64,000 bases of DNA from an uncultured Candidatus Saccharibacteria bacterium (GTDB lineage: Bacteria > Patescibacteriota > Minisyncoccia > Phycocordibacterales > UBA1006): NCBI GenBank assembly GCA_964507625.1, contig CAZDPR010000001.1, positions 81,499 to 145,498 of the forward strand, given 5' to 3'. The position numbers and the translations under genes were made by a program. This document shows positions 1 to 64,000 of the stretch, one piece after another (the stretch's first letter is position 1; every line of letters starts with the position of its first letter). A model generated the notes under the pieces. It had not been told where the DNA came from, did no database searches, and saw only the letters and a list, made by a program, of their open reading frames with translations.

Positions 1-111
1 AGCAGATTCAAAATATTTGTCAAGTGTTTTCCTATATTGTCTAAAATCTCCAACAACGGTGCTCAATTTATTGAGGACTTTCGATAAAAATTAAATATTC
101 ATTTTGTCAAA

Positions 112-154
112 AATAAGTCTATTATGTTTAAAATAATAGACTTATTTATTTTTA
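112..154 (+). terminator. Intrinsic terminator-like hairpin (AATAAGTCTATTAT...ATAATAGACTTATT) followed by a T-run; it ends the transcript coming in from upstream of the window
   Basis: 14-bp inverted repeat followed by TATTTTT, read directly. Confidence 0.4.
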
Positions 155-223
155 AAAAATACTTATAAAATAATCTTATTTTTGTATTTATTCAAAATAC
201 TTGTCAATTTTTGTTGGAAATAC

Positions 224-252
224 TTGACAAATATTTTGAATTATGCTAACCT
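224..252 (+). promoter_or_regulatory. Extended -10 sigma70-like promoter P1: TTGACA (224-229), 17-nt spacer, TGcTAACCT (244-252). An upstream half-repeat AATACTTGTCAA lies at 196-207
   Basis: Motif read directly. Near-identical architecture recurs at 6598-6626 (TTGACA-17-TGaTAACAT). Confidence 0.5.
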
Positions 253-254
253 AT

Positions 255-660
255 GGGTACGAGCATGGGACAGATCATGTTCGGAGATCGCGAGAGAAAA
301 CAAAACTATCTGTCTCATTCAGGTAGTCACAATCTTCAAGTTAAGTTCCCCCGATATCAGCTCAGCGTACTGATATCAGGAATACTTAACTTGAACTCGA
401 TTTTGTTCTTTTGAGAGCCGGTTTATCGTTACGGCATGTAGGGTAAGTGGATCATAAAGGCTCCTCGAGGCCTCCGATCTGCGAATAGCTTGGGAATTAT
501 CACCCCAAGAGTTACAGGGTATGGTTCTGTGCGCACAGGATCATAAAGAACTCTGACCGACCACAACGATGAGGGGGCAAACGAGCTGATTACTCGTCTC
601 GTCTTGGTAACAAGACAAAATTGCTCCAATCGGAGAAGCGCCAATCGCGCGCTTCTCCTT
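255..660 (+). ncRNA. Candidate structured non-coding RNA (family unassigned), ~50% GC against ~33% background. Several nested hairpins, e.g. 343-391 GTTAAGTTCCCCCGATATCAG...CTGATATCAGGAATACTTAAC, 520-532 CTGTGCGCACAG, 601-616 GTCTTGGTAACAAGAC
   Basis: Sharp local GC jump in an AT-rich genome. Sits immediately downstream of promoter P1 and has no credible ORF. Flows directly into the first conserved cassette module. Confidence 0.35.
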
Positions 661-717
661 TCTATCAGGATCTCGAACTCTTTCGAGGTTCTGTAGAAAG
701 GTTGTTCTTTGAAAAAG
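632..717 (+). repeat. Cassette junction module copy 1: GC hairpin GGAGAAGCGCC...GGCGCTTCTCC plus T-run, conserved hairpin ATCTCGAA-CTCT-TTCGAGGT (670-689), CUGUAGAAA, GTTCTTTGAAAAAG (704-717)
   Basis: Recurrent module aligned by eye across 8 copies. Arms of the conserved hairpin show compensatory substitutions and position-conserved U-G wobbles on the + strand. Confidence 0.7.
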
Positions 718-768
718 TTTGGTTTGGTTATTTTAGTTTCTTTATGGAGATTAAAATAACCAAACCAG
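718..768 (+). repeat. Long perfect hairpin (17-bp stem TGGTTTGGTTATTTTAG/TTAAAATAACCAAACCA) directly 3' of GTTCTTTGAAAAAG. Homologous, with covariation, to the hairpin at 5683-5737
   Basis: Perfect inverted repeat. Compensatory changes relative to 5683-5737 (G->A paired with C->T; TTTTAG/TTAAAA -> TTTCAG/TTGAAA). Confidence 0.6.
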
Positions 769-982
769 AGACCTGATTGCTTTTTGCACAGGCCTCTCTC
801 TTCTCTTTTTTCTCATGCGTGCTTGGACAAACCCTAAGACTAGTCGTAGAACCTGAGGTCATATAAAACTTCATGATATCAGTGACTAGTATAGGAAGCC
901 GTAACTAGATTGATAAAATCTAGTGAAAACTAAATATATTTACTTGTTGAGTGAATACATTTAGATGTTTGTCCAAATCTTG

Positions 983-1095
983 CCAAGAATGAATTGTTAG
1001 TGTTTGTTAAACACGTATAATAACAGTTCATTCTTGGAAACAAGATTTTTTTATCAGGGTCTCAAATTTATTTGAGGTTCTGTAGAAAAATTCAT
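983..1095 (+). repeat. Cassette junction module copy 2 (divergent): hairpin CCAAGAATGAA...TTCATTCTTGG plus T-run, then conserved hairpin variant GTCTCAAAT-TTA-TTTGAGGT (1059-1077) and CUGUAGAAAAA
   Basis: The CGAA/TTCG to CAAA/TTTG double substitution preserves pairing, which is strong evidence for selection on RNA structure. Confidence 0.6.
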
Positions 1096-1119
1096 TTTCA
1101 AAAATTAAATAAACATAAA

Positions 1120-1398
1120 ATGAAAAACTTTAAAGGATTAACCGGTAGTGATGCAAAATTAGAGTTTGCATTGTGTGTATTACATGCAATACCTAATCAG
1201 AACACTGAGGAAATTACTCAGTTATGTCAAGAGGCTCGTGAAGCGGAGATTATTCCAGATCTTGATTTGGAAAAATTGAAAGCTGAAGCACTTGAGATTC
1301 TCCCAACTGCACAATTTTTTTACCCTACTGGTAAAGAAGCAGAAATGAGAAGGTTTCAAGATTTCCGAGACCGTATCCTTGCAATGGCAATGGAATAA
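1120..1398 (+). CDS. Hypothetical small cassette protein (93 aa from MKNFKGLTG...). The tracked ORF start at 1072 lies inside the conserved hairpin, so I moved the start to the ATG at 1120
   Basis: ORF track 1072..1398, internal ATG chosen. No recognisable domain. Confidence 0.4.
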   Translation: MKNFKGLTGSDAKLEFALCVLHAIPNQNTEEITQLCQEAREAEIIPDLDLEKLKAEALEILPTAQFFYPTGKEAEMRRFQDFRDRILAMAME

Positions 1399-1429
1399 AG
1401 GGTAGGTGATTCTAAAAAATCTACCCCTC

Positions 1430-1591
1430 ATACTCCGTTACCCCGTAAGGTAACTCCTCGCATTGGTGGCTAACAAAAATGTGGAGTATCTGTGGCACCT
1501 CTGATTACATCAGAAAAGCCACACCTGTCCTGGAATGTACTATTCCAGCTGATGAGTCCAAAAGGACGAAACAGGGTGTTCTTTGAAAAAG
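1430..1591 (+). repeat. Cassette junction module copy 3 (hammerhead variant): conserved stem UACUCC[GUUACC-CCGUAA-GGUAAC]...GGAGUA, hammerhead ribozyme, then GTTCTTTGAAAAAG (1578-1591)
   Basis: Block shared with 5540-5682. Same downstream motif and hairpin as the other modules. Confidence 0.7.
1520..1579 (+). ncRNA. Hammerhead ribozyme, type III topology. Stem III 5' strand CACCUGU, cleavage triplet GUC (1527-1529, predicted cut after 1529), stem I CUGGAAU-GUACU-AUUCCAG, core CUGAUGAG, stem II UCC-AAAA-GGA, then CGAAAC plus stem III 3' strand AGGGUG
   Basis: All invariant hammerhead core nucleotides (CUGAUGA, GAAA, GUC) are present in the correct order, with three helices of proper polarity. 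The second copy at 5610-5669 differs only in the stem I loop. Confidence 0.8.
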
Positions 1592-1593
1592 AG

Positions 1594-1647
1594 ATTGGTT
1601 TGATGAATTCAGTTTTTTCTGAAAATTGAATTCATCAAACCAAACGA
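1594..1647 (+). repeat. Long perfect hairpin (18-bp stem TTGGTTTGATGAATTCAG/TTGAATTCATCAAACCAA) immediately 5' of the next cassette ORF
   Basis: Perfect inverted repeat read directly. Same position as the hairpins at 718 and 5683. Confidence 0.55.
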
Positions 1648-1649
1648 TC

Positions 1650-1907
1650 ATGAAATATTTAATATTTGCAGCCTTGTCAACATTACTGTCTATCGGCGCT
1701 CTGATGACTTTTTCTCAAACAGATGAAAAATTCTCTCTGATATTTGGGGTTATATTTGGCGCAATGTCGATCAGTTGGTTGGTTAACTTTTATTACGACC
1801 GTAAAATAAATCGTCGTAATAAAAAAAGAATTAGCTTTGCTAATTCTTTTTTTATTGTGCTTGTTGCCAAAAATTTTCAAAAATCGTTACAAAAAATTCA
1901 TATATAG
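1650..1907 (+). CDS. Hypothetical small membrane protein (two predicted TM helices). Start moved to the MKYLIF ATG at 1650
   Basis: ORF track 1626..1907, hydrophobic stretches. The 3' end overlaps the convergent TrmB gene. Confidence 0.3.
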   Translation: MKYLIFAALSTLLSIGALMTFSQTDEKFSLIFGVIFGAMSISWLVNFYYDRKINRRNKKRISFANSFFIVLVAKNFQKSLQKIHI

Positions 1908-2628
1908 ATTTATTGGTAATAATAACAGATCTCAAACCTTTATCCCAAATGGTTATAGAAACATGATTTTTCCAAATTGAAATATTGAGGTTCGGGTTAA
2001 ATAGTGACTGGGGTAATGTACGGATCTCGCGTAACTTTGTTTTAGATCTCTTCTTCTCCTCCGCTGCTAATGGAGAATCTGACATAATCATACGAGCAGT
2101 AATATTCTTTTTTCTACGGAGATCGCCATAAGTCTTTAAACGTTCTCGAGCAACCGTAAATGTTTCTGTTGCCCCCGAAAAACGTAACACCTCGCCATAT
2201 TTTTCTTGTTCCAACGATCTAAAAAAAGTTTCTACAAAACCATCTTCACCTTCGAGATGTTCGACGTCAATTTGCTCGGAATTACCTCGTAAAGCAAAAA
2301 AGGCGCGCAGTTCAGGGAGAATGAGGTCAATCTCTAATTTCTTTTTAGTAACCAGGGCTTCCTCGTGTTCTATAAAATTTTTTAATTTTTCTGGCTTTTC
2401 AACATAAACCATTCGACGTTTACCAATAGTAGTTGTTCCCAGAACCCCTCGCTCAACGAGTTGCTCAATAGCAAGATGGATGGTAGACCGGGGAAGACCG
2501 GTTCCTTTTGCAATATCGGCAATATTTGAGAAACCATTTTTAAACAAGTAGAAAATACTTTGTTGTTCAGCAAAGTCAAAACCGATTTCTTTAAGAGAAT
2601 CTTTTAATTTTTTTGGTATTTCAATCAT
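1852..2628 (-). CDS. TrmB-family winged-HTH transcriptional regulator
   Basis: N-terminal HTH (FYLFKNGFSNIADIAKGTGLPRSTIHLAIEQLVERGVL) typical of the TrmB family. It is the only minus-strand gene inside the cassette array. Confidence 0.55.
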   Translation of the reverse strand: MIEIPKKLKDSLKEIGFDFAEQQSIFYLFKNGFSNIADIAKGTGLPRSTIHLAIEQLVERGVLGTTTIGKRRMVYVEKPEKLKNFIEHEEALVTKKKLEIDLILPELRAFFALRGNSEQIDVEHLEGEDGFVETFFRSLEQEKYGEVLRFSGATETFTVARERLKTYGDLRRKKNITARMIMSDSPLAAEEKKRSKTKLREIRTLPQSLFNPNLNISIWKNHVSITIWDKGLRSVIITNKSIYEFFVTIFENFWQQAQ

Positions 2629-2672
2629 GCTGTAAGTATAGCATTTTTATTTTAAAATGACAAATATTTTTG

Positions 2673-2704
2673 ACATTTATTAAAAATACATATAAATATC
2701 AATA
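2673..2704 (+). promoter_or_regulatory. Promoter-like TTGACA-17-TAAATA in the divergent AT-rich intergenic region between the TrmB gene and ORF 2750
   Basis: Motif read directly. Confidence 0.3.
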
Positions 2705-2749
2705 AAATAAATACTTTTTTAAAAAAGTATAACAAAAATCGTTGTTAAA

Positions 2750-2998
2750 ATGCTTGACTTATTAAAACTATTATGCTACAATGTTTTTAAGAAGATGAGG
2801 AATAACTATCCGCGAGATCCTGATTCTGTTGCTCTTTGTGAACTATTCGAAAGGAATATCCCCAGCATCATTTATAAAACGGAGATGGTGTTTGGAATAT
2901 TCCTTTCGAGGAGAAAGATTGGAAAGGCAGGTCCCTCTGCCGGTTCGGGAATTCCATGGACAGTTTTGAGCGTGCCACCGTTCAGACTCTTCGAGTAA
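2750..2998 (+). CDS. Hypothetical protein (82 aa)
   Basis: ORF track only. Confidence 0.25.
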   Translation: MLDLLKLLCYNVFKKMRNNYPRDPDSVALCELFERNIPSIIYKTEMVFGIFLSRRKIGKAGPSAGSGIPWTVLSVPPFRLFE

Positions 2999-3153
2999 TT
3001 ATTTGTTTTTACGAATAAGAACTTGATGTTGGTTTTTCAAACAAAATGGGCGGGTGAAGCAGTTCTGGTGGACGGAATCCTAGTATGGAAATTGGTAAAG
3101 GATTACGGTTAAGAAATCGTTCTCTTTTATTAAAGACCATAGTAAAGCTTCGG

Positions 3154-3244
3154 GAGAAGTGGGTGTTTTTAACAACCACTTCTCCTTTCTATCAGGATCT
3201 TAAATTTGTTTGAGGTTCTGTAGAAATATTTGTTCTTTGAAAAG
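3154..3244 (+). repeat. Cassette junction module copy 4: GGAGAAGTGG...CCACTTCTCC hairpin plus T-run, conserved hairpin ATCTTAAAT-TTG-TTTGAGGT (two U-G wobbles), CUGUAGAAA, GTTCTTTGAAAAG
   Basis: Alignment with the other copies. The arm substitutions here are tolerated only as RNA wobbles, which fixes the functional strand as +. Confidence 0.7.
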
Positions 3245-3317
3245 AGATGAAGTGAATATCTTGGATATTACCTTTTTAAACGTTTGTGTAGTATCCAGTA
3301 TATTCACTTCATCTTTA
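3241..3317 (+). repeat. Long hairpin (AGATGAAGTGAATAT...ATATTCACTTCATCT) 5' of the small ORF at 3330
   Basis: 15-bp perfect stem read directly. Confidence 0.5.
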
Positions 3318-3329
3318 AACCCATAAACT

Positions 3330-3488
3330 ATGTCCCAAAGGGAAGCACTTAAAGTAGCAGATATGTTGTTGGCCAAAAAAGGATTTAATCCTGACGGCAC
3401 CCCAAAAGGTAAGGGGCGGAAAAAGTCTCAGTCGTTCTTCGAAAGGAGGATGATCAAGACTGTCCCTATGGGTGGAAAGGTACGATAA
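3330..3488 (+). CDS. Small basic ORF (52 aa, MSQREALKVADMLLAKKGF...). Not in the ORF track because it is under 60 aa
   Basis: Correct cassette position just after the hairpin. Translated by hand. Confidence 0.2.
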   Translation: MSQREALKVADMLLAKKGFNPDGTPKGKGRKKSQSFFERRMIKTVPMGGKVR

Positions 3489-3695
3489 ACCTTTCCACCT
3501 GCATCCCTTGCAGGTTTTGACAGAGTCAAAGGGAAAATTCTAATCATCAGATCGATGTCGTTGTTGTCTATCCGTTTTACGAAAGTAAATGGTGAGCCAC
3601 AGGGAGCAGAACCTGATGAAATCATAACCAGTACGGTTGTGATCTTTATCCAAATCATGAAGCAGTTCGTGGTTTGGTAGAGAAACAGTCAAAAA

Positions 3696-3747
3696 ATGAG
3701 TTTGGTGAAATGAGGTAATTCTAGAAGCCTCACTTCACCAAACTCAC
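3696..3747 (+). repeat. Long perfect hairpin (ATGAGTTTGGTGAAATGAGG...CCTCACTTCACCAAACTCAC) ending 6 nt before the start codon at 3753
   Basis: 20-bp stem read directly. Confidence 0.5.
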
Positions 3748-3752
3748 TCACT

Positions 3753-4055
3753 ATGACTAATATGTTCGTTTCATTATCAGGATGGCAAACAGGTCGCGAA
3801 ATCGTGGAACACGATGGAAAACTGTATTTTGAGGTGGCAGAACAAGGCCACTGCAGTATCTGTCAGTCGAGGATTGATCACGTACGTGCCGTAGTTGCAC
3901 GCAAGAAATTGCAGGTAACTTATGGTCATTTACTAGATCGATTTCCGCGCGATGCACGCACCCTGTGGGTAGGATTAGAGAAACCGAAGTCAGAGATGAA
4001 TAGCGGGGAGGTGAAAGCCTTTTTCCGCGAAAACTTAGAACTTCCGATACTCTAA
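3753..4055 (+). CDS. Hypothetical cassette protein (100 aa). A C-x2-C motif suggests a possible small zinc-binding fold
   Basis: ORF track. Followed immediately by the conserved 3' element at 4070. Confidence 0.4.
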   Translation: MTNMFVSLSGWQTGREIVEHDGKLYFEVAEQGHCSICQSRIDHVRAVVARKKLQVTYGHLLDRFPRDARTLWVGLEKPKSEMNSGEVKAFFRENLELPIL

Positions 4056-4069
4056 CTTGTCGTATGTCT

Positions 4070-4260
4070 CCGGACCGGTTTCACACTACCCAATAGTACG
4101 GGTAGCCGGTTGGCAACAGAAAGTAAGTAATGCCTGCTGTGAAGCATGTATATACTGAAAAAGTGAAGCGGAGAAGTGAATGCTAAAACATTCACTTCTC
4201 ATTTTTATCAGGATCTCGAACTCATTCGAGGTTCTGTAGAAATATTTGTTCTTTGAAAAG
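4070..4260 (+). repeat. Cassette junction module copy 5, full length: 3' element CCGGACCGG..CTACCC-AATAGTAC-GGGTAG-CCGGTTGGCAACAG, terminator hairpin GAGAAGTGAATGC...TCACTTCTC plus T5, conserved hairpin ATCTCGAA-CTCA-TTCGAGGT, CUGUAGAAA, GTTCTTTGAAAAG
   Basis: Over 90% identical to 4684-4874. The 5' 55 nt also match 5404-5459. Confidence 0.75.
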
Positions 4261-4261
4261 A

Positions 4262-4312
4262 GTTTAATTGGTTACATAAGTTTTTTATGAAGATTTATGT
4301 AACCAATTAAAC
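4262..4312 (+). repeat. Long perfect hairpin (GTTTAATTGGTTACATAA...TTATGTAACCAATTAAAC) ending 10 nt before the ATG at 4323
   Basis: 18-bp stem read directly. Confidence 0.5.
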
Positions 4313-4322
4313 AAATAACACC

Positions 4323-4676
4323 ATGTCAGCTTTAAACATACATACACTGATTATTCTGAGAACACAATTTTCTAACCGATTTGAAGGTCCTAAGCCTGCG
4401 TCCCTTACCTATAGTGCAGTTTATTATGGAAATGATAGGGCATATGTTGAATATTACAATGAGAATCTTGTTGATGAAGTGGCTACACAGTGTGATTTTT
4501 GGGAGTGCGTAAACAGATATTGCGAAGAGTTTTTTATTAATGTTAAGGTTCTGGATGAGGTAGATGAAAAAGAAAAAATTGAAGAACATTTAACAAAATT
4601 AATAACTGACAAGATCGTGAAATTAGCCGGTAGACCACTCGGATCATCATTTCGAAATATTAATAAAGATTCTTAA
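4323..4676 (+). CDS. Hypothetical cassette protein (117 aa)
   Basis: ORF track. Flanked by modules on both sides. Confidence 0.4.
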   Translation: MSALNIHTLIILRTQFSNRFEGPKPASLTYSAVYYGNDRAYVEYYNENLVDEVATQCDFWECVNRYCEEFFINVKVLDEVDEKEKIEEHLTKLITDKIVKLAGRPLGSSFRNINKDS

Positions 4677-4683
4677 TACAATT

Positions 4684-4874
4684 CCGGACCGGTCTCACAC
4701 TACCCAATAGCAAGGGTAGCCGGTTGGCAACAGAAAGTAAGTAATACCTGCTGCGAAGCATGTATATACTGAAAAAGTGAAGCGGAGAAGTGAATGCTAA
4801 AGCACTCACTTCTCATTTTTATCAGGATCTCGAACTCATTCGAGGTTCTGTAGAAAGACTTGTTCCTTAAAAAG
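4684..4874 (+). repeat. Cassette junction module copy 6 (full length, near-identical to copy 5)
   Basis: Direct comparison with 4070-4260. Confidence 0.75.
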
Positions 4875-4963
4875 AGAACGAAAGCAGCTAGCAACTTATT
4901 AGATCCGGTTGATAAAACCCCACGATAAGGCGTGGAAAACTGGCATTCAGCTGGTCCGGAATT

Positions 4964-5395
4964 TTGCTTATGGAGAATATTATTCTTAATAAGACGGAGG
5001 ATTCTTCTTTCATCACTATCTCTAAAGACTTCATACCTCGATTGACTTACTTTGTTGTCAAAACATGGGACAGTTATTGGGGTGGTTATCATGAGGTCGG
5101 AGTGAAAACTCTTACCTTAATGGATAAGGATTGTGGTGTTACTCTAAAAGATCTCAAAAAGGCTATTTCGAGAAGAGGATTAGGTGCAAAGATTGTAAAA
5201 GAAAGTCATTCACATAATGGCGATGAACAATCTTTTTACTGGTCTCTTAAGGAGTGGTTCCCTGTCTATAAGATAGGTAATGAGTATTATGTCTATGCTT
5301 TTGACAAAGCTCAGTTTGGTGGTGTTGGAATTACTTTTCAACATGTAAACCATCGGGTAGCGGAAGAGCTGGATATTTTAGAGCAATTTTACTAG
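4964..5395 (+). CDS. Hypothetical cassette protein (143 aa)
   Basis: ORF track. Confidence 0.4.
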   Translation: MLMENIILNKTEDSSFITISKDFIPRLTYFVVKTWDSYWGGYHEVGVKTLTLMDKDCGVTLKDLKKAISRRGLGAKIVKESHSHNGDEQSFYWSLKEWFPVYKIGNEYYVYAFDKAQFGGVGITFQHVNHRVAEELDILEQFY

Positions 5396-5403
5396 AAGAT
5401 CCT

Positions 5404-5682
5404 CCGGACCGGTTTCACACTACCCAATAGCACGGGTAGCCGGTTGGCAACAGAAAGTACCTTGCTTGCGAGGGAAAAAGTGAAAAGGGAATCAGGTTGT
5501 GCCCTCAATAAGGAAAGACAACCACCATATATTGCTCCGTTACCCCGTAAGGTAACTCCTCGCATTGGTGACTAACAAAAATGTGGAGTAAGCGGACGTT
5601 GAACAACATCCGCACCTGTCCTGGAATGGAGTATTCCAGCTGATGAGTCCAAAAGGACGAAACAGGGTGTTCTTTGAAAAAG
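5404..5682 (+). repeat. Cassette junction module copy 7 (hammerhead variant): 3' element CCGGACCGG...GGCAACAG, then divergent linker, conserved UGCUCC[GUUACC-CCGUAA-GGUAAC]...GGAGUA block, hammerhead, GTTCTTTGAAAAAG (5669-5682)
   Basis: Shares its 5' part with copies 5 and 6 and its 3' part with copy 3. Confidence 0.7.
5610..5669 (+). ncRNA. Hammerhead ribozyme, type III, second copy. GUC at 5618-5620 (predicted cut after 5620), stem I CUGGAAU-GGAGU-AUUCCAG, CUGAUGAG, UCC-AAAA-GGA, CGAAAC-AGGGUG
   Basis: Identical core to 1520-1579. Only the stem I loop (GGAGU versus GUACU) and the distal stem III differ. Confidence 0.8.
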
Positions 5683-5737
5683 TTTGATTTGGTTATTTCA
5701 GTTTCTGTATGGAAATTGAAATAACCAAATCAAATGA
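5683..5737 (+). repeat. Long perfect hairpin (TTTGATTTGGTTATTTCAG...TTGAAATAACCAAATCAAA). A covarying homolog of the 718-768 hairpin
   Basis: 19-bp stem. Paired compensatory substitutions relative to copy 1. Confidence 0.6.
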
Positions 5738-6031
5738 ATATGAGTATTAAGCGCGCACGAGATCGTATTTGCCGAAAGGCATAGAGATTATCAAAAATCA
5801 CCCTTACACTCTTAAGGTTTTGTCATTGACATGAGTATTGGGTTTTGTCCCCATCTTACCTAAAAGATGGAGAGCCATGAAAAAGCAGATTTTCATATGA
5901 GTAAACATATTAAAAAATCCACCAAATTGTTGTGTACAGGCGTTTGGTTGGCAGGAGTTATTTTTTTATTTATTCCACGCGGAGCCAGAGTCTCTGTCGG
6001 GTTTATTTAAAAAAAAAGATGTTCTGTCATT

Positions 6032-6120
6032 GAGAAGTGTTTGCCTGGGTGAACACTTCTCTTTTCTATCAGGATCTCGAACCACTTCGAGGTTCTGCAG
6101 AAATAGTTGTTCTTTAAATC
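6032..6120 (+). repeat. Cassette junction module copy 8: GAGAAGTGTT...AACACTTCTC hairpin plus T-run, conserved hairpin ATCTCGAA-CCAC-TTCGAGGT, CUGCAGAAA, GTTCTTTAAATC
   Basis: Alignment with the other copies. Confidence 0.65.
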
Positions 6121-6597
6121 ACAAAAAACTTTAAAATGGAAACTAAAAAACCAAGGGATAGACTTCGAACTATCTAATGAGTTCTTACGCAGAACTCACC
6201 CTTTTAGTCGCTTATCAGTTCGATATTCCTGAAACGATATATGGAAGTGGCAACATCATGATGCTAGCTTAATTGTTAATTAGGTTAGAAGATTGGTGAG
6301 TTTTCGCCGGTTTAAGTGCCGGGATAGTCCCTCTCACTATAAATGTCTAGATCCGTCAAGGGTTGAGGACATAATGAGAGATGCCAAACTGATAGGGGTT
6401 ACGGAAATTAACCTCGCTCTATAAGTTTCCATGTACTGGGTTGTACAGTAAGCGAAATGAGTAAATTTTCCGTTTTTGTTCACTAAACCTTTTATTTGAT
6501 AGATTGGAAAGTTGTTAACTTTCCAATCATCATAAAAGTTTTATTAAATTCTCTAAAGAAGGCCTAATATAGGTTTTTTATTGTATTTATTTTGTAC

Positions 6598-6626
6598 TTG
6601 ACAAAAAAATTAAAATATGATAACAT
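6598..6626 (+). promoter_or_regulatory. Extended -10 promoter P2: TTGACA (6598-6603), 17-nt spacer, TGaTAACAT (6618-6626). A paralog of P1, including the shared TACTTGACAAA context
   Basis: Direct motif comparison with 221-252. Confidence 0.5.
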
Positions 6627-6633
6627 GTATTTA

Positions 6634-6755
6634 AGTCAGTGGTGGAATTTGTTATCAAAATGACAAACTATTCCTGTTAGGAGAAAAGTCCACACAAATC
6701 TCCCTGTTAGGGGGTAAAAACAAAATCTAAAACCACCCTTCCGGGTGGTTTTTTA
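6634..6755 (+). promoter_or_regulatory. ~120-nt leader transcript from P2 ending in an intrinsic terminator (ACCACCC-UUCC-GGGUGGU plus U6 at 6732-6755), 50 nt upstream of the 799-aa gene. Candidate attenuator, riboswitch-like leader or small RNA. Contains the repeated CCUGUUAGG(A/G)G motifs
   Basis: Promoter, leader, terminator and gene in sequence. Upstream GUGGUGG (6642-6648) could alternatively pair with the terminator 5' arm. Confidence 0.4.
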
Positions 6756-6806
6756 CTGATATTATTTTTTATAGGAATCCGTTTCTTATGATATAATAAA
6801 GTTATT

Positions 6807-9206
6807 ATGAAAGAATCGTTTCTACCTGCAAAAAAAACAAATAATAATGAAATATTAATTACTCTAGAATATATTCCTGGAATGCAACCACAAGAAATAA
6901 TATTGGAAAAGTTTACCCCTGAGGAGCAAAAGGTAATAGAAGATCGCAAGGAAATATTAAAAACAATCGTAGGGGCTGTTTCAGGTAATTACTCTATTCC
7001 CGTTGTATTAGGGTTGCCTGAAAGGGTGGGAGATTCAGGTTGGCGTCATGTAAAGTTAAAAGATGGACGTGAATTCATACAACTGAATGCTCATGATATT
7101 TTAACCAAAGAAATGGATTTTTTACGGTTTGTAACAGCTCATGAGGCTGGACATCAAGCAATCACTAAATGGGATTTTATCTTTGACGATCCGGAACTTA
7201 CAGAACTATATACAAATACAACAGGATTTGCATATTTATTAAATTGCACAGAAGATCCTCGGGATAATAATTATGTTGCAGAAGTTTATGAGCCGTTTAC
7301 AGAAGTAATGAAATTAGCATATCGTTTACAAGAAGAATACACAGAAGATATGTTAATTGAAATAAAAAAGAAAATGGGGTTTATTCCAAGACATATATTA
7401 GCAGGTATGGAATATATTCAGCAATGGTACCGTGAATCTCAAACATTACCTTTTGCGATTAATTCTGATTTACCAGGTGATGTGTATGAAGTAGTTCAAA
7501 AAACATTACCATACGCAAAAGATTCATGGTGGAGATTTCCATCCAAAGAAGAGGTTGTTCGTAATCCAGACATTATTCATAAATATGCTCGCATATATTT
7601 TGATATTAATTTAAAAAAAATTTGGCCAGAATTTGCAAAATTAGTAGAAAAAGATAAAAAAGATCAACAGGTACAACAAATGTTGAAAAAGATGAGTCGC
7701 GAACAAAAAGATCAAGAAATTGAGTTGCCTCCTTGGCTTCAAGAGATTTTAAACGAAGAGGATCAAGAGTTTTTAAAAAAAATTTTGCGTGAATATTTGA
7801 AAATGCTCAAAAAGGCAGAACAGGCAGATAAAGAAGAATTGTTGAGTGATCCTGAAAAAAAACAAGAAGATTCAGATTCAGATTTAGAAGAAGGAGAAGA
7901 GGGGGTGGAGACAGGCCCAAACAACAACCCTTCTCCAGAAGAGTCTGATACAGAGAATACAGAGAATACAGGGAATACAGAGAATACAGAGAATACAGAG
8001 AATACAGAGAATACAGAGAATACAGAGAATACAGAGAATACAAAGAATACAGAGAATACAGAGAATACAGATTTACAGAAGAAAGATATTCCGTTTGATT
8101 TAGATCAATTGCCAGATGATTTAAAAGATAAATTAAGTGAAGGTATAGATAAGAATATGGACCCAGGAGAACGTGAAGAGTTAGAAAAAGAGTCAGAAAA
8201 AGCAATAAAAGAGTTAGACGAAGAGATTATTAAAAAAATACAAGACCAAACGAAAAACGATACAAAGAATTATAATGAATCAAAAAAAAGTAATAATGAA
8301 GAGGTTAAAAAAGAAGTTGAACTAAAAGATAAAAGAAAAGAAATTGAAAAAAAACTAAAAACATTTGAAGAAGGACTTGATGAATTGTTCAAATTGAAAG
8401 AAGATTTCAAAAAACAAACTGAAGTGGTTCCTGATAATAAATACCAAAAAGCGCGTCAAGAAAACTTTGAAATAATAAAAAAACTAGAAAATGATTTACG
8501 TATGATTTTTAAGAGTAGACGAGAAGGGTTGACTCAAAAAAATCTTCCCTCTGGTTCACGTATTAACATGTTTAAAAGAATTCAAGAAAAAGCACGTGGG
8601 ATTAGTGTAGTGGAATCACGAGCGTATGAACGAAAAATTTTACCTCAAGAAAAAGATTATGCAATTACGTTATTAGTAGATCTTTCCGGTTCAATGAGCG
8701 ATAAAATAGAAGAAACATTTGCCGGAGTTGTTGCAGTTACTGAATCATTGCATCGACTAGGAATCAAAACAGAAATTTTAGGGTTTAACCATCTCATGTT
8801 TGAATTTAAGAAATTTAATGAAAAAATGACAAGTAAAATACAAGATAAGATGGGTGAAATGATTAATGCAGTAAGTCAACCGGGTGCAAATGGTAATAAT
8901 GATGGTTATGCAGTACTAATTGCATCAGAAAGATTAAAAAAGACTAATGAAAAAGAAAAGATTTTAATTGCTTTTTCAGATGGTCAACCCAATCCTTCTG
9001 GTGAGTATAGTGGTGATAAATATGAGCTAACTAATGTGATTAGAAAAACTAAAGCAGATAACACTATAAAATTAGTAGGAGTTGGTTTAGGAGAAGGAAC
9101 TGATCATGTGTCGCATTATTATCCAAAAAGTGCTGCAAATATTCCCATAAATGATTTATCGAAACAATTAGCAAGAGTGATACGTGAAGCAATTGAAGAA
9201 AATTAA
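6807..9206 (+). CDS. Three-part protein: N-terminal HExxH zinc metallopeptidase-like domain (HEAGH at 7140-7154), central acidic coiled-coil linker with an (ENT)n repeat, and C-terminal von Willebrand factor A domain with the MIDAS motif DLSGS (8679-8693) and the AFSDGQP motif
   Basis: Motifs read from the translation. This architecture (putative metallopeptidase plus vWA, as in DUF2201-type proteins) is the usual partner of MoxR AAA+ ATPases. Confidence 0.7.
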   Translation: MKESFLPAKKTNNNEILITLEYIPGMQPQEIILEKFTPEEQKVIEDRKEILKTIVGAVSGNYSIPVVLGLPERVGDSGWRHVKLKDGREFIQLNAHDILTKEMDFLRFVTAHEAGHQAITKWDFIFDDPELTELYTNTTGFAYLLNCTEDPRDNNYVAEVYEPFTEVMKLAYRLQEEYTEDMLIEIKKKMGFIPRHILAGMEYIQQWYRESQTLPFAINSDLPGDVYEVVQKTLPYAKDSWWRFPSKEEVVRNPDIIHKYARIYFDINLKKIWPEFAKLVEKDKKDQQVQQMLKKMSREQKDQEIELPPWLQEILNEEDQEFLKKILREYLKMLKKAEQADKEELLSDPEKKQEDSDSDLEEGEEGVETGPNNNPSPEESDTENTENTGNTENTENTENTENTENTENTENTKNTENTENTDLQKKDIPFDLDQLPDDLKDKLSEGIDKNMDPGEREELEKESEKAIKELDEEIIKKIQDQTKNDTKNYNESKKSNNEEVKKEVELKDKRKEIEKKLKTFEEGLDELFKLKEDFKKQTEVVPDNKYQKARQENFEIIKKLENDLRMIFKSRREGLTQKNLPSGSRINMFKRIQEKARGISVVESRAYERKILPQEKDYAITLLVDLSGSMSDKIEETFAGVVAVTESLHRLGIKTEILGFNHLMFEFKKFNEKMTSKIQDKMGEMINAVSQPGANGNNDGYAVLIASERLKKTNEKEKILIAFSDGQPNPSGEYSGDKYELTNVIRKTKADNTIKLVGVGLGEGTDHVSHYYPKSAANIPINDLSKQLARVIREAIEEN
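7950..8071 (+). repeat. In-frame 9-bp tandem repeat (GAGAATACA) of about 13.5 units encoding (E-N-T)n. One unit is GGGAATACA and one is AAGAATACA
   Basis: Read directly. The minus-strand ORF 7807..8205 is an artefact of this repeat. Confidence 0.85.
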
Positions 9207-9228
9207 CAGATTTTTAATTAACTATTTT

Positions 9229-9630
9229 ATGCAAAAAAAAGAATTTCTTGATTTTTTAGAGTACACATTATCTCAAGATACTGCATCATTAGCTGTTATG
9301 AATGATATTGATGAAGTGGTATCTTTTCAGACAATTCTAGAAAATAATGAATATATTTTAATACCAAATATGTATGATTTTTTACTTACCATAGATACTC
9401 ATGGAAAGTATTACGTAATTTTAAATGAGGAAAATATTAATCCAATGTATTCATTAGTAAAACAATTTGGATCTGGTCAGATATATAATCCTGAGAATGG
9501 AAAAGCGATTATTCCTAATAAAGAAGGGTCTTTAGTAATACTTATTTCAAAAAACCTATTAAGTAAATTTGAAAATGAGCAGAATGTTTCTTTTCGGTCG
9601 ATCTGCGGGCTCATCTATCAATTAATATAG
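9229..9630 (+). CDS. Hypothetical small protein (~133 aa) between the vWA and AAA+ genes. Start placed at MQKKEF. The tracked start at 9184 overlaps the upstream gene
   Basis: ORF track 9184..9630. Tight spacing suggests operon membership. No recognisable motif. Confidence 0.4.
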   Translation: MQKKEFLDFLEYTLSQDTASLAVMNDIDEVVSFQTILENNEYILIPNMYDFLLTIDTHGKYYVILNEENINPMYSLVKQFGSGQIYNPENGKAIIPNKEGSLVILISKNLLSKFENEQNVSFRSICGLIYQLI

Positions 9631-9634
9631 TCAT

Positions 9635-11500
9635 ATGGAAAAAATACCAAGTAAAAAAACAAATGAACCGATTATTGAGACGGATAAATCTGTTTCTTAT
9701 TTAGGAGTAAATCTGTTAAAAGCAAAAAATCGTGAAGGTGCAGTAGGTCCAGAAAAATATAAATTTTATATCAATGATAAATTTCGATTAGAGTTACAAC
9801 GTGATATTGCAACAGCGTGGGCACTTAATGAACCTTATTTGTTTATAGGTGGGACCTCTATTGGAAAAACAACAACAGTTAATAAAATGTGCGCAGAATT
9901 AGGTTATGAAATGCATTATTATAATTGTACAGGAAATACAGAAGAAATGGATTTATTAGGAAGATATATACCCAATGTTCATAAAAAAACCCCTGAAGAT
10001 CCTGAGTATATTTTCCAACCTGGTCCGGTTACTCGAGCCTTAATGCAAGAGTCAGATAAGGTGAAAGTGCTTTTTCTTGATGAAATTAATGTTTCTCAAC
10101 CAAAAGTTCTGTCACTTTTGCATGACGTTATGGATTCATTAAAAACAAACACTGAATATACACTCAACGTAAAAGATGGTGAAAAAATTCCTACAGACCG
10201 AGAAAAAACAAAAATAATTGCCGCTGCAAACCCGGTATCTGGAGACATGACACATGCAAGTCCACTTTCACTAGCAACTATTCGACGTTTTACTATGCAG
10301 CGAGTTCCAGATACCTTACCTGATGAGGCTTTAAAAAATACGATTTTTAGTAAGTGTGGATTTGGGTCAATTCATGCAATTCCAGCTCCTGAGTCAAGTT
10401 ATCGTTATTCAAACCAAAAAATATTAGATAGTCGTCAATTGTCCCGTATTCCAGGAATGTCATTTATTTTGGATAAATATTTTGAATTTCATAAACATGC
10501 CTCACTTTTGTTGGATAATGGTCAAATCGGGGAAGATGATCGAGTGCAACCATTTAAGTTTGATGCAAACGAAGATGTGGACAGGGTAATTAGATTTGTT
10601 AAACGCTTCTATAATGGTGACATTAATACGGTAATGCAGGATGCAATTAAATATATTTATTTAAATCGATTATCAAATCCTAAGGATCATACAAAATTAT
10701 TAGAAAAAGCTCGAGAAATATACTATGAACCGCCTAAGGGTCAACGAAAAGGGTTAGATGATCCTCTAGATTTAGAGAATATATTATCTCTGCATGAAAT
10801 TGAAACTCTCCTACCTGATAATTTTTACGGTCCTCGTGTTGTAGAAAAAATGCTTAAAACAAGATTAAAAAAAGAAGATATACCTCCAATTCATTTAACA
10901 ATGGAAGAAGTGTTAAAAATAAAAGAAACAAATGGATCATTGATATTAAAATATAATTTTGATGCAGAAGGTAAGCCGTTAACCATTAAAAATATGGAAG
11001 AATTAGACCTTATTAATTTTGCTCCTGGAGTTAGTCGGTTTCTTAAAAGAGATCCTTTTTATACTGATGATACAGAACTGAAAAAAAAGGCAACTTGGCA
11101 AATTGTTTGGGATGTTCCCGAATCAGCAGGATTAGATATTACAAAACAGTTCGAAGTTACTGGTCATTTATACGATAAAAATACAGAAGAAATTATAAAT
11201 TCAAGTGGTGACGAAGAACGGATTACAGAGCTTAAAGATATTCATAAAAACCAAGAAAGATCAGGTATTTTTGAAACTGCTCAAGAAGTACTGTATCGTA
11301 TGGCTTTGTTTAATAAAAAAAATGCGCCTAAAGTACTGTATCCAGACGTCTTTGTTACTACTCAAAATAGAAACGGACTAGGAAAGCCGGTAAATGTTGG
11401 CCATGGAGACAATGGTATTGTAGTTAATGGGTTTGATGAAAATACAGGTAGTCCAAAAAGAATTAGTACAGTAGTTTGGGAACTACCTCCTAATAGTTGA
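9635..11500 (+). CDS. MoxR-family (AAA_5 clade) AAA+ ATPase with a ~370-aa C-terminal extension of unknown function. Walker A GGTSIGKTT (9848-9874), Walker B LFLDE (DE at 10079-10084), box VII-like DEINVSQPKVLSLLHDVMD, sensor-1 IIAAANP, arginine TIRRF
   Basis: The motif string FLDEINxxxPKxxSxLLxxMxx followed by AxANP is diagnostic of MoxR/CbbQ/NorQ-type ATPases. Gene is adjacent to a vWA-MIDAS protein. Confidence 0.7.
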   Translation: MEKIPSKKTNEPIIETDKSVSYLGVNLLKAKNREGAVGPEKYKFYINDKFRLELQRDIATAWALNEPYLFIGGTSIGKTTTVNKMCAELGYEMHYYNCTGNTEEMDLLGRYIPNVHKKTPEDPEYIFQPGPVTRALMQESDKVKVLFLDEINVSQPKVLSLLHDVMDSLKTNTEYTLNVKDGEKIPTDREKTKIIAAANPVSGDMTHASPLSLATIRRFTMQRVPDTLPDEALKNTIFSKCGFGSIHAIPAPESSYRYSNQKILDSRQLSRIPGMSFILDKYFEFHKHASLLLDNGQIGEDDRVQPFKFDANEDVDRVIRFVKRFYNGDINTVMQDAIKYIYLNRLSNPKDHTKLLEKAREIYYEPPKGQRKGLDDPLDLENILSLHEIETLLPDNFYGPRVVEKMLKTRLKKEDIPPIHLTMEEVLKIKETNGSLILKYNFDAEGKPLTIKNMEELDLINFAPGVSRFLKRDPFYTDDTELKKKATWQIVWDVPESAGLDITKQFEVTGHLYDKNTEEIINSSGDEERITELKDIHKNQERSGIFETAQEVLYRMALFNKKNAPKVLYPDVFVTTQNRNGLGKPVNVGHGDNGIVVNGFDENTGSPKRISTVVWELPPNS

Positions 11501-11624
11501 CAAATTAAATATAAAGTATATTATATGTAATAATTCTGTTCTTAAGATCTTTGAACGAGCCACATCACTTGGCTTTATAAAATTACTGTTAGTGATTATG
11601 TGAAAAATACATACGTTCTATGTA

Positions 11625-11652
11625 AAAAACTCCCCGTTGGGGAGTTTTTTGT
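11625..11652. terminator. Bidirectional intrinsic terminator AAAAAACTCCCCGTTGGGGAGTTTTTT
   Basis: Perfect GC-rich hairpin flanked by A- and T-runs. Confidence 0.6.
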
Positions 11653-11670
11653 TGTTAGGGTTTACATAAT

Positions 11671-11701
11671 AAAAAAATACACCGTACGGTGTATTTTTTA
11701 T
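11671..11701. terminator. Bidirectional intrinsic terminator AAAAAAATACACCGTACGGTGTATTTTTT. Serves the convergent rny gene
   Basis: Hairpin plus flanking A/T runs. Confidence 0.6.
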
Positions 11702-13218
11702 CGTGCGTATTCAATAACTCGGTTTTCGCGAATGACGGTGATTTTAATTTCCCCTGGATAACGGAGATCGCGTTCAATTTTTACTGCCATATCACGCGCA
11801 ATGCGGCGTGCCTGGAGATCGTTTAATTGTTCTGGGTGAACAAATACTCTGATTTCTCGTCCTGCCTGGAGAGCATATGATTTGGTTACTCCTTGAAAGG
11901 TGTTTGCAAGTGCTTCGAGTTCGCGTAATCGTTTGAGGTAGTTTTCAAGGGTGTCACGTCGCGCACCAGGTCGTGCACCACTGATCATGTCACAGGTTTG
12001 TACAATGATTGCCTCTAATGATTCGTGTGGGTATTCATCATGGTGACTGCGCATACCAATAATTACCCGCTCATCTACTCCAAATTTTTGGAGAATTTTT
12101 ATTCCAATTTCTACATGGGTTCCTTCGAATTCGTGATCGAGCGCTTTTCCAATATCGTGAACCAATCCTGCAAATTTTGCGATATAAGGATCAGCGCCGA
12201 TTTCGCTTGCCACCATTTCACAGAGATGTGCTACCTCTAGGCTGTGTTTCAAAACATTTTGTCCATAGCTGGTACGGAAATGGAGTCGTCCAAGAATTGC
12301 AACGACCCGGGGATCGATTGTGAATATACCACATTCGTAGACGGCTTCCTCACCTTTTTTCTTCACAATTTCATTAACTTCAGATTGTGCTTTTTCTACA
12401 AATTCTTCAATGCGAGCAGGTTGGATTCTTCCATCCTTGATCAGATTTTCCAAAGCAACTTTTGCAATTTGTCGTCGAATTGGGTCAAAACAAGAAATAG
12501 TAATTTCGTTTGGAGCATCATCAATGATGAGTTCAACTCCCGCCATTCGTTCAAAAGTACGAATATTGCGACCTTCTTTTCCAATGATCTGGCCTTTAAT
12601 ATCATCGTTTTCGAGTTTTACAGTAGTTGTAGTGAGTTCTGTTGCGGTAGAAGAAGCGAGACGATTAACTGCATTAGCGAGGATTACCTTTGCTCGTTCT
12701 TTTAATCGTTCTTCTCCAAATAGTTCAAGTTTTTGCATGCGTGATTGGAGATCTTCATTGTTTTTTCTTTCAATATCATTAAAAAGATGTTCAAGTGCTT
12801 CTTGACTCGTCATGCCTGCAATTTTTTCTAACGTTTGTGTTCTAGTTTTTACGAGATCTTCATTCTTTTCTTTCAATATTCTTACTTCATCCATATGTAA
12901 TTTTAACTTTTCATAATCACGATCAAGGTCTGATTGTCGTTTATCGAGTAATTGTTCCTTACGTTCGATATGTTCTTTAGTTTTTGAGAATTCTTTTTCT
13001 CGTGTTTGTTCTAATTCTCGAGATTGAGCGAGGAGTTTTTCAGATTTTATCTCTGCTTCGGTAATAATTTTTTGCGCATCAGTTCGCGCCTGTAAGAGTA
13101 TTTCTTGCACATCGGTTTCCAGTGATTTTTTCTGAAAACGAGCAATGAATATTCTCATTACGTATCCAATTCCAATCCCAATAATTAGACACAAAACAAT
13201 GCTCAGTGTAAGTGTCAT
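11698..13218 (-). CDS. rny: Ribonuclease Y (N-terminal TM helix, coiled coil, KH domain, HD domain)
   Basis: KH motif IGKEGRNIRTFERMAGVELIID and HD motif HSLEVAHL...VHDIGK in the expected order. 506 aa. Confidence 0.85.
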   Translation of the reverse strand: MTLTLSIVLCLIIGIGIGYVMRIFIARFQKKSLETDVQEILLQARTDAQKIITEAEIKSEKLLAQSRELEQTREKEFSKTKEHIERKEQLLDKRQSDLDRDYEKLKLHMDEVRILKEKNEDLVKTRTQTLEKIAGMTSQEALEHLFNDIERKNNEDLQSRMQKLELFGEERLKERAKVILANAVNRLASSTATELTTTTVKLENDDIKGQIIGKEGRNIRTFERMAGVELIIDDAPNEITISCFDPIRRQIAKVALENLIKDGRIQPARIEEFVEKAQSEVNEIVKKKGEEAVYECGIFTIDPRVVAILGRLHFRTSYGQNVLKHSLEVAHLCEMVASEIGADPYIAKFAGLVHDIGKALDHEFEGTHVEIGIKILQKFGVDERVIIGMRSHHDEYPHESLEAIIVQTCDMISGARPGARRDTLENYLKRLRELEALANTFQGVTKSYALQAGREIRVFVHPEQLNDLQARRIARDMAVKIERDLRYPGEIKITVIRENRVIEYAR

Positions 13219-13335
13219 AGGTTTATAAATTTAAAAACAATAAAATAATACAAAGATTCATTCAACAGTAACAAGTATTTCTGTAATTGTATTATTTAGA
13301 ATATACCACAATCGTCCAGTTTTGCATAGAGTTTA

Positions 13336-13364
13336 TTGACAATATTTTAAAAAGTTGCTATATT
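13336..13364 (+). promoter_or_regulatory. Extended -10 promoter TTGACA-17-TGcTATATT upstream of the secreted-protein gene
   Basis: Motif read directly. Confidence 0.45.
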
Positions 13365-13390
13365 TTATTAAAATTTTTAAAACTTAACAA

Positions 13391-14911
13391 ATGAGAAACC
13401 AAAACACACTTTTCTTTTTCTTGATTATTTTTCTGTGCAGTACTCAGGTCTTTGCATCTGATGAATGTACATGCACCTATACCTATAACGGTATAGGAGG
13501 GAACTACAACCTGGGTACCAATGAGGTACTCTGTGTACAATCCGGTACACTGACTGGAAATGTGAATATCAATGGCAGCAATGTCACGATATGTATTGCC
13601 GAAGGGGCAAACTACAGTCCCAACAATTTCAATTTCATTCACGGCCTGAAAATCGTGAACCGGGGAACCTTTATTATCAATGGTGCCAATGTGAACCATA
13701 AAGGTTACATTGATAATTATGGAACTGTTGAAGTTCGGGGAAACTTGAACTATAACAATGACCTAGAGGTGAAAAATTTTGGGACGTGGATTAATATTCC
13801 CAATTTTGAATTCAAAAGGAATTCATTATTTATCAATGAGGGGTACGTGGAATGCAGGGCTGAATTTAGTTCTGAACCACAGACTTCTTTCGTGAATAAT
13901 GGGCGAATGAAAATTGTTCAGAATTTTAATCCAAACGGGGAATTTATGAATAATGGACCACTGATCACCAATGAATTCATTAACATTAATCCTCAGGCAA
14001 GACTCACAAATCAGTGCTTTCTGTATTCTGGCAAAGGGTTCAATAATAATTCGAACCACACGCAGAACATGGGATTGATTCAGACTTCACCGGGTATGCC
14101 TATACAGTTGAATAATCGGTACTGGCAAGGTGGTAGTGGAACGCTCTGCGGAGGATCACTCATTAATAATGCGGTGGTCACAGGCGATGGTTACTATTAT
14201 TTTACAGGTAATACGGTGAACCATTCCCAGTTTGGGAATGGTAATAGCAATATTCAATTCCACGATGTTTCAAACGGGGGAAATCCGTTTGATATTGAAA
14301 ATGGATTTAGTTACATTGTATCCCATCAGGAATTTGTTCCTATGGATACAATTGCAGTTAAACAGTCAATCTGTCCTGGGTTGGCCGAAATTTTACCAGT
14401 GGAGTTAGTTTCTTTCAGTGCTTCTCGTCAGGGAATGTTGATTGAAATAAGTTGGCAAACAGCTACTGAGTTCAACTCAAGTCACTTCATTGTTGAACGG
14501 TCATATGACGCGATCAATTTTGAAGAAATTGGGAGAGTAGATGGAGCAGGTACTACACTTGTTCCACACAGTTACCACATACTCGATATGGAATCAGTCG
14601 AGTCACTTGAATCGGTTGCATATTACCGATTACGACAAGTTGACTTCGATGGTCAACTTGAAGTATTTCATATCGTTGCGGTTGATTTGGGGGACGTGGG
14701 TGATTTTGAATTACCCATTAGATTTTTCCCTAATCCAACAACGGGAATGTTATATATTCCTGGTAACGATGCAGAAAAAAGACTTTTCTCAATCAATGGT
14801 TCTTTTATTATGATGACGAAAGATCCATTCATTGATATGACTGATTTTTTGCCAGGCTTATACCTCCTGGTAATAAAAAATAAAAAAGTCGAAAAGATTT
14901 TCAAAAAATAA
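13391..14911 (+). CDS. Secreted Asn/Gly-rich repeat protein (probable beta-helix) with a C-terminal T9SS-type (Por secretion tail-like) sorting domain
   Basis: Signal peptide MRNQNTLFFFLIIFLCSTQVFA. C-terminus FPNPTTGMLYIP...INGS...IDMTDFLPGLYLLVIKNKKVEKIFKK follows the Por_Secre_tail pattern (PNP, G-x-Y, terminal K-rich strand). Confidence 0.5.
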   Translation: MRNQNTLFFFLIIFLCSTQVFASDECTCTYTYNGIGGNYNLGTNEVLCVQSGTLTGNVNINGSNVTICIAEGANYSPNNFNFIHGLKIVNRGTFIINGANVNHKGYIDNYGTVEVRGNLNYNNDLEVKNFGTWINIPNFEFKRNSLFINEGYVECRAEFSSEPQTSFVNNGRMKIVQNFNPNGEFMNNGPLITNEFININPQARLTNQCFLYSGKGFNNNSNHTQNMGLIQTSPGMPIQLNNRYWQGGSGTLCGGSLINNAVVTGDGYYYFTGNTVNHSQFGNGNSNIQFHDVSNGGNPFDIENGFSYIVSHQEFVPMDTIAVKQSICPGLAEILPVELVSFSASRQGMLIEISWQTATEFNSSHFIVERSYDAINFEEIGRVDGAGTTLVPHSYHILDMESVESLESVAYYRLRQVDFDGQLEVFHIVAVDLGDVGDFELPIRFFPNPTTGMLYIPGNDAEKRLFSINGSFIMMTKDPFIDMTDFLPGLYLLVIKNKKVEKIFKK

Positions 14912-14930
14912 TTTGTGATTCATATCGCAA

Positions 14931-14957
14931 AAACCTCTCCGACCGGAGAGGTTTTTT
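14931..14957 (+). terminator. Intrinsic terminator AAACCTCTCCGACCGGAGAGGTTTTTT
   Basis: Hairpin plus T-run. Confidence 0.6.
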
Positions 14958-15022
14958 ATTCTATACAAATAATCAAGTAGTGCTATACTATAGTTATTAT
15001 TAGGCAATAATCATATAAATTC

Positions 15023-15337
15023 ATGTTTAATTTTTTCTCAAAGTCAAAAGACTCTACACCAAAATCTATAGAAACAGAAACTACTAACCCATTAGTTTCT
15101 ACAGAACATTCCTCAGAAAATGTTTCAATAGATAGTCAGTGGTATACTCACCTCTTTCCAGATGTGTTAGTTTTGAATTCTCATCAAGCAGAAGAAGCAA
15201 AAAATTTACTCGCTACCATTGAAAATTTACTTCCTGCAGAATATAACAACCTAAAAGAGCGAGCAGTTTCAGAAAAACTTTCTCCAGATGAAATAAAAGC
15301 TGAATTACTCAAATTAAAAGAACAAATTCCTGGATAA
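15023..15337 (+). CDS. Hypothetical protein (104 aa)
   Basis: ORF track. Terminator directly downstream. Confidence 0.35.
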   Translation: MFNFFSKSKDSTPKSIETETTNPLVSTEHSSENVSIDSQWYTHLFPDVLVLNSHQAEEAKNLLATIENLLPAEYNNLKERAVSEKLSPDEIKAELLKLKEQIPG

Positions 15338-15365
15338 CGATAAAAAACCACCTCAGGGTGGTTTT

Positions 15366-15950
15366 TTATCGTTTGGTAATAATTTTATCTACGATTCCGT
15401 ATTTCACTGCTTCTTCTGCTGACATGTAATAGTCTCGATCAGCATCCTTTTCAATTTGAGTAAGTGTTTTCCCGGTATTTTTTGCGAGCATTCTATACAA
15501 TACTTGTTTGGTTTTAAGGATGTGTTCTGCTGCAATTGCAATATCAGAAGCTTGACCTTCGGTTCCACCGAGAGGTTGATGAATCATAACTTCTGAATGA
15601 GGAAGTACGAATCGTTTTCCTTTTGCTCCTGATGATAAAATCATTGCCCCCATTGATGCAGCCATTCCCATACATACCACAGCAACGTCAGGTTTTACAA
15701 AATTCATAGCATCAATAATCGCAAGTCCTGCAGTAACATGTCCACCTGGGGAATTTACATAAATAGTGATATCTTTTTTACTATCTTCGTTTTCAAGGAA
15801 AATAAGCTGGGCAATAATAATGTTTGCAACATCTTCATTAATAGGTCCTGTAAGGAAAATAATTCGGTCTTTTAATAATCGTGAATAAATATCGTACGCA
15901 CGTTCACCCATAGGGGTTTTTTCGAGTACGGTTGGCACTAAGTATGACAT
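15366..15950 (-). CDS. clpP: ATP-dependent Clp protease proteolytic subunit
   Basis: Full-length ClpP signature including the catalytic Ser context GMAASMGA. Adjacent to tig. Confidence 0.9.
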
Positions 15951-16082
15951 AATAATTTCTTTAATTACAATAATTGTTTATAAACAAAGGTGATTTCAAA
16001 ATTTTCGTTTCAGTTTTTCAGAGGTTCACCTATCGCGACTCTAGCATATTTTACAAAAAAATAAAACAACCGTACGGTTGTT

Positions 16083-17147
16083 TTATTTTTGTGCATCAAG
16101 CCAATCAAACACGGCGGTATTGGTCATCATTTGGGTCACATAAGCAACAATATTTGATTCATCTGCTTGCCCTTGATACATTTCTTTTAATTGATTCACT
16201 TGCTCATTAATTTTTTCTTGATCAGGTTTGATAGAAAATTCTTCTGCAATTTTTTCAAGTGATAATTGAGTTTGCACACGTTTTTTAGCTTGCTCTTTCC
16301 ATTCAGTTCGGATATCTGCAATCGTTTTTCCAATATGTCCGAGATATTCATCTATTTTCATTCCAGACATTGCGAGATCGTGTTTAAATTGCTCTATCAT
16401 ACGATCAAGTTCAAAATCAATCATACTCACCGGAATATCAAATGTTCCTTCTGCAATAATTGATTCAATAAGAGCAATTTGTTTTTTTTCTTTTGCTCCG
16501 CGTTCTTTTTCTTTTATCAGATTTTCTTTAAATTTTGCAGTAAAATCTTCTACTGACGCAAAATCTCCAAATGTTTTTATGAATACATCATCTAATGCGG
16601 GGAGTTGATCATCAGGAATATTTTGATGGTTATGGTCATGATGATCTATTCCTTCTTCATGCATTTTATCATGAGCACGCATTTGACGAATTTCTTTGAT
16701 TGCTCGCTCGAGTTCTTCATCAGTTACGGTAATATCAATTTTTTCAGCATTATGTTTTTGAGCTAATTCTTTTACTCGAGCAATTTTTACTGTTGGTAGT
16801 ACATCGCTGGTAATGATAAATTCAACATCATTTTCTGGAGCCAGTTTTCCAAGAGTAATATCGGGTCGTCCAATAGGCTGAGTTTTTGATTCGATAATAA
16901 TTTCTGAATATTTGTCAGTAAGCGCTAGATCTGCCATTTCTGCTAAAAGTCCAAGTGTTCCAACTTTTTCTCGGAGCACTGATTCAGGAATGTGACCTGG
17001 TCGAAAACCATCAATTTTTACAGTTTCTCCTAATTTTTTCAGAGCTGCTTCTTGGTAATCAGTAATTATTTCATAGGGAATAATTGCTTTTATTTCGACT
17101 CGACTCTCTGGGAGATTGGTTACTGTGGTGATTATTTTTTTACTCAT
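16083..17147 (-). CDS. tig: Trigger factor (start at MSKKIITTV)
   Basis: N-terminal ribosome-binding signature GFRPGHIPESVLREKVG and PPIase region. Conserved tig-clpP synteny. Confidence 0.8.
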   Translation of the reverse strand: MSKKIITTVTNLPESRVEIKAIIPYEIITDYQEAALKKLGETVKIDGFRPGHIPESVLREKVGTLGLLAEMADLALTDKYSEIIIESKTQPIGRPDITLGKLAPENDVEFIITSDVLPTVKIARVKELAQKHNAEKIDITVTDEELERAIKEIRQMRAHDKMHEEGIDHHDHNHQNIPDDQLPALDDVFIKTFGDFASVEDFTAKFKENLIKEKERGAKEKKQIALIESIIAEGTFDIPVSMIDFELDRMIEQFKHDLAMSGMKIDEYLGHIGKTIADIRTEWKEQAKKRVQTQLSLEKIAEEFSIKPDQEKINEQVNQLKEMYQGQADESNIVAYVTQMMTNTAVFDWLDAQK

Positions 17148-17259
17148 ACGGTGCACTCTACCAGAAAAAAATGAAATAATCAATGTAGAGAGCATCTTGT
17201 GTTACCAGAAAAAAATTCGTATAATAGAATTATTATTCGCTAGTAATTAATTAACTATT

Positions 17260-17712
17260 ATGATAATACATCGATTGAATCGTTGGTGTTCAAAAATTCC
17301 TGGAACATTTATTCTCAGACTCACATTGGGGGGAGTATTTCTATTTCATGGAGTTACAAAATTAATGGATATGGAATCGACCATTGCCTTTTTTGGGACA
17401 ATTGGGATTTCTGCATTATTTACCTGGATCGTTGCTTTAGTGGAAACGATAGGTGGTGCATTAATTATTCTAGGTATTAAGGTTCGGTTTGCTGCGATAC
17501 TTCTCGCAATTATTATGGCGTATGTTATTTTGTTTGTAAAAAACGGACAAGGTTTTTATGCAATGGAATTAGATATCGTCCTTTTAGGACTTTCGCTGGG
17601 AATGGTATCTTTGGGTTGTGGTAGATATAGTATGTGTTCTGTAGGACATAAAAATTGTTCTGATTGTAGTATGGATGCTAATTGCGAATGTAATTGTAGT
17701 AAAAATAAATAA
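17260..17712 (+). CDS. DoxX-family membrane protein with a Cys-rich C-terminal tail
   Basis: RLTLGGVFLFHGVTKL motif and four TM segments. Confidence 0.55.
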   Translation: MIIHRLNRWCSKIPGTFILRLTLGGVFLFHGVTKLMDMESTIAFFGTIGISALFTWIVALVETIGGALIILGIKVRFAAILLAIIMAYVILFVKNGQGFYAMELDIVLLGLSLGMVSLGCGRYSMCSVGHKNCSDCSMDANCECNCSKNK

Positions 17713-17745
17713 CAAAAAACATCCTGAGTTCAGGATGTTTTTTGT
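17713..17745. terminator. Bidirectional terminator AAAAAACATCCTGAGTTCAGGATGTTTTTTG
   Basis: Hairpin plus A/T runs. Confidence 0.6.
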
Positions 17746-18278
17746 TATTGAAATGTTACCAGTATTGTTGCAGTTGTTTCTGATACTGGAATACTACTTT
17801 CCCCACCTGATGGATCATCACGTGTAAATACAATTTTTCCTGGTCCAGTGTAAGAGAGTGTTTCCGGGAGAGTAATTGTAAACGGAATAATATTAGAGGT
17901 CATCCAGTCTTCTGATGAGGTAGCGAGAACTGTTGCAAACACAACATTGTTGGCGTCTACTAAATCAACTGGGAAACTTCCTTCGAAAAACCAAAATCCT
18001 GGAACTGAACCATTAATCACTTGCTCGGCATTTACTGTTTCGTTTTGATTAACTGAAACAGTAAATGTTTCCGGGTTTACAGGAAAGGTTTCTAATTGAT
18101 TGTTTTGGGATACGTTTTCTTCGAATGATAATTGTTCTGAAGACGGCGCAGGGTAACTAATAATAAGACCAAAAAGAACAATAGCAATAATTATAATTAT
18201 AATACTTCCAATTGTGGTTATTTTTGACGATGTTTCATGCATACGATAAAAGTATACCATAGTATAAAAGCCCAGCAA
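17745..18278 (-). CDS. Hypothetical membrane-anchored extracellular protein
   Basis: ORF track. Single N-terminal TM segment (IGSIIIIIIAIVLFGLIISYP). Confidence 0.4.
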   Translation of the reverse strand: MLGFYTMVYFYRMHETSSKITTIGSIIIIIIAIVLFGLIISYPAPSSEQLSFEENVSQNNQLETFPVNPETFTVSVNQNETVNAEQVINGSVPGFWFFEGSFPVDLVDANNVVFATVLATSSEDWMTSNIIPFTITLPETLSYTGPGKIVFTRDDPSGGESSIPVSETTATILVTFQ

Positions 18279-18293
18279 CGGGCAATATATACA

Positions 18294-18830
18294 CTATTTT
18301 CCAAATTTTTGGTTATAAAGTTCTATTGATTTTTCAACCGCCTTGATTGCATCGAATCGTCCTTTAATAGCTTTGATTTCAACAATATTTTCTTTTCCTT
18401 TGAGCTCTTTGTAGGTTTCAAAAAAGTGGACCCATTCTTTAACATTATGTTTATTAAGGTGTTCTAAATCAGTTACATCATCCCATCGTTTATCATCAAC
18501 GGGGACTGCGATGACTTTAAAATCTGATTCACCGCCATCAATCATTTCCATCACTGCAACTGGTCGAACGCGTACTAAAATTCCAGTAGCTAACGGGAAT
18601 GTAGAAGGGATAATAATATCGAGCGCATCTCCATCTTCCCACAATGTTTGAGGAACAAAACCGTAATCAAACGGGTAGGGTGCAGAACTGTAGTTTGCAC
18701 GATCTAATGCAATGAGACCTGTTTCTTTATCAATTTCGTACTTATTAGGAGATCCTTTTGGGATTTCAACAATACAGTTTATTTCTTCGGGAATGTTATT
18801 TCCCCGAGATATATCGTGCCATAAATTCAT
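18294..18830 (-). CDS. ppa: Inorganic pyrophosphatase, family I
   Basis: DGDALDIII motif (corresponding to DGDPLDVLV) and overall colinearity. Confidence 0.85.
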   Translation of the reverse strand: MNLWHDISRGNNIPEEINCIVEIPKGSPNKYEIDKETGLIALDRANYSSAPYPFDYGFVPQTLWEDGDALDIIIPSTFPLATGILVRVRPVAVMEMIDGGESDFKVIAVPVDDKRWDDVTDLEHLNKHNVKEWVHFFETYKELKGKENIVEIKAIKGRFDAIKAVEKSIELYNQKFGK

Positions 18831-18859
18831 ATAAATGCATTTCAGGTTAACTTGTAAAA

Positions 18860-20107
18860 TTATTCTTCTTCTGAATACTCATCAGTGTTTAATGCTGATT
18901 CATTTTGAACGAGATCTGCGAGTGCAATAAAAGATTCTTCATCTGCAATAGGAGTTCCATCAGCTTGAACTTCTTCTCCTTGGATTCCTTTAATATCTAT
19001 TTTCCAATTTGTTAATCGTGCAGCTAACCGTACATTTTGTCCACTTTTTCCAATAGCTAAAGAAAGTTGATTTTCTGCTACCTCAACACGTGCAATATGA
19101 TCCTCTTCATTTATTTCAAGAGCAATTACTTTTGCTGGCGCGAGTGCGTTCGCAATAAATTCACGTGCGTCTGGTGACCAGGGAACAATATCGATATTTT
19201 CACCAGAAAGTTCTTCTTTTACAGTCTGTACACGAACTCCTCGTTGCCCAACACATGCTCCGATTGGGTCTACATTATCATCATGTGACCACACGGCGAT
19301 TTTTGATCGGGAACCTGGTTCTCGGGCAACTGATTTTATTTCAACAATTCCCGAAGCAACTTCAGGAGATTCTTGTTTAAAAAGTTCAACTACCATTTGA
19401 GGGTGTTTACGAGATAGTCGTAAGGTAATTCCTCGAGAACTTTCATCAATTTCATAAAGATATGCTTTTATGCGTTCTCCAACCTGAAATGTTTCTCCTT
19501 GGATTTGTTCAGAAGTATGAAGAATTCCGGTTGCTTTATTAAATTCGATATAGATATTTCCTCGTTCGATAGTTTGAATAATACCACTCACCAATGTTCC
19601 TTTACGGTCTTGATATTCATGAGCAATTACTCCTTTTTCCGCTTCTCGGAGTCGTTGCATAATTACTTGTTTCGCAGTTTGTGCAGCAATACGGCCAAAT
19701 TCTTTATCAGGTTGTTCCAGGGGGAATATTAATTCTTCACCAATGACCACGTCTGTTTTTATACGTCGAGCATCATTAATGTATAAGTGTTTTTCCTCAT
19801 CAAAACGAGGAAGAACTTCTTCACCTTCTATTGGTTCTGGATCGGTAACACCAGCTTCAATTTCTTCTGCGGTGAGCGCTGGTCGTACCATAGTTTCGTC
19901 AACAACAATTTTAACTTGATAAAATTCAGTGTCTCCTGTTTCCAAGTTAAAATGAGAACGAATAATTTGCCCTCGTTGTCCATAATCTCGTTTATAAGCA
20001 GCAGCAAGTGACTGCTCAATTGCTTCAATAATGGTTGCTTGGGGAATTTTTTTTTCAACCTCGATTTGTTCGAGTGTTGATTTTAATATTTTGAGATCAA
20101 AAAACAT
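18860..20107 (-). CDS. nusA: Transcription termination/antitermination factor NusA
   Basis: N-terminal domain, S1 domain and two KH domains in order. Confidence 0.85.
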   Translation of the reverse strand: MFFDLKILKSTLEQIEVEKKIPQATIIEAIEQSLAAAYKRDYGQRGQIIRSHFNLETGDTEFYQVKIVVDETMVRPALTAEEIEAGVTDPEPIEGEEVLPRFDEEKHLYINDARRIKTDVVIGEELIFPLEQPDKEFGRIAAQTAKQVIMQRLREAEKGVIAHEYQDRKGTLVSGIIQTIERGNIYIEFNKATGILHTSEQIQGETFQVGERIKAYLYEIDESSRGITLRLSRKHPQMVVELFKQESPEVASGIVEIKSVAREPGSRSKIAVWSHDDNVDPIGACVGQRGVRVQTVKEELSGENIDIVPWSPDAREFIANALAPAKVIALEINEEDHIARVEVAENQLSLAIGKSGQNVRLAARLTNWKIDIKGIQGEEVQADGTPIADEESFIALADLVQNESALNTDEYSEEE

Positions 20108-20275
20108 ATTTAATTATGAGTATTAATTTGTGATAATAAAAGCTCTCGGAAAAATGAGAGCTGAGATGAGTATAGCATACTTGTGGATAACTCGCAAAAA
20201 AATATTGCAGGTATTTTTTTTACTATGTTACAATGGAACTATTATTCTGTTAATTAATTTTTTTAAATTTTTTCT

Positions 20276-20617
20276 ATGAAATGGAGTGAAATTCGTACGA
20301 ACGTAAAAGAATCCGTTCGGAAAGTTGCAGAAATGCCACATCAAGTGCGTGAATCAGGGGATCTTCCTGTACAAGGAGTTGCTCAAGAGAAACAGCGTCG
20401 ATTTATGATTATTTCAGGAATATTTTTAGTGATTATTATCTCTGCAATTGTTTTATTTTTATTATTAAACAACCGTGAACAAGATCAAATATTTATTAAT
20501 CAAGAGCAAGTTCAGGTTGTAGAAAGTTTTCTTGAAGAAAACCCGCCAACTTCAGTAGTACCAGATCAGGAATTATTTCTCCAGGAACTCCTTATGTCTG
20601 ATTTTTCCCCTGAATAA
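20276..20617 (+). CDS. Hypothetical single-pass membrane protein
   Basis: ORF track. One TM segment. Confidence 0.35.
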   Translation: MKWSEIRTNVKESVRKVAEMPHQVRESGDLPVQGVAQEKQRRFMIISGIFLVIIISAIVLFLLLNNREQDQIFINQEQVQVVESFLEENPPTSVVPDQELFLQELLMSDFSPE

Positions 20618-20632
20618 TTTTCCATATTTCGT

Positions 20633-21757
20633 ATGAAAAAAATATCACTTTCAATTATTGGGTTAGGTATATTCGTAGCAACTATCATTATTCCTATGAT
20701 GGCTTTTGGTAATGAAAGTAATGTAACTGGCTGGGCATGGGCGTATATGCCAGATTATAATGACGAAAAATTCCCACCTGTAAATGATCGATGCAAACCA
20801 GTTCCTGATGATATTGATAAAAACCGTGAAGGTTGTGGACAGGGATTAGGATGGATTAAATTAAACAGTACTAATTACGGTGTTACCTTAAATAGTACCA
20901 CCGGATTGTTTGGTGGATATGGATGGAACAGTTGGGGAGGTGGTACTGGATCATATCTTAATTTTTCTGGTGCACGAGTAGATCCTGCATGTTTAGCATC
21001 TACTGCATCATGTCCTATTACCGGGAAAATTCAATTCACGAATACTGGTCCTGGTTGGGATGGATTAGTGAGTATGCAGGGTACTAATTATGGGGTAGTG
21101 CTCCAATCACCAGATACAAATGGTGTTCGAAAAATGACTGGATATGCATGGGGTGATCATGTCGCTGGCTGGATTGGGTTTAATGCAACAGTAACTGTTA
21201 CTATTCCTCCGGTACAGTGTACAAATATTCCTGGTTGGACCAGTTCGAGTCTTCCAACAGTAGGGGCTCCAAATATTATTTGGACTTCGGATAATAATCA
21301 ATGTATTCCTAATGCTTGTAAAGATGATAAAGCAAAAAATTATTATGCACCTAATACTGTCACGGTTTTAGAAACATCTCTTACTATTCGATCTAATAAT
21401 GGTTTGTGTGATTACGATAATTCAGGAGGTGATGATTACTGCTCAAACCTTAAGGGTATTCAAACAGAACTTCCTCCAAATAGAGGAGGTGTTGAGTGGA
21501 AATCAGAAACTTCTGGTCCTAAGAAATTATGTATCCCTATGGTATGCAAAGAAAGTTTTTTAATTGGCACTCTCTACAAAGGAGACCCAGCTCCGGAAGG
21601 TGAGGTGGTATATGAAAGCAATGGAAAATCTTGTGGAACTATAACAGTATGTGAGCCACCTAATGAAATAGATAGTCAAGGTAAGTGTTGTCAACCAGGA
21701 AGGAAAAACCCTATTACGAATATCTGTTTACCTGGTTATACCGTAGATGAAGTTTAG
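20633..21757 (+). CDS. Secreted Cys-rich hypothetical protein
   Basis: Signal peptide. Many Cys and Trp/Gly-rich segments. Confidence 0.45.
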   Translation: MKKISLSIIGLGIFVATIIIPMMAFGNESNVTGWAWAYMPDYNDEKFPPVNDRCKPVPDDIDKNREGCGQGLGWIKLNSTNYGVTLNSTTGLFGGYGWNSWGGGTGSYLNFSGARVDPACLASTASCPITGKIQFTNTGPGWDGLVSMQGTNYGVVLQSPDTNGVRKMTGYAWGDHVAGWIGFNATVTVTIPPVQCTNIPGWTSSSLPTVGAPNIIWTSDNNQCIPNACKDDKAKNYYAPNTVTVLETSLTIRSNNGLCDYDNSGGDDYCSNLKGIQTELPPNRGGVEWKSETSGPKKLCIPMVCKESFLIGTLYKGDPAPEGEVVYESNGKSCGTITVCEPPNEIDSQGKCCQPGRKNPITNICLPGYTVDEV

Positions 21758-21771
21758 TAACTTATCAAATT

Positions 21772-22479
21772 ATGAAAACAAACATTTTTAATTTCATACT
21801 CATCGGAACACTCCTAATGACAGGGGTTGTTTCTGCGTTTGAGGAACCATTATTTTTACCTGGGGCAACAGGACCGAGCCCAATTGATACTGGTGCAACT
21901 ACACAGATAAAACAAGGTAATTTTTGGGCGCGATCATTAAAAGCCGGTTTTAATCAGGTTCGCGCAGAACTCCCGGCAATACTTTCAGGTTTTATTATTG
22001 CTGATACGCGTGCAGTAGCACCATATGGATATTTTATAACAGCGGTCCTTCCAGGAAATAGTGGTCAGTTTCTTTCTCAGTTACGATTAGGGTCTCCGGT
22101 AAATAATTTATTTAATGCAGTTTTCACAAATCGTGCCCCTGCAACATTGGATTTAGTAGGTCGTGGTAGCGCTGGATCACAAAAATCTCGTGATGCAGTT
22201 GCTTTTCTTGCAGACCCTGCGGTTTGTACTGAACATGTAAACATGATCACCAATACCCCCGCATTTCATTTTTGGAGTGATTATAATAGTGATTCTGCAG
22301 ATATTTTGGCACGACAGATTCAATTGTCAGGAGGTAATCCTGGAGCAGGAAAAGTATTACTATCGGTTGATAATCAAGGAAATGCAACCTGGGGAACAGT
22401 AATAGTTGATTCATTAGGAAATCCTCAGTACCAAAAAAGTTCATCAATTGTAGCGACAGGTCAAACACTCTGTCCATAA
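21772..22479 (+). CDS. Secreted paralog family member A (signal peptide MKTNIFNFILIGTLLMTGVVSA)
   Basis: Shares its 5' ~80 bp and the conserved block ADILARQIQLSGGNPGAGKVLLSVDNQGNATWGT with the next two genes. Confidence 0.55.
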   Translation: MKTNIFNFILIGTLLMTGVVSAFEEPLFLPGATGPSPIDTGATTQIKQGNFWARSLKAGFNQVRAELPAILSGFIIADTRAVAPYGYFITAVLPGNSGQFLSQLRLGSPVNNLFNAVFTNRAPATLDLVGRGSAGSQKSRDAVAFLADPAVCTEHVNMITNTPAFHFWSDYNSDSADILARQIQLSGGNPGAGKVLLSVDNQGNATWGTVIVDSLGNPQYQKSSSIVATGQTLCP

Positions 22480-22485
22480 TGTATT

Positions 22486-23445
22486 ATGAAAACAAATATT
22501 TTTAATTTCATACTCATCGGAACACTCCTGACTACAGGGGTTGTTTCTGCGTATCAGCAACCACCATTTAACCCGCCGTCTGGAAATGTTGATTCCATAG
22601 TACAAAGTGGTCAAGCAGAACAAAAAAAACAGGGAGATTTATGGGCAAAAACTCTTAAGACTGGATTTAATACTATTTCAGGCGGTTCAGTAAGCTTATT
22701 AGGATATGTAATTGGTGATGTGTTAGGAATCACAAAAAATTCTTTTTTTACCCAATTAGTATTACCTGGTAGCAGTTCACAGTTGCGTATCGGTAATAAT
22801 GGAGGATCAATTGATACTAATAAAAAACTTTATGATTATGTATTTAATAGAAAAACAGAACTTGAAACATTGCTACAAAACAATCGAGCACCGCTCACAG
22901 TAGATCTTTCAGGTCGTGGCGCACAGGGAACAGATGCATCGCGTAATGCTGCAGCACTTTTCTCTAACAAGACAAATATTTGTACGACTAACACTACGAT
23001 TGTAGCAGCGAACACTCCCGCGGTTCGATTCGCAAGTGACTATAGAGACCAAACAACCGCAGATATTCTAGCCCGACAGATTCGATTAAAAGGAGGTAAT
23101 CCAGGAGAAAATAAAGTATTGGTTGCGGTAGATAACCAAGGAAATGCAACTTGGGGAACATTAGTATTTACACCAGTATTTGGAAATGAAATTGGTAGCG
23201 CCTGTGTTGATAATCCAGATTATGTAGGTCCTCCAAATCAAACAGCCTGTGGTGCACTTGGTGACGGGAGTGATTGTCCTCCATGTAACACTCTAAGTCA
23301 ATCAGTTTGTGGTATGGGAATTATGAATCATTGTCGTTGGGAAATTTCAAGAAGTTCAGGATCAGGAACTACGGTAGTTGGTATGAACGTTACCGTACAA
23401 TATGATCAATCCCCAGTAAAAATTTCACAAGCTATGTGTAATTAA
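22486..23445 (+). CDS. Secreted paralog family member B
   Basis: Same signal peptide and conserved blocks (ADILARQIRLKGGNPGENKVLVAVDNQGNATWGT). Confidence 0.55.
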   Translation: MKTNIFNFILIGTLLTTGVVSAYQQPPFNPPSGNVDSIVQSGQAEQKKQGDLWAKTLKTGFNTISGGSVSLLGYVIGDVLGITKNSFFTQLVLPGSSSQLRIGNNGGSIDTNKKLYDYVFNRKTELETLLQNNRAPLTVDLSGRGAQGTDASRNAAALFSNKTNICTTNTTIVAANTPAVRFASDYRDQTTADILARQIRLKGGNPGENKVLVAVDNQGNATWGTLVFTPVFGNEIGSACVDNPDYVGPPNQTACGALGDGSDCPPCNTLSQSVCGMGIMNHCRWEISRSSGSGTTVVGMNVTVQYDQSPVKISQAMCN

Positions 23446-23455
23446 TATGTGTATT

Positions 23456-25015
23456 ATGAAAACAAACATTTTTAATTTCATACTCATCGGAACACTCCTA
23501 ATGACAGGGGTTGTTTCTGCGTTTGAAGAACCATCAGCTGGTTTTCCAAAAGGTGAGGCAAATGCCCCGGTACATATCGGTTCTGTGCAACAGGCAAAAT
23601 CAGGTGAATTTTGGTCTCGTATTATGAAATCCGGACTATCTATAGTACTACCTTCATCTGCTGATGTGGTTGCAGGATTTTTTGCAGCTGATGAAGCACT
23701 GGTTTCACCTCAAGGATTTTTCACACGAATATTATTACCAGGCAATAAATCATTTTTACGGGTAGGAACTATAACAAATGGTCTCTATCAATCCCCTGCA
23801 TCACAAATCGCACCGTTTATGGTTGATCTTTCAGGGCGAGGTACCCAGGGATCTAATACCTCTCGTGATACTTTAGCAATTATGGCAGATTCTGCAGTTT
23901 GTACTCCACATGTGAATTTTATTACCAATACCCCTGCATTTAAATTAGTGAGCAATGTTAACAATGGAGGGAGTGCAGATATTTTGGCACGACAGATTCA
24001 ATTGTCAGGAGGTAATCCAGCACCAGGAAAAGTCCTCGTTTCTTTTGATGGGCAAGGGAATGCAGTTTGGGGAACTCCTAAAATGGTTAAAAATGGAAAT
24101 AATTGGGTTCTATCATTTGATTACAGCGAATCACCAGTTTTTGTCGGACAGAATATTTGTCAGGCCCCAGATGTGTGTCCAAACATTCCAGGTCTTCAAA
24201 CAACAGTACCAGCAGGATATAGTCTCCAAAATGGTCAGTGTATTCAGGATCCAGTTGATGTATGTCCAAATATTGACGGACTTCAAACCACTGTACCGTC
24301 TGGTTACATTCTCCAAAATGGTTTGTGTGTTCGAGAACCAAAAGGTTATTGGGAGCCTGTTACCCAAAACTTAAAAAATATAAATTGGTCTACTGGCCCT
24401 AACTTAGTCTATGCTCCAAAGAATTTTCAAGAATGTGCAGAATATTTGAAATCAGTAGGTGGATATGATCATCCATTGCGTGTTTCTCGATATACAAATA
24501 ACTATGCCAATATTGGTACGCTTAGTAAAAATATGAACTCCCGTGAACTTATGCTTCCTTTGGGAGGAGGAAATACAATTGCGACAAATAATATTGTAAC
24601 AAGTAGTACATCAACACTTAATAATTCACCTGAAGGATTTTGTCTCTATCGTGCCCAGGTGGTTTATACTCCAGGAGATCCGGCAAAACCAAATAATCCT
24701 ATTCCAGTAAATGGAATCTGGGACTCTGCAGTTCCAACAGTTGATTTTAATTCATATTGGAAAGTCGAATGTTTAGTTCTCCCTGTTGGGGAAAAACCTC
24801 CAACGAATGAAAAATGGTCTGATACAACATGGTGGATTAAAAATACCAATCAACCAAATAAGATAAAACAATGGAGGCCTTCAATTAGTTGTACTCCTAT
24901 TGATAAGGTACAAGGCGGGTTTTGTTCAGGAAATCCTCCACTGATGAATCCTTCTATGTGTGCAATTACTCCAAGAGAGAATCCATACCAACTTCAATAT
25001 TATCGAGAAGAATAG
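23456..25015 (+). CDS. Secreted paralog family member C, with a C-terminal Cys-rich extension and an internal tandem duplication (CPNIPGLQTTVPAGYSLQNGQC / CPNIDGLQTTVPSGYILQNGLC)
   Basis: Same signal peptide and blocks. Start moved to MKTN. Confidence 0.55.
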   Translation: MKTNIFNFILIGTLLMTGVVSAFEEPSAGFPKGEANAPVHIGSVQQAKSGEFWSRIMKSGLSIVLPSSADVVAGFFAADEALVSPQGFFTRILLPGNKSFLRVGTITNGLYQSPASQIAPFMVDLSGRGTQGSNTSRDTLAIMADSAVCTPHVNFITNTPAFKLVSNVNNGGSADILARQIQLSGGNPAPGKVLVSFDGQGNAVWGTPKMVKNGNNWVLSFDYSESPVFVGQNICQAPDVCPNIPGLQTTVPAGYSLQNGQCIQDPVDVCPNIDGLQTTVPSGYILQNGLCVREPKGYWEPVTQNLKNINWSTGPNLVYAPKNFQECAEYLKSVGGYDHPLRVSRYTNNYANIGTLSKNMNSRELMLPLGGGNTIATNNIVTSSTSTLNNSPEGFCLYRAQVVYTPGDPAKPNNPIPVNGIWDSAVPTVDFNSYWKVECLVLPVGEKPPTNEKWSDTTWWIKNTNQPNKIKQWRPSISCTPIDKVQGGFCSGNPPLMNPSMCAITPRENPYQLQYYREE

Positions 25016-25046
25016 TAAAAAAAAACCGCACCCGCGGTTTTTTGTT
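25016..25046 (+). terminator. Intrinsic terminator AAAAAACCGCACCCGCGGTTTTTTG
   Basis: Hairpin plus T-run. Confidence 0.6.
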
Positions 25047-25066
25047 TTATGTTATACTGTTAACAT

Positions 25067-25846
25067 ATGAAGTATCATCAGAAAAAAATTCTTATTGGAA
25101 ATTGGAAAATGAATCCAGTTGATGGAAAAACTGCGAATCAATTGTTTAAAAAAATTCAAACTACAGCTCTCAAAAATAAAAAACATGTAGAAACGGTAAT
25201 TTGTCCTCCATCAGTATATTTACAATCTTTGTATGAACTGATTACTGATCGTGCATGTGTATTAGGTGCACAGGATTGTTTTTATGAAACAAGCGGTTCG
25301 TTTACGGGTGAAATTTCTCCTGAAATGATTTTTAATGCAAAAGCGCGTTATGTTATCGTAGGGCATTCAGAGCGTCGTGCTTTAGGTGAAACAAATGAAA
25401 TAATTCACAAAAAAGTGGCAAAAATTTTACAGTACCCATTATCAGTAATTATCTGCGTCGGTGAAACAGAACGATTTGAAAATGGTGCACATATTAAGGA
25501 AATAAAAAAACAAATTACATCAGCATTAGTAGGTGTACCAGAAAACTTTCTCGATCGAGTGATTATTGCCTATGAGCCAGTATGGGCAATTGGCGTAAAT
25601 GCAAAACGAAGTGCAACTCCAGAAGAATGTTTTGAAATGATTACTAGTATTCGTGGAATAGTCAGTGATTTATATCAGAGCACTGCAGTAGGTCATGGAA
25701 TCACAGTGGTGTATGGAGGGTCAACTAATACTGAAAATACAAAAGCATTTCTCACAACGGGTGCAGCCGATGGTTTATTAATTGGTCGATCGAGTTTGGA
25801 TCCACAAGTTTTTTCAGATATGATCCGTATTGCAGCACAATCATAA
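25067..25846 (+). CDS. tpiA: Triosephosphate isomerase
   Basis: VIVGHSERR and AYEPVWAIG motifs. Confidence 0.85.
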   Translation: MKYHQKKILIGNWKMNPVDGKTANQLFKKIQTTALKNKKHVETVICPPSVYLQSLYELITDRACVLGAQDCFYETSGSFTGEISPEMIFNAKARYVIVGHSERRALGETNEIIHKKVAKILQYPLSVIICVGETERFENGAHIKEIKKQITSALVGVPENFLDRVIIAYEPVWAIGVNAKRSATPEECFEMITSIRGIVSDLYQSTAVGHGITVVYGGSTNTENTKAFLTTGAADGLLIGRSSLDPQVFSDMIRIAAQS

Positions 25847-25849
25847 TAT

Positions 25850-26977
25850 ATGAATTTTCTTTCTCAAAATAATTTACATGATTTTACTGGAAAACGAGTA
25901 ATTGTTCGTGTTGATTTTAATGTACCTATTCACGATGGAGTTGTTTCACCTGAAGAATCTTATCGTATTGCATCAGCAGCAAAAACAATTGAATGGTTAC
26001 AAAATGCTGACGCAAAAATAATTCTTTTGAGTCACATCGGAAGAAAAGGAGATACGCTTCGTCCTGTTGCTGATTATATTCACCGCTATTTCCCACAGTG
26101 GAATATGGAATTTATTCCGGCAATTGGAGGAAGTGAAGTATCTCAAAAAATAGAAAGTTTAGAAAATGGTGCATGTTTATTACTCGAAAATGTGAGATCG
26201 CATGCAGGTGAAGAATTAAATGATCTTGATTTTGCAGGACAATTGGCATCGTTTGGTGATTTTTATGTAAACGATGCATTCGGTGCCAGTCATCGAAATC
26301 ATGCCAGTATTGTTGGTATTCCAAAATTTCTCCCGAGTTTCGCTGGATTTTTGATTGAATCAGAACTCCACCAGTTACAACACGCGCTCCATCCTATTAA
26401 ACCTGCAATTCTTATTATGGGTGGAATAAAATTTGAAACAAAACTTCCATTAATTGAAAAATTTCTCCCTAAATATCAAAAGGTATTATTAGGAGGTGGA
26501 TTATTAAATACTTTTTTACATCAATCAGGTTATACGATTGGTAAATCGGTATATGATACAACTGCAAACTTGACATCAATTATCAATGATCGAAAAATTA
26601 TTATTCCTGATCAGGTGGTTGTCGAGCGAAATGAAAATTTAGTAATAACAATACCCGTACAGGAAGTACAAGAAAATGATGTTATTGTTGATATTATTAT
26701 TGATCATGATACTCATGAATATATTGAAAGTGCTCAAACAATTGTTTGGAATGGTCCGTTGGGTTGGTACGAACGTGGATATATTGAAAGTTCTCGAGAT
26801 ATTGCTTTTTCATTGGTGTCAGAAGATCAGATTTCACTTGTTGGTGGTGGTGATACGGTAACACTTTTAAAACAAGAAAAAATTGACGATCGGATTACTT
26901 TTCTATCTACTGGAGGAGGCGCAATGCTTGAATATTTGGAACAGGGGACATTACCAGGATTAGAAGTACTCAAATAA
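25850..26977 (+). CDS. pgk: Phosphoglycerate kinase
   Basis: N-terminal RVDFNVP motif and full-length colinearity. Confidence 0.85.
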   Translation: MNFLSQNNLHDFTGKRVIVRVDFNVPIHDGVVSPEESYRIASAAKTIEWLQNADAKIILLSHIGRKGDTLRPVADYIHRYFPQWNMEFIPAIGGSEVSQKIESLENGACLLLENVRSHAGEELNDLDFAGQLASFGDFYVNDAFGASHRNHASIVGIPKFLPSFAGFLIESELHQLQHALHPIKPAILIMGGIKFETKLPLIEKFLPKYQKVLLGGGLLNTFLHQSGYTIGKSVYDTTANLTSIINDRKIIIPDQVVVERNENLVITIPVQEVQENDVIVDIIIDHDTHEYIESAQTIVWNGPLGWYERGYIESSRDIAFSLVSEDQISLVGGGDTVTLLKQEKIDDRITFLSTGGGAMLEYLEQGTLPGLEVLK

Positions 26978-26984
26978 AAAAACG

Positions 26985-27392
26985 CTATAATGCGTTTTTT
27001 ATTTTTGCAATATATTCATTTTTTTCTTCAGTATTTTCATAGGGTTCGTGATGTCGCATTTCTGGTGGAACATCATCATGAGATGGGGTGATGTATCGGG
27101 GAATGAGGTGAATATGGAAATGAGGAACATCTTTGCCGATAACGCCAACCTGTACGTAATCACATTGAATACCTGATCGTATAGCAGTCATGAGTTTTTT
27201 TGCAACAATAAACATATGACCCACTGTTTCATCGGGTGCATCAATCATCCATGGGTGGGGTTGTTTGGAAACGAGGAGAGTATGCCCTTTGGTGACTGGG
27301 GAAATGTCTAAAAATGCTATACAAGTAGCATCTTCATACACAATGTCCGCAGGAATTTCTCGATCGATAATTTTTTCAAAAATGGTTTTCAT
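26985..27392 (-). CDS. HIT-family (histidine triad) nucleotide hydrolase
   Basis: HFHIHLIP histidine triad. Confidence 0.8.
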   Translation of the reverse strand: MKTIFEKIIDREIPADIVYEDATCIAFLDISPVTKGHTLLVSKQPHPWMIDAPDETVGHMFIVAKKLMTAIRSGIQCDYVQVGVIGKDVPHFHIHLIPRYITPSHDDVPPEMRHHEPYENTEEKNEYIAKIKNAL

Positions 27393-27484
27393 ATAATAAT
27401 GATTATAGCATAAAATTCATCTAACTTATGAAATACTTGACAAATATAAATAATAATGCTATTATTATTTCAAATTATTAAATA

Positions 27485-27988
27485 ATGAAAAAATTTATCT
27501 TCGCTGTAATGCTGGGAGTAGCGACCCTTTTATCTTTTACATCCTGCGAAAAGGATAAATTAGAACCAGAATCATTACCTGAACTCCAGGTGTTGCGTCA
27601 GTACTCGAGCTTGAGTACGAATGGGTTCGTACGGTTTTATTACGAAATTCGGATTCTCTCAGAATCAGGATTTGTTTTGCCAATTGAGTTCAATTTGGAT
27701 CAGGTATCGGTAAAAACAAGCAAGCCAACCACCGATTCAATTTTTAAACAGATTTATCTCCTAGAAATTACTGACGGCGTTAGAATGATGATGCCAGAAA
27801 AACAGGGATATTATCATATTCTCCCTGGAAAAGAGTATCGAATGCAGGTCCTTGTTGATGCACCGGTGATTTCTGCCTCTTTATATGAGGTTTCGGTAGG
27901 AGATTTCGTTTTTAAAAGAGATCTTTTCAAAATCTCTGAATCACTAAAATATCCCGGAGATATGAAAGTAACCTTCTTTCATCCGTAA
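27485..27988 (+). CDS. Hypothetical lipoprotein
   Basis: Signal peptide with lipobox-like LLSFTSC. Confidence 0.4.
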   Translation: MKKFIFAVMLGVATLLSFTSCEKDKLEPESLPELQVLRQYSSLSTNGFVRFYYEIRILSESGFVLPIEFNLDQVSVKTSKPTTDSIFKQIYLLEITDGVRMMMPEKQGYYHILPGKEYRMQVLVDAPVISASLYEVSVGDFVFKRDLFKISESLKYPGDMKVTFFHP

Positions 27989-28051
27989 AAAATATCAGCC
28001 CCGTAAGGCTGATTTTTTGTTACCTATTAATCTGTGCTATAGTACCAAGAT

Positions 28052-29857
28052 ATGAATTATGATGAGCTGATTGATTATTTATTGAAAAAACGTGGTTATG
28101 AAACACCAGAATCACAACACCAGTTTCTCAATCCAGATTATGAAAAACATACCTATGACCCATTTCTTATGTCAGATATGGAAATTGCAGTAGGGAGAAT
28201 TTTACAAGCAATACAAAATGATGAAAAAATTTGCGTATACAGTGATTATGACGCAGACGGAATTCCTGGCGCAACAGTAATGCATGATTTTTTTAAAAAG
28301 ATTGGGTATATTCACAATGTTTCTTTTTATATTCCTCATCGTCATAATGAGGGGTACGGACTCCATTTGGATGCAATTGAAAAAATAACACAAGGTGGTG
28401 CCACCCTACTCATTACCGTTGACTTAGGTATTACTGCAGTTGCTGAGGTTGATTTTGCAAATTCTCTAGGGATGCAAGTAATTATTACAGATCATCACGA
28501 ACCATTGGATGTATTACCGAACGCAGTTGCAATTGTGAATCCAAAAGTTCCTATTGCTGTCATGTCGGGCTTGATCCGGCATCCAAAATTAAATTCTGAT
28601 ACCCTAGATTCCGGATCGGAGTCCGGAATGACAATACAAAATTCAAAATTAAAGCATTACCCTGATACGATGCTTTGTGGGTGTGCTACAGCGTTTAAAT
28701 TAGTACAAGGAATACTTACAGTGATTCGAGGTGAAAAAAAATTAGCACATACTGGACTTGATTTTGAAAAAATTGCACAGAAAATTTCTGTTCCTATGAT
28801 CGGCTGGGAAAAGTGGTTGTTGGATATGGTAGGTATTGCAACATTGTCTGACATGGTTCCATTAGTAAATGAAAATCGCGTTTTTGCAACCTACGGATTA
28901 AAAGTGCTCCAAAAAACCAAACGACCAGGATTATTGGCTTTGTTTGAAATTATGCGTATTCGTCAGCAGTATCTTACCTCCGATGATGTTGTATTTTCAA
29001 TAACACCACGATTAAATGCAGCATCACGTATGGCACATCCAGAAGTTGCTTTTCAGTTATTGATTACCGACGATTGGTATCGTGCCAAAGAAATCGCGGG
29101 AGAACTTTCTCGACTCAACGATGAACGAAAATTAGAAGTTGCTCGTGCTATGAGAGAAGTGCATAAAAAAATGTCAGCACGAGAATCATTACCAAAAATT
29201 ATTGTAACTGGAGACCCGTCATGGAGTCCGGGAATCCTGGGATTAATTGCGTCAAAAGTAGTAGAGGAATATGATCGAACAGTGTTTGTATGGGGCGCAG
29301 AGGGTGATATGGTAAAAGGATCGTGCCGTGCCCGTAACGGTGATCATGTGGTTGATCTAATGACCGCAATTGCGGATCAGTTTACTCATTATGGTGGACA
29401 TGAGGGCGCAGGTGGTTTTTCCATGGAAAAAGAAAAGGTGCATTTTTTAGAGGAAAAATTAAATGCAGTTGCAGGTGAATTTATTCATAGTGATAATTCT
29501 GATCAAGAAACCGAATACGATATTAAACTCTATCCAGAACAGGTAACGCGAGATCTCCATACTAAACTCCAATGTTTGGCACCTTTTGGATTAGGGAATA
29601 GGGCGCCAGTGATTTATGTAGAAAACATTATTCCTGAAAAAGTTCAATCATTTGGAAAGGCAAAAGAACATCTAGAAATCATTCTATCATCAGGAACACA
29701 ACCACTGCGTGCGATTCAGTTTTTTACCAAGCCAGAAACCTATAGAATCAATAGTGAAGAAGTTTCAAAAATTTCACTATTTGGGAACTTGGAATATTCG
29801 TTTTTTATGGGGAAAGGGGAATTGCGATTGCGGATTGTGCATATTAATAAACAATAA
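28052..29857 (+). CDS. recJ: Single-stranded-DNA-specific exonuclease RecJ (DHH/DHHA1)
   Basis: DYDADGI (motif I) and ITDHHEP (DHH motif). Confidence 0.8.
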   Translation: MNYDELIDYLLKKRGYETPESQHQFLNPDYEKHTYDPFLMSDMEIAVGRILQAIQNDEKICVYSDYDADGIPGATVMHDFFKKIGYIHNVSFYIPHRHNEGYGLHLDAIEKITQGGATLLITVDLGITAVAEVDFANSLGMQVIITDHHEPLDVLPNAVAIVNPKVPIAVMSGLIRHPKLNSDTLDSGSESGMTIQNSKLKHYPDTMLCGCATAFKLVQGILTVIRGEKKLAHTGLDFEKIAQKISVPMIGWEKWLLDMVGIATLSDMVPLVNENRVFATYGLKVLQKTKRPGLLALFEIMRIRQQYLTSDDVVFSITPRLNAASRMAHPEVAFQLLITDDWYRAKEIAGELSRLNDERKLEVARAMREVHKKMSARESLPKIIVTGDPSWSPGILGLIASKVVEEYDRTVFVWGAEGDMVKGSCRARNGDHVVDLMTAIADQFTHYGGHEGAGGFSMEKEKVHFLEEKLNAVAGEFIHSDNSDQETEYDIKLYPEQVTRDLHTKLQCLAPFGLGNRAPVIYVENIIPEKVQSFGKAKEHLEIILSSGTQPLRAIQFFTKPETYRINSEEVSKISLFGNLEYSFFMGKGELRLRIVHINKQ

Positions 29858-30073
29858 AAAATAAAGCGTGTACAGCGCTTTTTTTTTGTTAAAATTTTCA
29901 GGAGTGATATACTTATAGGGTATGTCAAACGATGTTGTCCAAAAAACGAAAAATACATTACAAGAACTCGGCGCCAAAAAAAGAAGCATTGTTTCTGCTT
30001 ATATCAAGCGATTACAAGATGCAAAATTATCAGATATCCGTAAGTCGCTCGGATTATAATCTCTTTACCTACT

Positions 30074-31552
30074 ATGAGTCTTGAATCTTTAAAAAATCAA
30101 AAATCAGCATTAGAAACCGAAAAAGCTGAAATGGAAATGATGCAGGATACTACAGAGGTTGTTCGGTTAGAAAAAGAAATTAAAAGTATTGAAAAACAAA
30201 TTGCAGAAATTGAAGCTGCTGCAGAATCTGCAAAAGAAATTCCAGAATACCAATTACAACAAATTGAATCACATGGTGGAAATGTCGCAGAAATTTCAGC
30301 AGAATTATCAGCAGTAGATCAAGAGATTGAAAAAACTGCAGAAGAAGGAATTAAAGAAGTTGAAAATACTCAAATAGATGAACTAGAAGAAATTACAAAG
30401 GATTACAAAAAAATAGCCGAAGAAGATTTTAATTTTAATGATATAGATTATACAGATGAAGAAAAAGAAGCATTATATTTTGATACTGAAATTACAATTA
30501 AACTAAAAATTGCCTCTGAATTAGATAAAAAAATAGATTCTATTAGTGAGTTAATAAATAATACAACTTTAGAAGAAGTAAAGAAAGAGTTAAAAAATCA
30601 AAAAGGTGAAATTTTAAAAGAAAGAGATGAAAAATATGATGAAGCACAGCAAATGATGGATGATAGGAGAAAAAGTAATATTCCAGGTTTTAGACAAGAA
30701 GATATATTTAATGCTAAAAACAAATGGCACCGTTATAATGAAAAAATTAATTTTATTCAAATGAATGAAGATATTTTAGAAACCAAAGAAGCTGAAGGAA
30801 TTCAGGAAGTGCAGGTTGAAGATAGTGAGAATATTGAAAATAAAACAGGCAACACAGAAAAAACTGAAGCTGAAAAAACAGACAGTCAAATAGAAACAAT
30901 TGAAAAATCAGGAGAAGTTACTCCCGAGGAATACGCACAAAGTTTTGAGGATCAATTACAATATCTTGCAAAGAAAGAAGATCAAGCAAATCGATGGATA
31001 CAGGAAAGCAATAGACAATATAAAGAAACTCAGGAAGAATATAAAAAATTTCAAGAGGCAGGTGGAAGTCGTGTAAAACACGAACAGCTATTCTGGACGC
31101 AGGCAAATTTTGATGGCAGACTTAATAGTCTTGTTCGTGATGGAGAGCACGCATCTGAAATGATAAGATCAGTGAAAAAGGCTCGAGAGGATATCGATAA
31201 GTCTATTAAAAATTTTGAGCAAGATAAGAAACAGCTTTTGATTGAAATTAGTAACACTGAGCAAGAGATCAGTGCTATTGAAGCAAATATTAAAAAAAGT
31301 GAGGAAGAAATTGAAAATGCTAGAAAGTCTTACAGAGCATGGGAGAGAGGTGGTTATCTTGGTCCAGAACCTGTTGTTAGTCCAAAATCTATAGCAGAAA
31401 AAAACTCTCACCTTGTATATGATTTACAAAAAGCAAAACAACAACTTAACTCCCTACAGGATAACTACAATTATAAGTATGTTCATGGGTCAAGGAATGA
31501 TGAGAAATATAGAAATAGTGTTTACAATGCATTTCTCGATAAACATAGATAA
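30074..31552 (+). CDS. Hypothetical acidic coiled-coil protein
   Basis: E/K-rich heptad-like sequence throughout. Confidence 0.4.
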   Translation: MSLESLKNQKSALETEKAEMEMMQDTTEVVRLEKEIKSIEKQIAEIEAAAESAKEIPEYQLQQIESHGGNVAEISAELSAVDQEIEKTAEEGIKEVENTQIDELEEITKDYKKIAEEDFNFNDIDYTDEEKEALYFDTEITIKLKIASELDKKIDSISELINNTTLEEVKKELKNQKGEILKERDEKYDEAQQMMDDRRKSNIPGFRQEDIFNAKNKWHRYNEKINFIQMNEDILETKEAEGIQEVQVEDSENIENKTGNTEKTEAEKTDSQIETIEKSGEVTPEEYAQSFEDQLQYLAKKEDQANRWIQESNRQYKETQEEYKKFQEAGGSRVKHEQLFWTQANFDGRLNSLVRDGEHASEMIRSVKKAREDIDKSIKNFEQDKKQLLIEISNTEQEISAIEANIKKSEEEIENARKSYRAWERGGYLGPEPVVSPKSIAEKNSHLVYDLQKAKQQLNSLQDNYNYKYVHGSRNDEKYRNSVYNAFLDKHR

Positions 31553-31766
31553 TTTTTTACAAAAAACTCCAAGAGGATTTTTTTGTGCATTTTTTTTGAC
31601 AAAAACTCTCATCTGACAAGAGAACTTCAATCTGCAATTTCTGAAATTGATCAAAAGATTTATGAATTAAAATCAGATCATGAAAGATATTTTCCAGAAA
31701 AACAAAAACCACTAATGTGGTTTTTGTTTTATTTCAGAACAGTATGTTTCATGCTATACTCGTTTC

Positions 31767-32525
31767 ATGATACGAAAATCAGTACAAAAAAACACTCCAG
31801 ATATTATTATTTACACCGACGGGTCTTCCCTCGGGAATCCTGGTCCTGGTGGTTATGGGTGTGTGATTGTGTTTCAAGGGAAAAACAAAGTTATCGAACT
31901 GGGTGAATTTTCGCCAATGACTACTAATAATAAAATGGAACTGACGGCAATTATTAGATCACTCCAGTTGTTACAAAAAGAAAAAGTTTCATCTGATGCA
32001 ACGGTGGTTATTCGTACCGATTCATCCTATGCTATTAATGGAATTACCAAATGGATCCACGGGTGGAAGAAAAAGGATTGGGTAACGAGTACTAAAACTC
32101 CAGTATTGAACAGTGATTTATGGCAGGAACTTGATCAGGTTCGTTCATTATTTACCAATATTACCTATGACCATGTACGGGGACATGTAGGAATTTTTGG
32201 GAACGAACGGTGTGATACCATTGCAACCAGTTTTGCAAAAGGTGAGAACGTGCAATTATATAATGGAAATTTGAATGATTATGATCCGCGTATTTTAGAT
32301 TCAGGAAAAAGTGTTTCATCGAGCGAGAAAAAACAAAAATCAGTTTCATCAAAAAAATCTGGGAAAGCATATAGTTATGTATCATTAGTGGGTGGTGTAA
32401 TAGAAACGCATACCAATTGGGAAGAGTGTAACCGTCGGGTAACCGGAAAAAAGGCAAAATTTAAAAAAGTGTTTTCAGAAAAAGAAGAACAAGAGCTTAT
32501 CGCAGAATGGAACCGCTTACCATAA
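31767..32525 (+). CDS. rnhA: Ribonuclease HI with a Lys-rich C-terminal extension
   Basis: IYTDGSSLGNPGPGGYG, MELTA and TDSSY motifs. Confidence 0.75.
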   Translation: MIRKSVQKNTPDIIIYTDGSSLGNPGPGGYGCVIVFQGKNKVIELGEFSPMTTNNKMELTAIIRSLQLLQKEKVSSDATVVIRTDSSYAINGITKWIHGWKKKDWVTSTKTPVLNSDLWQELDQVRSLFTNITYDHVRGHVGIFGNERCDTIATSFAKGENVQLYNGNLNDYDPRILDSGKSVSSSEKKQKSVSSKKSGKAYSYVSLVGGVIETHTNWEECNRRVTGKKAKFKKVFSEKEEQELIAEWNRLP

Positions 32526-34027
32526 GCGGTTTTTTGTTTTACACTATTTCTATGCACATGGGAATTTTTTCCGGGGGAATGACTGGATTTTTCTCTGGAA
32601 TCATACTGGGAATGTTTTTTGTGTTTCCAGATATAATACATGAATGGAAATTAATTGGAATAGGAATAGTAATTGCAAGTTTTTTTATCATGCGAATAAC
32701 TCGCTATCAATTACTCATTCCAATAATTATTTCAATAATTATTGGTTTAGTTATTGGATTTTGGAGAACACATCAATTTCATGTACAGTACCCATTTGAA
32801 ACATTTACCGATTATCACAAAAGTAGTATTACGGTTGTAGGGGAAATTTATAAACCTCCAGATATAACTCCTAACCGACAAACTCTTTTAGTGATCCCAA
32901 TGAGTATTAACGAAAAACCAATACGAACAAAAATGATAATTACAGTTCGTGCAACTCCAATGCAGGCGTATCAGTCAGGAGATATTGTTCGCGTACGGGG
33001 ACAGTTTACATTACGTTCAGATTTTATGTCTGAAACAGGGAGACTGGTTCCCTACCGAATGATGAGTTATAGTAAAAAAATTTTAGGGGATATAAGTTTT
33101 CCTACATCGATTCGCTTGATAGGACATGATGCAAATATCTATACTTGGTTAAGTTCTGTAAAAAATATGTTTACCCAATCGCTCCACAGCATATTTACAC
33201 TTCCTGGCTCAGGGTTATTATCAGGGATGATGTTGGGAGATACTTCTGCCCTCGATAATTCAATTTTGGAAACATTTCGTATGGTGGGACTGATTCATAT
33301 TGTAGTATTGTCGGGTTATAACATCACCCTCATTACCAATGCGTTTGTAAAAATATTTGCATTTCGGGGATATTTTGGACGGATTCAATTCGCATTACTA
33401 TCATTAGTTTTATTTATTGGTATTGTTGGCATTTCTGCGACTGCATTGCGAGCAGGAATTATGGCGGCGTGTGTATTTTTAGCTCGGTATTTTATTCGAC
33501 CATCGATTACTACACGGATACTTTTAGTTACTTTGGCAGTAATGGTATTTTTATCACCATACGCACTATTATTTGACTTATCACTCCAGTTATCTTTTTT
33601 AGCGACAATCGGGATTATATATTTGTTTCCTTATGCACAGGAGAAATTTCCACGATTTTCTGAAGGTACATTTTCAGAAATTATATTACAAACTATCACA
33701 GTAAATATTTTAGTCCTGCCGTTGATTTTATATCAAATTGGAACGATTTCACCTATATTTTTACCAGTGAATGTGCTTGTCCTTGGTTTTATTCCTTTAC
33801 TTACTATTGGAGGTTTTATAGTAACTTTTTTAGGTATTTTCGCACCATCTCTTGCCATGATAGGTGCATATCCAATTCAAATACTTACCGACGGGATTAT
33901 TCGTTTTGCAGACTGGACGGCTCGTCACGATCCATTTTTTACTACTATCCCTCAATTTTCATTTATTTTTTTAATTGGCATATATGTGGTGATTTTTGGA
34001 TATATCATTTTTATCCAAAGAAAATAA
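32507..34027 (+). CDS. comEC: ComEC/Rec2-family DNA internalisation channel protein
   Basis: Polytopic membrane protein with the conserved competence-domain block LSGMMLGDTSALDNSILETFRMVGLIHIVVLSGYNITLI. Confidence 0.65.
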   Translation: MEPLTISGFLFYTISMHMGIFSGGMTGFFSGIILGMFFVFPDIIHEWKLIGIGIVIASFFIMRITRYQLLIPIIISIIIGLVIGFWRTHQFHVQYPFETFTDYHKSSITVVGEIYKPPDITPNRQTLLVIPMSINEKPIRTKMIITVRATPMQAYQSGDIVRVRGQFTLRSDFMSETGRLVPYRMMSYSKKILGDISFPTSIRLIGHDANIYTWLSSVKNMFTQSLHSIFTLPGSGLLSGMMLGDTSALDNSILETFRMVGLIHIVVLSGYNITLITNAFVKIFAFRGYFGRIQFALLSLVLFIGIVGISATALRAGIMAACVFLARYFIRPSITTRILLVTLAVMVFLSPYALLFDLSLQLSFLATIGIIYLFPYAQEKFPRFSEGTFSEIILQTITVNILVLPLILYQIGTISPIFLPVNVLVLGFIPLLTIGGFIVTFLGIFAPSLAMIGAYPIQILTDGIIRFADWTARHDPFFTTIPQFSFIFLIGIYVVIFGYIIFIQRK

Positions 34028-34061
34028 GTATATTATTTTTTTTGTGGTATACTATAGCCAT

Positions 34062-36887
34062 ATGGATCAATTAACTTCACGAACACCAAACCCGATGCTT
34101 GCTGAACAATTCCGTTCTGCAATTAAAGGAAAAACTGAATCAGGTAATCAATTTGCAAGTCCACAAGAAGAACTTGAATTTTTGCGTGCAGAACTTGCTC
34201 GAAAAGAGGCGCTCATGAAAGAGGGAAATATTGAAATACCACGAGAAGAAATTGTAACCACACTCGTAGAAACTTACAAGGAAGCTCCTGCAGAAAAAAT
34301 ATTAAAACCAGAAATGCATGTTTCTTCAGAAAAACAGGAAAGCATTGCGCTCGCATTAAAACCAGAACAACACGATTCAATTATGGAAGAACTCATGAGT
34401 TCGCTTATGACCAAGGGTATTCGTAATACCCTCGAAACTGTTCGTGCGATGGATAATCCACATATCGATGATGACTTTCACCGTTTTTTAGTACAATATC
34501 TCGCTGCGTATCATGGGATTCCCGGTCTCGCAAAAGATTCTGAAACATATAAAAATTTAGATACGACATTATTTGAAATTATGTTTCCAGAAGCAGAAGA
34601 AGGAAAAAGTTTCAAAGAATTCATTGGATTAATGGAACAGTTTTATGCAGTTATGCAAGTTGTTGGTCCTGGGAAAAATGAACAGAAACAATATTTTTCT
34701 TTAGAAATTGCACAAGGAAATAATAAGAGTGATGTGGTATTTTATGTTTCAGTACCAAACACTATTGCTCCGTTATTTGAAAAACAAGTATTAGGATTAT
34801 TTCATAAAGCTCAAATTAATACAGTTCCTGATGATTATAATATATTTAATCCAGAAGGGTATACTGCAGGATCATATGCTGTTCCTAAAAATTCTGATAT
34901 TTTGACCATTAAAACTCACGAACAGTTTGAACATGATCCATTAGATTTAATATTGGGTATTTTTGAAAAACTTAAAAAAGAAGGTGAGGGAGCTGCGATT
35001 CAGGTGGTTATCAAGCCGACAGGAGATGTGTTTACAAAACAGTTCGGTAAAATACTCGATCGACTTAATAAGGGTGATTCGTTTAAAAAAATTAAAGAAT
35101 CAATGGAATTTAATATTGGAAAAGAATTGCTTTCTGCAGGGAAAATGTTTATTGATCTTTTTGGTGATGCAAAACCAAAAGATAAAAAGGATGATCATTC
35201 AAAAACTGATGATAAAGCGGTGCAGTCAGTAACCAAAAAATTAGAATCAACAATTGTAGAAACTACTATTCGTATTATTACATCAGCAGAAACACAACAG
35301 CGTGCAAATGATATGTTGCGAGATTTTGAATCAGCTTTTTTACAATTTGAAGATATTCAAGCAAATGGGTTTTCTTTTAAAAAGCCTACCGGTTCAGATT
35401 TTAAAAAAATGATTCGAGATTTTAGTTACCGTCGGTTCGATGAAGCGAAGCGATTTCGTTTGAATTTTCGAGAACTTGCAACTGTGTTTCATTTTCCAAC
35501 TCATACTAAAGGTTCGTCACAACTCAAACAGGCTGGCGCTGCAACACACCCAGCTCCTGCGACTATGGGAACAGAAGGAGTTCTGCTCGGAATAAATAAT
35601 CACCGTGGAACTGCAACTCCTATTTATATGAAACCAGTGGATCGATTACGACACTTTTATACCATTGGGCAAACTGGGGTAGGTAAAACGCAAATTTTCT
35701 TAAAAATGATCATTCAAGATATTAAAAACGGTGACGGATGCTGCTTTATTGATCCTCACGGTACTGATATTAATACAATATTAGCGAATATCCCCCCAGA
35801 ACGGATCGACGATGTGATATTTTTTGATCCAGCATATACACCACGACCCATGGCACTGAATATGTTGGAGTTTGATGAGCGATTCCCGCAACAAAAATCA
35901 CTCGTAATTGGAGAATTGATGTCATTGTTTGATAAGTTGTTTGACATGAAAGCACAGGGAGGTGCGATGTTTGGTCAGTATTTTCGGAACTCGGCACTAC
36001 TTAACATGGAAGACCCTGCATCAGGGAATACGGTACTCGAAATTACTCGAGTGCTCGCCAATAAAGAATTCCGGGATATGAAATTGTCAAAAAATAAAAA
36101 TCCTATTATTGCTGAATTTTGGAAATCTGCAGAAGCAACAAGTGGTGACCAAGGGCTCGAAAACTTTGTGCCATATATTTCATCAAAATTCGATGATTTT
36201 ATTTCTAATGAGTTTTTACGACCAATCATTTTGCAGGAAAAATCAGCATTTAATTTCCGAGAGATCATTGATACGAAAAAAATCTTGATCGTAAACCTAT
36301 CAAAAGGGTTATTAGGAGAAAAGAATGCAAACTTGCTCGGTTTAATATTAATCATGAAGTTGCAAATGGCGGCCATGTCGCGTGCAGATTCGCTTGATCT
36401 GGATAAGTTTCCGCCATTTTATGTATATCTTGATGAGTTTCAAAACTTGGTAACAGAATCCATCTCAGCGATTTTGTCAGAAGCACGAAAATATAAGCTG
36501 TCACTGAATATGACACATCAATATATGGAACAGTTACCTGATTTTATTCGATCGGCAGTATTTGGAAACGTAGGAAATATGGCATTTTTCCGTATTAAAT
36601 CAGAAGATGCAGCTGTTGCTGAGCCACGAATTCTCCCGCGATTTACCAAGGATGATATTATCAAACAGGAAAACTTTAATTGTGTTGCTAGTATGTTGAT
36701 AAATGGAAAACCAGAAGCAGCTTTTAATATAAACACTTTTGAACCAGATGGATACATGGGCCCAGGTAGAGGTAATCCAGAACAAATAGAAAAAATTAAA
36801 CAATTATCCTATATGAAATATGGACGCGATCGTGCAGAAATAGAAGCAGAAATTAATGAAAAGTTTAGAATGATTGCAGGAGGGTAA
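34062..36887 (+). CDS. Large P-loop ATPase of the FtsK/TraD/VirD4-like (DUF87/HerA-type) class. Start at MDQLTSR
   Basis: Walker A GQTGVGKT, Walker B VYLDEFQNL. Large N-terminal non-ATPase region. Confidence 0.55.
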   Translation: MDQLTSRTPNPMLAEQFRSAIKGKTESGNQFASPQEELEFLRAELARKEALMKEGNIEIPREEIVTTLVETYKEAPAEKILKPEMHVSSEKQESIALALKPEQHDSIMEELMSSLMTKGIRNTLETVRAMDNPHIDDDFHRFLVQYLAAYHGIPGLAKDSETYKNLDTTLFEIMFPEAEEGKSFKEFIGLMEQFYAVMQVVGPGKNEQKQYFSLEIAQGNNKSDVVFYVSVPNTIAPLFEKQVLGLFHKAQINTVPDDYNIFNPEGYTAGSYAVPKNSDILTIKTHEQFEHDPLDLILGIFEKLKKEGEGAAIQVVIKPTGDVFTKQFGKILDRLNKGDSFKKIKESMEFNIGKELLSAGKMFIDLFGDAKPKDKKDDHSKTDDKAVQSVTKKLESTIVETTIRIITSAETQQRANDMLRDFESAFLQFEDIQANGFSFKKPTGSDFKKMIRDFSYRRFDEAKRFRLNFRELATVFHFPTHTKGSSQLKQAGAATHPAPATMGTEGVLLGINNHRGTATPIYMKPVDRLRHFYTIGQTGVGKTQIFLKMIIQDIKNGDGCCFIDPHGTDINTILANIPPERIDDVIFFDPAYTPRPMALNMLEFDERFPQQKSLVIGELMSLFDKLFDMKAQGGAMFGQYFRNSALLNMEDPASGNTVLEITRVLANKEFRDMKLSKNKNPIIAEFWKSAEATSGDQGLENFVPYISSKFDDFISNEFLRPIILQEKSAFNFREIIDTKKILIVNLSKGLLGEKNANLLGLILIMKLQMAAMSRADSLDLDKFPPFYVYLDEFQNLVTESISAILSEARKYKLSLNMTHQYMEQLPDFIRSAVFGNVGNMAFFRIKSEDAAVAEPRILPRFTKDDIIKQENFNCVASMLINGKPEAAFNINTFEPDGYMGPGRGNPEQIEKIKQLSYMKYGRDRAEIEAEINEKFRMIAGG

Positions 36888-36914
36888 AAATACACCAATC
36901 GGTGTGTTTTTTGT
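36886..36914 (+). terminator. Intrinsic terminator AAAAATACACCAATCGGTGTGTTTTTTG
   Basis: Hairpin plus T-run. Confidence 0.55.
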
Positions 36915-36949
36915 TGACTTTTCATGTTCAGGTGTTATTCTCTCAAGGT

Positions 36950-37417
36950 ATGCAAATAGAACGATCTTTGATCATTATTAAACCAGACGCGATTCAGCGA
37001 AATTTGGTAGGTGAAATTATTGGACGGTTTGAACGGAAGGGGTTAAAAATTATCGGAATGAAAATGATGCATTTGACTGATGTGTTGCTCGAGGAGCACT
37101 ATGCTCACGTTGCAGATAAACCATTTTTTCCAAGAATTCGGAAATTCATGAAAAGCGCTCCCGTAATCGTTATTGCGCTATCTGGTGTGGGAATTGTTTC
37201 TGCGATTCGTACTATTGTTGGTCCAACAAAATCATTTGAAGCAGATGCTGGAACAATTCGTGGAGACCTTGCAATGAGTATGCAGTCTAATGTGGTTCAT
37301 GCATCAGATTCAGTAGAAAATGGTGAAACTGAAATTAAGCGGTTTTTTGCAGAAGAAGAATTGTTAGATTACGAAAAACTCGGAGAACAGGTAGTGTATT
37401 CAGACTTATTTGAATAA
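36950..37417 (+). CDS. ndk: Nucleoside diphosphate kinase (start at MQIERSL)
   Basis: IIKPDA and NVVHASDS active-site motifs. Confidence 0.85.
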   Translation: MQIERSLIIIKPDAIQRNLVGEIIGRFERKGLKIIGMKMMHLTDVLLEEHYAHVADKPFFPRIRKFMKSAPVIVIALSGVGIVSAIRTIVGPTKSFEADAGTIRGDLAMSMQSNVVHASDSVENGETEIKRFFAEEELLDYEKLGEQVVYSDLFE

Positions 37418-37630
37418 TTTTTTAAAACTTGCTATACTTTGAGTACTGGACTCAGAAAAAAGATTTTTAAACATTTTTTTTCTAGGGAATCCGTGTAATG
37501 GTGCCTCGTGGGGTACTATTCAGGACAACCATTATTTTATATAAAGGTTGTAAATCTCTTTTTACTCTGGTTCAGTATCAAAAAACTCGACTTTGTCGAG
37601 TTTTTTGATACTTTATGATACCCTATTAAT

Positions 37631-38032
37631 ATGAAAATTATCCGTATTGATACATTTTTCTTTCAGTTATCACTATTATTGGGGATTATTTTTCTTTTGG
37701 GACATGTTTTTGCGGTTATGTTCGACTGGTATTATATTTTTCCCTGGTTTGATGCTCCGATTCATATATTGGGAGGAATGTTTTTAATAAGTAGTTTTTA
37801 CATGATTACCCCAGAAATGAATCTTCAAAAGAAGTTGATAGTCACCTTGTTTATTTTAGGTATTGTTGGGATTAGTGTTGAGGTGGGCGAATGGATAATT
37901 GATACCTATATTCGATCTCAATCATATTTAGTATTGCAACAGAATAATTGGGATACTATCACTGATATTATGCATAATTATATTGGGGGTATAACTATAT
38001 TTATTTTTGGATATTCTACTCATAAACTATAA
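37631..38032 (+). CDS. Hypothetical polytopic membrane protein
   Basis: ORF track. Hydrophobic segments. Confidence 0.35.
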   Translation: MKIIRIDTFFFQLSLLLGIIFLLGHVFAVMFDWYYIFPWFDAPIHILGGMFLISSFYMITPEMNLQKKLIVTLFILGIVGISVEVGEWIIDTYIRSQSYLVLQQNNWDTITDIMHNYIGGITIFIFGYSTHKL

Positions 38033-38089
38033 AAATCAACATTAATGGTTTTTTGGTTTATCTTACAAATTAAGGTATACTCAGTATAT

Positions 38090-39469
38090 ATGGAACAAAG
38101 AAAATTATTTGGGAAAATTACTTTTTATGGGGCAGCAGGCGAAGTAACAGGAGCAAACTTTTTACTTGAAATTAATGGGCGGAGAATATTAGTAGATTGT
38201 GGATTAGAACAAGGGATACAGGCTGATGAAAATCCAGAACGGAATTTTGGTGATTTTTATTATGATCCATCATCTATTGATGTCCTTATTGTAACTCATG
38301 CGCATACTGATCATATCGGAAGAATTCCCAAACTTGTTCGTGATGGGTTTAGCGGAATAATTTATTCAACTCCTCCTACTAAAGAAATTTCGGCACTTAT
38401 GTTTGATGACGCACTTGGTTTAATGGTTGCAGAAGCAGAAAAAAAACAAATTCCACCAATGTATAATGAACATGATATTCAGAAAACATTAGCGTTATGG
38501 AAAGTTATTTCATATCATAACCCGCTCGATTTAGGAAATGATATTATGGTTTCATTTTATGATGCTGGTCATGTATTAGGTTCTGCAATGGCTGAATTTT
38601 TTTATGCAGGAAAAAGTTTGTTGTGTACCGGAGATTTAGGAAATACTCCTACAACGCTTCTCAAAGATACAGAAGTGTTTATGACGCCAAATTTCCTTCT
38701 CATGGAATCAGTATACGGTGATCGAAACCATCCCAAAACAAATCGCCGGGAACATCTAGAACGGGTAATTGAAGATGTTGTACAAAAGGGTGGAGCACTC
38801 ATTATTCCTTCATTTTCATTAGAACGAACTCAGGAAGTATTATACGAATTAAATAGTCTCATCGAAGATGGACATGTTCCTAAAATTCCTGTTTATCTGG
38901 ATTCTCCACTTGCAATTAAAATAACTGATATATATCGAAAATCAAAAGAATATTTCAATTCCCAAGCTAAAAAAGAAATAGTGGAAGGTGATGATATTTT
39001 TCAATTTTCAGGATTGACTATTACCGAATCGACAGAAGAATCAAAAGCAATTTTTCAAAAACCAGATCCTAAAATTATTATTGCCGGTTCAGGAATGATG
39101 AATGGTGGACGGGTAGTGCACCATGCGCGACACTATTTACCAGACCCTAAAAACACTTTACTTTTGGTAGGATATCAGGCAGCAGGAACATTAGGGAGGA
39201 TTATTCAGGATGGAATTAATCCTGTAAAAATTTTTGGAGACGACGTTGTTGTTCGTGCTGATATTGATCAAATTACTGGATTTTCAGGTCACAAGGATTC
39301 CGATGAGTTGGTAAAATTTGTGGGATCGATTCAAAAAAATATTGAACAAGTGTTCGTAGTAATGGGTGATACTGAATCTTCTGAGTTTCTCGCAAAACGA
39401 TTGCGTGATAATTTTGCATTGCAAGCCATAACACCAAGTCAGGGACAAACAGTAGAATTATATATGTAA
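38090..39469 (+). CDS. Beta-CASP family MBL-fold RNA-metabolising hydrolase (RNase J / CPSF-like)
   Basis: HAHTDH motif and beta-CASP motif FSGHKD. Confidence 0.7.
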   Translation: MEQRKLFGKITFYGAAGEVTGANFLLEINGRRILVDCGLEQGIQADENPERNFGDFYYDPSSIDVLIVTHAHTDHIGRIPKLVRDGFSGIIYSTPPTKEISALMFDDALGLMVAEAEKKQIPPMYNEHDIQKTLALWKVISYHNPLDLGNDIMVSFYDAGHVLGSAMAEFFYAGKSLLCTGDLGNTPTTLLKDTEVFMTPNFLLMESVYGDRNHPKTNRREHLERVIEDVVQKGGALIIPSFSLERTQEVLYELNSLIEDGHVPKIPVYLDSPLAIKITDIYRKSKEYFNSQAKKEIVEGDDIFQFSGLTITESTEESKAIFQKPDPKIIIAGSGMMNGGRVVHHARHYLPDPKNTLLLVGYQAAGTLGRIIQDGINPVKIFGDDVVVRADIDQITGFSGHKDSDELVKFVGSIQKNIEQVFVVMGDTESSEFLAKRLRDNFALQAITPSQGQTVELYM

Positions 39470-39564
39470 GATAAAAACAACAGCACACACTGTTGTTTTT
39501 ATCTACAGTTTTGTACTAAAAAATTTCTTACTTTATTGTTTTGTTGGTATACTGGTAAGTAATT

Positions 39565-40122
39565 ATGAGCAATATTATTATTTCTGTTTCTGGTGCGCGT
39601 GAATCTGATGCGTGTGGACTAGAAGCGTTACAGCAAGGACAAAAAATTGGTGAAGTATTAGCATTTCACCACTGTACGGTTACCTGTGGTGCGGTAACTG
39701 GTTTTCCGCTGTGGGTTGCAAAAGGTGCAAAACGTAAAGAGGGTGTTGTGATTGCATTTTCTCCTGCGGCAAACTACGACGAACATCGAACGGTATACCA
39801 ATTACCAGAACCAGGAATCTATTTTAATTTAGTCGTATACACTGGGTTTGGCTTCGCAGGATCGGATTTACTGATGACTCGTTCTTCAGATGCGGTAATT
39901 TTTGGATGCGGAAGAACAGGAACAGTGCATGAGTTTACTCTTGCAGTAACAGAAGGTAAAATCATTGGGGTTCTTGAAGGAGATTGGAGCACAGATGATC
40001 TTATCAAAGATATTTTAAAAGCAGATATTACGAGAACGCACGATACGATTATTTTTGATACTGATCCACAAAGATTAGTTGATCGAGTAGTAAAAAAGGT
40101 AAAAGAATTAAAAAAAATATAG
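39565..40122 (+). CDS. LOG/TIGR00725-like Rossmann-fold protein
   Basis: GCGRTGTVHE resembles the LOG PGGxGTxxE motif. Confidence 0.4.
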   Translation: MSNIIISVSGARESDACGLEALQQGQKIGEVLAFHHCTVTCGAVTGFPLWVAKGAKRKEGVVIAFSPAANYDEHRTVYQLPEPGIYFNLVVYTGFGFAGSDLLMTRSSDAVIFGCGRTGTVHEFTLAVTEGKIIGVLEGDWSTDDLIKDILKADITRTHDTIIFDTDPQRLVDRVVKKVKELKKI

Positions 40123-40134
40123 AATAATTTTTAT

Positions 40135-41811
40135 TTGTTTGATATACTTAATATAACTATGAAAAATAATAATAACAATGTAATACTCGATGAACCAATT
40201 TCTATTGATGACTATAAACCTGAAATTAGTATACCTCATCATGGTTCACTCGAAGAACGTTTCGCAATGATGTCAGAAGAGCTTGAACAGAAAAGAAAAG
40301 AAGAACTCCACAGGAGAGAGCAGGAACGATTACGGCCATTTCGTGAAAAAATTGCACAATTAGAATCTCTCAAAAAAGATTTACAAAATATTCACGATAC
40401 AATTCTTCCTCCGAAAGGAAAAAGTAAACAGGAAATTTTAGATGATGCACTGTTTCGCAAACAACAACAAGAAGATCTTTTGGAAATATTAATTACTGAT
40501 AATTATGAAGTTCTTGCACTATCAGGCATTCGATCAATCCAAGATATTATTAACCATTCTGATTTTGCAACAACTCCAGAAGTGGTAACCTATCATGCTA
40601 TTCATGCAGAATTAGATCATATTTATCATGAACAAAAAAATCTTATTGAGAATTTAAAAAAATACAATATCATACTCGCCGACAAAGATTTTACTTATTC
40701 GGCAGTACTTGATGCTGTAGGAACTACCCTTAATACAGTCCACAGAGAGTTGATCACTGAAAAACAAAATACCCCAGAAGGAAGGCAGGAAGTTTCGAGA
40801 AATATTCAAAAACTATTTATTTCTGAACTTCCAGTAATAAAGGCAGAAATCTATTTTTCATCATTACCAAATGAAAAAAGAGTGTCATTTGAAATTCATG
40901 CCTATAATGGAGAATCTCGGGATATTGTTATCAGAAATGATATGTCTATTGCGTTTGATGATCCGACCCATATTTCTTTAATTCCTGTATCGTACACGGA
41001 AATAGAAAAAAATTTTTCAAGGGAAATTGCAGAACAGGCATTGTCAGATAGTTTTCAAGAATTGCTCAAACAATCGTTAATGGAAAATTACGATCTTGAC
41101 CATGAGTTACGATCAGAAATTATTGAAAAAGTTCTTATTATTTTAAATCAAACAGTAAAACTCCAAAGATCTCATGAAAAACTAAAAGAAGTTTCTCCTG
41201 ATGGAAATATTGATTTTTACATTCATCACAAAAATGAATCAAATCGGATAAATCAAGAGGTAAAAGATGTTTATGATCAATTAGAACATATACAAAACGA
41301 GGTTGAACCCAATGAAGTTGTATTTCTTGTAAAAACAGCATTTCGTTTTCCTGGAAAAACTGAATTATATAAACAAATTGTTGTTCAAACTGAATTAGTA
41401 GAAAAATCACTTGCAGAAATTGTAAAAACATTAGTTCGCATAGAACAAAACGAGCCATTTTTTGGAAAACAGATTTGGGAAAATAATATTGCAACCCTGA
41501 AGGCAAAAAAAGTAAGTCTTGAAAAAGAAATTCGAGATTTACAGGAAAAGCAACAACAAACATATGCAGGAAGTGAAGAATATTTACAGTTTAAAAATCA
41601 TTATTCGGAACTGAAAACATTTTTAGATCAGGATATGTTTGCTCAACCTCAAGAAGGAACAATAAGTGATTTGAAAAAAATTGTTCATGAACGCATAGAA
41701 CAATTTTTGGAACAATATGAATCTGAATTAGTTATTATGCAAGCTATTGAACCTTGGTATCAGGTATATAATACAGAAAAAAATAATTTACACCAATTAT
41801 TAGTAAAATAA
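40135..41811 (+). CDS. Hypothetical coiled-coil protein
   Basis: ORF track. E/K/Q-rich. Confidence 0.4.
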   Translation: MFDILNITMKNNNNNVILDEPISIDDYKPEISIPHHGSLEERFAMMSEELEQKRKEELHRREQERLRPFREKIAQLESLKKDLQNIHDTILPPKGKSKQEILDDALFRKQQQEDLLEILITDNYEVLALSGIRSIQDIINHSDFATTPEVVTYHAIHAELDHIYHEQKNLIENLKKYNIILADKDFTYSAVLDAVGTTLNTVHRELITEKQNTPEGRQEVSRNIQKLFISELPVIKAEIYFSSLPNEKRVSFEIHAYNGESRDIVIRNDMSIAFDDPTHISLIPVSYTEIEKNFSREIAEQALSDSFQELLKQSLMENYDLDHELRSEIIEKVLIILNQTVKLQRSHEKLKEVSPDGNIDFYIHHKNESNRINQEVKDVYDQLEHIQNEVEPNEVVFLVKTAFRFPGKTELYKQIVVQTELVEKSLAEIVKTLVRIEQNEPFFGKQIWENNIATLKAKKVSLEKEIRDLQEKQQQTYAGSEEYLQFKNHYSELKTFLDQDMFAQPQEGTISDLKKIVHERIEQFLEQYESELVIMQAIEPWYQVYNTEKNNLHQLLVK

Positions 41812-41836
41812 AAACCGCAGAAGCGGTTTTTATTTT
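41808..41836. terminator. Bidirectional terminator AAAAACCGCAGAAGCGGTTTTTATTTT
   Basis: Hairpin plus A/T runs. Confidence 0.6.
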
Positions 41837-42174
41837 ACTTGATTTACAATATCTTCAAATATTTTTGGTGATTGTTGTGCAATAGACGAAAGTACTTTTC
41901 GGTCAAGAGAAATATTTTTCACCTTGAGCATGTTGATGAATTTACTGTACGAAATTCCAAGTGGGCGAAGCGCTGCGTTCATACGAATAGTCCATAATCG
42001 TCGCATATCTGCTTTTTTATCTTTTCGATGAGCAAATGCATGTGCTCCTGCTTTTCGGAGTGCTACTTTTGCGCTAATTTCTTTACTCTTGCGACCATGG
42101 CGAAATCCTTTAGTTGCAGATAATACATTTTTTCGTCTTTTGAGAGAAGTGGTTCCTCGTTTAACTCGTGTCAT
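41830..42174 (-). CDS. rplT: 50S ribosomal protein L20 (start at MTRVKRG)
   Basis: Characteristic basic N-terminus (TRVKRG). Confidence 0.9.
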   Translation of the reverse strand: MTRVKRGTTSLKRRKNVLSATKGFRHGRKSKEISAKVALRKAGAHAFAHRKDKKADMRRLWTIRMNAALRPLGISYSKFINMLKVKNISLDRKVLSSIAQQSPKIFEDIVNQVK

Positions 42175-42253
42175 AGTATGATAGGTGATAGGGGGCAGCA
42201 AGTGAATGCTTTAAGGGGCCTCATATCATTAAAATTATAATGATTAATAAAAA

Positions 42254-42451
42254 TTATTTTGTTAACCCAGGCATAAATCGTCCTTTTGCTTTGTTATTCA
42301 TTGAAAAATTTGTTTCAACTTTTCCATTAAGCTGCTTTGAGCGACTTTGTTTTGCGTTAAAGTGGTTAAATCCTGGTTTTCGTGCTTTCAATTTTCCAGT
42401 AGAAGTAACTGAAAGTCGTTTGGTATAGGATTTGTTTGTTTTTTGACTCAT
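42254..42451 (-). CDS. rpmI: 50S ribosomal protein L35
   Basis: Size, composition and position in the infC-rpmI-rplT cluster. Confidence 0.85.
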   Translation of the reverse strand: MSQKTNKSYTKRLSVTSTGKLKARKPGFNHFNAKQSRSKQLNGKVETNFSMNNKAKGRFMPGLTK

Positions 42452-42459
42452 ACGATTAA

Positions 42460-42990
42460 TTATTTTTTAGATGAAGCACGTTCCAAGGTAACGACGATAC
42501 CTTTTGGACTTTCTTTGAAACCGTCGATTATTTTATAATCTCCAGTTACTTGATCAATAATTCTTTGGAGTCGATCTTGAAGGAATTGTTTATCCATCCC
42601 TTTTACACGACCACGTAAGAAAAGTTCAAGTTTTACTCGGTGACCATCAGCAAGCCATTCAGAAGCACGTTTTGCTTTGATAGCAATATCGTGATCTCCG
42701 GTACCTACCTTAATTTGAATGTTTTTTACTTCACTTGAGGCGGTATTTTGCTTGTTTTTGATTTCCTTCTGCTTTTTCTTTTGTGCATATTGGAATTTAC
42801 CATAATCTGTAATTTTTGCAACAGGTGGTTTTGCGTCAGGTGATATTTCCACTAAATCCATTCCAAGTTCATATGCTTTCAAAATAGCGTCTTTTGTTTT
42901 CATAACTCCCAAGTTTCCAAGTTCATCAGAAAGAACGCGGACCTCAGGAGATCGAATAGCATCGTTAATTTTTAAGGTTTCAAGTTTCAT
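42460..42990 (-). CDS. infC: Translation initiation factor IF-3 (the true start may be a non-ATG codon upstream)
   Basis: IF3 N- and C-domain signatures. Conserved operon order. Confidence 0.85.
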   Translation of the reverse strand: MKLETLKINDAIRSPEVRVLSDELGNLGVMKTKDAILKAYELGMDLVEISPDAKPPVAKITDYGKFQYAQKKKQKEIKNKQNTASSEVKNIQIKVGTGDHDIAIKAKRASEWLADGHRVKLELFLRGRVKGMDKQFLQDRLQRIIDQVTGDYKIIDGFKESPKGIVVTLERASSKK

Positions 42991-43100
42991 TCAAAATAAA
43001 GAGATTACGTGACTGATAATAGTTTTCAATATAACCTATTTTTCAAGAAAAATCAAGTAATTAACTTTCTTTTGCTTGTGAAATATGATTATATGAGAAC

Positions 43101-43916
43101 ATGGTTATTTTGGCATATAAAAAAAGAGGGGAAACCATGGGTCAGTGTATGCATAGGATAAAAAAAGATGCCTGTGTTTTAGATGATATTCCTATGACCT
43201 ACGCAGGAAGACTTGATCCAATGGCTGACGGGTTGGTTATTTTCCTTGGGAATGAAATGCGTTTTTATAAAGAAAAATTTTTAGGATTACAGAAAACATA
43301 TCAGGCAACTTTTTTCTTGGGTTGGGATACAGATACTTATGATATTTTAGGGATTGCACAAAAAAAATCTCATACTATTGATGTTTCTGATGAACAAGTG
43401 AAAAATACTATAACAACGCTTTATTCGACAGATGTTCCTGTTACCCAAACATTCCCACCTTTTTCGAGTAGAAAAGTATCAGGTAAACCACTTTTTGTTT
43501 TTGCAAAACAAAATATGTATATCCCTCCTGTTTCGCATGAAGTAGTGCTCGAAAAAATATCTCATATTACTTATGAAAAAATAGATCAAAAATTACTCTA
43601 TAAAAAAATTATTCATGACATTGATTTAGTTTCAGGGGATTTTCGTCAAAAGCTTTGCAAGGATTCTTGGAATTCGTTAGTAAATGAATTTCCAAGATTA
43701 ATACCTCTCTACTCTGTAGAATTAACTGTTTCCAGCGGTTTTTATGTTCGATCTTGGGTTCATGCAATTGGTCAAAAATTACACACAGGAGCCGTGACTT
43801 TTTCTATTACTCGTTCTATAATAGGTGTATTCACGTTGTCGATGTTGAATAATCAGTCATATCAATTATTTAAAAGCACTGATCCTTTTATTGGTGATAT
43901 TATTTCCAAAACATAA
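43101..43916 (+). CDS. truB: tRNA pseudouridine synthase, TruB-like
   Basis: AGRLDPMADGLV matches the catalytic GTLDPxAxGxL motif. Confidence 0.55.
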   Translation: MVILAYKKRGETMGQCMHRIKKDACVLDDIPMTYAGRLDPMADGLVIFLGNEMRFYKEKFLGLQKTYQATFFLGWDTDTYDILGIAQKKSHTIDVSDEQVKNTITTLYSTDVPVTQTFPPFSSRKVSGKPLFVFAKQNMYIPPVSHEVVLEKISHITYEKIDQKLLYKKIIHDIDLVSGDFRQKLCKDSWNSLVNEFPRLIPLYSVELTVSSGFYVRSWVHAIGQKLHTGAVTFSITRSIIGVFTLSMLNNQSYQLFKSTDPFIGDIISKT

Positions 43917-43920
43917 TTTT

Positions 43921-45030
43921 ATGAATATAAAACGTTTCCTTTCTATTTTCTCTTTAATTTCTCTTGTTTGTATTGGTGGATGGTTTGCTTTTGCGCAATC
44001 TCAACAAAGTTGTAGGGTTTATACATTAAATACCTGGAAAGGGTGTGCTCCTATTGTTGAAACAGCTGGGGTAATTAGCACTGATAAATATTCAGCAGTA
44101 GTTCAAGCATTTTTTAGTTCAAATGATGCAACTTTTACTATTTATGATTATCCAGAATTAGGTATTGAATTTAGTTCTGTTAAAGATGGTGACTTTAAAT
44201 ATGCTACAAAACTTGAAAAACAACAACCTGGTGTACGAAATCAATCCTTTCTTTTAAATGGACTAACTGAAGGAGAGGTTTATATATATCGAGCAGTACT
44301 TTATTGGACTGGTGGTGTTGAATATGGTACTACAAAAGAATTTGTTGTCGGTCAGAAAAAAATGGGTTCAGGTGGTTCAGTTACAGAAACTGTTACAGAT
44401 AGACCTATAACATCTTCTTCAAACTCAAACATCTCTCCTGATTCAGGGGTAAACCTTTCACCCTTCGGGAATCTTTTTGGAAACAAATCTACTCAACAAA
44501 CAAAAAAAACTATTTATCATCAAACAGATGAAAAATCAGGATTTACATTAGCTATTGATAACGGAGAATCATTGATTCGTCAGGGTGATACTGTAACTAC
44601 AAAAGTGCGTTATGAAAACAATAATACTCGTTCCTATAACAATGCAACGGTTGAAATATTTTTTCCAAAAGAATATTCTGTTGATTCAACAAACAAAGGA
44701 ATTGTTGACCGGGTGAGTAATAAAGTTATTGTAAGTATTGATCAATTTCCAGCGGGGGGATATGGGACAATTATTGCGACTGCCAGAGCTACAGGAAAAG
44801 TTGGAAACATTGATCAGGTATTAACTCAATCAACATTGACTGTGGGGAGTGTAAAACTTGCAGTAACTGATGCCGATGAATATGGGGAAGGTTCAGTGCG
44901 TAAAACTCAAAATTCTGTTTCAGGGATTGGATTTTTACCAGGAACATTAATTGGATGGATTGTTCTTCTTATCGTTCTTGCGCTCATTGTGGTTATCGGA
45001 CGACGGTATTTTATTAAAAAAGATTATTAA
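43921..45030 (+). CDS. Hypothetical secreted protein with a C-terminal TM anchor
   Basis: Signal peptide and terminal hydrophobic segment plus RRYFIKKDY. Confidence 0.45.
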   Translation: MNIKRFLSIFSLISLVCIGGWFAFAQSQQSCRVYTLNTWKGCAPIVETAGVISTDKYSAVVQAFFSSNDATFTIYDYPELGIEFSSVKDGDFKYATKLEKQQPGVRNQSFLLNGLTEGEVYIYRAVLYWTGGVEYGTTKEFVVGQKKMGSGGSVTETVTDRPITSSSNSNISPDSGVNLSPFGNLFGNKSTQQTKKTIYHQTDEKSGFTLAIDNGESLIRQGDTVTTKVRYENNNTRSYNNATVEIFFPKEYSVDSTNKGIVDRVSNKVIVSIDQFPAGGYGTIIATARATGKVGNIDQVLTQSTLTVGSVKLAVTDADEYGEGSVRKTQNSVSGIGFLPGTLIGWIVLLIVLALIVVIGRRYFIKKDY

Positions 45031-45133
45031 TAATATAAAAACAGTAATGTGTACACTTGCTGTTTTTTGTTTTTTTTGTTAGGATGTTCCTGTAGAAAAC
45101 AATATTGATTCTCCTGATGATATATTGTTTCTT

Positions 45134-45177
45134 ACATTCCCCTGTAGCTCTCTGCCGGCTGGCGGAGGTAGAGCAAA
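45134..45177 (+). repeat. Partial 5' copy of tRNA-Asn (ATTCCCCTGTAGCTC...TAGAGCAAACG) with a substituted D-loop
   Basis: 26 of 44 nt identical to the 5' half of the tRNA at 45440. Confidence 0.6.
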
Positions 45178-45194
45178 CGTTGTATACTTTTGTT

Positions 45195-45449
45195 ATGTTT
45201 TTTGTTTATTGTATTTTTAATAAAAACCATAACAAAATATACATTGGTCAAACAAGTGATATTCATGAACGAATAAAGTTACATAATAATCACGAATTTA
45301 AAAAAGGTTTTACCTCACGTTTTTCTGGCGAATGGAAACTTGTTTACTCAGAATCTTTTCAAACCCGACTAGATGCTTTGAAAAGAGAAAAGCAGCTAAA
45401 AAGTTTTCGTGGGAGAGAGTTTATTAAGAAAAATTATATTCCCCTGTAG
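45195..45449 (+). CDS. Stand-alone GIY-YIG nuclease domain protein
   Basis: KIYIGQTSDIHERIKLHN...REKQLK matches GIY-YIG motifs. The tracked N-terminal extension is just translation of the tRNA fragment. Confidence 0.6.
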   Translation: MFFVYCIFNKNHNKIYIGQTSDIHERIKLHNNHEFKKGFTSRFSGEWKLVYSESFQTRLDALKREKQLKSFRGREFIKKNYIPL

Positions 45450-45511
45450 CTCAGCGGTAGAGCAAACGACTGTTAATCGTAAGGTCGCAGGTTCGAATCC
45501 TGCCGGGGGAG
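45440..45511 (+). tRNA. tRNA-Asn (anticodon GUU), 72 nt, CCA not encoded
   Basis: Cloverleaf folded by hand: acceptor 7 bp, D stem GCTC/GAGC, anticodon loop CUGUUAA, T stem GCAGG/CCTGC, T loop TTCGAAT. Confidence 0.85.
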
Positions 45512-45566
45512 CAATATGCATTTTTAATGTATTTGAACTTATTATGTTTTTAGGTATACTGTATAT

Positions 45567-47663
45567 ATGGATGCATCTCAATTACATACACTCTTTTTAA
45601 TAATTCACTTATTAGGTGTCACCATTGGCGCAGGAGGTGCCTTTTTTTCAGATGGAGTATTTTTTACATCCATAAAAGACCGAAAAATATCAAAAGATGA
45701 ATTCGGTATTATTAAATATGCAAGCCAGATGACATGGGTTGGACTCACTTTATTACTTGTATCAGGAGCAGGACTATTCGGAATGAATACTGAAAGTTTA
45801 TCTAATTCTGTAAAGTTTCTTGTAAAGATGTCTATTGTTGGAGTACTACTCTTGAATGGGATTATTTTCCATATAGTCCACCTACCATTTATTGGGAAAC
45901 ATATTGGAGAATTTTTAGTCAAAAAAAACAAACCAAGTAGTTTTAAAGATGGGCCGTTTTTATTGTTCAGCGGGGTAATTTCTGTGACATCTTGGATTTT
46001 TGCATTAGTTTTAGGAGCGCTTGGATCCATACCTTTTTCTTATCTTGGAGCTATGAGTATATATATAGGAATAATCGCACTGGGAACATTGCTTTGTTAT
46101 CTCATGTTTTCCAAATTCCTTGACCATGATAATAAAAAAACATTAGTAAAAATTACCCTAATAAATATTATTGTGGTATTGATATTTTTTGGTAGTTCAT
46201 TATTAACCACTGGTTTTATTAGTAAAGCTCCCATAGTCGATGAAGCGAAAATAGAAGTTCCTGCAGATTCATATTCAAGAGATGACGTTGCGCTGCATAA
46301 CAATTCAGAGGATTGTTGGCTTATCGTAGACGAATTTGTTTTTAATGTAACAACAGCTTCTAAATTACACCCGGCATTGTTTAATTGTGGTTCCGATGCA
46401 AGTGAAAATTATCACAAGAATCATGGGACAGGTATACGGGATAAAATGATGGCTTTTAAAATAGGAACCTTGAATAATTTAAAAGGAGTTCATAATAGTG
46501 ATATTCCTTTTACAAAAGCCGAAAGTTTAAACCCAAAACCAGAACTATACGCTGTTGCAGGGTCTTGGGATAATAAAAACCTGATTGTTGTTGTAGAAAA
46601 GGATGCAGAAAAATTATTGTTTATAGACGGTACAACTCATGAGTCTATAGGCCGAATTCATGATATTGGATTTCAACCACATACTTCCGTATTTTCTCCT
46701 GATGAAAAGTATATGTATATTATTTCACGAGATGGATGGCTTACAAAGATCAATTTAAATAATCTTGATATTGAAAAAACAATTTCTGTTGGAGAAAATT
46801 CTCGGGGAACAGCACTGACTGAAGATGGTAAATATATTGCTATTGGAAATTACGAGCCCGGAAATGTAGTTATATTAGATGCGTATAGTATGGAGATTTT
46901 AAAAGTAATACCCTTAATTGGCGAGAAGGATGGGAAAAGTGTATCATCTCGGGCGGGAGCACTTGTTGAAAGTGGGCAAAAAATTATTGTTGCCTTAAAA
47001 GATTTAACAAGTGTATGGATTATAGACACCGATCAAGATTTTAAAGTTACGAATAAATTTGGAGGAATTGGAAATAATATTCCTGCTCTGCATGATGGAT
47101 ACTTAACGCCAAAAGGAAAACATTTTATCGTGTCATCTCAAGGATCAAAGACTGTCTGGGTATTGGATACAGAAACAATGAAGCCTATTGCAGAAATTGA
47201 AACAGGAGAAACGCCTCATACAGGACCTGGTGCGACATGGGGAGATACGACATATATTCCAGCTCTAGGCGAAGGACTCATTACCGCTATTGATATGAAT
47301 ACTTGGAAAGTGAAAGCCAAAATAAAAACAGGTGGGCCGGGATTGTTTATTAGAAGCTATTTAAAAGATCCATCATATCCCTATGTTTGGGCTGATACTG
47401 CCTTTGGGGATCATAATGATGAGATTTATGTAATTGATGCTCGAGTAAACAAAATAATAAAAACACTCAAACCTGTCGAAGGTGAAGGTTCTTGGCATCC
47501 AGAATTTACTTATGATGGTAAATTTGTATATATTGTTTCTCAAACTGCAAATGAAATAACTGTATATGATTCGTATACATTTGAAGTAGTAAAAAGAATC
47601 ACTGCAAATACTCCTTCTGCTGTTTCGAATGTAGGACTCAGGATTGAGGAACTTGGCTTGTAA
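45567..47663 (+). CDS. Membrane protein with N-terminal TM bundle, cytochrome b5-like heme-binding domain and C-terminal beta-propeller
   Basis: HNNSEDCWLIV...VT...LHP...CGSDASENY...H matches the cyt b5 fold pattern. Confidence 0.5.
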   Translation: MDASQLHTLFLIIHLLGVTIGAGGAFFSDGVFFTSIKDRKISKDEFGIIKYASQMTWVGLTLLLVSGAGLFGMNTESLSNSVKFLVKMSIVGVLLLNGIIFHIVHLPFIGKHIGEFLVKKNKPSSFKDGPFLLFSGVISVTSWIFALVLGALGSIPFSYLGAMSIYIGIIALGTLLCYLMFSKFLDHDNKKTLVKITLINIIVVLIFFGSSLLTTGFISKAPIVDEAKIEVPADSYSRDDVALHNNSEDCWLIVDEFVFNVTTASKLHPALFNCGSDASENYHKNHGTGIRDKMMAFKIGTLNNLKGVHNSDIPFTKAESLNPKPELYAVAGSWDNKNLIVVVEKDAEKLLFIDGTTHESIGRIHDIGFQPHTSVFSPDEKYMYIISRDGWLTKINLNNLDIEKTISVGENSRGTALTEDGKYIAIGNYEPGNVVILDAYSMEILKVIPLIGEKDGKSVSSRAGALVESGQKIIVALKDLTSVWIIDTDQDFKVTNKFGGIGNNIPALHDGYLTPKGKHFIVSSQGSKTVWVLDTETMKPIAEIETGETPHTGPGATWGDTTYIPALGEGLITAIDMNTWKVKAKIKTGGPGLFIRSYLKDPSYPYVWADTAFGDHNDEIYVIDARVNKIIKTLKPVEGEGSWHPEFTYDGKFVYIVSQTANEITVYDSYTFEVVKRITANTPSAVSNVGLRIEELGL

Positions 47664-47697
47664 CAAAAAACACCTAATTCATAGAGGTGTTTTTTGT
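47662..47697 (+). terminator. Intrinsic terminator AAAAAACACCTAATTCATAGAGGTGTTTTTTG
   Basis: Hairpin plus T-run. Confidence 0.6.
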
Positions 47698-47737
47698 TAC
47701 CGTTGGTAGGTAATCGAACCTGTGATAGAATTTTGGT

Positions 47738-48214
47738 ATGGAAAATAAAAATAATCATATTGTAAGATTAGATAATAATTTGACTGAAAACAAATCAGAA
47801 GGTCCAGTACGAAAATACCTAGAGATAATAAAAGCTTTTGAAAATTTACAATCTACTGAAAATAAGGAAAGAGAAAAGGATTTTCATGCTGTTTTAAGAA
47901 ATAATGAGCAAGCATATAGAATATTTAGAACACACAAACAAGGAAGTAATGATAAGGAAAAAATTGTTACCGATTCCATTAATGATAATGCATATGGTCA
48001 GAACAAGGAGTGTATAATCATGTATACCCTTAAAAAAAATATTAATGGAAACATAGGTGCGATAATCAGCAGTACGAGTGACAATATTGCTCAGGATCTT
48101 CCAGTTTTGGTTAAAAAAATTGAAAGTATTGTTAAACAAAAAGGTACAAAGATTATATTTATACCAGGTAAAACTTTTGAATTTGATGGTAGAGAGTGGA
48201 AAGAAATTACATAA
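47738..48214 (+). CDS. Hypothetical protein
   Basis: ORF track. Confidence 0.35.
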   Translation: MENKNNHIVRLDNNLTENKSEGPVRKYLEIIKAFENLQSTENKEREKDFHAVLRNNEQAYRIFRTHKQGSNDKEKIVTDSINDNAYGQNKECIIMYTLKKNINGNIGAIISSTSDNIAQDLPVLVKKIESIVKQKGTKIIFIPGKTFEFDGREWKEIT

Positions 48215-48483
48215 AGTAAAGGTGTTATATTGAATTGGAAATGTAAGTATTAGGACGAGGTAATTAATACTGAAATATCACCATTCTAACATAGTCTCAG
48301 GTTCGAAGTGTAACTGATAGTCTGAATATTGTAAACCAAAGTAAAGTGTTATTTGGTTTATATTTTTGGTATAATCAAAAAATGAAAACTCTCATTATTA
48401 ATAATTATTTATAACAATATTTTTTTATTTACAAGTAGTAGTCTATGACACAAAAAAACACCTTTCGGTGCTAATAAAAAATT

Positions 48484-48690
48484 TTAAGAAAACTGATCAT
48501 GTTCATCGCCTACTTCACGTTTAGATTGAGTAGGATGATTAATTAACTTACTCATCCTTGAAAGAATTTCAGCTTTAATTTGTTCAGTGTCAAAGGGGCT
48601 TTTTCCATCACTGAGTTCAATTGATCTCTGGAAAAACTTAAGCAAGTCTTCATCGCTGGTAAGTTTTAATTCTTCTGTTTTCATGCACAT
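48484..48690 (-). CDS. Hypothetical small protein
   Basis: ORF track. Terminator-like hairpin downstream on the minus strand. Confidence 0.3.
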   Translation of the reverse strand: MCMKTEELKLTSDEDLLKFFQRSIELSDGKSPFDTEQIKAEILSRMSKLINHPTQSKREVGDEHDQFS

Positions 48691-48945
48691 GTATTAAGAT
48701 TTTATTATATTTTAGCATACTAAAGTATTAATATTTGTCAAATGCCTACATGTTAATATTGAATTATAATTAATTACCATAGTTACCTTATATTGGCATA
48801 CATCTCATTAACCTCCGTATTTCCAATGAACAAGTTTTAAGTGTGATTAATAGTTGGAGTTGTATAAAAAGATATTCTTACACAAGGTCTTTTTATACGA
48901 CTCAAGCAAGGTTCAGAATTTTTTTAAATCTGATATACTATTTAT

Positions 48946-49401
48946 ATGAATACATTACATTTTTCAATTACTATTCATGCATCCAAAGAAAAAGTATGGC
49001 ATACCATGCTTGATGATGCTACATACCGAGAGTGGACGAAACCTTTTAATGAAGGTTCACGCTATGAAGGTGTATGGGAAACAGGATCAGAGATGAAATT
49101 TATTGGTTGTGACGAAAACGGAAAACAATCTGGTGGTATGTACAGCAGAATTGCAGAAGTTCGACCATATGCTTTTGTCTCTATTGAGCACCTTGGAATG
49201 ATTAATGAAAATGGTGAAATAGACACTACGAGTGAATCTGTAAAAAAATGGACACCTGCTTTTGAAAACTATACTTTTAAAGATGTAGATAGTGGAACTG
49301 AAGTATTGGTAGATATAGATATTTCTGACGAATGGAAAGATATGTTTAATGATATGTGGCCAAAAGCTTTGGCTAAATTGAAAGAAATTGCTGAGGAATA
49401 A
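48946..49401 (+). CDS. SRPBCC (START/AHSA1-like) domain protein
   Basis: N-terminal pattern typical of AHSA1/SRPBCC. Confidence 0.55.
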   Translation: MNTLHFSITIHASKEKVWHTMLDDATYREWTKPFNEGSRYEGVWETGSEMKFIGCDENGKQSGGMYSRIAEVRPYAFVSIEHLGMINENGEIDTTSESVKKWTPAFENYTFKDVDSGTEVLVDIDISDEWKDMFNDMWPKALAKLKEIAEE

Positions 49402-49660
49402 TATAGTAGATTCAGATTATTTATATGTGTTCAGGACGCGTCGATATGCTATACTAAAAGAATTATAAACTACCTTACTCTGTAACGAACTGAAAGTTCC
49501 GGTCTCGAGACGGGGAGCAAATTTGACAAAAAATAAAAGAACTGTATTATATTGAACAATACAGTTCTTTTATCCTTTGAGTTGTTATTGTATATTGCTC
49601 TGTAAACGTCATTTATTGGTTTTTATTGAGCAGTATTGCAAAACAATTAAATGTACAAAA

Positions 49661-50596
49661 ATGAAAAACTATCTAGACCTCTTCCAGCTCTTAAAAACCA
49701 ATGAAGATCAGTTTAAAGCTGCAGTTGAGTTAATTCCTGCCGAGAAGTTTGATTTTGAAGAACTTCTTAATTATTTTAATCACGGAGACAGTTATATTCA
49801 ACACGGATCCATTTGTATTTTATTAAAATATTTTTCTGAAAAACTTGATTACCAAACCTTATTGAAAGCAAATAACATCCTTTTTCTGGACGAGGGCGCA
49901 TTAAAAAAGACTCAAGATCTTTTAAGTAAAATTCCTGTTGAAAAGTTGAGCTATAAAACCTTGCTTGTTTTCACTAAGAGTAACAGTAAGAGTGTTCAAC
50001 AACCAGCAAAGTTACTTATCTTGAAACATTTTCCAGAAAAAATAACTTTTGACGACATGGTTCCATGGCTTAGAAAAAATAATATTGATGATTCGGTTGA
50101 CCGTGAGATTATGAATCAGGTGCGATTACTTATTCTAGAGTATTTTCCAAAAAAAGTTGACCAGCAAACACTTATTGAGTATCTTGGTTGTTCTGATAAT
50201 AAGGTTTATGAGAAAGTGTTTGCTTTACTTGAAAAGATTCCTTCCGAAGAACTTTGTCTTGAAGAAATACTTAAAAGTATTAACTTTAATTCACTGTCTA
50301 AAGATAATCAGGATAGGGTAAGTAATTTTCTGCATAGAATTCCTATTGAAAAGTTTGATCAAAAAAGAATCTTAAGTGGAAATATTTTTTTTCAGCCAGG
50401 TCAAAAAAAATTACAATTTCTAATCTTGAACATGATTCCTGTTGAGAGTCTTGATAAGGCAGAGATTGAGGAATATTTAAGAAGTCTTAGTTATAAAGAC
50501 TATGATAAAGACCGAAGAGAGTATATTGAAAACCTCCTCAACAAAATTAAAAAACATCCAACCAAGGAAACTTTAGAGATAGTTTCAAGGTTTTAA
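49661..50596 (+). CDS. Hypothetical alpha-helical repeat protein
   Basis: Recurrent ~40-aa units with an (I/L)P.EK(F/L) motif. Confidence 0.4.
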   Translation: MKNYLDLFQLLKTNEDQFKAAVELIPAEKFDFEELLNYFNHGDSYIQHGSICILLKYFSEKLDYQTLLKANNILFLDEGALKKTQDLLSKIPVEKLSYKTLLVFTKSNSKSVQQPAKLLILKHFPEKITFDDMVPWLRKNNIDDSVDREIMNQVRLLILEYFPKKVDQQTLIEYLGCSDNKVYEKVFALLEKIPSEELCLEEILKSINFNSLSKDNQDRVSNFLHRIPIEKFDQKRILSGNIFFQPGQKKLQFLILNMIPVESLDKAEIEEYLRSLSYKDYDKDRREYIENLLNKIKKHPTKETLEIVSRF

Positions 50597-50794
50597 ACCA
50601 AAACCAGTTCTTCATGTTTATGAACGAGCTGGTTTTTTATTTTACGTACTATTTAATTAGTGAAACTACTTCAAAAATCTGAGAAACTTCCAATTCTCTT
50701 TTAATTTGAAGCCAATTGAGAGTTCTGAACCTATACGAGGGAGCAACTTGACTTTTAATATATTTCATTATTTTATGTTTTAAAATCAAAAAAA

Positions 50795-51016
50795 ATGAAG
50801 GAATCAGATTCAAGATCCCAATTGCATACCTTGGTTGGGAATGAAATGAGGTTAAGAAAACGTGTTGATATGTATGGAGGAAAAGTTCCTCACCATGTCG
50901 AAGAGCACGAAAAAGCAAAGAAAGAACTTGAACAGTTTTTGAAAGACAATCCATCAATGGTGGAACACGTGGAAACTGTCGAGGATCACTTCTTAAAGAA
51001 GTTGTATTCGCAATAA
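50795..51016 (+). CDS. Hypothetical small protein (73 aa)
   Basis: ORF track. Intrinsic terminator immediately downstream favours this strand over the overlapping minus-strand ORF. Confidence 0.35.
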   Translation: MKESDSRSQLHTLVGNEMRLRKRVDMYGGKVPHHVEEHEKAKKELEQFLKDNPSMVEHVETVEDHFLKKLYSQ

Positions 51017-51052
51017 TTCGATTGCAAAAAACCGTCATCTGTGACGGTTTTT

Positions 51053-51481
51053 TTATTTACATAATTCCATAACACAAATTTTATATCCAAACATCGGTGC
51101 AAGGAAAAGATTAAACAATTTTTGTCGTAGCTGTATTATGGTAGGTGATTTTTCAGTAGTGCGGAAATTACATTTTTCATACAATGGTACTAGGTTAGGA
51201 TGGCAGAGGAGAAAGCAAGAATCGATGTTGTTCGTAATTTCTTTGATTAATGTTTCCGCGTATCCATGACCGCGGAATTCTGGATATACAAACACAGTTC
51301 CAAGTTCGATAGTATTGTTAAATTTTTTAATACTTGCAAAACCGACAATATGATTATTATTTTTTATTACATATACAACACTGTTCATAAGAATTACGAG
51401 AGGGTCGAGTGTCGGAGTGTTTTTAATAATGGTGGGAATAATTGATGGTTCTGACCATATAGTTGTTTTTAAGAGTTTCAT
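51053..51481 (-). CDS. GNAT-family N-acetyltransferase
   Basis: VFVYPEFRGHGYAETLI acetyl-CoA binding motif. Confidence 0.7.
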   Translation of the reverse strand: MKLLKTTIWSEPSIIPTIIKNTPTLDPLVILMNSVVYVIKNNNHIVGFASIKKFNNTIELGTVFVYPEFRGHGYAETLIKEITNNIDSCFLLCHPNLVPLYEKCNFRTTEKSPTIIQLRQKLFNLFLAPMFGYKICVMELCK

Positions 51482-51522
51482 GTGTAGTCTTAGTATAATT
51501 CTTTTTCAAAAAAAGTCCCGCT

Positions 51523-52113
51523 TTATGCGGGACGATATATGGTTTTATAAATAACAGCAGGTGCAATAATTGCAAAGGTAATGATAACTATTCTTGCAAT
51601 TGCAATATGATTCTCAATGGTAAAAAATATCTTTCCGAGAGTCATAAAATTTACCGCAAATGTTACTGCACTATAGAAACCAAAAAGGCCATAGGTCAAT
51701 ATTCTCTCTATTCTAGTGAATGTGTTTTGTTTCAAGAATAATATAAAACCAGTAATAAGCGCACTTTCAAAAGCAATAACTGGTAGAGTATAAAATGATA
51801 CTCGATGCCAAAATGATAAAGGAAGATCTATTGCGTAACTAAAATACTCTTCATTACCAAAGAAAACGCTTGCACTTATTAAAAATAATCCAACAATTAA
51901 TTTCACCAAAAACAAATCCGATACAGGTTTTCCTATCACCATAATGATAGTAGTAACACAAACAACCAATAATAATAAAATCATAATGATTACTTGTAAA
52001 TGGCTGATTAATGAAATGTTGGTGAAAAATTCAGGTGTTGTAAAAAAAGCTGTAATGACTAAACCAATAATAATGGTTCCGATTATTTTAAAGTTGTTCA
52101 TTATTTTTTTCAT
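51523..52113 (-). CDS. Hypothetical polytopic membrane protein
   Basis: ORF track. About 6 TM segments. Confidence 0.4.
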   Translation of the reverse strand: MKKIMNNFKIIGTIIIGLVITAFFTTPEFFTNISLISHLQVIIMILLLLVVCVTTIIMVIGKPVSDLFLVKLIVGLFLISASVFFGNEEYFSYAIDLPLSFWHRVSFYTLPVIAFESALITGFILFLKQNTFTRIERILTYGLFGFYSAVTFAVNFMTLGKIFFTIENHIAIARIVIITFAIIAPAVIYKTIYRPA

Positions 52114-52181
52114 TTTATATACGATATCATAAATAAAAAAAATAACTAGTAGTTAAAAAACTTTTTTGGTATACTCAATAT

Positions 52182-52925
52182 ATGAAACTTCGCCATTCAC
52201 CAATTAAAATTTTTTTACTCATACTGGTTATTGTAGTTATTATTGTCGGTGGTAGTGTTTTTCTCAATAAACGAAAGCAGTCATTCATTGTAGTTTCTGA
52301 AAAACCATATCAAGAAAGAATTACAGTAACGCTTCCTGATCCAGAAACAAAACTAATTGTTAAACAAGAAAAGACATACGAATATCGTATTGAATATCCA
52401 TTTTTTAATAATATTGTTGTTGACAGTGAAATTCAAAATTATATAGATACGGCGCATACGAATTTTGAAACAGATTTACAACAAGCTTATGTTCCTGAAT
52501 TATTAAGCGAATTTATTCCTATTGCAGAAATAGATTATCAGGTGAAACGGTCAGGGACTATCACTACAATTGTTTTTAATGGATATCAATACACAGGAGG
52601 GGCTCACCCAAATTCTTTCGTACATACGATGACTTTTCAGGGAGAGCAAAAAATTCTTTTAGATTCATTGTTTACGGTGTCACAATCGGAATATTTGATT
52701 CGGTTACAAGCAATCGCAACACTAGCTTTGGAGCAAAAATTAGGTAAAGAATCTTTGTTTTATGAAGGTCTTGAACCGAGAATTGAAAATTATCAACACT
52801 GGTATGTAATTGATAATGCATTGGTAATATTATTTTCACCTTATCAGGTAGGTCCTTATGCGATTGGTATGCCAGAGGTTACGATTCCATTTGCTCAGAT
52901 CCAAGATATTATCAAGGGACAATAA
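52182..52925 (+). CDS. Secreted DUF3298/DUF4163 (RsiV-like) domain protein
   Basis: N-terminal TM/signal segment. Weak family resemblance. Confidence 0.4.
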   Translation: MKLRHSPIKIFLLILVIVVIIVGGSVFLNKRKQSFIVVSEKPYQERITVTLPDPETKLIVKQEKTYEYRIEYPFFNNIVVDSEIQNYIDTAHTNFETDLQQAYVPELLSEFIPIAEIDYQVKRSGTITTIVFNGYQYTGGAHPNSFVHTMTFQGEQKILLDSLFTVSQSEYLIRLQAIATLALEQKLGKESLFYEGLEPRIENYQHWYVIDNALVILFSPYQVGPYAIGMPEVTIPFAQIQDIIKGQ

Positions 52926-52947
52926 AAACACTCAGTAAAGGGTGTTT

Positions 52948-53181
52948 TTATTCTAAAATTTCAATTATTTTTCCTTGTGCGTGATGTCCATGAATTATAC
53001 GAATTTTTGCAATAGGAACCCTATAGAATTCCGCGACTATGCGCGTGATTGCTTTATTTGCACGGTTATCTCGTGCTGGTTCTCGAGTAAAAATTCGCAA
53101 TTTCCCAGGAGAAATTTCCTCAATAAATTCTTTTTTGGCATTAGGGAATACTTTTAGTGAAATGTGTCGAAAAGGGTTCAT
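52948..53181 (-). CDS. DUF167/YggU-family small protein
   Basis: Size and conserved R..A.DN.AN pattern. Confidence 0.5.
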   Translation of the reverse strand: MNPFRHISLKVFPNAKKEFIEEISPGKLRIFTREPARDNRANKAITRIVAEFYRVPIAKIRIIHGHHAQGKIIEILE

Positions 53182-53284
53182 AAGAGGGTGTTTTTAAGAG
53201 GCGTTACTAAAACTGTGGATTCTAAAATATCCTTATTTTATAAGGTTATTTTTTGTTCATTCATCATTTTACCACAAAAAATGC

Positions 53285-54055
53285 TTGACAGCAAGACCAT
53301 ACTATGCTACCATATGGGTGTACCCAATTTTCGGGTTTTTTATTATCAAGGTTATCTTGGTGATAAGCAAAATATTCAAGACAAGGAGTTTGACGGAGCA
53401 CATACCGTCGATTATGCCCAAAAATATATTTGATATTTATTTCGCATCCAAAGCAATTACTAGTAATATTCATGTATTTATTCACTCTTTCTGGAGATCT
53501 ACAACCGCTTTCACTCTTGTGATCGCGCTTGTGATCACCACGCTTTGGGCGCATACTTCTCAAGCAGAAGCTCCATTTCTTGGAACCGATGAAGTAGTCG
53601 CAGAAAAAATCGTTGACGGTTTAACGACTACAGAACGGGCCCAGAAAATTGACGCCTTCTATATCGCAAAAGGAGATTTACCCCTTGCTGGTTACGGTCT
53701 TGCCATGGTGCAGGCTGCTGACGAGTATGGAGTCGACTGGCGATTAGTTGCTGCTATTGGATTCATTGAATCTACTGGTGGTAAATTTGCATGTAAAGGT
53801 GCAAGTTATAGTGCGTTCGGTTGGGGGTCATGTAAAATTAACTTTTCAAGTTATGAGGAATCAATTGATGTGATTACGAAAAACTTGGGAGGACATAACC
53901 CAAACACTGCGCGGTATTATAAAGACAAGACGCTTGGTCAAATTATTGATACATACAACCCTCCATATATTCGTCCAAACTACAAAAAATTAGTAACGAA
54001 AACAATGGATCAGATTGCAACGATTGATGCACCAACGATTCTTGCTAAAAAATAA
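53285..54055 (+). CDS. Secreted lysozyme-like (SLT/glucosaminidase-type) domain protein. The true start is probably internal
   Basis: FIESTGG Glu-Ser motif after a TM/signal segment. Confidence 0.35.
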   Translation: MTARPYYATIWVYPIFGFFIIKVILVISKIFKTRSLTEHIPSIMPKNIFDIYFASKAITSNIHVFIHSFWRSTTAFTLVIALVITTLWAHTSQAEAPFLGTDEVVAEKIVDGLTTTERAQKIDAFYIAKGDLPLAGYGLAMVQAADEYGVDWRLVAAIGFIESTGGKFACKGASYSAFGWGSCKINFSSYEESIDVITKNLGGHNPNTARYYKDKTLGQIIDTYNPPYIRPNYKKLVTKTMDQIATIDAPTILAKK

Positions 54056-54083
54056 CAAAAAACACCTCCGGGTGTTTTTTGTT
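54056..54083 (+). terminator. Intrinsic terminator AAAAAACACCTCCGGGTGTTTTTTG, followed by a second hairpin at 54087-54110
   Basis: Hairpin plus T-run. Confidence 0.6.
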
Positions 54084-54123
54084 ATAAAAAATCGCGACAA
54101 TTGTCGCGATTATAAACCAATTC

Positions 54124-54507
54124 TTATTTCTTTACCCAGCGACCTGCTGGCCAGTCAACTCGATCATCTTCTTCCCATTTATATTCTGGGTTATTCATTA
54201 ATTCTTGGAGAGAGGTTGTTTTTTTTAAACTATTCTCTACCTCTTTGTTTTTTATATTAATAAAAGACAACCAATCTCCAATGGAAATGTTGACTGGACG
54301 GTATTCTTTTATAATATTTATCCAAACATTTTGAAACTTCTCTCCAATAGGTTTACTGTTTTTGAGCTTGGAATATTTTTTTCTGATTTCCTCCAGTTTT
54401 TTTTTCCATTCTGGGACGTGTTGTTCCATGGCTTGCACCCAAGCCTCTCGTTCTAAATCTTCAGTTTTCATGGTTTTCGATTTTTTTGATAATACCTTTT
54501 CTATCAA
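54124..54507 (-). CDS. Hypothetical protein
   Basis: ORF track. Confidence 0.35.
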   Translation of the reverse strand: MIEKVLSKKSKTMKTEDLEREAWVQAMEQHVPEWKKKLEEIRKKYSKLKNSKPIGEKFQNVWINIIKEYRPVNISIGDWLSFINIKNKEVENSLKKTTSLQELMNNPEYKWEEDDRVDWPAGRWVKK

Positions 54508-54537
54508 TAATAGTCAAATAGTCACCTTTCCCAAAAT

Positions 54538-56109
54538 ATGCTTTTTATGTATAGTATGGATATGAATAAAAAACCGTTTTATCTCACCACAACACTACCC
54601 TACGTGAATGCACCGTTGCATATGGGGCATGCGTTAGAATTTGTACGTGCTGATATATTGGCTCGCTACAAAAAACTCATGGGGTATGAGGTATTTTTTA
54701 ATACTGGAACTGATGAACATGGGGTAAAAATTTATAACAAAGCACTTGAACAGGGTACAACTGCTCAAGCATTTGTTGATCAAGGATTTGCAATATTCCA
54801 AGAACAAATCAAACAATTCGGTATTGTTGATGATATTCATTTTATTCGTACCACTGATCCACATCACATTGCATTTGCACAAGCGTTCTGGAACAAGGTT
54901 GCTGAAAACGGATATATCTATAAGAAAAATTATCAAGCAAAATATTGTGTAGGATGTGAATCAGAAAAAACAGATTCTGATTTGGTAAATGGGGAATGTC
55001 CGAACCATCCAGGAATTCCACTGGAATTCATTGATGAAGAAAATTATTTTTTCAAATATTCTGCATTTACCGAAAAATTACTTGCACTCTATGAATCACG
55101 GCCAGATTTTGTGGTGCCAGATTTCCGATTGAATGAAGTTCGAGAATTTGTAAAACAAGGATTACAAGATTTTTCTATTTCACGAAAGGTGGAAAAAATG
55201 CCGTGGGGAATTCCCGTGCCAGGCGATGACGGTCAGGTAATGTATGTATGGTTTGATGCGCTTACTAATTACATTTCTACATTAATGAATCAAGCTGATA
55301 CTGAGTCAGTTTTCTCGTCTTCAATAATTCCCTCACAAGGTTCGGCTTCATCTGTTCACGCAGATTCGATTTTATCCTCGCAAACTGACTCAGTATCAGA
55401 TATGCATCAAAACCTATTTGAAAAGTTCTGGGTGAACGGAATGCCAACTCAATATTGTGGGAAAGATAATAACCGATTTCAGTCTGCAATGTGGCAAGCA
55501 ATGCTCATAGCAGCGGGATTACCGAATTCTCATCAGATTATCATCAATGGATTTATCACGGGTGATGGTGGAATCCGCATGTCTAAAACCCTTGGGAATG
55601 TGATTGATCCACGAGATGTAGTGAATGAATATGGAACTGACGCACTGCGTATGTTTTTAGCAAAAGAAATCAGTCCGTGGGATGATTCGCCGTTTACGAT
55701 GGAACGGTTTGCGGCAGCGTATAATGCAAACCTGGTAAACGGATTAGGGAATCTAGTTTCGCGAACGCTCACCATGGCAGAAAATTACGGCGTTGATGTT
55801 TCTGATGTCGTATTCCCAGTATTTGCTAACATTGCACATCCAGCATATGAACGATTTGATTATGCCGAGGTTACCGCAGATCTATGGCGAGAAATTGCAG
55901 ATTTAGATAAATATATTACTGATACGGAACCGTTTAAAATGTTTAAAGTAAATCCAGATCAGGCAAAATCAGACGTACATCATGTGGTCACAGGATTAGC
56001 ACGGATTTCGGTACTACTCCAGCCGATCATGCCAGGTACTGCAGAAAAAATGATGGAATTAATCAAGGCAGGTAAAAAACCAAGTGAGCCGTTGTTTGGA
56101 CGGAAATAA
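54538..56109 (+). CDS. metG: Methionyl-tRNA synthetase (short form) with a Ser-rich ~35-aa insertion
   Basis: HMGH (HIGH) and RMSKT (KMSKS) class I motifs. Confidence 0.85.
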   Translation: MLFMYSMDMNKKPFYLTTTLPYVNAPLHMGHALEFVRADILARYKKLMGYEVFFNTGTDEHGVKIYNKALEQGTTAQAFVDQGFAIFQEQIKQFGIVDDIHFIRTTDPHHIAFAQAFWNKVAENGYIYKKNYQAKYCVGCESEKTDSDLVNGECPNHPGIPLEFIDEENYFFKYSAFTEKLLALYESRPDFVVPDFRLNEVREFVKQGLQDFSISRKVEKMPWGIPVPGDDGQVMYVWFDALTNYISTLMNQADTESVFSSSIIPSQGSASSVHADSILSSQTDSVSDMHQNLFEKFWVNGMPTQYCGKDNNRFQSAMWQAMLIAAGLPNSHQIIINGFITGDGGIRMSKTLGNVIDPRDVVNEYGTDALRMFLAKEISPWDDSPFTMERFAAAYNANLVNGLGNLVSRTLTMAENYGVDVSDVVFPVFANIAHPAYERFDYAEVTADLWREIADLDKYITDTEPFKMFKVNPDQAKSDVHHVVTGLARISVLLQPIMPGTAEKMMELIKAGKKPSEPLFGRK

Positions 56110-56147
56110 AAGCGCGAAAGCGTTTTCTCTGTTATAATAATAGCTAT

Positions 56148-56705
56148 ATGGAAAATTCATTATTCAAGAAGAAAAATATACAAGAAGCAAAACAAGAAAT
56201 TCCAAAAATAAAAGAGGGGGTTGATTTTGTATTTGAGCAGAATCCTGAAATTTTATCTATTGGAACAAAAGAAGAATATTCTGAATATTTAGATACTATT
56301 TTTCCAAAGAGTTTATTAAAAGGAATAGCTTTTCATGGTACAGATGGAAATTTTGAAAATTTTAATAATAACTTTCTTGGGAAAAAAGATTCTGGTTACT
56401 ACGGTAAAGGTTTTTATTTTTGGATAGGAAAAAGTGCTCTTGAAGGGGCTCAACAGATTGTTTTCTCTTACACTAATAGGCAGCCTGTTCATAAAGATAT
56501 AAAAGCCGCTTTGCTTAATATACAAAATCCGCGACCTACTCAACAATTTGACTTTTCTTATACAGGTAAAAATTTTGATGATTATGATGGTGCAATAATA
56601 AAGAATCAAGTTGTTGTAAAATCATCAGAACAAATTCATGTTCTTGGTGCTCAATCAGATATTGAAAATTTCAAAAAATTTGTTGAAAATAAAAACACTG
56701 CATAA
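56148..56705 (+). CDS. Hypothetical protein
   Basis: ORF track. Confidence 0.35.
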   Translation: MENSLFKKKNIQEAKQEIPKIKEGVDFVFEQNPEILSIGTKEEYSEYLDTIFPKSLLKGIAFHGTDGNFENFNNNFLGKKDSGYYGKGFYFWIGKSALEGAQQIVFSYTNRQPVHKDIKAALLNIQNPRPTQQFDFSYTGKNFDDYDGAIIKNQVVVKSSEQIHVLGAQSDIENFKKFVENKNTA

Positions 56706-56733
56706 GTGTTTTTATTTTGGTATACTCTATGAT

Positions 56734-57141
56734 ATGCTCCAAAAACTCTTCCAAATCCCCAAACTTGCAAAATACGCAACCGCTTCAAAAAAGTGGTTAG
56801 ATTTGCTGGAATTCGATATTCGCAACATTTCTCTTGATAATGATCAGGTTACTTGCACCATTTCATTCCCAGAAAAACTGACGGGGAATGATGAAATTAT
56901 TCATGGAGGAATTACTTGTTTTATTATTGATTCGGTAGCAGGAATTCATGCGCAGATGTTTTTTGATAAAAATGGAATTGCACTTACCAAAAATCTTTCA
57001 GTTGATTTTTTACAACCTATCATTCCAAACGATGTGTATACGGTGACTTCTCGGACAGAAAATGAAAAGGTGGTGGTACTTTTCCAAAAGGATGAATCAG
57101 TATATGCACGGGGAACTGTAGAGATGGTGGTAAAAAATTGA
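56734..57141 (+). CDS. PaaI/hotdog-fold thioesterase (start at MLQKLF)
   Basis: HGGITCFIIDSVAG motif. Confidence 0.6.
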   Translation: MLQKLFQIPKLAKYATASKKWLDLLEFDIRNISLDNDQVTCTISFPEKLTGNDEIIHGGITCFIIDSVAGIHAQMFFDKNGIALTKNLSVDFLQPIIPNDVYTVTSRTENEKVVVLFQKDESVYARGTVEMVVKN

Positions 57142-57345
57142 TGAGTGTGATATACAATTTTAAGGCGAGATTGATCTTAGATCTAAAAAATCAAGACTGG
57201 GAAAATGCCGCGGGAGAAACACCTCCCGTCTCGGTTCACGAGACGGCCCTCTTGTTACCGTAGATATACCTATTACAAGGTTGGTAGCATCAGGGCTTTT
57301 TTTATGCTAAAATAAAGGTATTATTCGTTAATATAATAAAAATAT

Positions 57346-57735
57346 ATGATTACTCCTTATGTAAATAATATTGAAAATGAAACTCTGGAAAATGAATATT
57401 TCCGTAAAGAAGTATTCACGGGAGAACATCTCCAAATGACCGTAATGTCATTATTACCAGGTGAAGATATCGGTGCCGAAGTTCACCCTAACACTGATCA
57501 ATTTTTACGGATTGAACAAGGAACAGGGCGTGCCATTATTGGGGATCAAGAATATGATGTGCGTGACGATTTTGCAATTATTATTCCTGCTGGAATGCAT
57601 CATAATGTGATTAACACAGGAGATGTTGCAATGAAATTATATTCAATCTATACCCCCGTAGAACATCCAAAAGGAACCATTCACAAAGATAAAGCAGAAG
57701 CAATAGCAGCCGAAGCAGAACATCATCACAGTTAA
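57346..57735 (+). CDS. Cupin-domain protein
   Basis: Two-His cupin motifs (HPNTDQF...G, PAGMHHNV). Confidence 0.6.
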   Translation: MITPYVNNIENETLENEYFRKEVFTGEHLQMTVMSLLPGEDIGAEVHPNTDQFLRIEQGTGRAIIGDQEYDVRDDFAIIIPAGMHHNVINTGDVAMKLYSIYTPVEHPKGTIHKDKAEAIAAEAEHHHS

Positions 57736-57782
57736 TTATATAAAAAAGGTATCCAATGGATACCTTTTTATTACAATCGTAA

Positions 57783-58046
57783 TTAATTTGATTCTTCTAG
57801 GCTGTTTATTAATTTCTTACCTATTAAGGTAAGTTCGAAGTAAACAATTTGTGCCCCTTTCTTTATTTTAATAACATTTAAAATTAGGAGTCTTTTAATT
57901 TTTTCTCTCAAACCCTTTAATTCTGAGGGTTTACAAGATGTTCCTCCACCATCAAATTTGGACAGGAAAAGTACTTCTTCCATTTTTAATTTTAGGTCGA
58001 AAACCATACCAGGTTTTACTGTAAAAATAACATGTACTTTTTGCAT
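57783..58046 (-). CDS. Hypothetical small protein
   Basis: ORF track. Confidence 0.3.
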   Translation of the reverse strand: MQKVHVIFTVKPGMVFDLKLKMEEVLFLSKFDGGGTSCKPSELKGLREKIKRLLILNVIKIKKGAQIVYFELTLIGKKLINSLEESN

Positions 58047-58095
58047 GTGACTAATTTTTTACTATTATAATTTTTTTTATTACTATGTCAATAGC

Positions 58096-59502
58096 TTATA
58101 TTTTCTCTACAATCATCATATTCGTTGCACCCGTTTGCCGCATGGTACCACCACTCGCGATAATAACGATATCGTTTTTCTTGAGTTTGTGATATCCACT
58201 CGCTATTTTTTTGATTTCTTCTCGTGATTCTGCAATTTGTTCATGAGGTTCGTAGAGAGCTGGAGTAACACCACGGATAATGCTCAATTTTTGTGCCGTA
58301 GTGATATTGGGAGTAAGTGCCAATACTGGTTTGGTTCCGTGGAATTGTGAAATTGATTGGGCGGTTCGTCCTGTTTCTGTTAGGGCAATTATTAGCGATG
58401 CATCCAATCGTTCTGATGCTTCTTGGACACTGTGTGCAATGGCATGAGTAACAGGGAATTGGTTATCAGGAATAAATTGGAAATTACGTAATTCAGTGTC
58501 TTCTACTTGTTGTGCAATAGTCCCCATCATCAGCACGGTTTCAACTGGGTATTGTCCCAGCGATGTTTCTTCTGATGTCATTATTGCATCGGTCCCATCA
58601 AAAATTGCATTTGCAACATCAGAAACTTCTGCACGGGTTGGTTGCGGTGCATTAATCATTGATTCCATCATTTGCGTTGCTACGATAGTGTATTTACCTT
58701 TTGCAATTGATTTCCGGATGAGTTCTTTTTGATAGATTGGGGTTTTCTCTCGTGGAGTTTCTACTGACAGGTCACCACGTGCAATCATTATGCCGTGAAT
58801 CGTTTCGAGTATTGCATCAAAATGTTCGATCGCTTCTGCAGTTTCAATTTTTGCAATAATTTCTGGAAACTTGTTTTTCTTTTTCAAAATTTTATGGAGA
58901 TCGAGTACATCATTTGCAGTGCGTACAAATGATAACGCCACAAAATCAATTGGTTGTTCTAGTGCCCAGTCTAAATCTTTTTTATCTTTTGCAGTGAGTG
59001 AAGCAATAGACAAATTTCCGTTTGGAATATTTACCCCACGACGCGGTTTAATAATTCCTCCAATTTCAATCGTACAGTGAATTTCTTTTCCATCTACTTT
59101 GGTTACTACTAATTTCCGGCGCCCATCGTCGAGCATAATAATAGAACCTTTATGGACTTCTTCGGGTAGTTTTGGATAGGAAATAGAAATTCTTTTTTCA
59201 TCTCCGATAATAGTTTCTGTGGTCAGGATAATTTTTTTACCAGGAACCAAATCTATCATAGGAGTAATATAATCTCCTGTTCTAATTTTGGGTCCTGATA
59301 GATCAATTAAAATTCCGCAATGAATACCAAGTTCTGCTGATGCGGTGCGGAGATTGGTAATTCGCTCCTCGTGTTCGTTATAATTTCCATGACTCATATT
59401 AATACGGGCCACATTCATTCCTGCTTGGATCATTTTTTTAAGTATGGATATTTCTGTGGTTGCGGGTCCTAATGTACAGACGATTTTTGTTTTTTTCATA
59501 TT
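58096..59502 (-). CDS. pyk: Pyruvate kinase (start at MNMKKTKIVCT)
   Basis: N-terminal KIVCTLGPA motif and full-length colinearity. Confidence 0.85.
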   Translation of the reverse strand, partial: NMKKTKIVCTLGPATTEISILKKMIQAGMNVARINMSHGNYNEHEERITNLRTASAELGIHCGILIDLSGPKIRTGDYITPMIDLVPGKKIILTTETIIGDEKRISISYPKLPEEVHKGSIIMLDDGRRKLVVTKVDGKEIHCTIEIGGIIKPRRGVNIPNGNLSIASLTAKDKKDLDWALEQPIDFVALSFVRTANDVLDLHKILKKKNKFPEIIAKIETAEAIEHFDAILETIHGIMIARGDLSVETPREKTPIYQKELIRKSIAKGKYTIVATQMMESMINAPQPTRAEVSDVANAIFDGTDAIMTSEETSLGQYPVETVLMMGTIAQQVEDTELRNFQFIPDNQFPVTHAIAHSVQEASERLDASLIIALTETGRTAQSISQFHGTKPVLALTPNITTAQKLSIIRGVTPALYEPHEQIAESREEIKKIASGYHKLKKNDIVIIASGGTMRQTGATNMMIVEKI

Positions 59503-59577
59503 CATTACTATAGCACGGGTTATAAAAAAAGGAGAATAGGTCTGTTCAAAACGGTAAATCTGTGCTATATAGTCATT

Positions 59578-60483
59578 ATGAACACAGGAGTTAAAACAAC
59601 AACCGAACATAAAAACGCGCTCCAAAAAATTATTTTATTTTATAAATTTATTCCGGTTCCTGACCCAGAAACAATTATGTTCTGGCAACGGAATTTGGCA
59701 GAAAACTTAAACTTGAAAGGGCGAATTTTAATCAGTGAACATGGAATCAATGGGACATTGGGTGGTGGAATCGAGGATTTAAAGGCATATATCAAGGAAA
59801 TGAATAAACATTCACTGATGAAAAAAATCACTTATAAATGGAGTGATGGGGGGCGAGATAATTTTCCCAAGTTACGTGTAAAAGTAAAATCAGAAATTGT
59901 TGTATTCGGTGCACCTGATGAAATTACCGTGGATGAAAACGGGGTAACCAACGGAGGGATTCATTTAAAACCAGAACAAGTAAATGAATTGGTTGCGCAA
60001 TATGGAGACGAGGTAATTTTTTATGATGGACGGAATCAGTATGAGGCAAAAATTGGAAAATTTAAAAACGCGATTGTACCACCGATTAAAACCTCAAAAG
60101 AATTTATTAAAGATATCGAGGAAGGGGAAATTAGTAACTATAAAGACAGGCCAATTGTAACGTACTGCACTGGCGGAATCCGTTGTGAAATTTTATCAGC
60201 AATGATGAAAAATCGAGGATACAAAAATGTGTATCAAGTAGACGGGGGAATTGCAAAGTATGGTGAAAAATTTGGAAGTAAAGGATTATGGGAAGGGGAA
60301 ATGTTTGTGTTTGATGGGCGTATGAAAATGTCATTTGATGAAGATACGCAACAAATTGGAACCTGTGAAATATGTGGAAATAAAACAGGGAATGTAATCA
60401 ATAGTGGTGACATTCGTAGACATTTACATGTGATTTGTGAAAATTGTGTAGAACAAGGAAAACATATTGGGGTGATTCAATAA
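59578..60483 (+). CDS. trhO: Rhodanese-domain tRNA U34 hydroxylase TrhO (UPF0176/YceA)
   Basis: EGINGT motif, rhodanese active-site CTGGIRCE, C-terminal Cys cluster. Confidence 0.7.
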   Translation: MNTGVKTTTEHKNALQKIILFYKFIPVPDPETIMFWQRNLAENLNLKGRILISEHGINGTLGGGIEDLKAYIKEMNKHSLMKKITYKWSDGGRDNFPKLRVKVKSEIVVFGAPDEITVDENGVTNGGIHLKPEQVNELVAQYGDEVIFYDGRNQYEAKIGKFKNAIVPPIKTSKEFIKDIEEGEISNYKDRPIVTYCTGGIRCEILSAMMKNRGYKNVYQVDGGIAKYGEKFGSKGLWEGEMFVFDGRMKMSFDEDTQQIGTCEICGNKTGNVINSGDIRRHLHVICENCVEQGKHIGVIQ

Positions 60484-60508
60484 AACCGCGTACGCGGTTT
60501 TTTTATTG
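60482..60508 (+). terminator. Intrinsic terminator AAAACCGCGTACGCGGTTTTTTTATT
   Basis: Hairpin plus T-run. Confidence 0.6.
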
Positions 60509-60588
60509 AATCACTAGTATTCACGCTGATTGACCTTTTTAAGGGGTGGACGTATAATTACCATATTAATACTAAATAAATATGTTAT

Positions 60589-61131
60589 ATGGAAAATTTT
60601 AATACAAAAAAATATCGTGATAATTTAGCAGAAGACTTAAGAAATGTTCGTAAAAATGACCCTGAAAAAGCTCAGCAAATATTAAATGAGGAGCAGCAAA
60701 CTATTCGCTACAAAGAAGCAGATTTGGCTCACGATAAAGAAAATAGAAAGCCGTTGCAGGATGAGTATAAGGTAAAACAAGAACTAGAAAAAAACTTGGA
60801 AATTTTTAATGAATGGGAAAAAGAATTTGATTCATTTTTACAACAAATAAATTCTTTACCTGAAGATCAAAAAGAAGAATTCATTACAATTAAAAAAAAT
60901 ACACTTACTCATCAACTTCAAGTAGTTAAATTGATCCCATGGGAGCTATATCTAGAACTATCTAGAACTAGTAAAGAACTACGTCGTACCGCAGAAGATC
61001 TACCTCAAGGATATAGAGAAAAAGCATTAGATTTAATAAGTAAGTATTCAACTGAGCTTGATGAGTCAGGTATTTCTAAAGGCGGTTCTGTTATAAACTT
61101 AGAAACCTTTAATAAGTTAAAAAAAAACTAG
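60589..61131 (+). CDS. Hypothetical coiled-coil protein
   Basis: ORF track. E/K-rich. Confidence 0.35.
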   Translation: MENFNTKKYRDNLAEDLRNVRKNDPEKAQQILNEEQQTIRYKEADLAHDKENRKPLQDEYKVKQELEKNLEIFNEWEKEFDSFLQQINSLPEDQKEEFITIKKNTLTHQLQVVKLIPWELYLELSRTSKELRRTAEDLPQGYREKALDLISKYSTELDESGISKGGSVINLETFNKLKKN

Positions 61132-61183
61132 AGACTCTCTCGACGAAGAAAAACGTAATGAGAAAACAGAAAGTATAAAACCT

Positions 61184-62008
61184 GTGGATGGGTCTTTGAA
61201 TCAAAACTTTGAAAGTCAAGAATCTAAAGAAGAAAAATCAAAATTAGAAAAATGGAAAATACTTTTTCAACGATTAGTATTAGAAATAGATCGAATTTCT
61301 GATCCTAAAGAAAATAATAAAGTTAAAAATCCAATAAAATTTTTAGAAGAAATAATTGAAATTTTCATTATTCTTAAAACAAATGTTAAAAAACTACCGG
61401 CAAAAGATCAAGAAGAAGCATTAAAATTTATTGAATCATATGAAAAAAAGATAATAAAAATTCATAACGATGATCTTCCTAGGTTGCGTAGAGAAAAAAA
61501 AGAAGGTCTTCTTCTTGAAGAATCAAAAGAAAAAGTTAATAAAACTTTAAAGATGCTCACCGAGAATATTTACTTAGAATCTAAAAATTTACTTAATGCT
61601 TTAGATGAAAGATTAGAAAATCCTTTTATTACTCAGGTTCAAGATCGTGACTCTTTTTATGAAATGGTTTCTATTTTGAAAAAATTTGAACAATTAAAAG
61701 TAAGTATAGACAATGAAAATAGTGTATTAGAACTTTTAGATATTATTAAAAAAATAACAAATCTGTATAATGAGTTTAAAGCTAAGAATTGGGATGATTC
61801 AGATGTAGTAGAAGATTATAATGCAATTGAAATTTTCAAACAGTTATCATTCTTTAATAACTTTGTCTACGAAATTGGAACCAAACTTCGAATGGAAAAG
61901 AAAAATTACAATAAATTTACAGAAAAGCTTGAATTATTAGAGTTAGCTCTTAAAAAATTTAATGATGCAATAAATCATGCTCAGTATGAAATAAAAAAAA
62001 ATTACTAA
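61184..62008 (+). CDS. Hypothetical coiled-coil protein
   Basis: ORF track. E/K-rich. Confidence 0.35.
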   Translation: MDGSLNQNFESQESKEEKSKLEKWKILFQRLVLEIDRISDPKENNKVKNPIKFLEEIIEIFIILKTNVKKLPAKDQEEALKFIESYEKKIIKIHNDDLPRLRREKKEGLLLEESKEKVNKTLKMLTENIYLESKNLLNALDERLENPFITQVQDRDSFYEMVSILKKFEQLKVSIDNENSVLELLDIIKKITNLYNEFKAKNWDDSDVVEDYNAIEIFKQLSFFNNFVYEIGTKLRMEKKNYNKFTEKLELLELALKKFNDAINHAQYEIKKNY

Positions 62009-62057
62009 TAAAAAAATAACTTATATACAAGTTTCTTTTTTATGCTAGAGTGTATTC

Positions 62058-62867
62058 ATGAGACTCGATTATATTGATATTCATTCGCACTTGAACTTGT
62101 CTCCATTGTATGAACAAAGACAAGAAGTTCTATTGAGGATGAAGGAAAAAAACATTGGAACGATTACCGTTGGGATTGACTTAGAAACATCTCAAAAGTC
62201 AATTACTATTGCACAGGAAAATCCAGAACATTGTTGGGCTATTGTTGGGATTCATCCATTGAGTATTGATAGTGTTGAGCTTGATCAAGAGTTACAGGAT
62301 ATTGAAGCTTTGATAACTCATGAAAAGGTAGTTGCGATCGGGGAAACTGGTTTGGATTATTTCCGTGATCAATCACCAGAAACAAAAGCACGGCAGGGAG
62401 AAGTTTTTAAAAAACATATTGCATTTGCTCTACAATATCAAAAACCACTCATGCTCCATGTACGTGCCAGTCGGGGAACTGATGATGCATACTATGACGC
62501 ACTCCAAATATTGCAAGAAATGAATTATCAAGGGAAGGCAGATTTTCATTTTTTCAGTGGTTCAATGAAATGTATGCAGGATATTGTGAGTGCTGGGTAT
62601 ATGATTTCTGTTGATGGTCCAATTACATTTGTTTCTGAATACGATGACATGATTCGTGCATGTCCGATCGAAAAGCTCATGATTGAAACCGATGCGCCCT
62701 ATGCAGCGCCTGCGCCATATCGAGGATCTGTCAACCAGCGGACGTGTGAACCGTGGATGGTAGAAGAGGTTGCCAAGAAAATTGCCGAATTAAAAGGGTT
62801 GGATCTAGAAACTGTACGGGAACAAATGATGAAAAACACACAAGACTTTTTCGGATTAAATACCTAG
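62058..62867 (+). CDS. tatD: TatD-family metal-dependent DNase
   Basis: N-terminal IDIHSHL motif and TIM-barrel hydrolase layout. Confidence 0.8.
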   Translation: MRLDYIDIHSHLNLSPLYEQRQEVLLRMKEKNIGTITVGIDLETSQKSITIAQENPEHCWAIVGIHPLSIDSVELDQELQDIEALITHEKVVAIGETGLDYFRDQSPETKARQGEVFKKHIAFALQYQKPLMLHVRASRGTDDAYYDALQILQEMNYQGKADFHFFSGSMKCMQDIVSAGYMISVDGPITFVSEYDDMIRACPIEKLMIETDAPYAAPAPYRGSVNQRTCEPWMVEEVAKKIAELKGLDLETVREQMMKNTQDFFGLNT

Positions 62868-63073
62868 ACAATTTCCGTAAAATATGCTAGTTTGAAAGCA
62901 CTTTGGATTACATTCAAAGTGCTTTTTATTATTAATCGATAATCGTTAATTAGTGAGCAATAATAGAAATATTCTATTAAGCACTGATTATTGTTTATCA
63001 TCTTATGTTATATAATCGAATACGTGTAATTAATTGTTATTGATTATATGTTATTGATTATTATTTAATTATT

Positions 63074-63637
63074 ATGGCACGAAAAAAGGCAGTTACTACT
63101 CCTTCTTCTGAAGCACTGGAGCCACGAGTATATGAACTTGGCTTCCTATTGTCACCAGCTGTTCGCGAAGAAGATCTTGATGCGCGAGTTGCAGAACTCA
63201 AAGACATTATTACTGAAAAATCAGGAACAATTATTGCAGAAGGGCGACCTGAATTCATTGATATTGCATATGAAATGATTAAGGTTATTGAAAACAAAAA
63301 TATTCGATTCCGACAAGGATATTTCGGATGGTTAAAATTCAACCTTACCCCAGATGTATTAAAATCAATTACTGAATTGTTTGAAAAAAAACAATTTATC
63401 ATTCGATTTTTGATTACAAAAACAGTTTCAGAAAATACGGTGATCAGTAAAAAACCACTATCAAAAATTTTAAAAGCAACTGAACGAGAAGAAATTCTTG
63501 ATGAAGAAATTCTTGATGATATTGAAGATGATATTGATTTGGGAATTGCAGCAAACGAACTTCCTACGCCGATTAATGAATCTGCAGAAGAAGATATGGT
63601 CGATTCTTTAGAAATTGAATCAGAATCAGCTGAATAG
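63074..63637 (+). CDS. rpsF: 30S ribosomal protein S6 with an acidic C-terminal tail
   Basis: YELGFLLSP N-terminal signature. Followed by ssb as in the rpsF-ssb-rpsR operon. Confidence 0.7.
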   Translation: MARKKAVTTPSSEALEPRVYELGFLLSPAVREEDLDARVAELKDIITEKSGTIIAEGRPEFIDIAYEMIKVIENKNIRFRQGYFGWLKFNLTPDVLKSITELFEKKQFIIRFLITKTVSENTVISKKPLSKILKATEREEILDEEILDDIEDDIDLGIAANELPTPINESAEEDMVDSLEIESESAE

Positions 63638-63703
63638 TTCTTGCAAAGATAATCGCTTTCTTATACAATAGTATTGTTCTTATTAGTTAATGTAAGAGAA
63701 TTT

Positions 63704-64000
63704 ATGTATATCAACAAAGCAATTATTGCAGGAAATGTTACTCGAGATCCTGAATTGCGTGCGCTTCCATCAGGGGTGAAAGTTACTACTTTTTCAGTAG
63801 CAACTAACCGATTTTGGAAAGACGCAGCAACTGGTGAACGAAAAGAAATGGCAGAATATCATAATATTGTCGTGTTTGGACGCCAAGCGGAAAACTGCGC
63901 ACAATATGTTAAAAAGGGAAGTCAGATTTGTATCGAAGGACGCATTCAGACGCGTTCTTGGGAACAAGATGGACAAAAAAAATATAGAACCGAAATTATT
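63704..64000 (+). CDS. ssb: Single-stranded DNA-binding protein. The 3' end runs off the window
   Basis: OB-fold N-terminal signature NKAIIAGNVTRDPELR...RFW...HNIVVFG. Confidence 0.8.
   Translation, partial: MYINKAIIAGNVTRDPELRALPSGVKVTTFSVATNRFWKDAATGERKEMAEYHNIVVFGRQAENCAQYVKKGSQICIEGRIQTRSWEQDGQKKYRTEII

Follow-up and report, generated by a model that had tools for sequence, protein, structure and literature searches.

A bare GIY-YIG nuclease gene, a conserved palindrome and a partial tRNA copy form a putative selfish cassette at the tRNA-Asn gene of CPR/Patescibacteria

Islands and prophages that target tRNA genes use a tyrosine or serine integrase, are kilobases long and almost always duplicate the 3’ part of the gene. 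The intron-encoded GIY-YIG endonuclease I-TevI cuts 23–25 nt upstream of the insertion site and represses its own promoter via an operator, and in collaborative homing a free-standing endonuclease, F-CphI, is paired with an ORF-less intron. Small GC-rich palindromic sequences that are mobile include the GC clusters of yeast mitochondria, the Rickettsia palindromic elements and REP/RAYT, and the eukaryotic nuclease SLX1 has a RING domain and requires SLX4. To our knowledge, neither SLX1 nor UPF0213/YhbQ has been associated with tRNA genes or with palindromes. The phage GIY-YIG nuclease SegB cuts tRNA genes, and tandem segB-tRNA repeats form via microhomology that the tRNA’s 5’ end shares with segB’s 3’ end; T6 SegB lacking its 28 C-terminal amino acids still gives a working repeat unit (PMC13096335). 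The locus described here, found in a 64-kb stretch of DNA of an ultra-small CPR bacterium (the window, with the parts of the locus on its + strand), resembles that of the free-standing SegB in the tRNA gene cluster of T4 and T6 in that a GIY-YIG gene adjoins a tRNA gene, the 3’ end of the ORF is the 5’ end of the tRNA, and tandem arrays exist. SegB, however, is a phage protein, much longer than 84 aa and not tied to one tRNA isotype, whereas the gene studied here is chromosomal, encodes an 84-aa domain of UPF0213/SLX1 type, is found strictly at tRNA-Asn and inside that gene, and is accompanied by a conserved palindrome.

An intact tRNA-Asn(GUU) gene at 45440–45512 (ARAGORN; Rfam RF00005, 70.5 bits), the sole tRNA that ARAGORN finds in the window and one whose 3’ CCA is not encoded, is preceded by a bare GIY-YIG nuclease ORF of 84 aa at 45195–45449 (Pfam PF01541, 61 bits against a cut-off of 22.6, E=1.4e-16). 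Pfam, ARAGORN and Rfam thus bear out the initial annotation, which had placed a GIY-YIG ORF beside an intact tRNA-Asn. The end of the ORF had been assigned to the acceptor stem; the stop does lie within the tRNA, but just past the acceptor-stem strand, for the TAG at 45447–45449 is U8-A9-G10 of tRNA-Asn, the final three codons and the stop being read from the tRNA leader plus tRNA nt 1–10. The partial 5’ tRNA copy noted upstream is also real; it spans tRNA nt -5 to 13 and 17 to 29 and lies about 300 bp before tRNA-Asn. Its first part, A1 (TTAcATTCCCCTGTAGCTC, 45132–45150), repeats the leader and nt 1–13, that is, the 5’ strand of the acceptor stem, U8 A9 and the 5’ strand of the D-stem, and is identical at 18 of 19 positions to A2 (45434–45452), the second copy of leader and nt 1–13, which forms both the C-terminus of the ORF and the 5’ end of the functional tRNA. 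The second part, B1 (GGTAGAGCAAACG, 45167–45179), copies nt 17–29 and is identical at 13/13 positions to 45456–45468. Between the two, a GC-rich 16-bp palindrome or hairpin, TCTGCCGGCTGGCGGA (45151–45166), replaces nt 14–16 (AGC) of the D-loop. B1 is followed by an AT-rich spacer (45180–45194) in which a -10-like TATACT (45183–45188) can be read 6 nt 5’ of the ATG and from which a Shine-Dalgarno sequence is absent. A1 and B1 aside, there is no match of 13 nt or more to tRNA-Asn elsewhere in the window. A decayed 3’ tRNA fragment is seen at 49480–49518, 4 kb downstream of tRNA-Asn, and may mark another insertion on the other side of the tRNA. The ATG at 45195 as the start of the ORF is backed by the alignment of homologues, and the 110-aa version in a public database (P0001), whose reading frame extends across the tRNA-like fragment, probably has its start mis-called; as the database entry is this 110-aa call, an exact-protein look-up with the 84-aa ORF gave no match.

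A relative of the nuclease is encoded in at least 466 species-representative genomes, and all carrier genomes that we retrieved are Patescibacteria/CPR. The architecture was counted in 80 retrieved loci, some of the statistics being based on 64 carrier or 51 canonical loci. In 79/80 the order is the same (tRNA 5’ copy, palindrome, a piece of tRNA nt 17–30, ORF, tRNA-Asn), and as this collinear order recurs in independently assembled loci, a chance origin of the arrangement is excluded. The palindrome stands 26–59 nt before the ORF in 79/80 related loci, and in the 80th locus (L063) it is present as a compensated variant. A tRNA-Asn(GTT) gene lies 3’ of the ORF at 66 of the 80 loci; at nine further loci tRNA-Asn is interrupted after the anticodon, five of the nine having a group I intron above the Rfam threshold, and no other tRNA type is used among the 80. 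The ORF stops within the tRNA in 50/64 carrier loci, at nt 8–10, at the TAG of GGTAGAGC or at an anticodon-loop TAA. The initial annotation had reasoned that the same arrangement in all relatives, with a conserved upstream tRNA-like sequence, would speak against an insertion scar. Among carriers the arrangement is indeed conserved, which shows that the fragment upstream is no passive scar but is maintained as part of the element; mobility is not thereby refuted, as syntenic non-carriers exist.

The comparison of the tRNA-Asn locus among relatives that the initial annotation had proposed yielded an empty site with synteny on both sides. In L081 synteny with the window extends for about 7 kb upstream and resumes downstream, and the matching upstream gene end, the terminator and a TGCTAGTAT box are followed directly by a 100% identical tRNA; neither palindrome nor ORF is present at its tRNA-Asn locus. 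The tRNA-Asn of the window is in fact identical at 73/73 positions both to that of L081 and to that of the nearest carrier, L001. Further pairs of empty and occupied loci (L083/L036, L092/L001, L091/L048 and L085/L043) share only a neighbouring gene or downstream DNA. Presence and absence at one site, a mark of free-standing homing endonuclease genes, are thus found between the window and L081 and in these further pairs. Of 15 metagenomic tRNA-Asn loci that share the anticodon arm, 10 are empty. The empty site of L081 could be a precise loss and not the ancestral state. Compared with L001, dS is 0.50 for the ORF, a value based on a single 84-codon gene pair, and 1.2–1.6 for four flanking genes; pS is 0.36 in the cassette ORF and 0.63 in the flanks (p=3e-5 in a binomial test), and sequence identity, 58% in the flank, jumps to 85–93% across the cassette. 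By these sequence measures the cassette appears younger than its host context. The cassettes of L004 and L014 are 86% identical within unrelated flanks, tandem units occur in L053, L026, L048 and L063, and the loci of some relatives hold mini-units that have no ORF. The earlier suggestion of a small mobile insertion of free-standing homing type, with its tRNA target partly duplicated, is therefore supported in its core by the empty site of L081, the lower dS, the tandems and the foreign segments described below.

With moderate confidence we read the locus as a small selfish cassette that belongs to the free-standing homing-endonuclease type and is specific to tRNA-Asn genes in CPR/Patescibacteria. 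The ORF is free-standing: a tRNA fragment precedes it, an intact tRNA follows it, and no ribozyme is found in 44000–46500. Judged from the aligned alleles, one insertion between tRNA nt 13 and 14 explains the occupied versus the empty allele. The inserted unit comprises the palindrome, tRNA nt 17 to about 30 as a fossil, the AT-rich spacer, the 84-codon ORF and a replacement leader with nt 1–13. As this replacement 5’ piece joins resident nt 14–76, an intact tRNA-Asn is regenerated directly behind the ORF, with U8-A9-G10 as the stop, and the "partial copy" is resident nt 1–13, which stay where they were, after the native tRNA promoter. We accordingly interpret A1 as the original 5’ end of the resident tRNA; its place relative to the upstream gene, terminator and promoter is that of the tRNA 5’ end in L081.

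Our first reading was an insertion into the anticodon loop with a separate replacement of AGC by the palindrome, and it is now less preferred. The single insertion at nt 13/14 is preferred because of the empty-site comparison, the B1 segments that are foreign to the local tRNA in about 12 loci, the pairing of A1 in L049 with a 3’ tRNA fragment downstream of a functional tRNA of different type (B1 of this locus being of the type of the functional tRNA), and an ectopic palindrome-B1-ORF without A1 in L052. The older reading is kept alive by L045, in which A1 and B1 are of one type and which fits an anticodon-loop insertion as well as an insertion at nt 13/14, and by the rule that in 5’ tRNA fragments the palindrome always substitutes exactly 3 nt.

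The insertion at nt 13/14 would place the ORF under the promoter of its host gene. An extended -10-like box, TGTTAGGAT (45077–45085), aligns with the TGCTAGTAT box of the occupied L001, and L081, whose site is empty, has this TGCTAGTAT box ahead of its tRNA. A consensus promoter scan did not call the box of the window; a -10-like hexamer lies 5–30 nt upstream of the fragment in 45/64 carrier loci versus 11% of control windows. The box at 45077–45085 presumably acts as the native tRNA-Asn promoter, now upstream of the displaced fragment. Another -10-like hexamer lies 3–12 nt before the start codon in 21 of 64 relatives, with a peak at 6, and the TATACT of the spacer may be an internal promoter that gives a leaderless mRNA. 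The old tRNA promoter would then read both the ORF and tRNA-Asn, in some lineages together with the -10 box before the ATG, and RNase P, by cutting at tRNA position 1, would take away the last codons and the stop of the ORF, keeping nuclease levels low. The nuclease would break tRNA-Asn genes, and an occupied allele would then serve as the template from which repair copies the cassette. The 5’ tRNA copy, of about 19 bp, would be the left homology arm and the tRNA the right one, which would make a host-specific flank unnecessary. Because the whole tRNA is still present, an occupied allele could be hit again to give tandem arrays, and recombination between the two 5’ copies would restore the empty site. 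Within this scheme we infer both where the cassette cleaves and what the palindrome does. It is worth noting that an occupied allele keeps an intact target, so that its immunity is not obvious.

The protein tree is largely class-coherent, the nearest neighbour belonging to the same CPR class in 21/32 cases (p=0.0025), and therefore much of the inheritance is vertical. This class coherence, together with an architecture common to many CPR classes, would also be expected of an ancient domesticated arrangement, inherited vertically since early CPR, in which the tRNA-like leader and the hairpin form a regulatory or processing RNA element that co-expresses tRNA-Asn and a host nuclease, and carriers and non-carriers differ by loss only. 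The ORF is under strong purifying selection (dN/dS of 0.08 versus L001), the fragment lies directly behind the promoter, the palindrome is near-invariant with compensatory changes, as for a structure that is read out, and A1 tracks the local acceptor stem, as would be expected of a segment that must pair with the tRNA or imitate it, its acceptor part being 7/7 identical to the local tRNA in 40/51 canonical loci (permutation p<0.0005). We nevertheless regard domestication as unlikely. The syntenic empty site with its identical tRNA shows that the cassette is dispensable, the dS of the ORF is below that of the flanks, and some loci have tandem copies, mini-units that lack the ORF, B1 or A1 segments of foreign type or, in one case, an ectopic copy. 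Moreover, the upstream fragment has lost its D-stem pairing in 12/51 loci, the fragment matches no Rfam family (44000–46500 at E<=1, where only the tRNA and chance matches appear), and when the window fragment is folded as RNA its stability is not above that of shuffles (z=-0.77); for this last reason our structural claims rest on the family alignment and not on the single sequence.

The palindrome has the family consensus TCCGCCAGCTGGCGGA, of which the window version is a 2-mismatch copy. The initial annotation had described a replaced D-loop; AGC is indeed substituted, but by a 16-bp palindrome conserved in nearly every carrier and not by random decay. Its helix is 99.2% paired, with compensatory double changes in three sequences, and it is clearly under selection. 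Among asymmetric variants we count 5 wobble versus 2 mismatch cases, too few to separate a function at the RNA level from one at the DNA level. The position of the palindrome differs by clade (tRNA nt 3/7, 8/12 or 13/17), and it is also found at the T-loop junction, within its own loop as nested copies and in a group I intron. A role as terminator was discarded as no T run follows, and so was one as Shine-Dalgarno element, as its GGAGG lies 12–29 nt from the start codon and thus too far; a role as acceptor-stem mimic is suggestive. Our preferred guess is that the SLX1-like nuclease uses the palindrome as a cis site and/or that the palindrome abolishes the mimic of the target that the left junction would otherwise present. 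A near-invariant palindrome that replaces exactly 3 nt at clade-dependent positions is a feature that homing alone leaves unexplained.

The protein encoded by the ORF belongs to the GIY-YIG superfamily, with a profile score above the curated cut-off, conserved motifs and conserved catalytic residues (Y5, Y16, G18, R26, H30 and E65 are invariant in 32 homologues). Its AF2 model (pLDDT 95.6) has the strand and helix order E-E-H-H-E-H-H of the GIY-YIG alpha/beta fold, and Foldseek matches it to UPF0213, SLX1, I-TevI and UvrC, best to UPF0213 and SLX1 (E=3.7e-4; SLX1 TM 0.68, rmsd 2.2–2.4), the scores of SLX1 and At-HIGLE being well above those of I-TevI and UvrC; the fold relatives are 1zg2, 6seh, 7cq3 and 7wme. 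The best PDB profile matches are of UPF0213 type (1ywl, 1zg2) with weak scores (E=0.003–0.012), and the protein resembles I-TevI weakly (sequence E=0.016, Foldseek probability of 0.35). UPF0213/YhbQ (COG2827) and SLX1, which have in common with it a single small GIY-YIG domain, thus appear to be the closest relatives by profile and fold, although the scores are marginal. The invariant catalytic residues, the dN/dS and the confident SLX1/UPF0213-like model suggest an active nuclease. Pfam and the AF2 model give a catalytic domain plus one C-terminal helix and no separate DNA-binding domain; the protein therefore differs from known homing endonucleases, whose long target sites depend on a DNA-binding module. 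In PADLOC, PHROGs and NCBIfam the protein was matched only in part, around the GIY motif, and for this reason an assignment to a defence system was dropped. Viral collections, including IMG/VR, contained neither the nuclease protein nor the palindrome-plus-flanks motif, and a phage vector is therefore unsupported.

That the best structural matches, SLX1 and At-HIGLE, are structure-specific nucleases and that the protein has no DNA-binding domain would suit a transposon-like element bounded by palindromes, whose SLX1-like nuclease acts on hairpin or cruciform DNA; its substrates would be the palindrome of the element and the junctions of the stem-loops into which the tRNA gene folds as single-stranded DNA. 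The whole unit, or the 16-bp palindrome alone, would then be mobilised independently of sequence-specific homing, in keeping with the several positions of the palindrome in tRNA-derived DNA and outside it, with the constant 3-nt replacement, and with L043, L045 and L080, where palindromes flank the ORF plus a complete foreign tRNA on both sides. Such an element is improbable in our view, as no strand-transfer chemistry is known for GIY-YIG enzymes, the palindrome of canonical loci is on one side only, and the insertion sites of the palindrome share no common sequence motif. Nor has it spread through the genome: the palindrome occurs once in the 64-kb window, and in about 400 kb of related loci it is absent beyond the cassette neighbourhood except for matches with 2–3 mismatches, which most likely arise by chance. 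Like yeast GC clusters, Rickettsia elements and REP, the palindrome is a short GC-rich hairpin, set in an AT-rich genome, that turns up at new places, among them RNA genes and the palindrome itself; unlike those, it is only 16 bp long and confined to tRNA-Asn-derived DNA beside one nuclease gene. As there is no HUH transposase and there are no dispersed hairpin copies, the cassette does not qualify as a REP/RAYT or IS200/IS605 element.

Like tRNA-targeting integrative elements, the cassette inserts in a tRNA gene, keeps the gene functional through a duplicate of the displaced segment and leaves a direct repeat that is a partial copy of the gene. Integration at tRNA genes is a classic finding, and the decayed 3’ tRNA fragment 4 kb downstream could be counted in favour of a scar of an integrase-type island. 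The remnant of an integrase-type element that the initial annotation had also entertained is not borne out, however: the integrase is absent, the GIY-YIG gene is the only ORF of the unit, the duplicated part is the 5’ end (tRNA nt -5 to 29) and not the 3’ end, and the unit measures about 300 bp. The scar might instead be a degenerate group I intron together with the endonuclease encoded in it. B1 of relatives extends at most to the anticodon (CTGT), the exact group I intron site in the tRNA-Asn of at least five carriers (group I introns occur together with the cassette in L011, L013, L041, L051 and L076), and the sole NCBIfam match, which scores under its cut-off, involves the N-terminal part of group I intron endonucleases. 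In 44000–46500 Rfam detects no ribozyme, however, and the tRNA behind the ORF is uninterrupted. We hold either kind of scar to be very unlikely, an intron origin being possible as history and not as the present state.

The homing-type cassette shares with I-TevI and other intron-encoded GIY-YIG endonucleases the catalytic fold, a conserved RNA gene as target and, in some carriers, group I introns in the same tRNA-Asn. The distance of about 22 nt from the anticodon (the end of B1) to the palindrome site, and the overlap of the palindrome with the -35 position that belongs to the spacer’s -10 box, are parallels to I-TevI as well. Unlike such systems, the window has no intron or splicing, the gene is preserved by a replacement 5’ segment, and the protein lacks a DNA-binding domain of zinc-finger or helix-turn-helix type. 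A description of the nuclease-palindrome-tRNA-Asn cassette was not found in the literature searched, and the cassette is apparently undescribed so far.

A more far-reaching thought, which we put forward as tentative and rather doubtful, is that the cassette represents an unrecognised class of mobile element, in which a bare SLX1-like nuclease reads DNA structure (the folded stem-loops or four-way junction of the tRNA gene and its own GC-rich hairpin), invades the sole tRNA-Asn gene of the cell, rescues it by a replacement 5’ segment or a whole tRNA-Asn, and seeds a 16-bp palindrome that can in turn be copied to further stem-loop positions. If so, the replacement 5’ segment, or the whole tRNA-Asn in the long forms, would be a natural "cleave-and-rescue" drive.

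If our interpretation is correct, genes annotated merely as "GIY-YIG nuclease family protein" would belong to a widespread selfish element of CPR/Patescibacteria, which would explain mis-called starts and may contribute to assembly breaks at the tRNA-Asn locus in CPR MAGs. The element would represent a third way to occupy an essential RNA gene, beside self-splicing and integrase-style 3’ duplication, as it would replace the 5’ end of the gene, borrow its promoter and take its stop codon from the universally conserved U8-A9-G10. Its minimal nuclease of 84 aa would link structure-specific SLX1-type nucleases to mobile DNA, and its choice of target would have to be explained without a DNA-binding domain. 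With the palindrome, tandem re-invasion, replacement tRNAs and co-resident group I introns as its parts, it would offer a natural system of parasites competing for one tRNA gene in very small genomes.

The only tRNA gene in the 64-kb window (G+C 34.9%) is a tRNA-Asn(GTT) at 45440-45512, and the GIY-YIG ORF in front of it (45195-45449, 84 aa, Pfam GIY-YIG E=1.4e-16) runs into it, so that the TAG stop coincides with tRNA positions 8-10. Part of this tRNA is repeated 5' of the ORF as two collinear pieces: A1 (45132-45150), identical at 18/19 positions to the leader plus tRNA nt 1-13, and B1 (45167-45179), identical at 13/13 positions to nt 17-29. Between them 16 nt, TCTGCCGGCTGGCGGA, stand in place of the D-loop AGC, and the rest of the 64-kb window holds no other match to the tRNA of 13 nt or more. 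As the ORF, the tRNA, the two-piece upstream copy and the D-loop replacement were all found, the initial annotation, a GIY-YIG gene between tRNA-Asn and a partial 5' tRNA copy with an altered D-loop, described the locus correctly. The public database entry for the protein (P0001) is 110 aa long and starts upstream within the tRNA-like fragment (window 45105-45449); alignment to homologues of 82-84 aa indicates that the true start is the ATG at 45195.

The protein consists of the bare catalytic domain, confidently modelled by AF2 (pLDDT 95.6), and in PDB comparisons UPF0213 proteins and SLX1 / At-HIGLE match it best, with scores well above those of I-TevI and UvrC. SLX1 and At-HIGLE are structure-specific nucleases. 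We detected 782 cluster-level relatives, nearly all of 81-88 aa and, where the source was named, from Patescibacteria; no relative was found in the viral contigs searched, and none of the defence-system families compared fits the protein. The relatives end in ...IPL, IPR, IPG or IPE, or in ...SPVAQW, which are the tRNA-Asn 5' end translated in two frames. A scan using one genome per species gave 466 positive genomes, from which 80 loci were fetched. ARAGORN places tRNA-Asn(GTT) directly 3' of the ORF in 66/80 and never another isotype. The ORF stop falls within the tRNA in 50 of 64 analysable loci, at nt 8-10 in 36, at the TAG of GGTAGAGC in another frame in 11, and at the anticodon-loop TAA in three, whose nt 8-10 are TGG. 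Nine further loci carry a tRNA-Asn split after the anticodon CTGT, the position at which B1 of the cassette also has its 3' end. In five of them (L011, L013, L041, L051 and L076, at about 2760-3380) a group I intron scores above the Rfam threshold at the split, the others being L031, L035, L047 and L074, and the interrupting sequence includes an HNH endonuclease ORF in L013 and L074.

An empty site was recovered by scanning metagenomes for the anticodon arm of the window tRNA, which returned 15 loci. One of these, L081, is syntenic with the window at about 36.9-43.4 kb and from 49.56 kb onward, and shares with it the upstream gene end, the terminator hairpin and a TGCTAGTAT box. In L081 a tRNA-Asn with 100% identity to that of the window comes immediately after the box, and there is neither palindrome nor ORF. 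A single insertion between tRNA nt 13 and 14 would suffice to convert this allele into the occupied one. The inserted unit, which we call the cassette, would run from the palindrome through B1, the spacer and the ORF to a second, newly supplied leader plus nt 1-13 (A2); A1 would be the 5' end of the resident tRNA, still sitting after its native promoter. A further ten tRNA-Asn loci that share this anticodon arm are likewise empty, and several of them have a neighbouring gene or downstream DNA in common with occupied loci. The allele in L082 is occupied and close to that of L001, a fetched relative of the window locus.

The 16-nt insert belongs to a perfect palindrome, TCCGCCAGCTGGCGGA, which with at most 3 mismatches lies 26-59 nt 5' of the ORF in 79/80 loci, the 80th (L063) having a compensated variant, TCCGCTGGCCAGCGGA. 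It occurs once in the 64-kb window and, over ~400 kb of related loci, is restricted to the cassette neighbourhood. Among 43 distinct sequences, pairing over its six pairs is kept at 99.2%, and three sequences have double compensatory changes, a conservation too high for neutrality. In the carriers it stands between A1, which repeats nt 1-13 of the local tRNA, and B1, from nt 17 onward, and takes the place of exactly 3 nt in a tRNA fragment that is contiguous apart from it. Its position is 13/17 in most clades, 8/12 in L028, L041, L054 and L058, 3/7 in L057, and 14/18 where tRNAs have long D-loops; elsewhere it is joined to the T-loop or, in L031, lies inside a group I intron. Nested double palindromes, with one copy within the loop of another or each arm duplicated, occur in L006, L014, L019, L051, L055, L066 and L072 (e.g. 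TCCGCC-TCCGCCAGTTGGCGGA-TGGCGGA). The palindrome could be a nuclease-binding site or operator, could disrupt the mimic of the target at the left junction, or could be a substrate for a structure-specific nuclease. Other GC-rich palindromes, CCTGCC..GGCAGG or a long hairpin CCCGCCCGCCATGCAAG...GCGGGCGGG, were seen within decayed tRNA-Asn 5' copies (L015 973-1010, L030 2088-2200, L084 537-700); that of L084 is a ~330-nt ORF-less insert, accompanied by a second copy of the promoter, the leader and tRNA nt 1-11 and by no GIY-YIG gene.

The upstream fragment belongs to the layout that the carriers share. In 40/51 canonical loci the acceptor part of A1 agrees with the local tRNA at 7/7 positions, the mean match being 6.63/7 vs 4.85/7 for the tRNAs of other loci (permutation p<0.0005). 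B1 never extends past the anticodon, erodes from its 3' side and is host-like in most loci (mean host-specific match run 2.7 nt vs 0.78 with other loci's tRNAs), being clearly foreign to the local tRNA in about a dozen. A -10-like hexamer is found 5-30 nt 5' of A1 in 45/64 loci vs 11% of control windows, and 3-12 nt before the ATG in 21/64.

Several loci show signs of repeated invasion. L053 and L063 each contain two tandem units, L048 has a mini-unit lacking the ORF, and older decayed fragments lie farther upstream in L058, L044 and L030. In L026 a full unit precedes one truncated at its 5' end; both have B segments of one type (GCAGTTG...), unlike the functional tRNA (GCAGAGGACT). In L049, A1 (TCCGGCG, D-stem GCGC) complements a 3' tRNA fragment (…CGCCGGAGC), and this fragment follows a functional tRNA of a different type at a distance of 19 nt; B1 is of the functional type, so that resident and incoming DNA meet at the palindrome. 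Similarly, L043, L045, L068 and L080 each have a functional tRNA of one tRNA-Asn type amid dead pieces of another, and palindromes mark the junctions; a whole replacement tRNA seems to have come in with these elements. In L019, L043, L045 and L049 the ORF and tRNA do not overlap, and leader and trailer extend the complementarity of the acceptor stem by 5-6 nt, with GC before position 1; the functional tRNA seemingly came in together with flanks of its own. An ectopic palindrome with GGCAGA (B1) and ORF lies directly 5' of the leucyl-tRNA synthetase gene in L052 (2030-2290); lacking tRNA, A1 and ATG, it is probably decaying.

About 4 kb directly behind the window tRNA (45513-49518), absent from the syntenic L081, contain a gene (45567-47663) for a 698-aa protein that combines cytochrome-D1 and cytochrome-b5 domains, as well as two smaller ORFs. 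They end in the decayed remains of a tRNA-Asn 3' part (49480-49518, from the anticodon loop to GGGGAGC), after which comes the flank that in L081 adjoins the tRNA. The segment looks like a second insertion at the tRNA 3' side; no recombinase domain was detected in the scan of 45567-47663. CCA is encoded in the tRNAs of L001 and L081 and not in that of the window. A 130-170-nt element without an Rfam match, opening with an inverted T-arm copy (GGTAGGATTCGAA) and closing with tRNA nt 59-73 in direct orientation, follows the tRNA in L023 (about 2930-3014), L028 (about 2870-2998) and L055 (about 1890-1991), and in at least 10/57 loci the tRNA 3' end recurs as a direct repeat 20-650 nt downstream. 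Around 20 of the 80 contigs (L004, L005, L035, L054, L063, L065 and L072 among them) end within a few hundred bases past the ORF, several exactly at the tRNA 3' end; tandem copies or variable downstream DNA could cause such assembly breaks.

The window and L001 carry the cassette at the same site. Between them the ORF has dN 0.038 and dS 0.50, compared to dS 1.2-1.6 for four flanking genes (pS 0.36 vs 0.63, binomial p=3e-5), and nucleotide identity steps from 58% over the upstream gene end and intergenic region to 85-93% from A1 through the ORF and 73/73 in the tRNA, falling to 46% downstream. The protein is therefore under strong purifying selection, and the cassette looks younger than the split of its two hosts, unless synonymous sites of the ORF are constrained. 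Since the nearest protein neighbour belongs to the same CPR class in 21/32 labelled cases (p=0.0025), long-term inheritance is mostly within lineages; the ORFs of L004 and L014 are 86% identical in unrelated flanks.

Our full-text literature searches gave no published description of the cassette, and a study of CPR rRNA gene insertions mentions GIY-YIG proteins solely in rRNA insertions (PMC11270868). Experimental precedent comes from the phage GIY-YIG enzyme SegB, which cuts tRNA genes and whose tandem nuclease-tRNA repeats arise via homology of the nuclease gene 3' end to the tRNA 5' end (PMC13096335). The cassette would work like a free-standing homing endonuclease gene but lacks the DNA-binding domain of that class, and preserves its target like a tRNA-integrating island but has neither integrase nor 3' repeat; that it represents a distinct, structure-guided class of element strikes us as rather unlikely. 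We propose that the nuclease breaks tRNA-Asn genes and that the break is mended from an occupied template, with A1 (~19 bp) as left homology arm and the tRNA as right. The old tRNA promoter would drive both ORF and tRNA, and RNase P cleavage would remove the ORF stop codon, thereby limiting expression. The intact tRNA of an occupied allele would stay vulnerable, which may explain the tandem arrays, and recombination of A1 with A2 would give precise loss and hence the patchy distribution. With such arms, the cassette would be portable between genomes that share only the tRNA.
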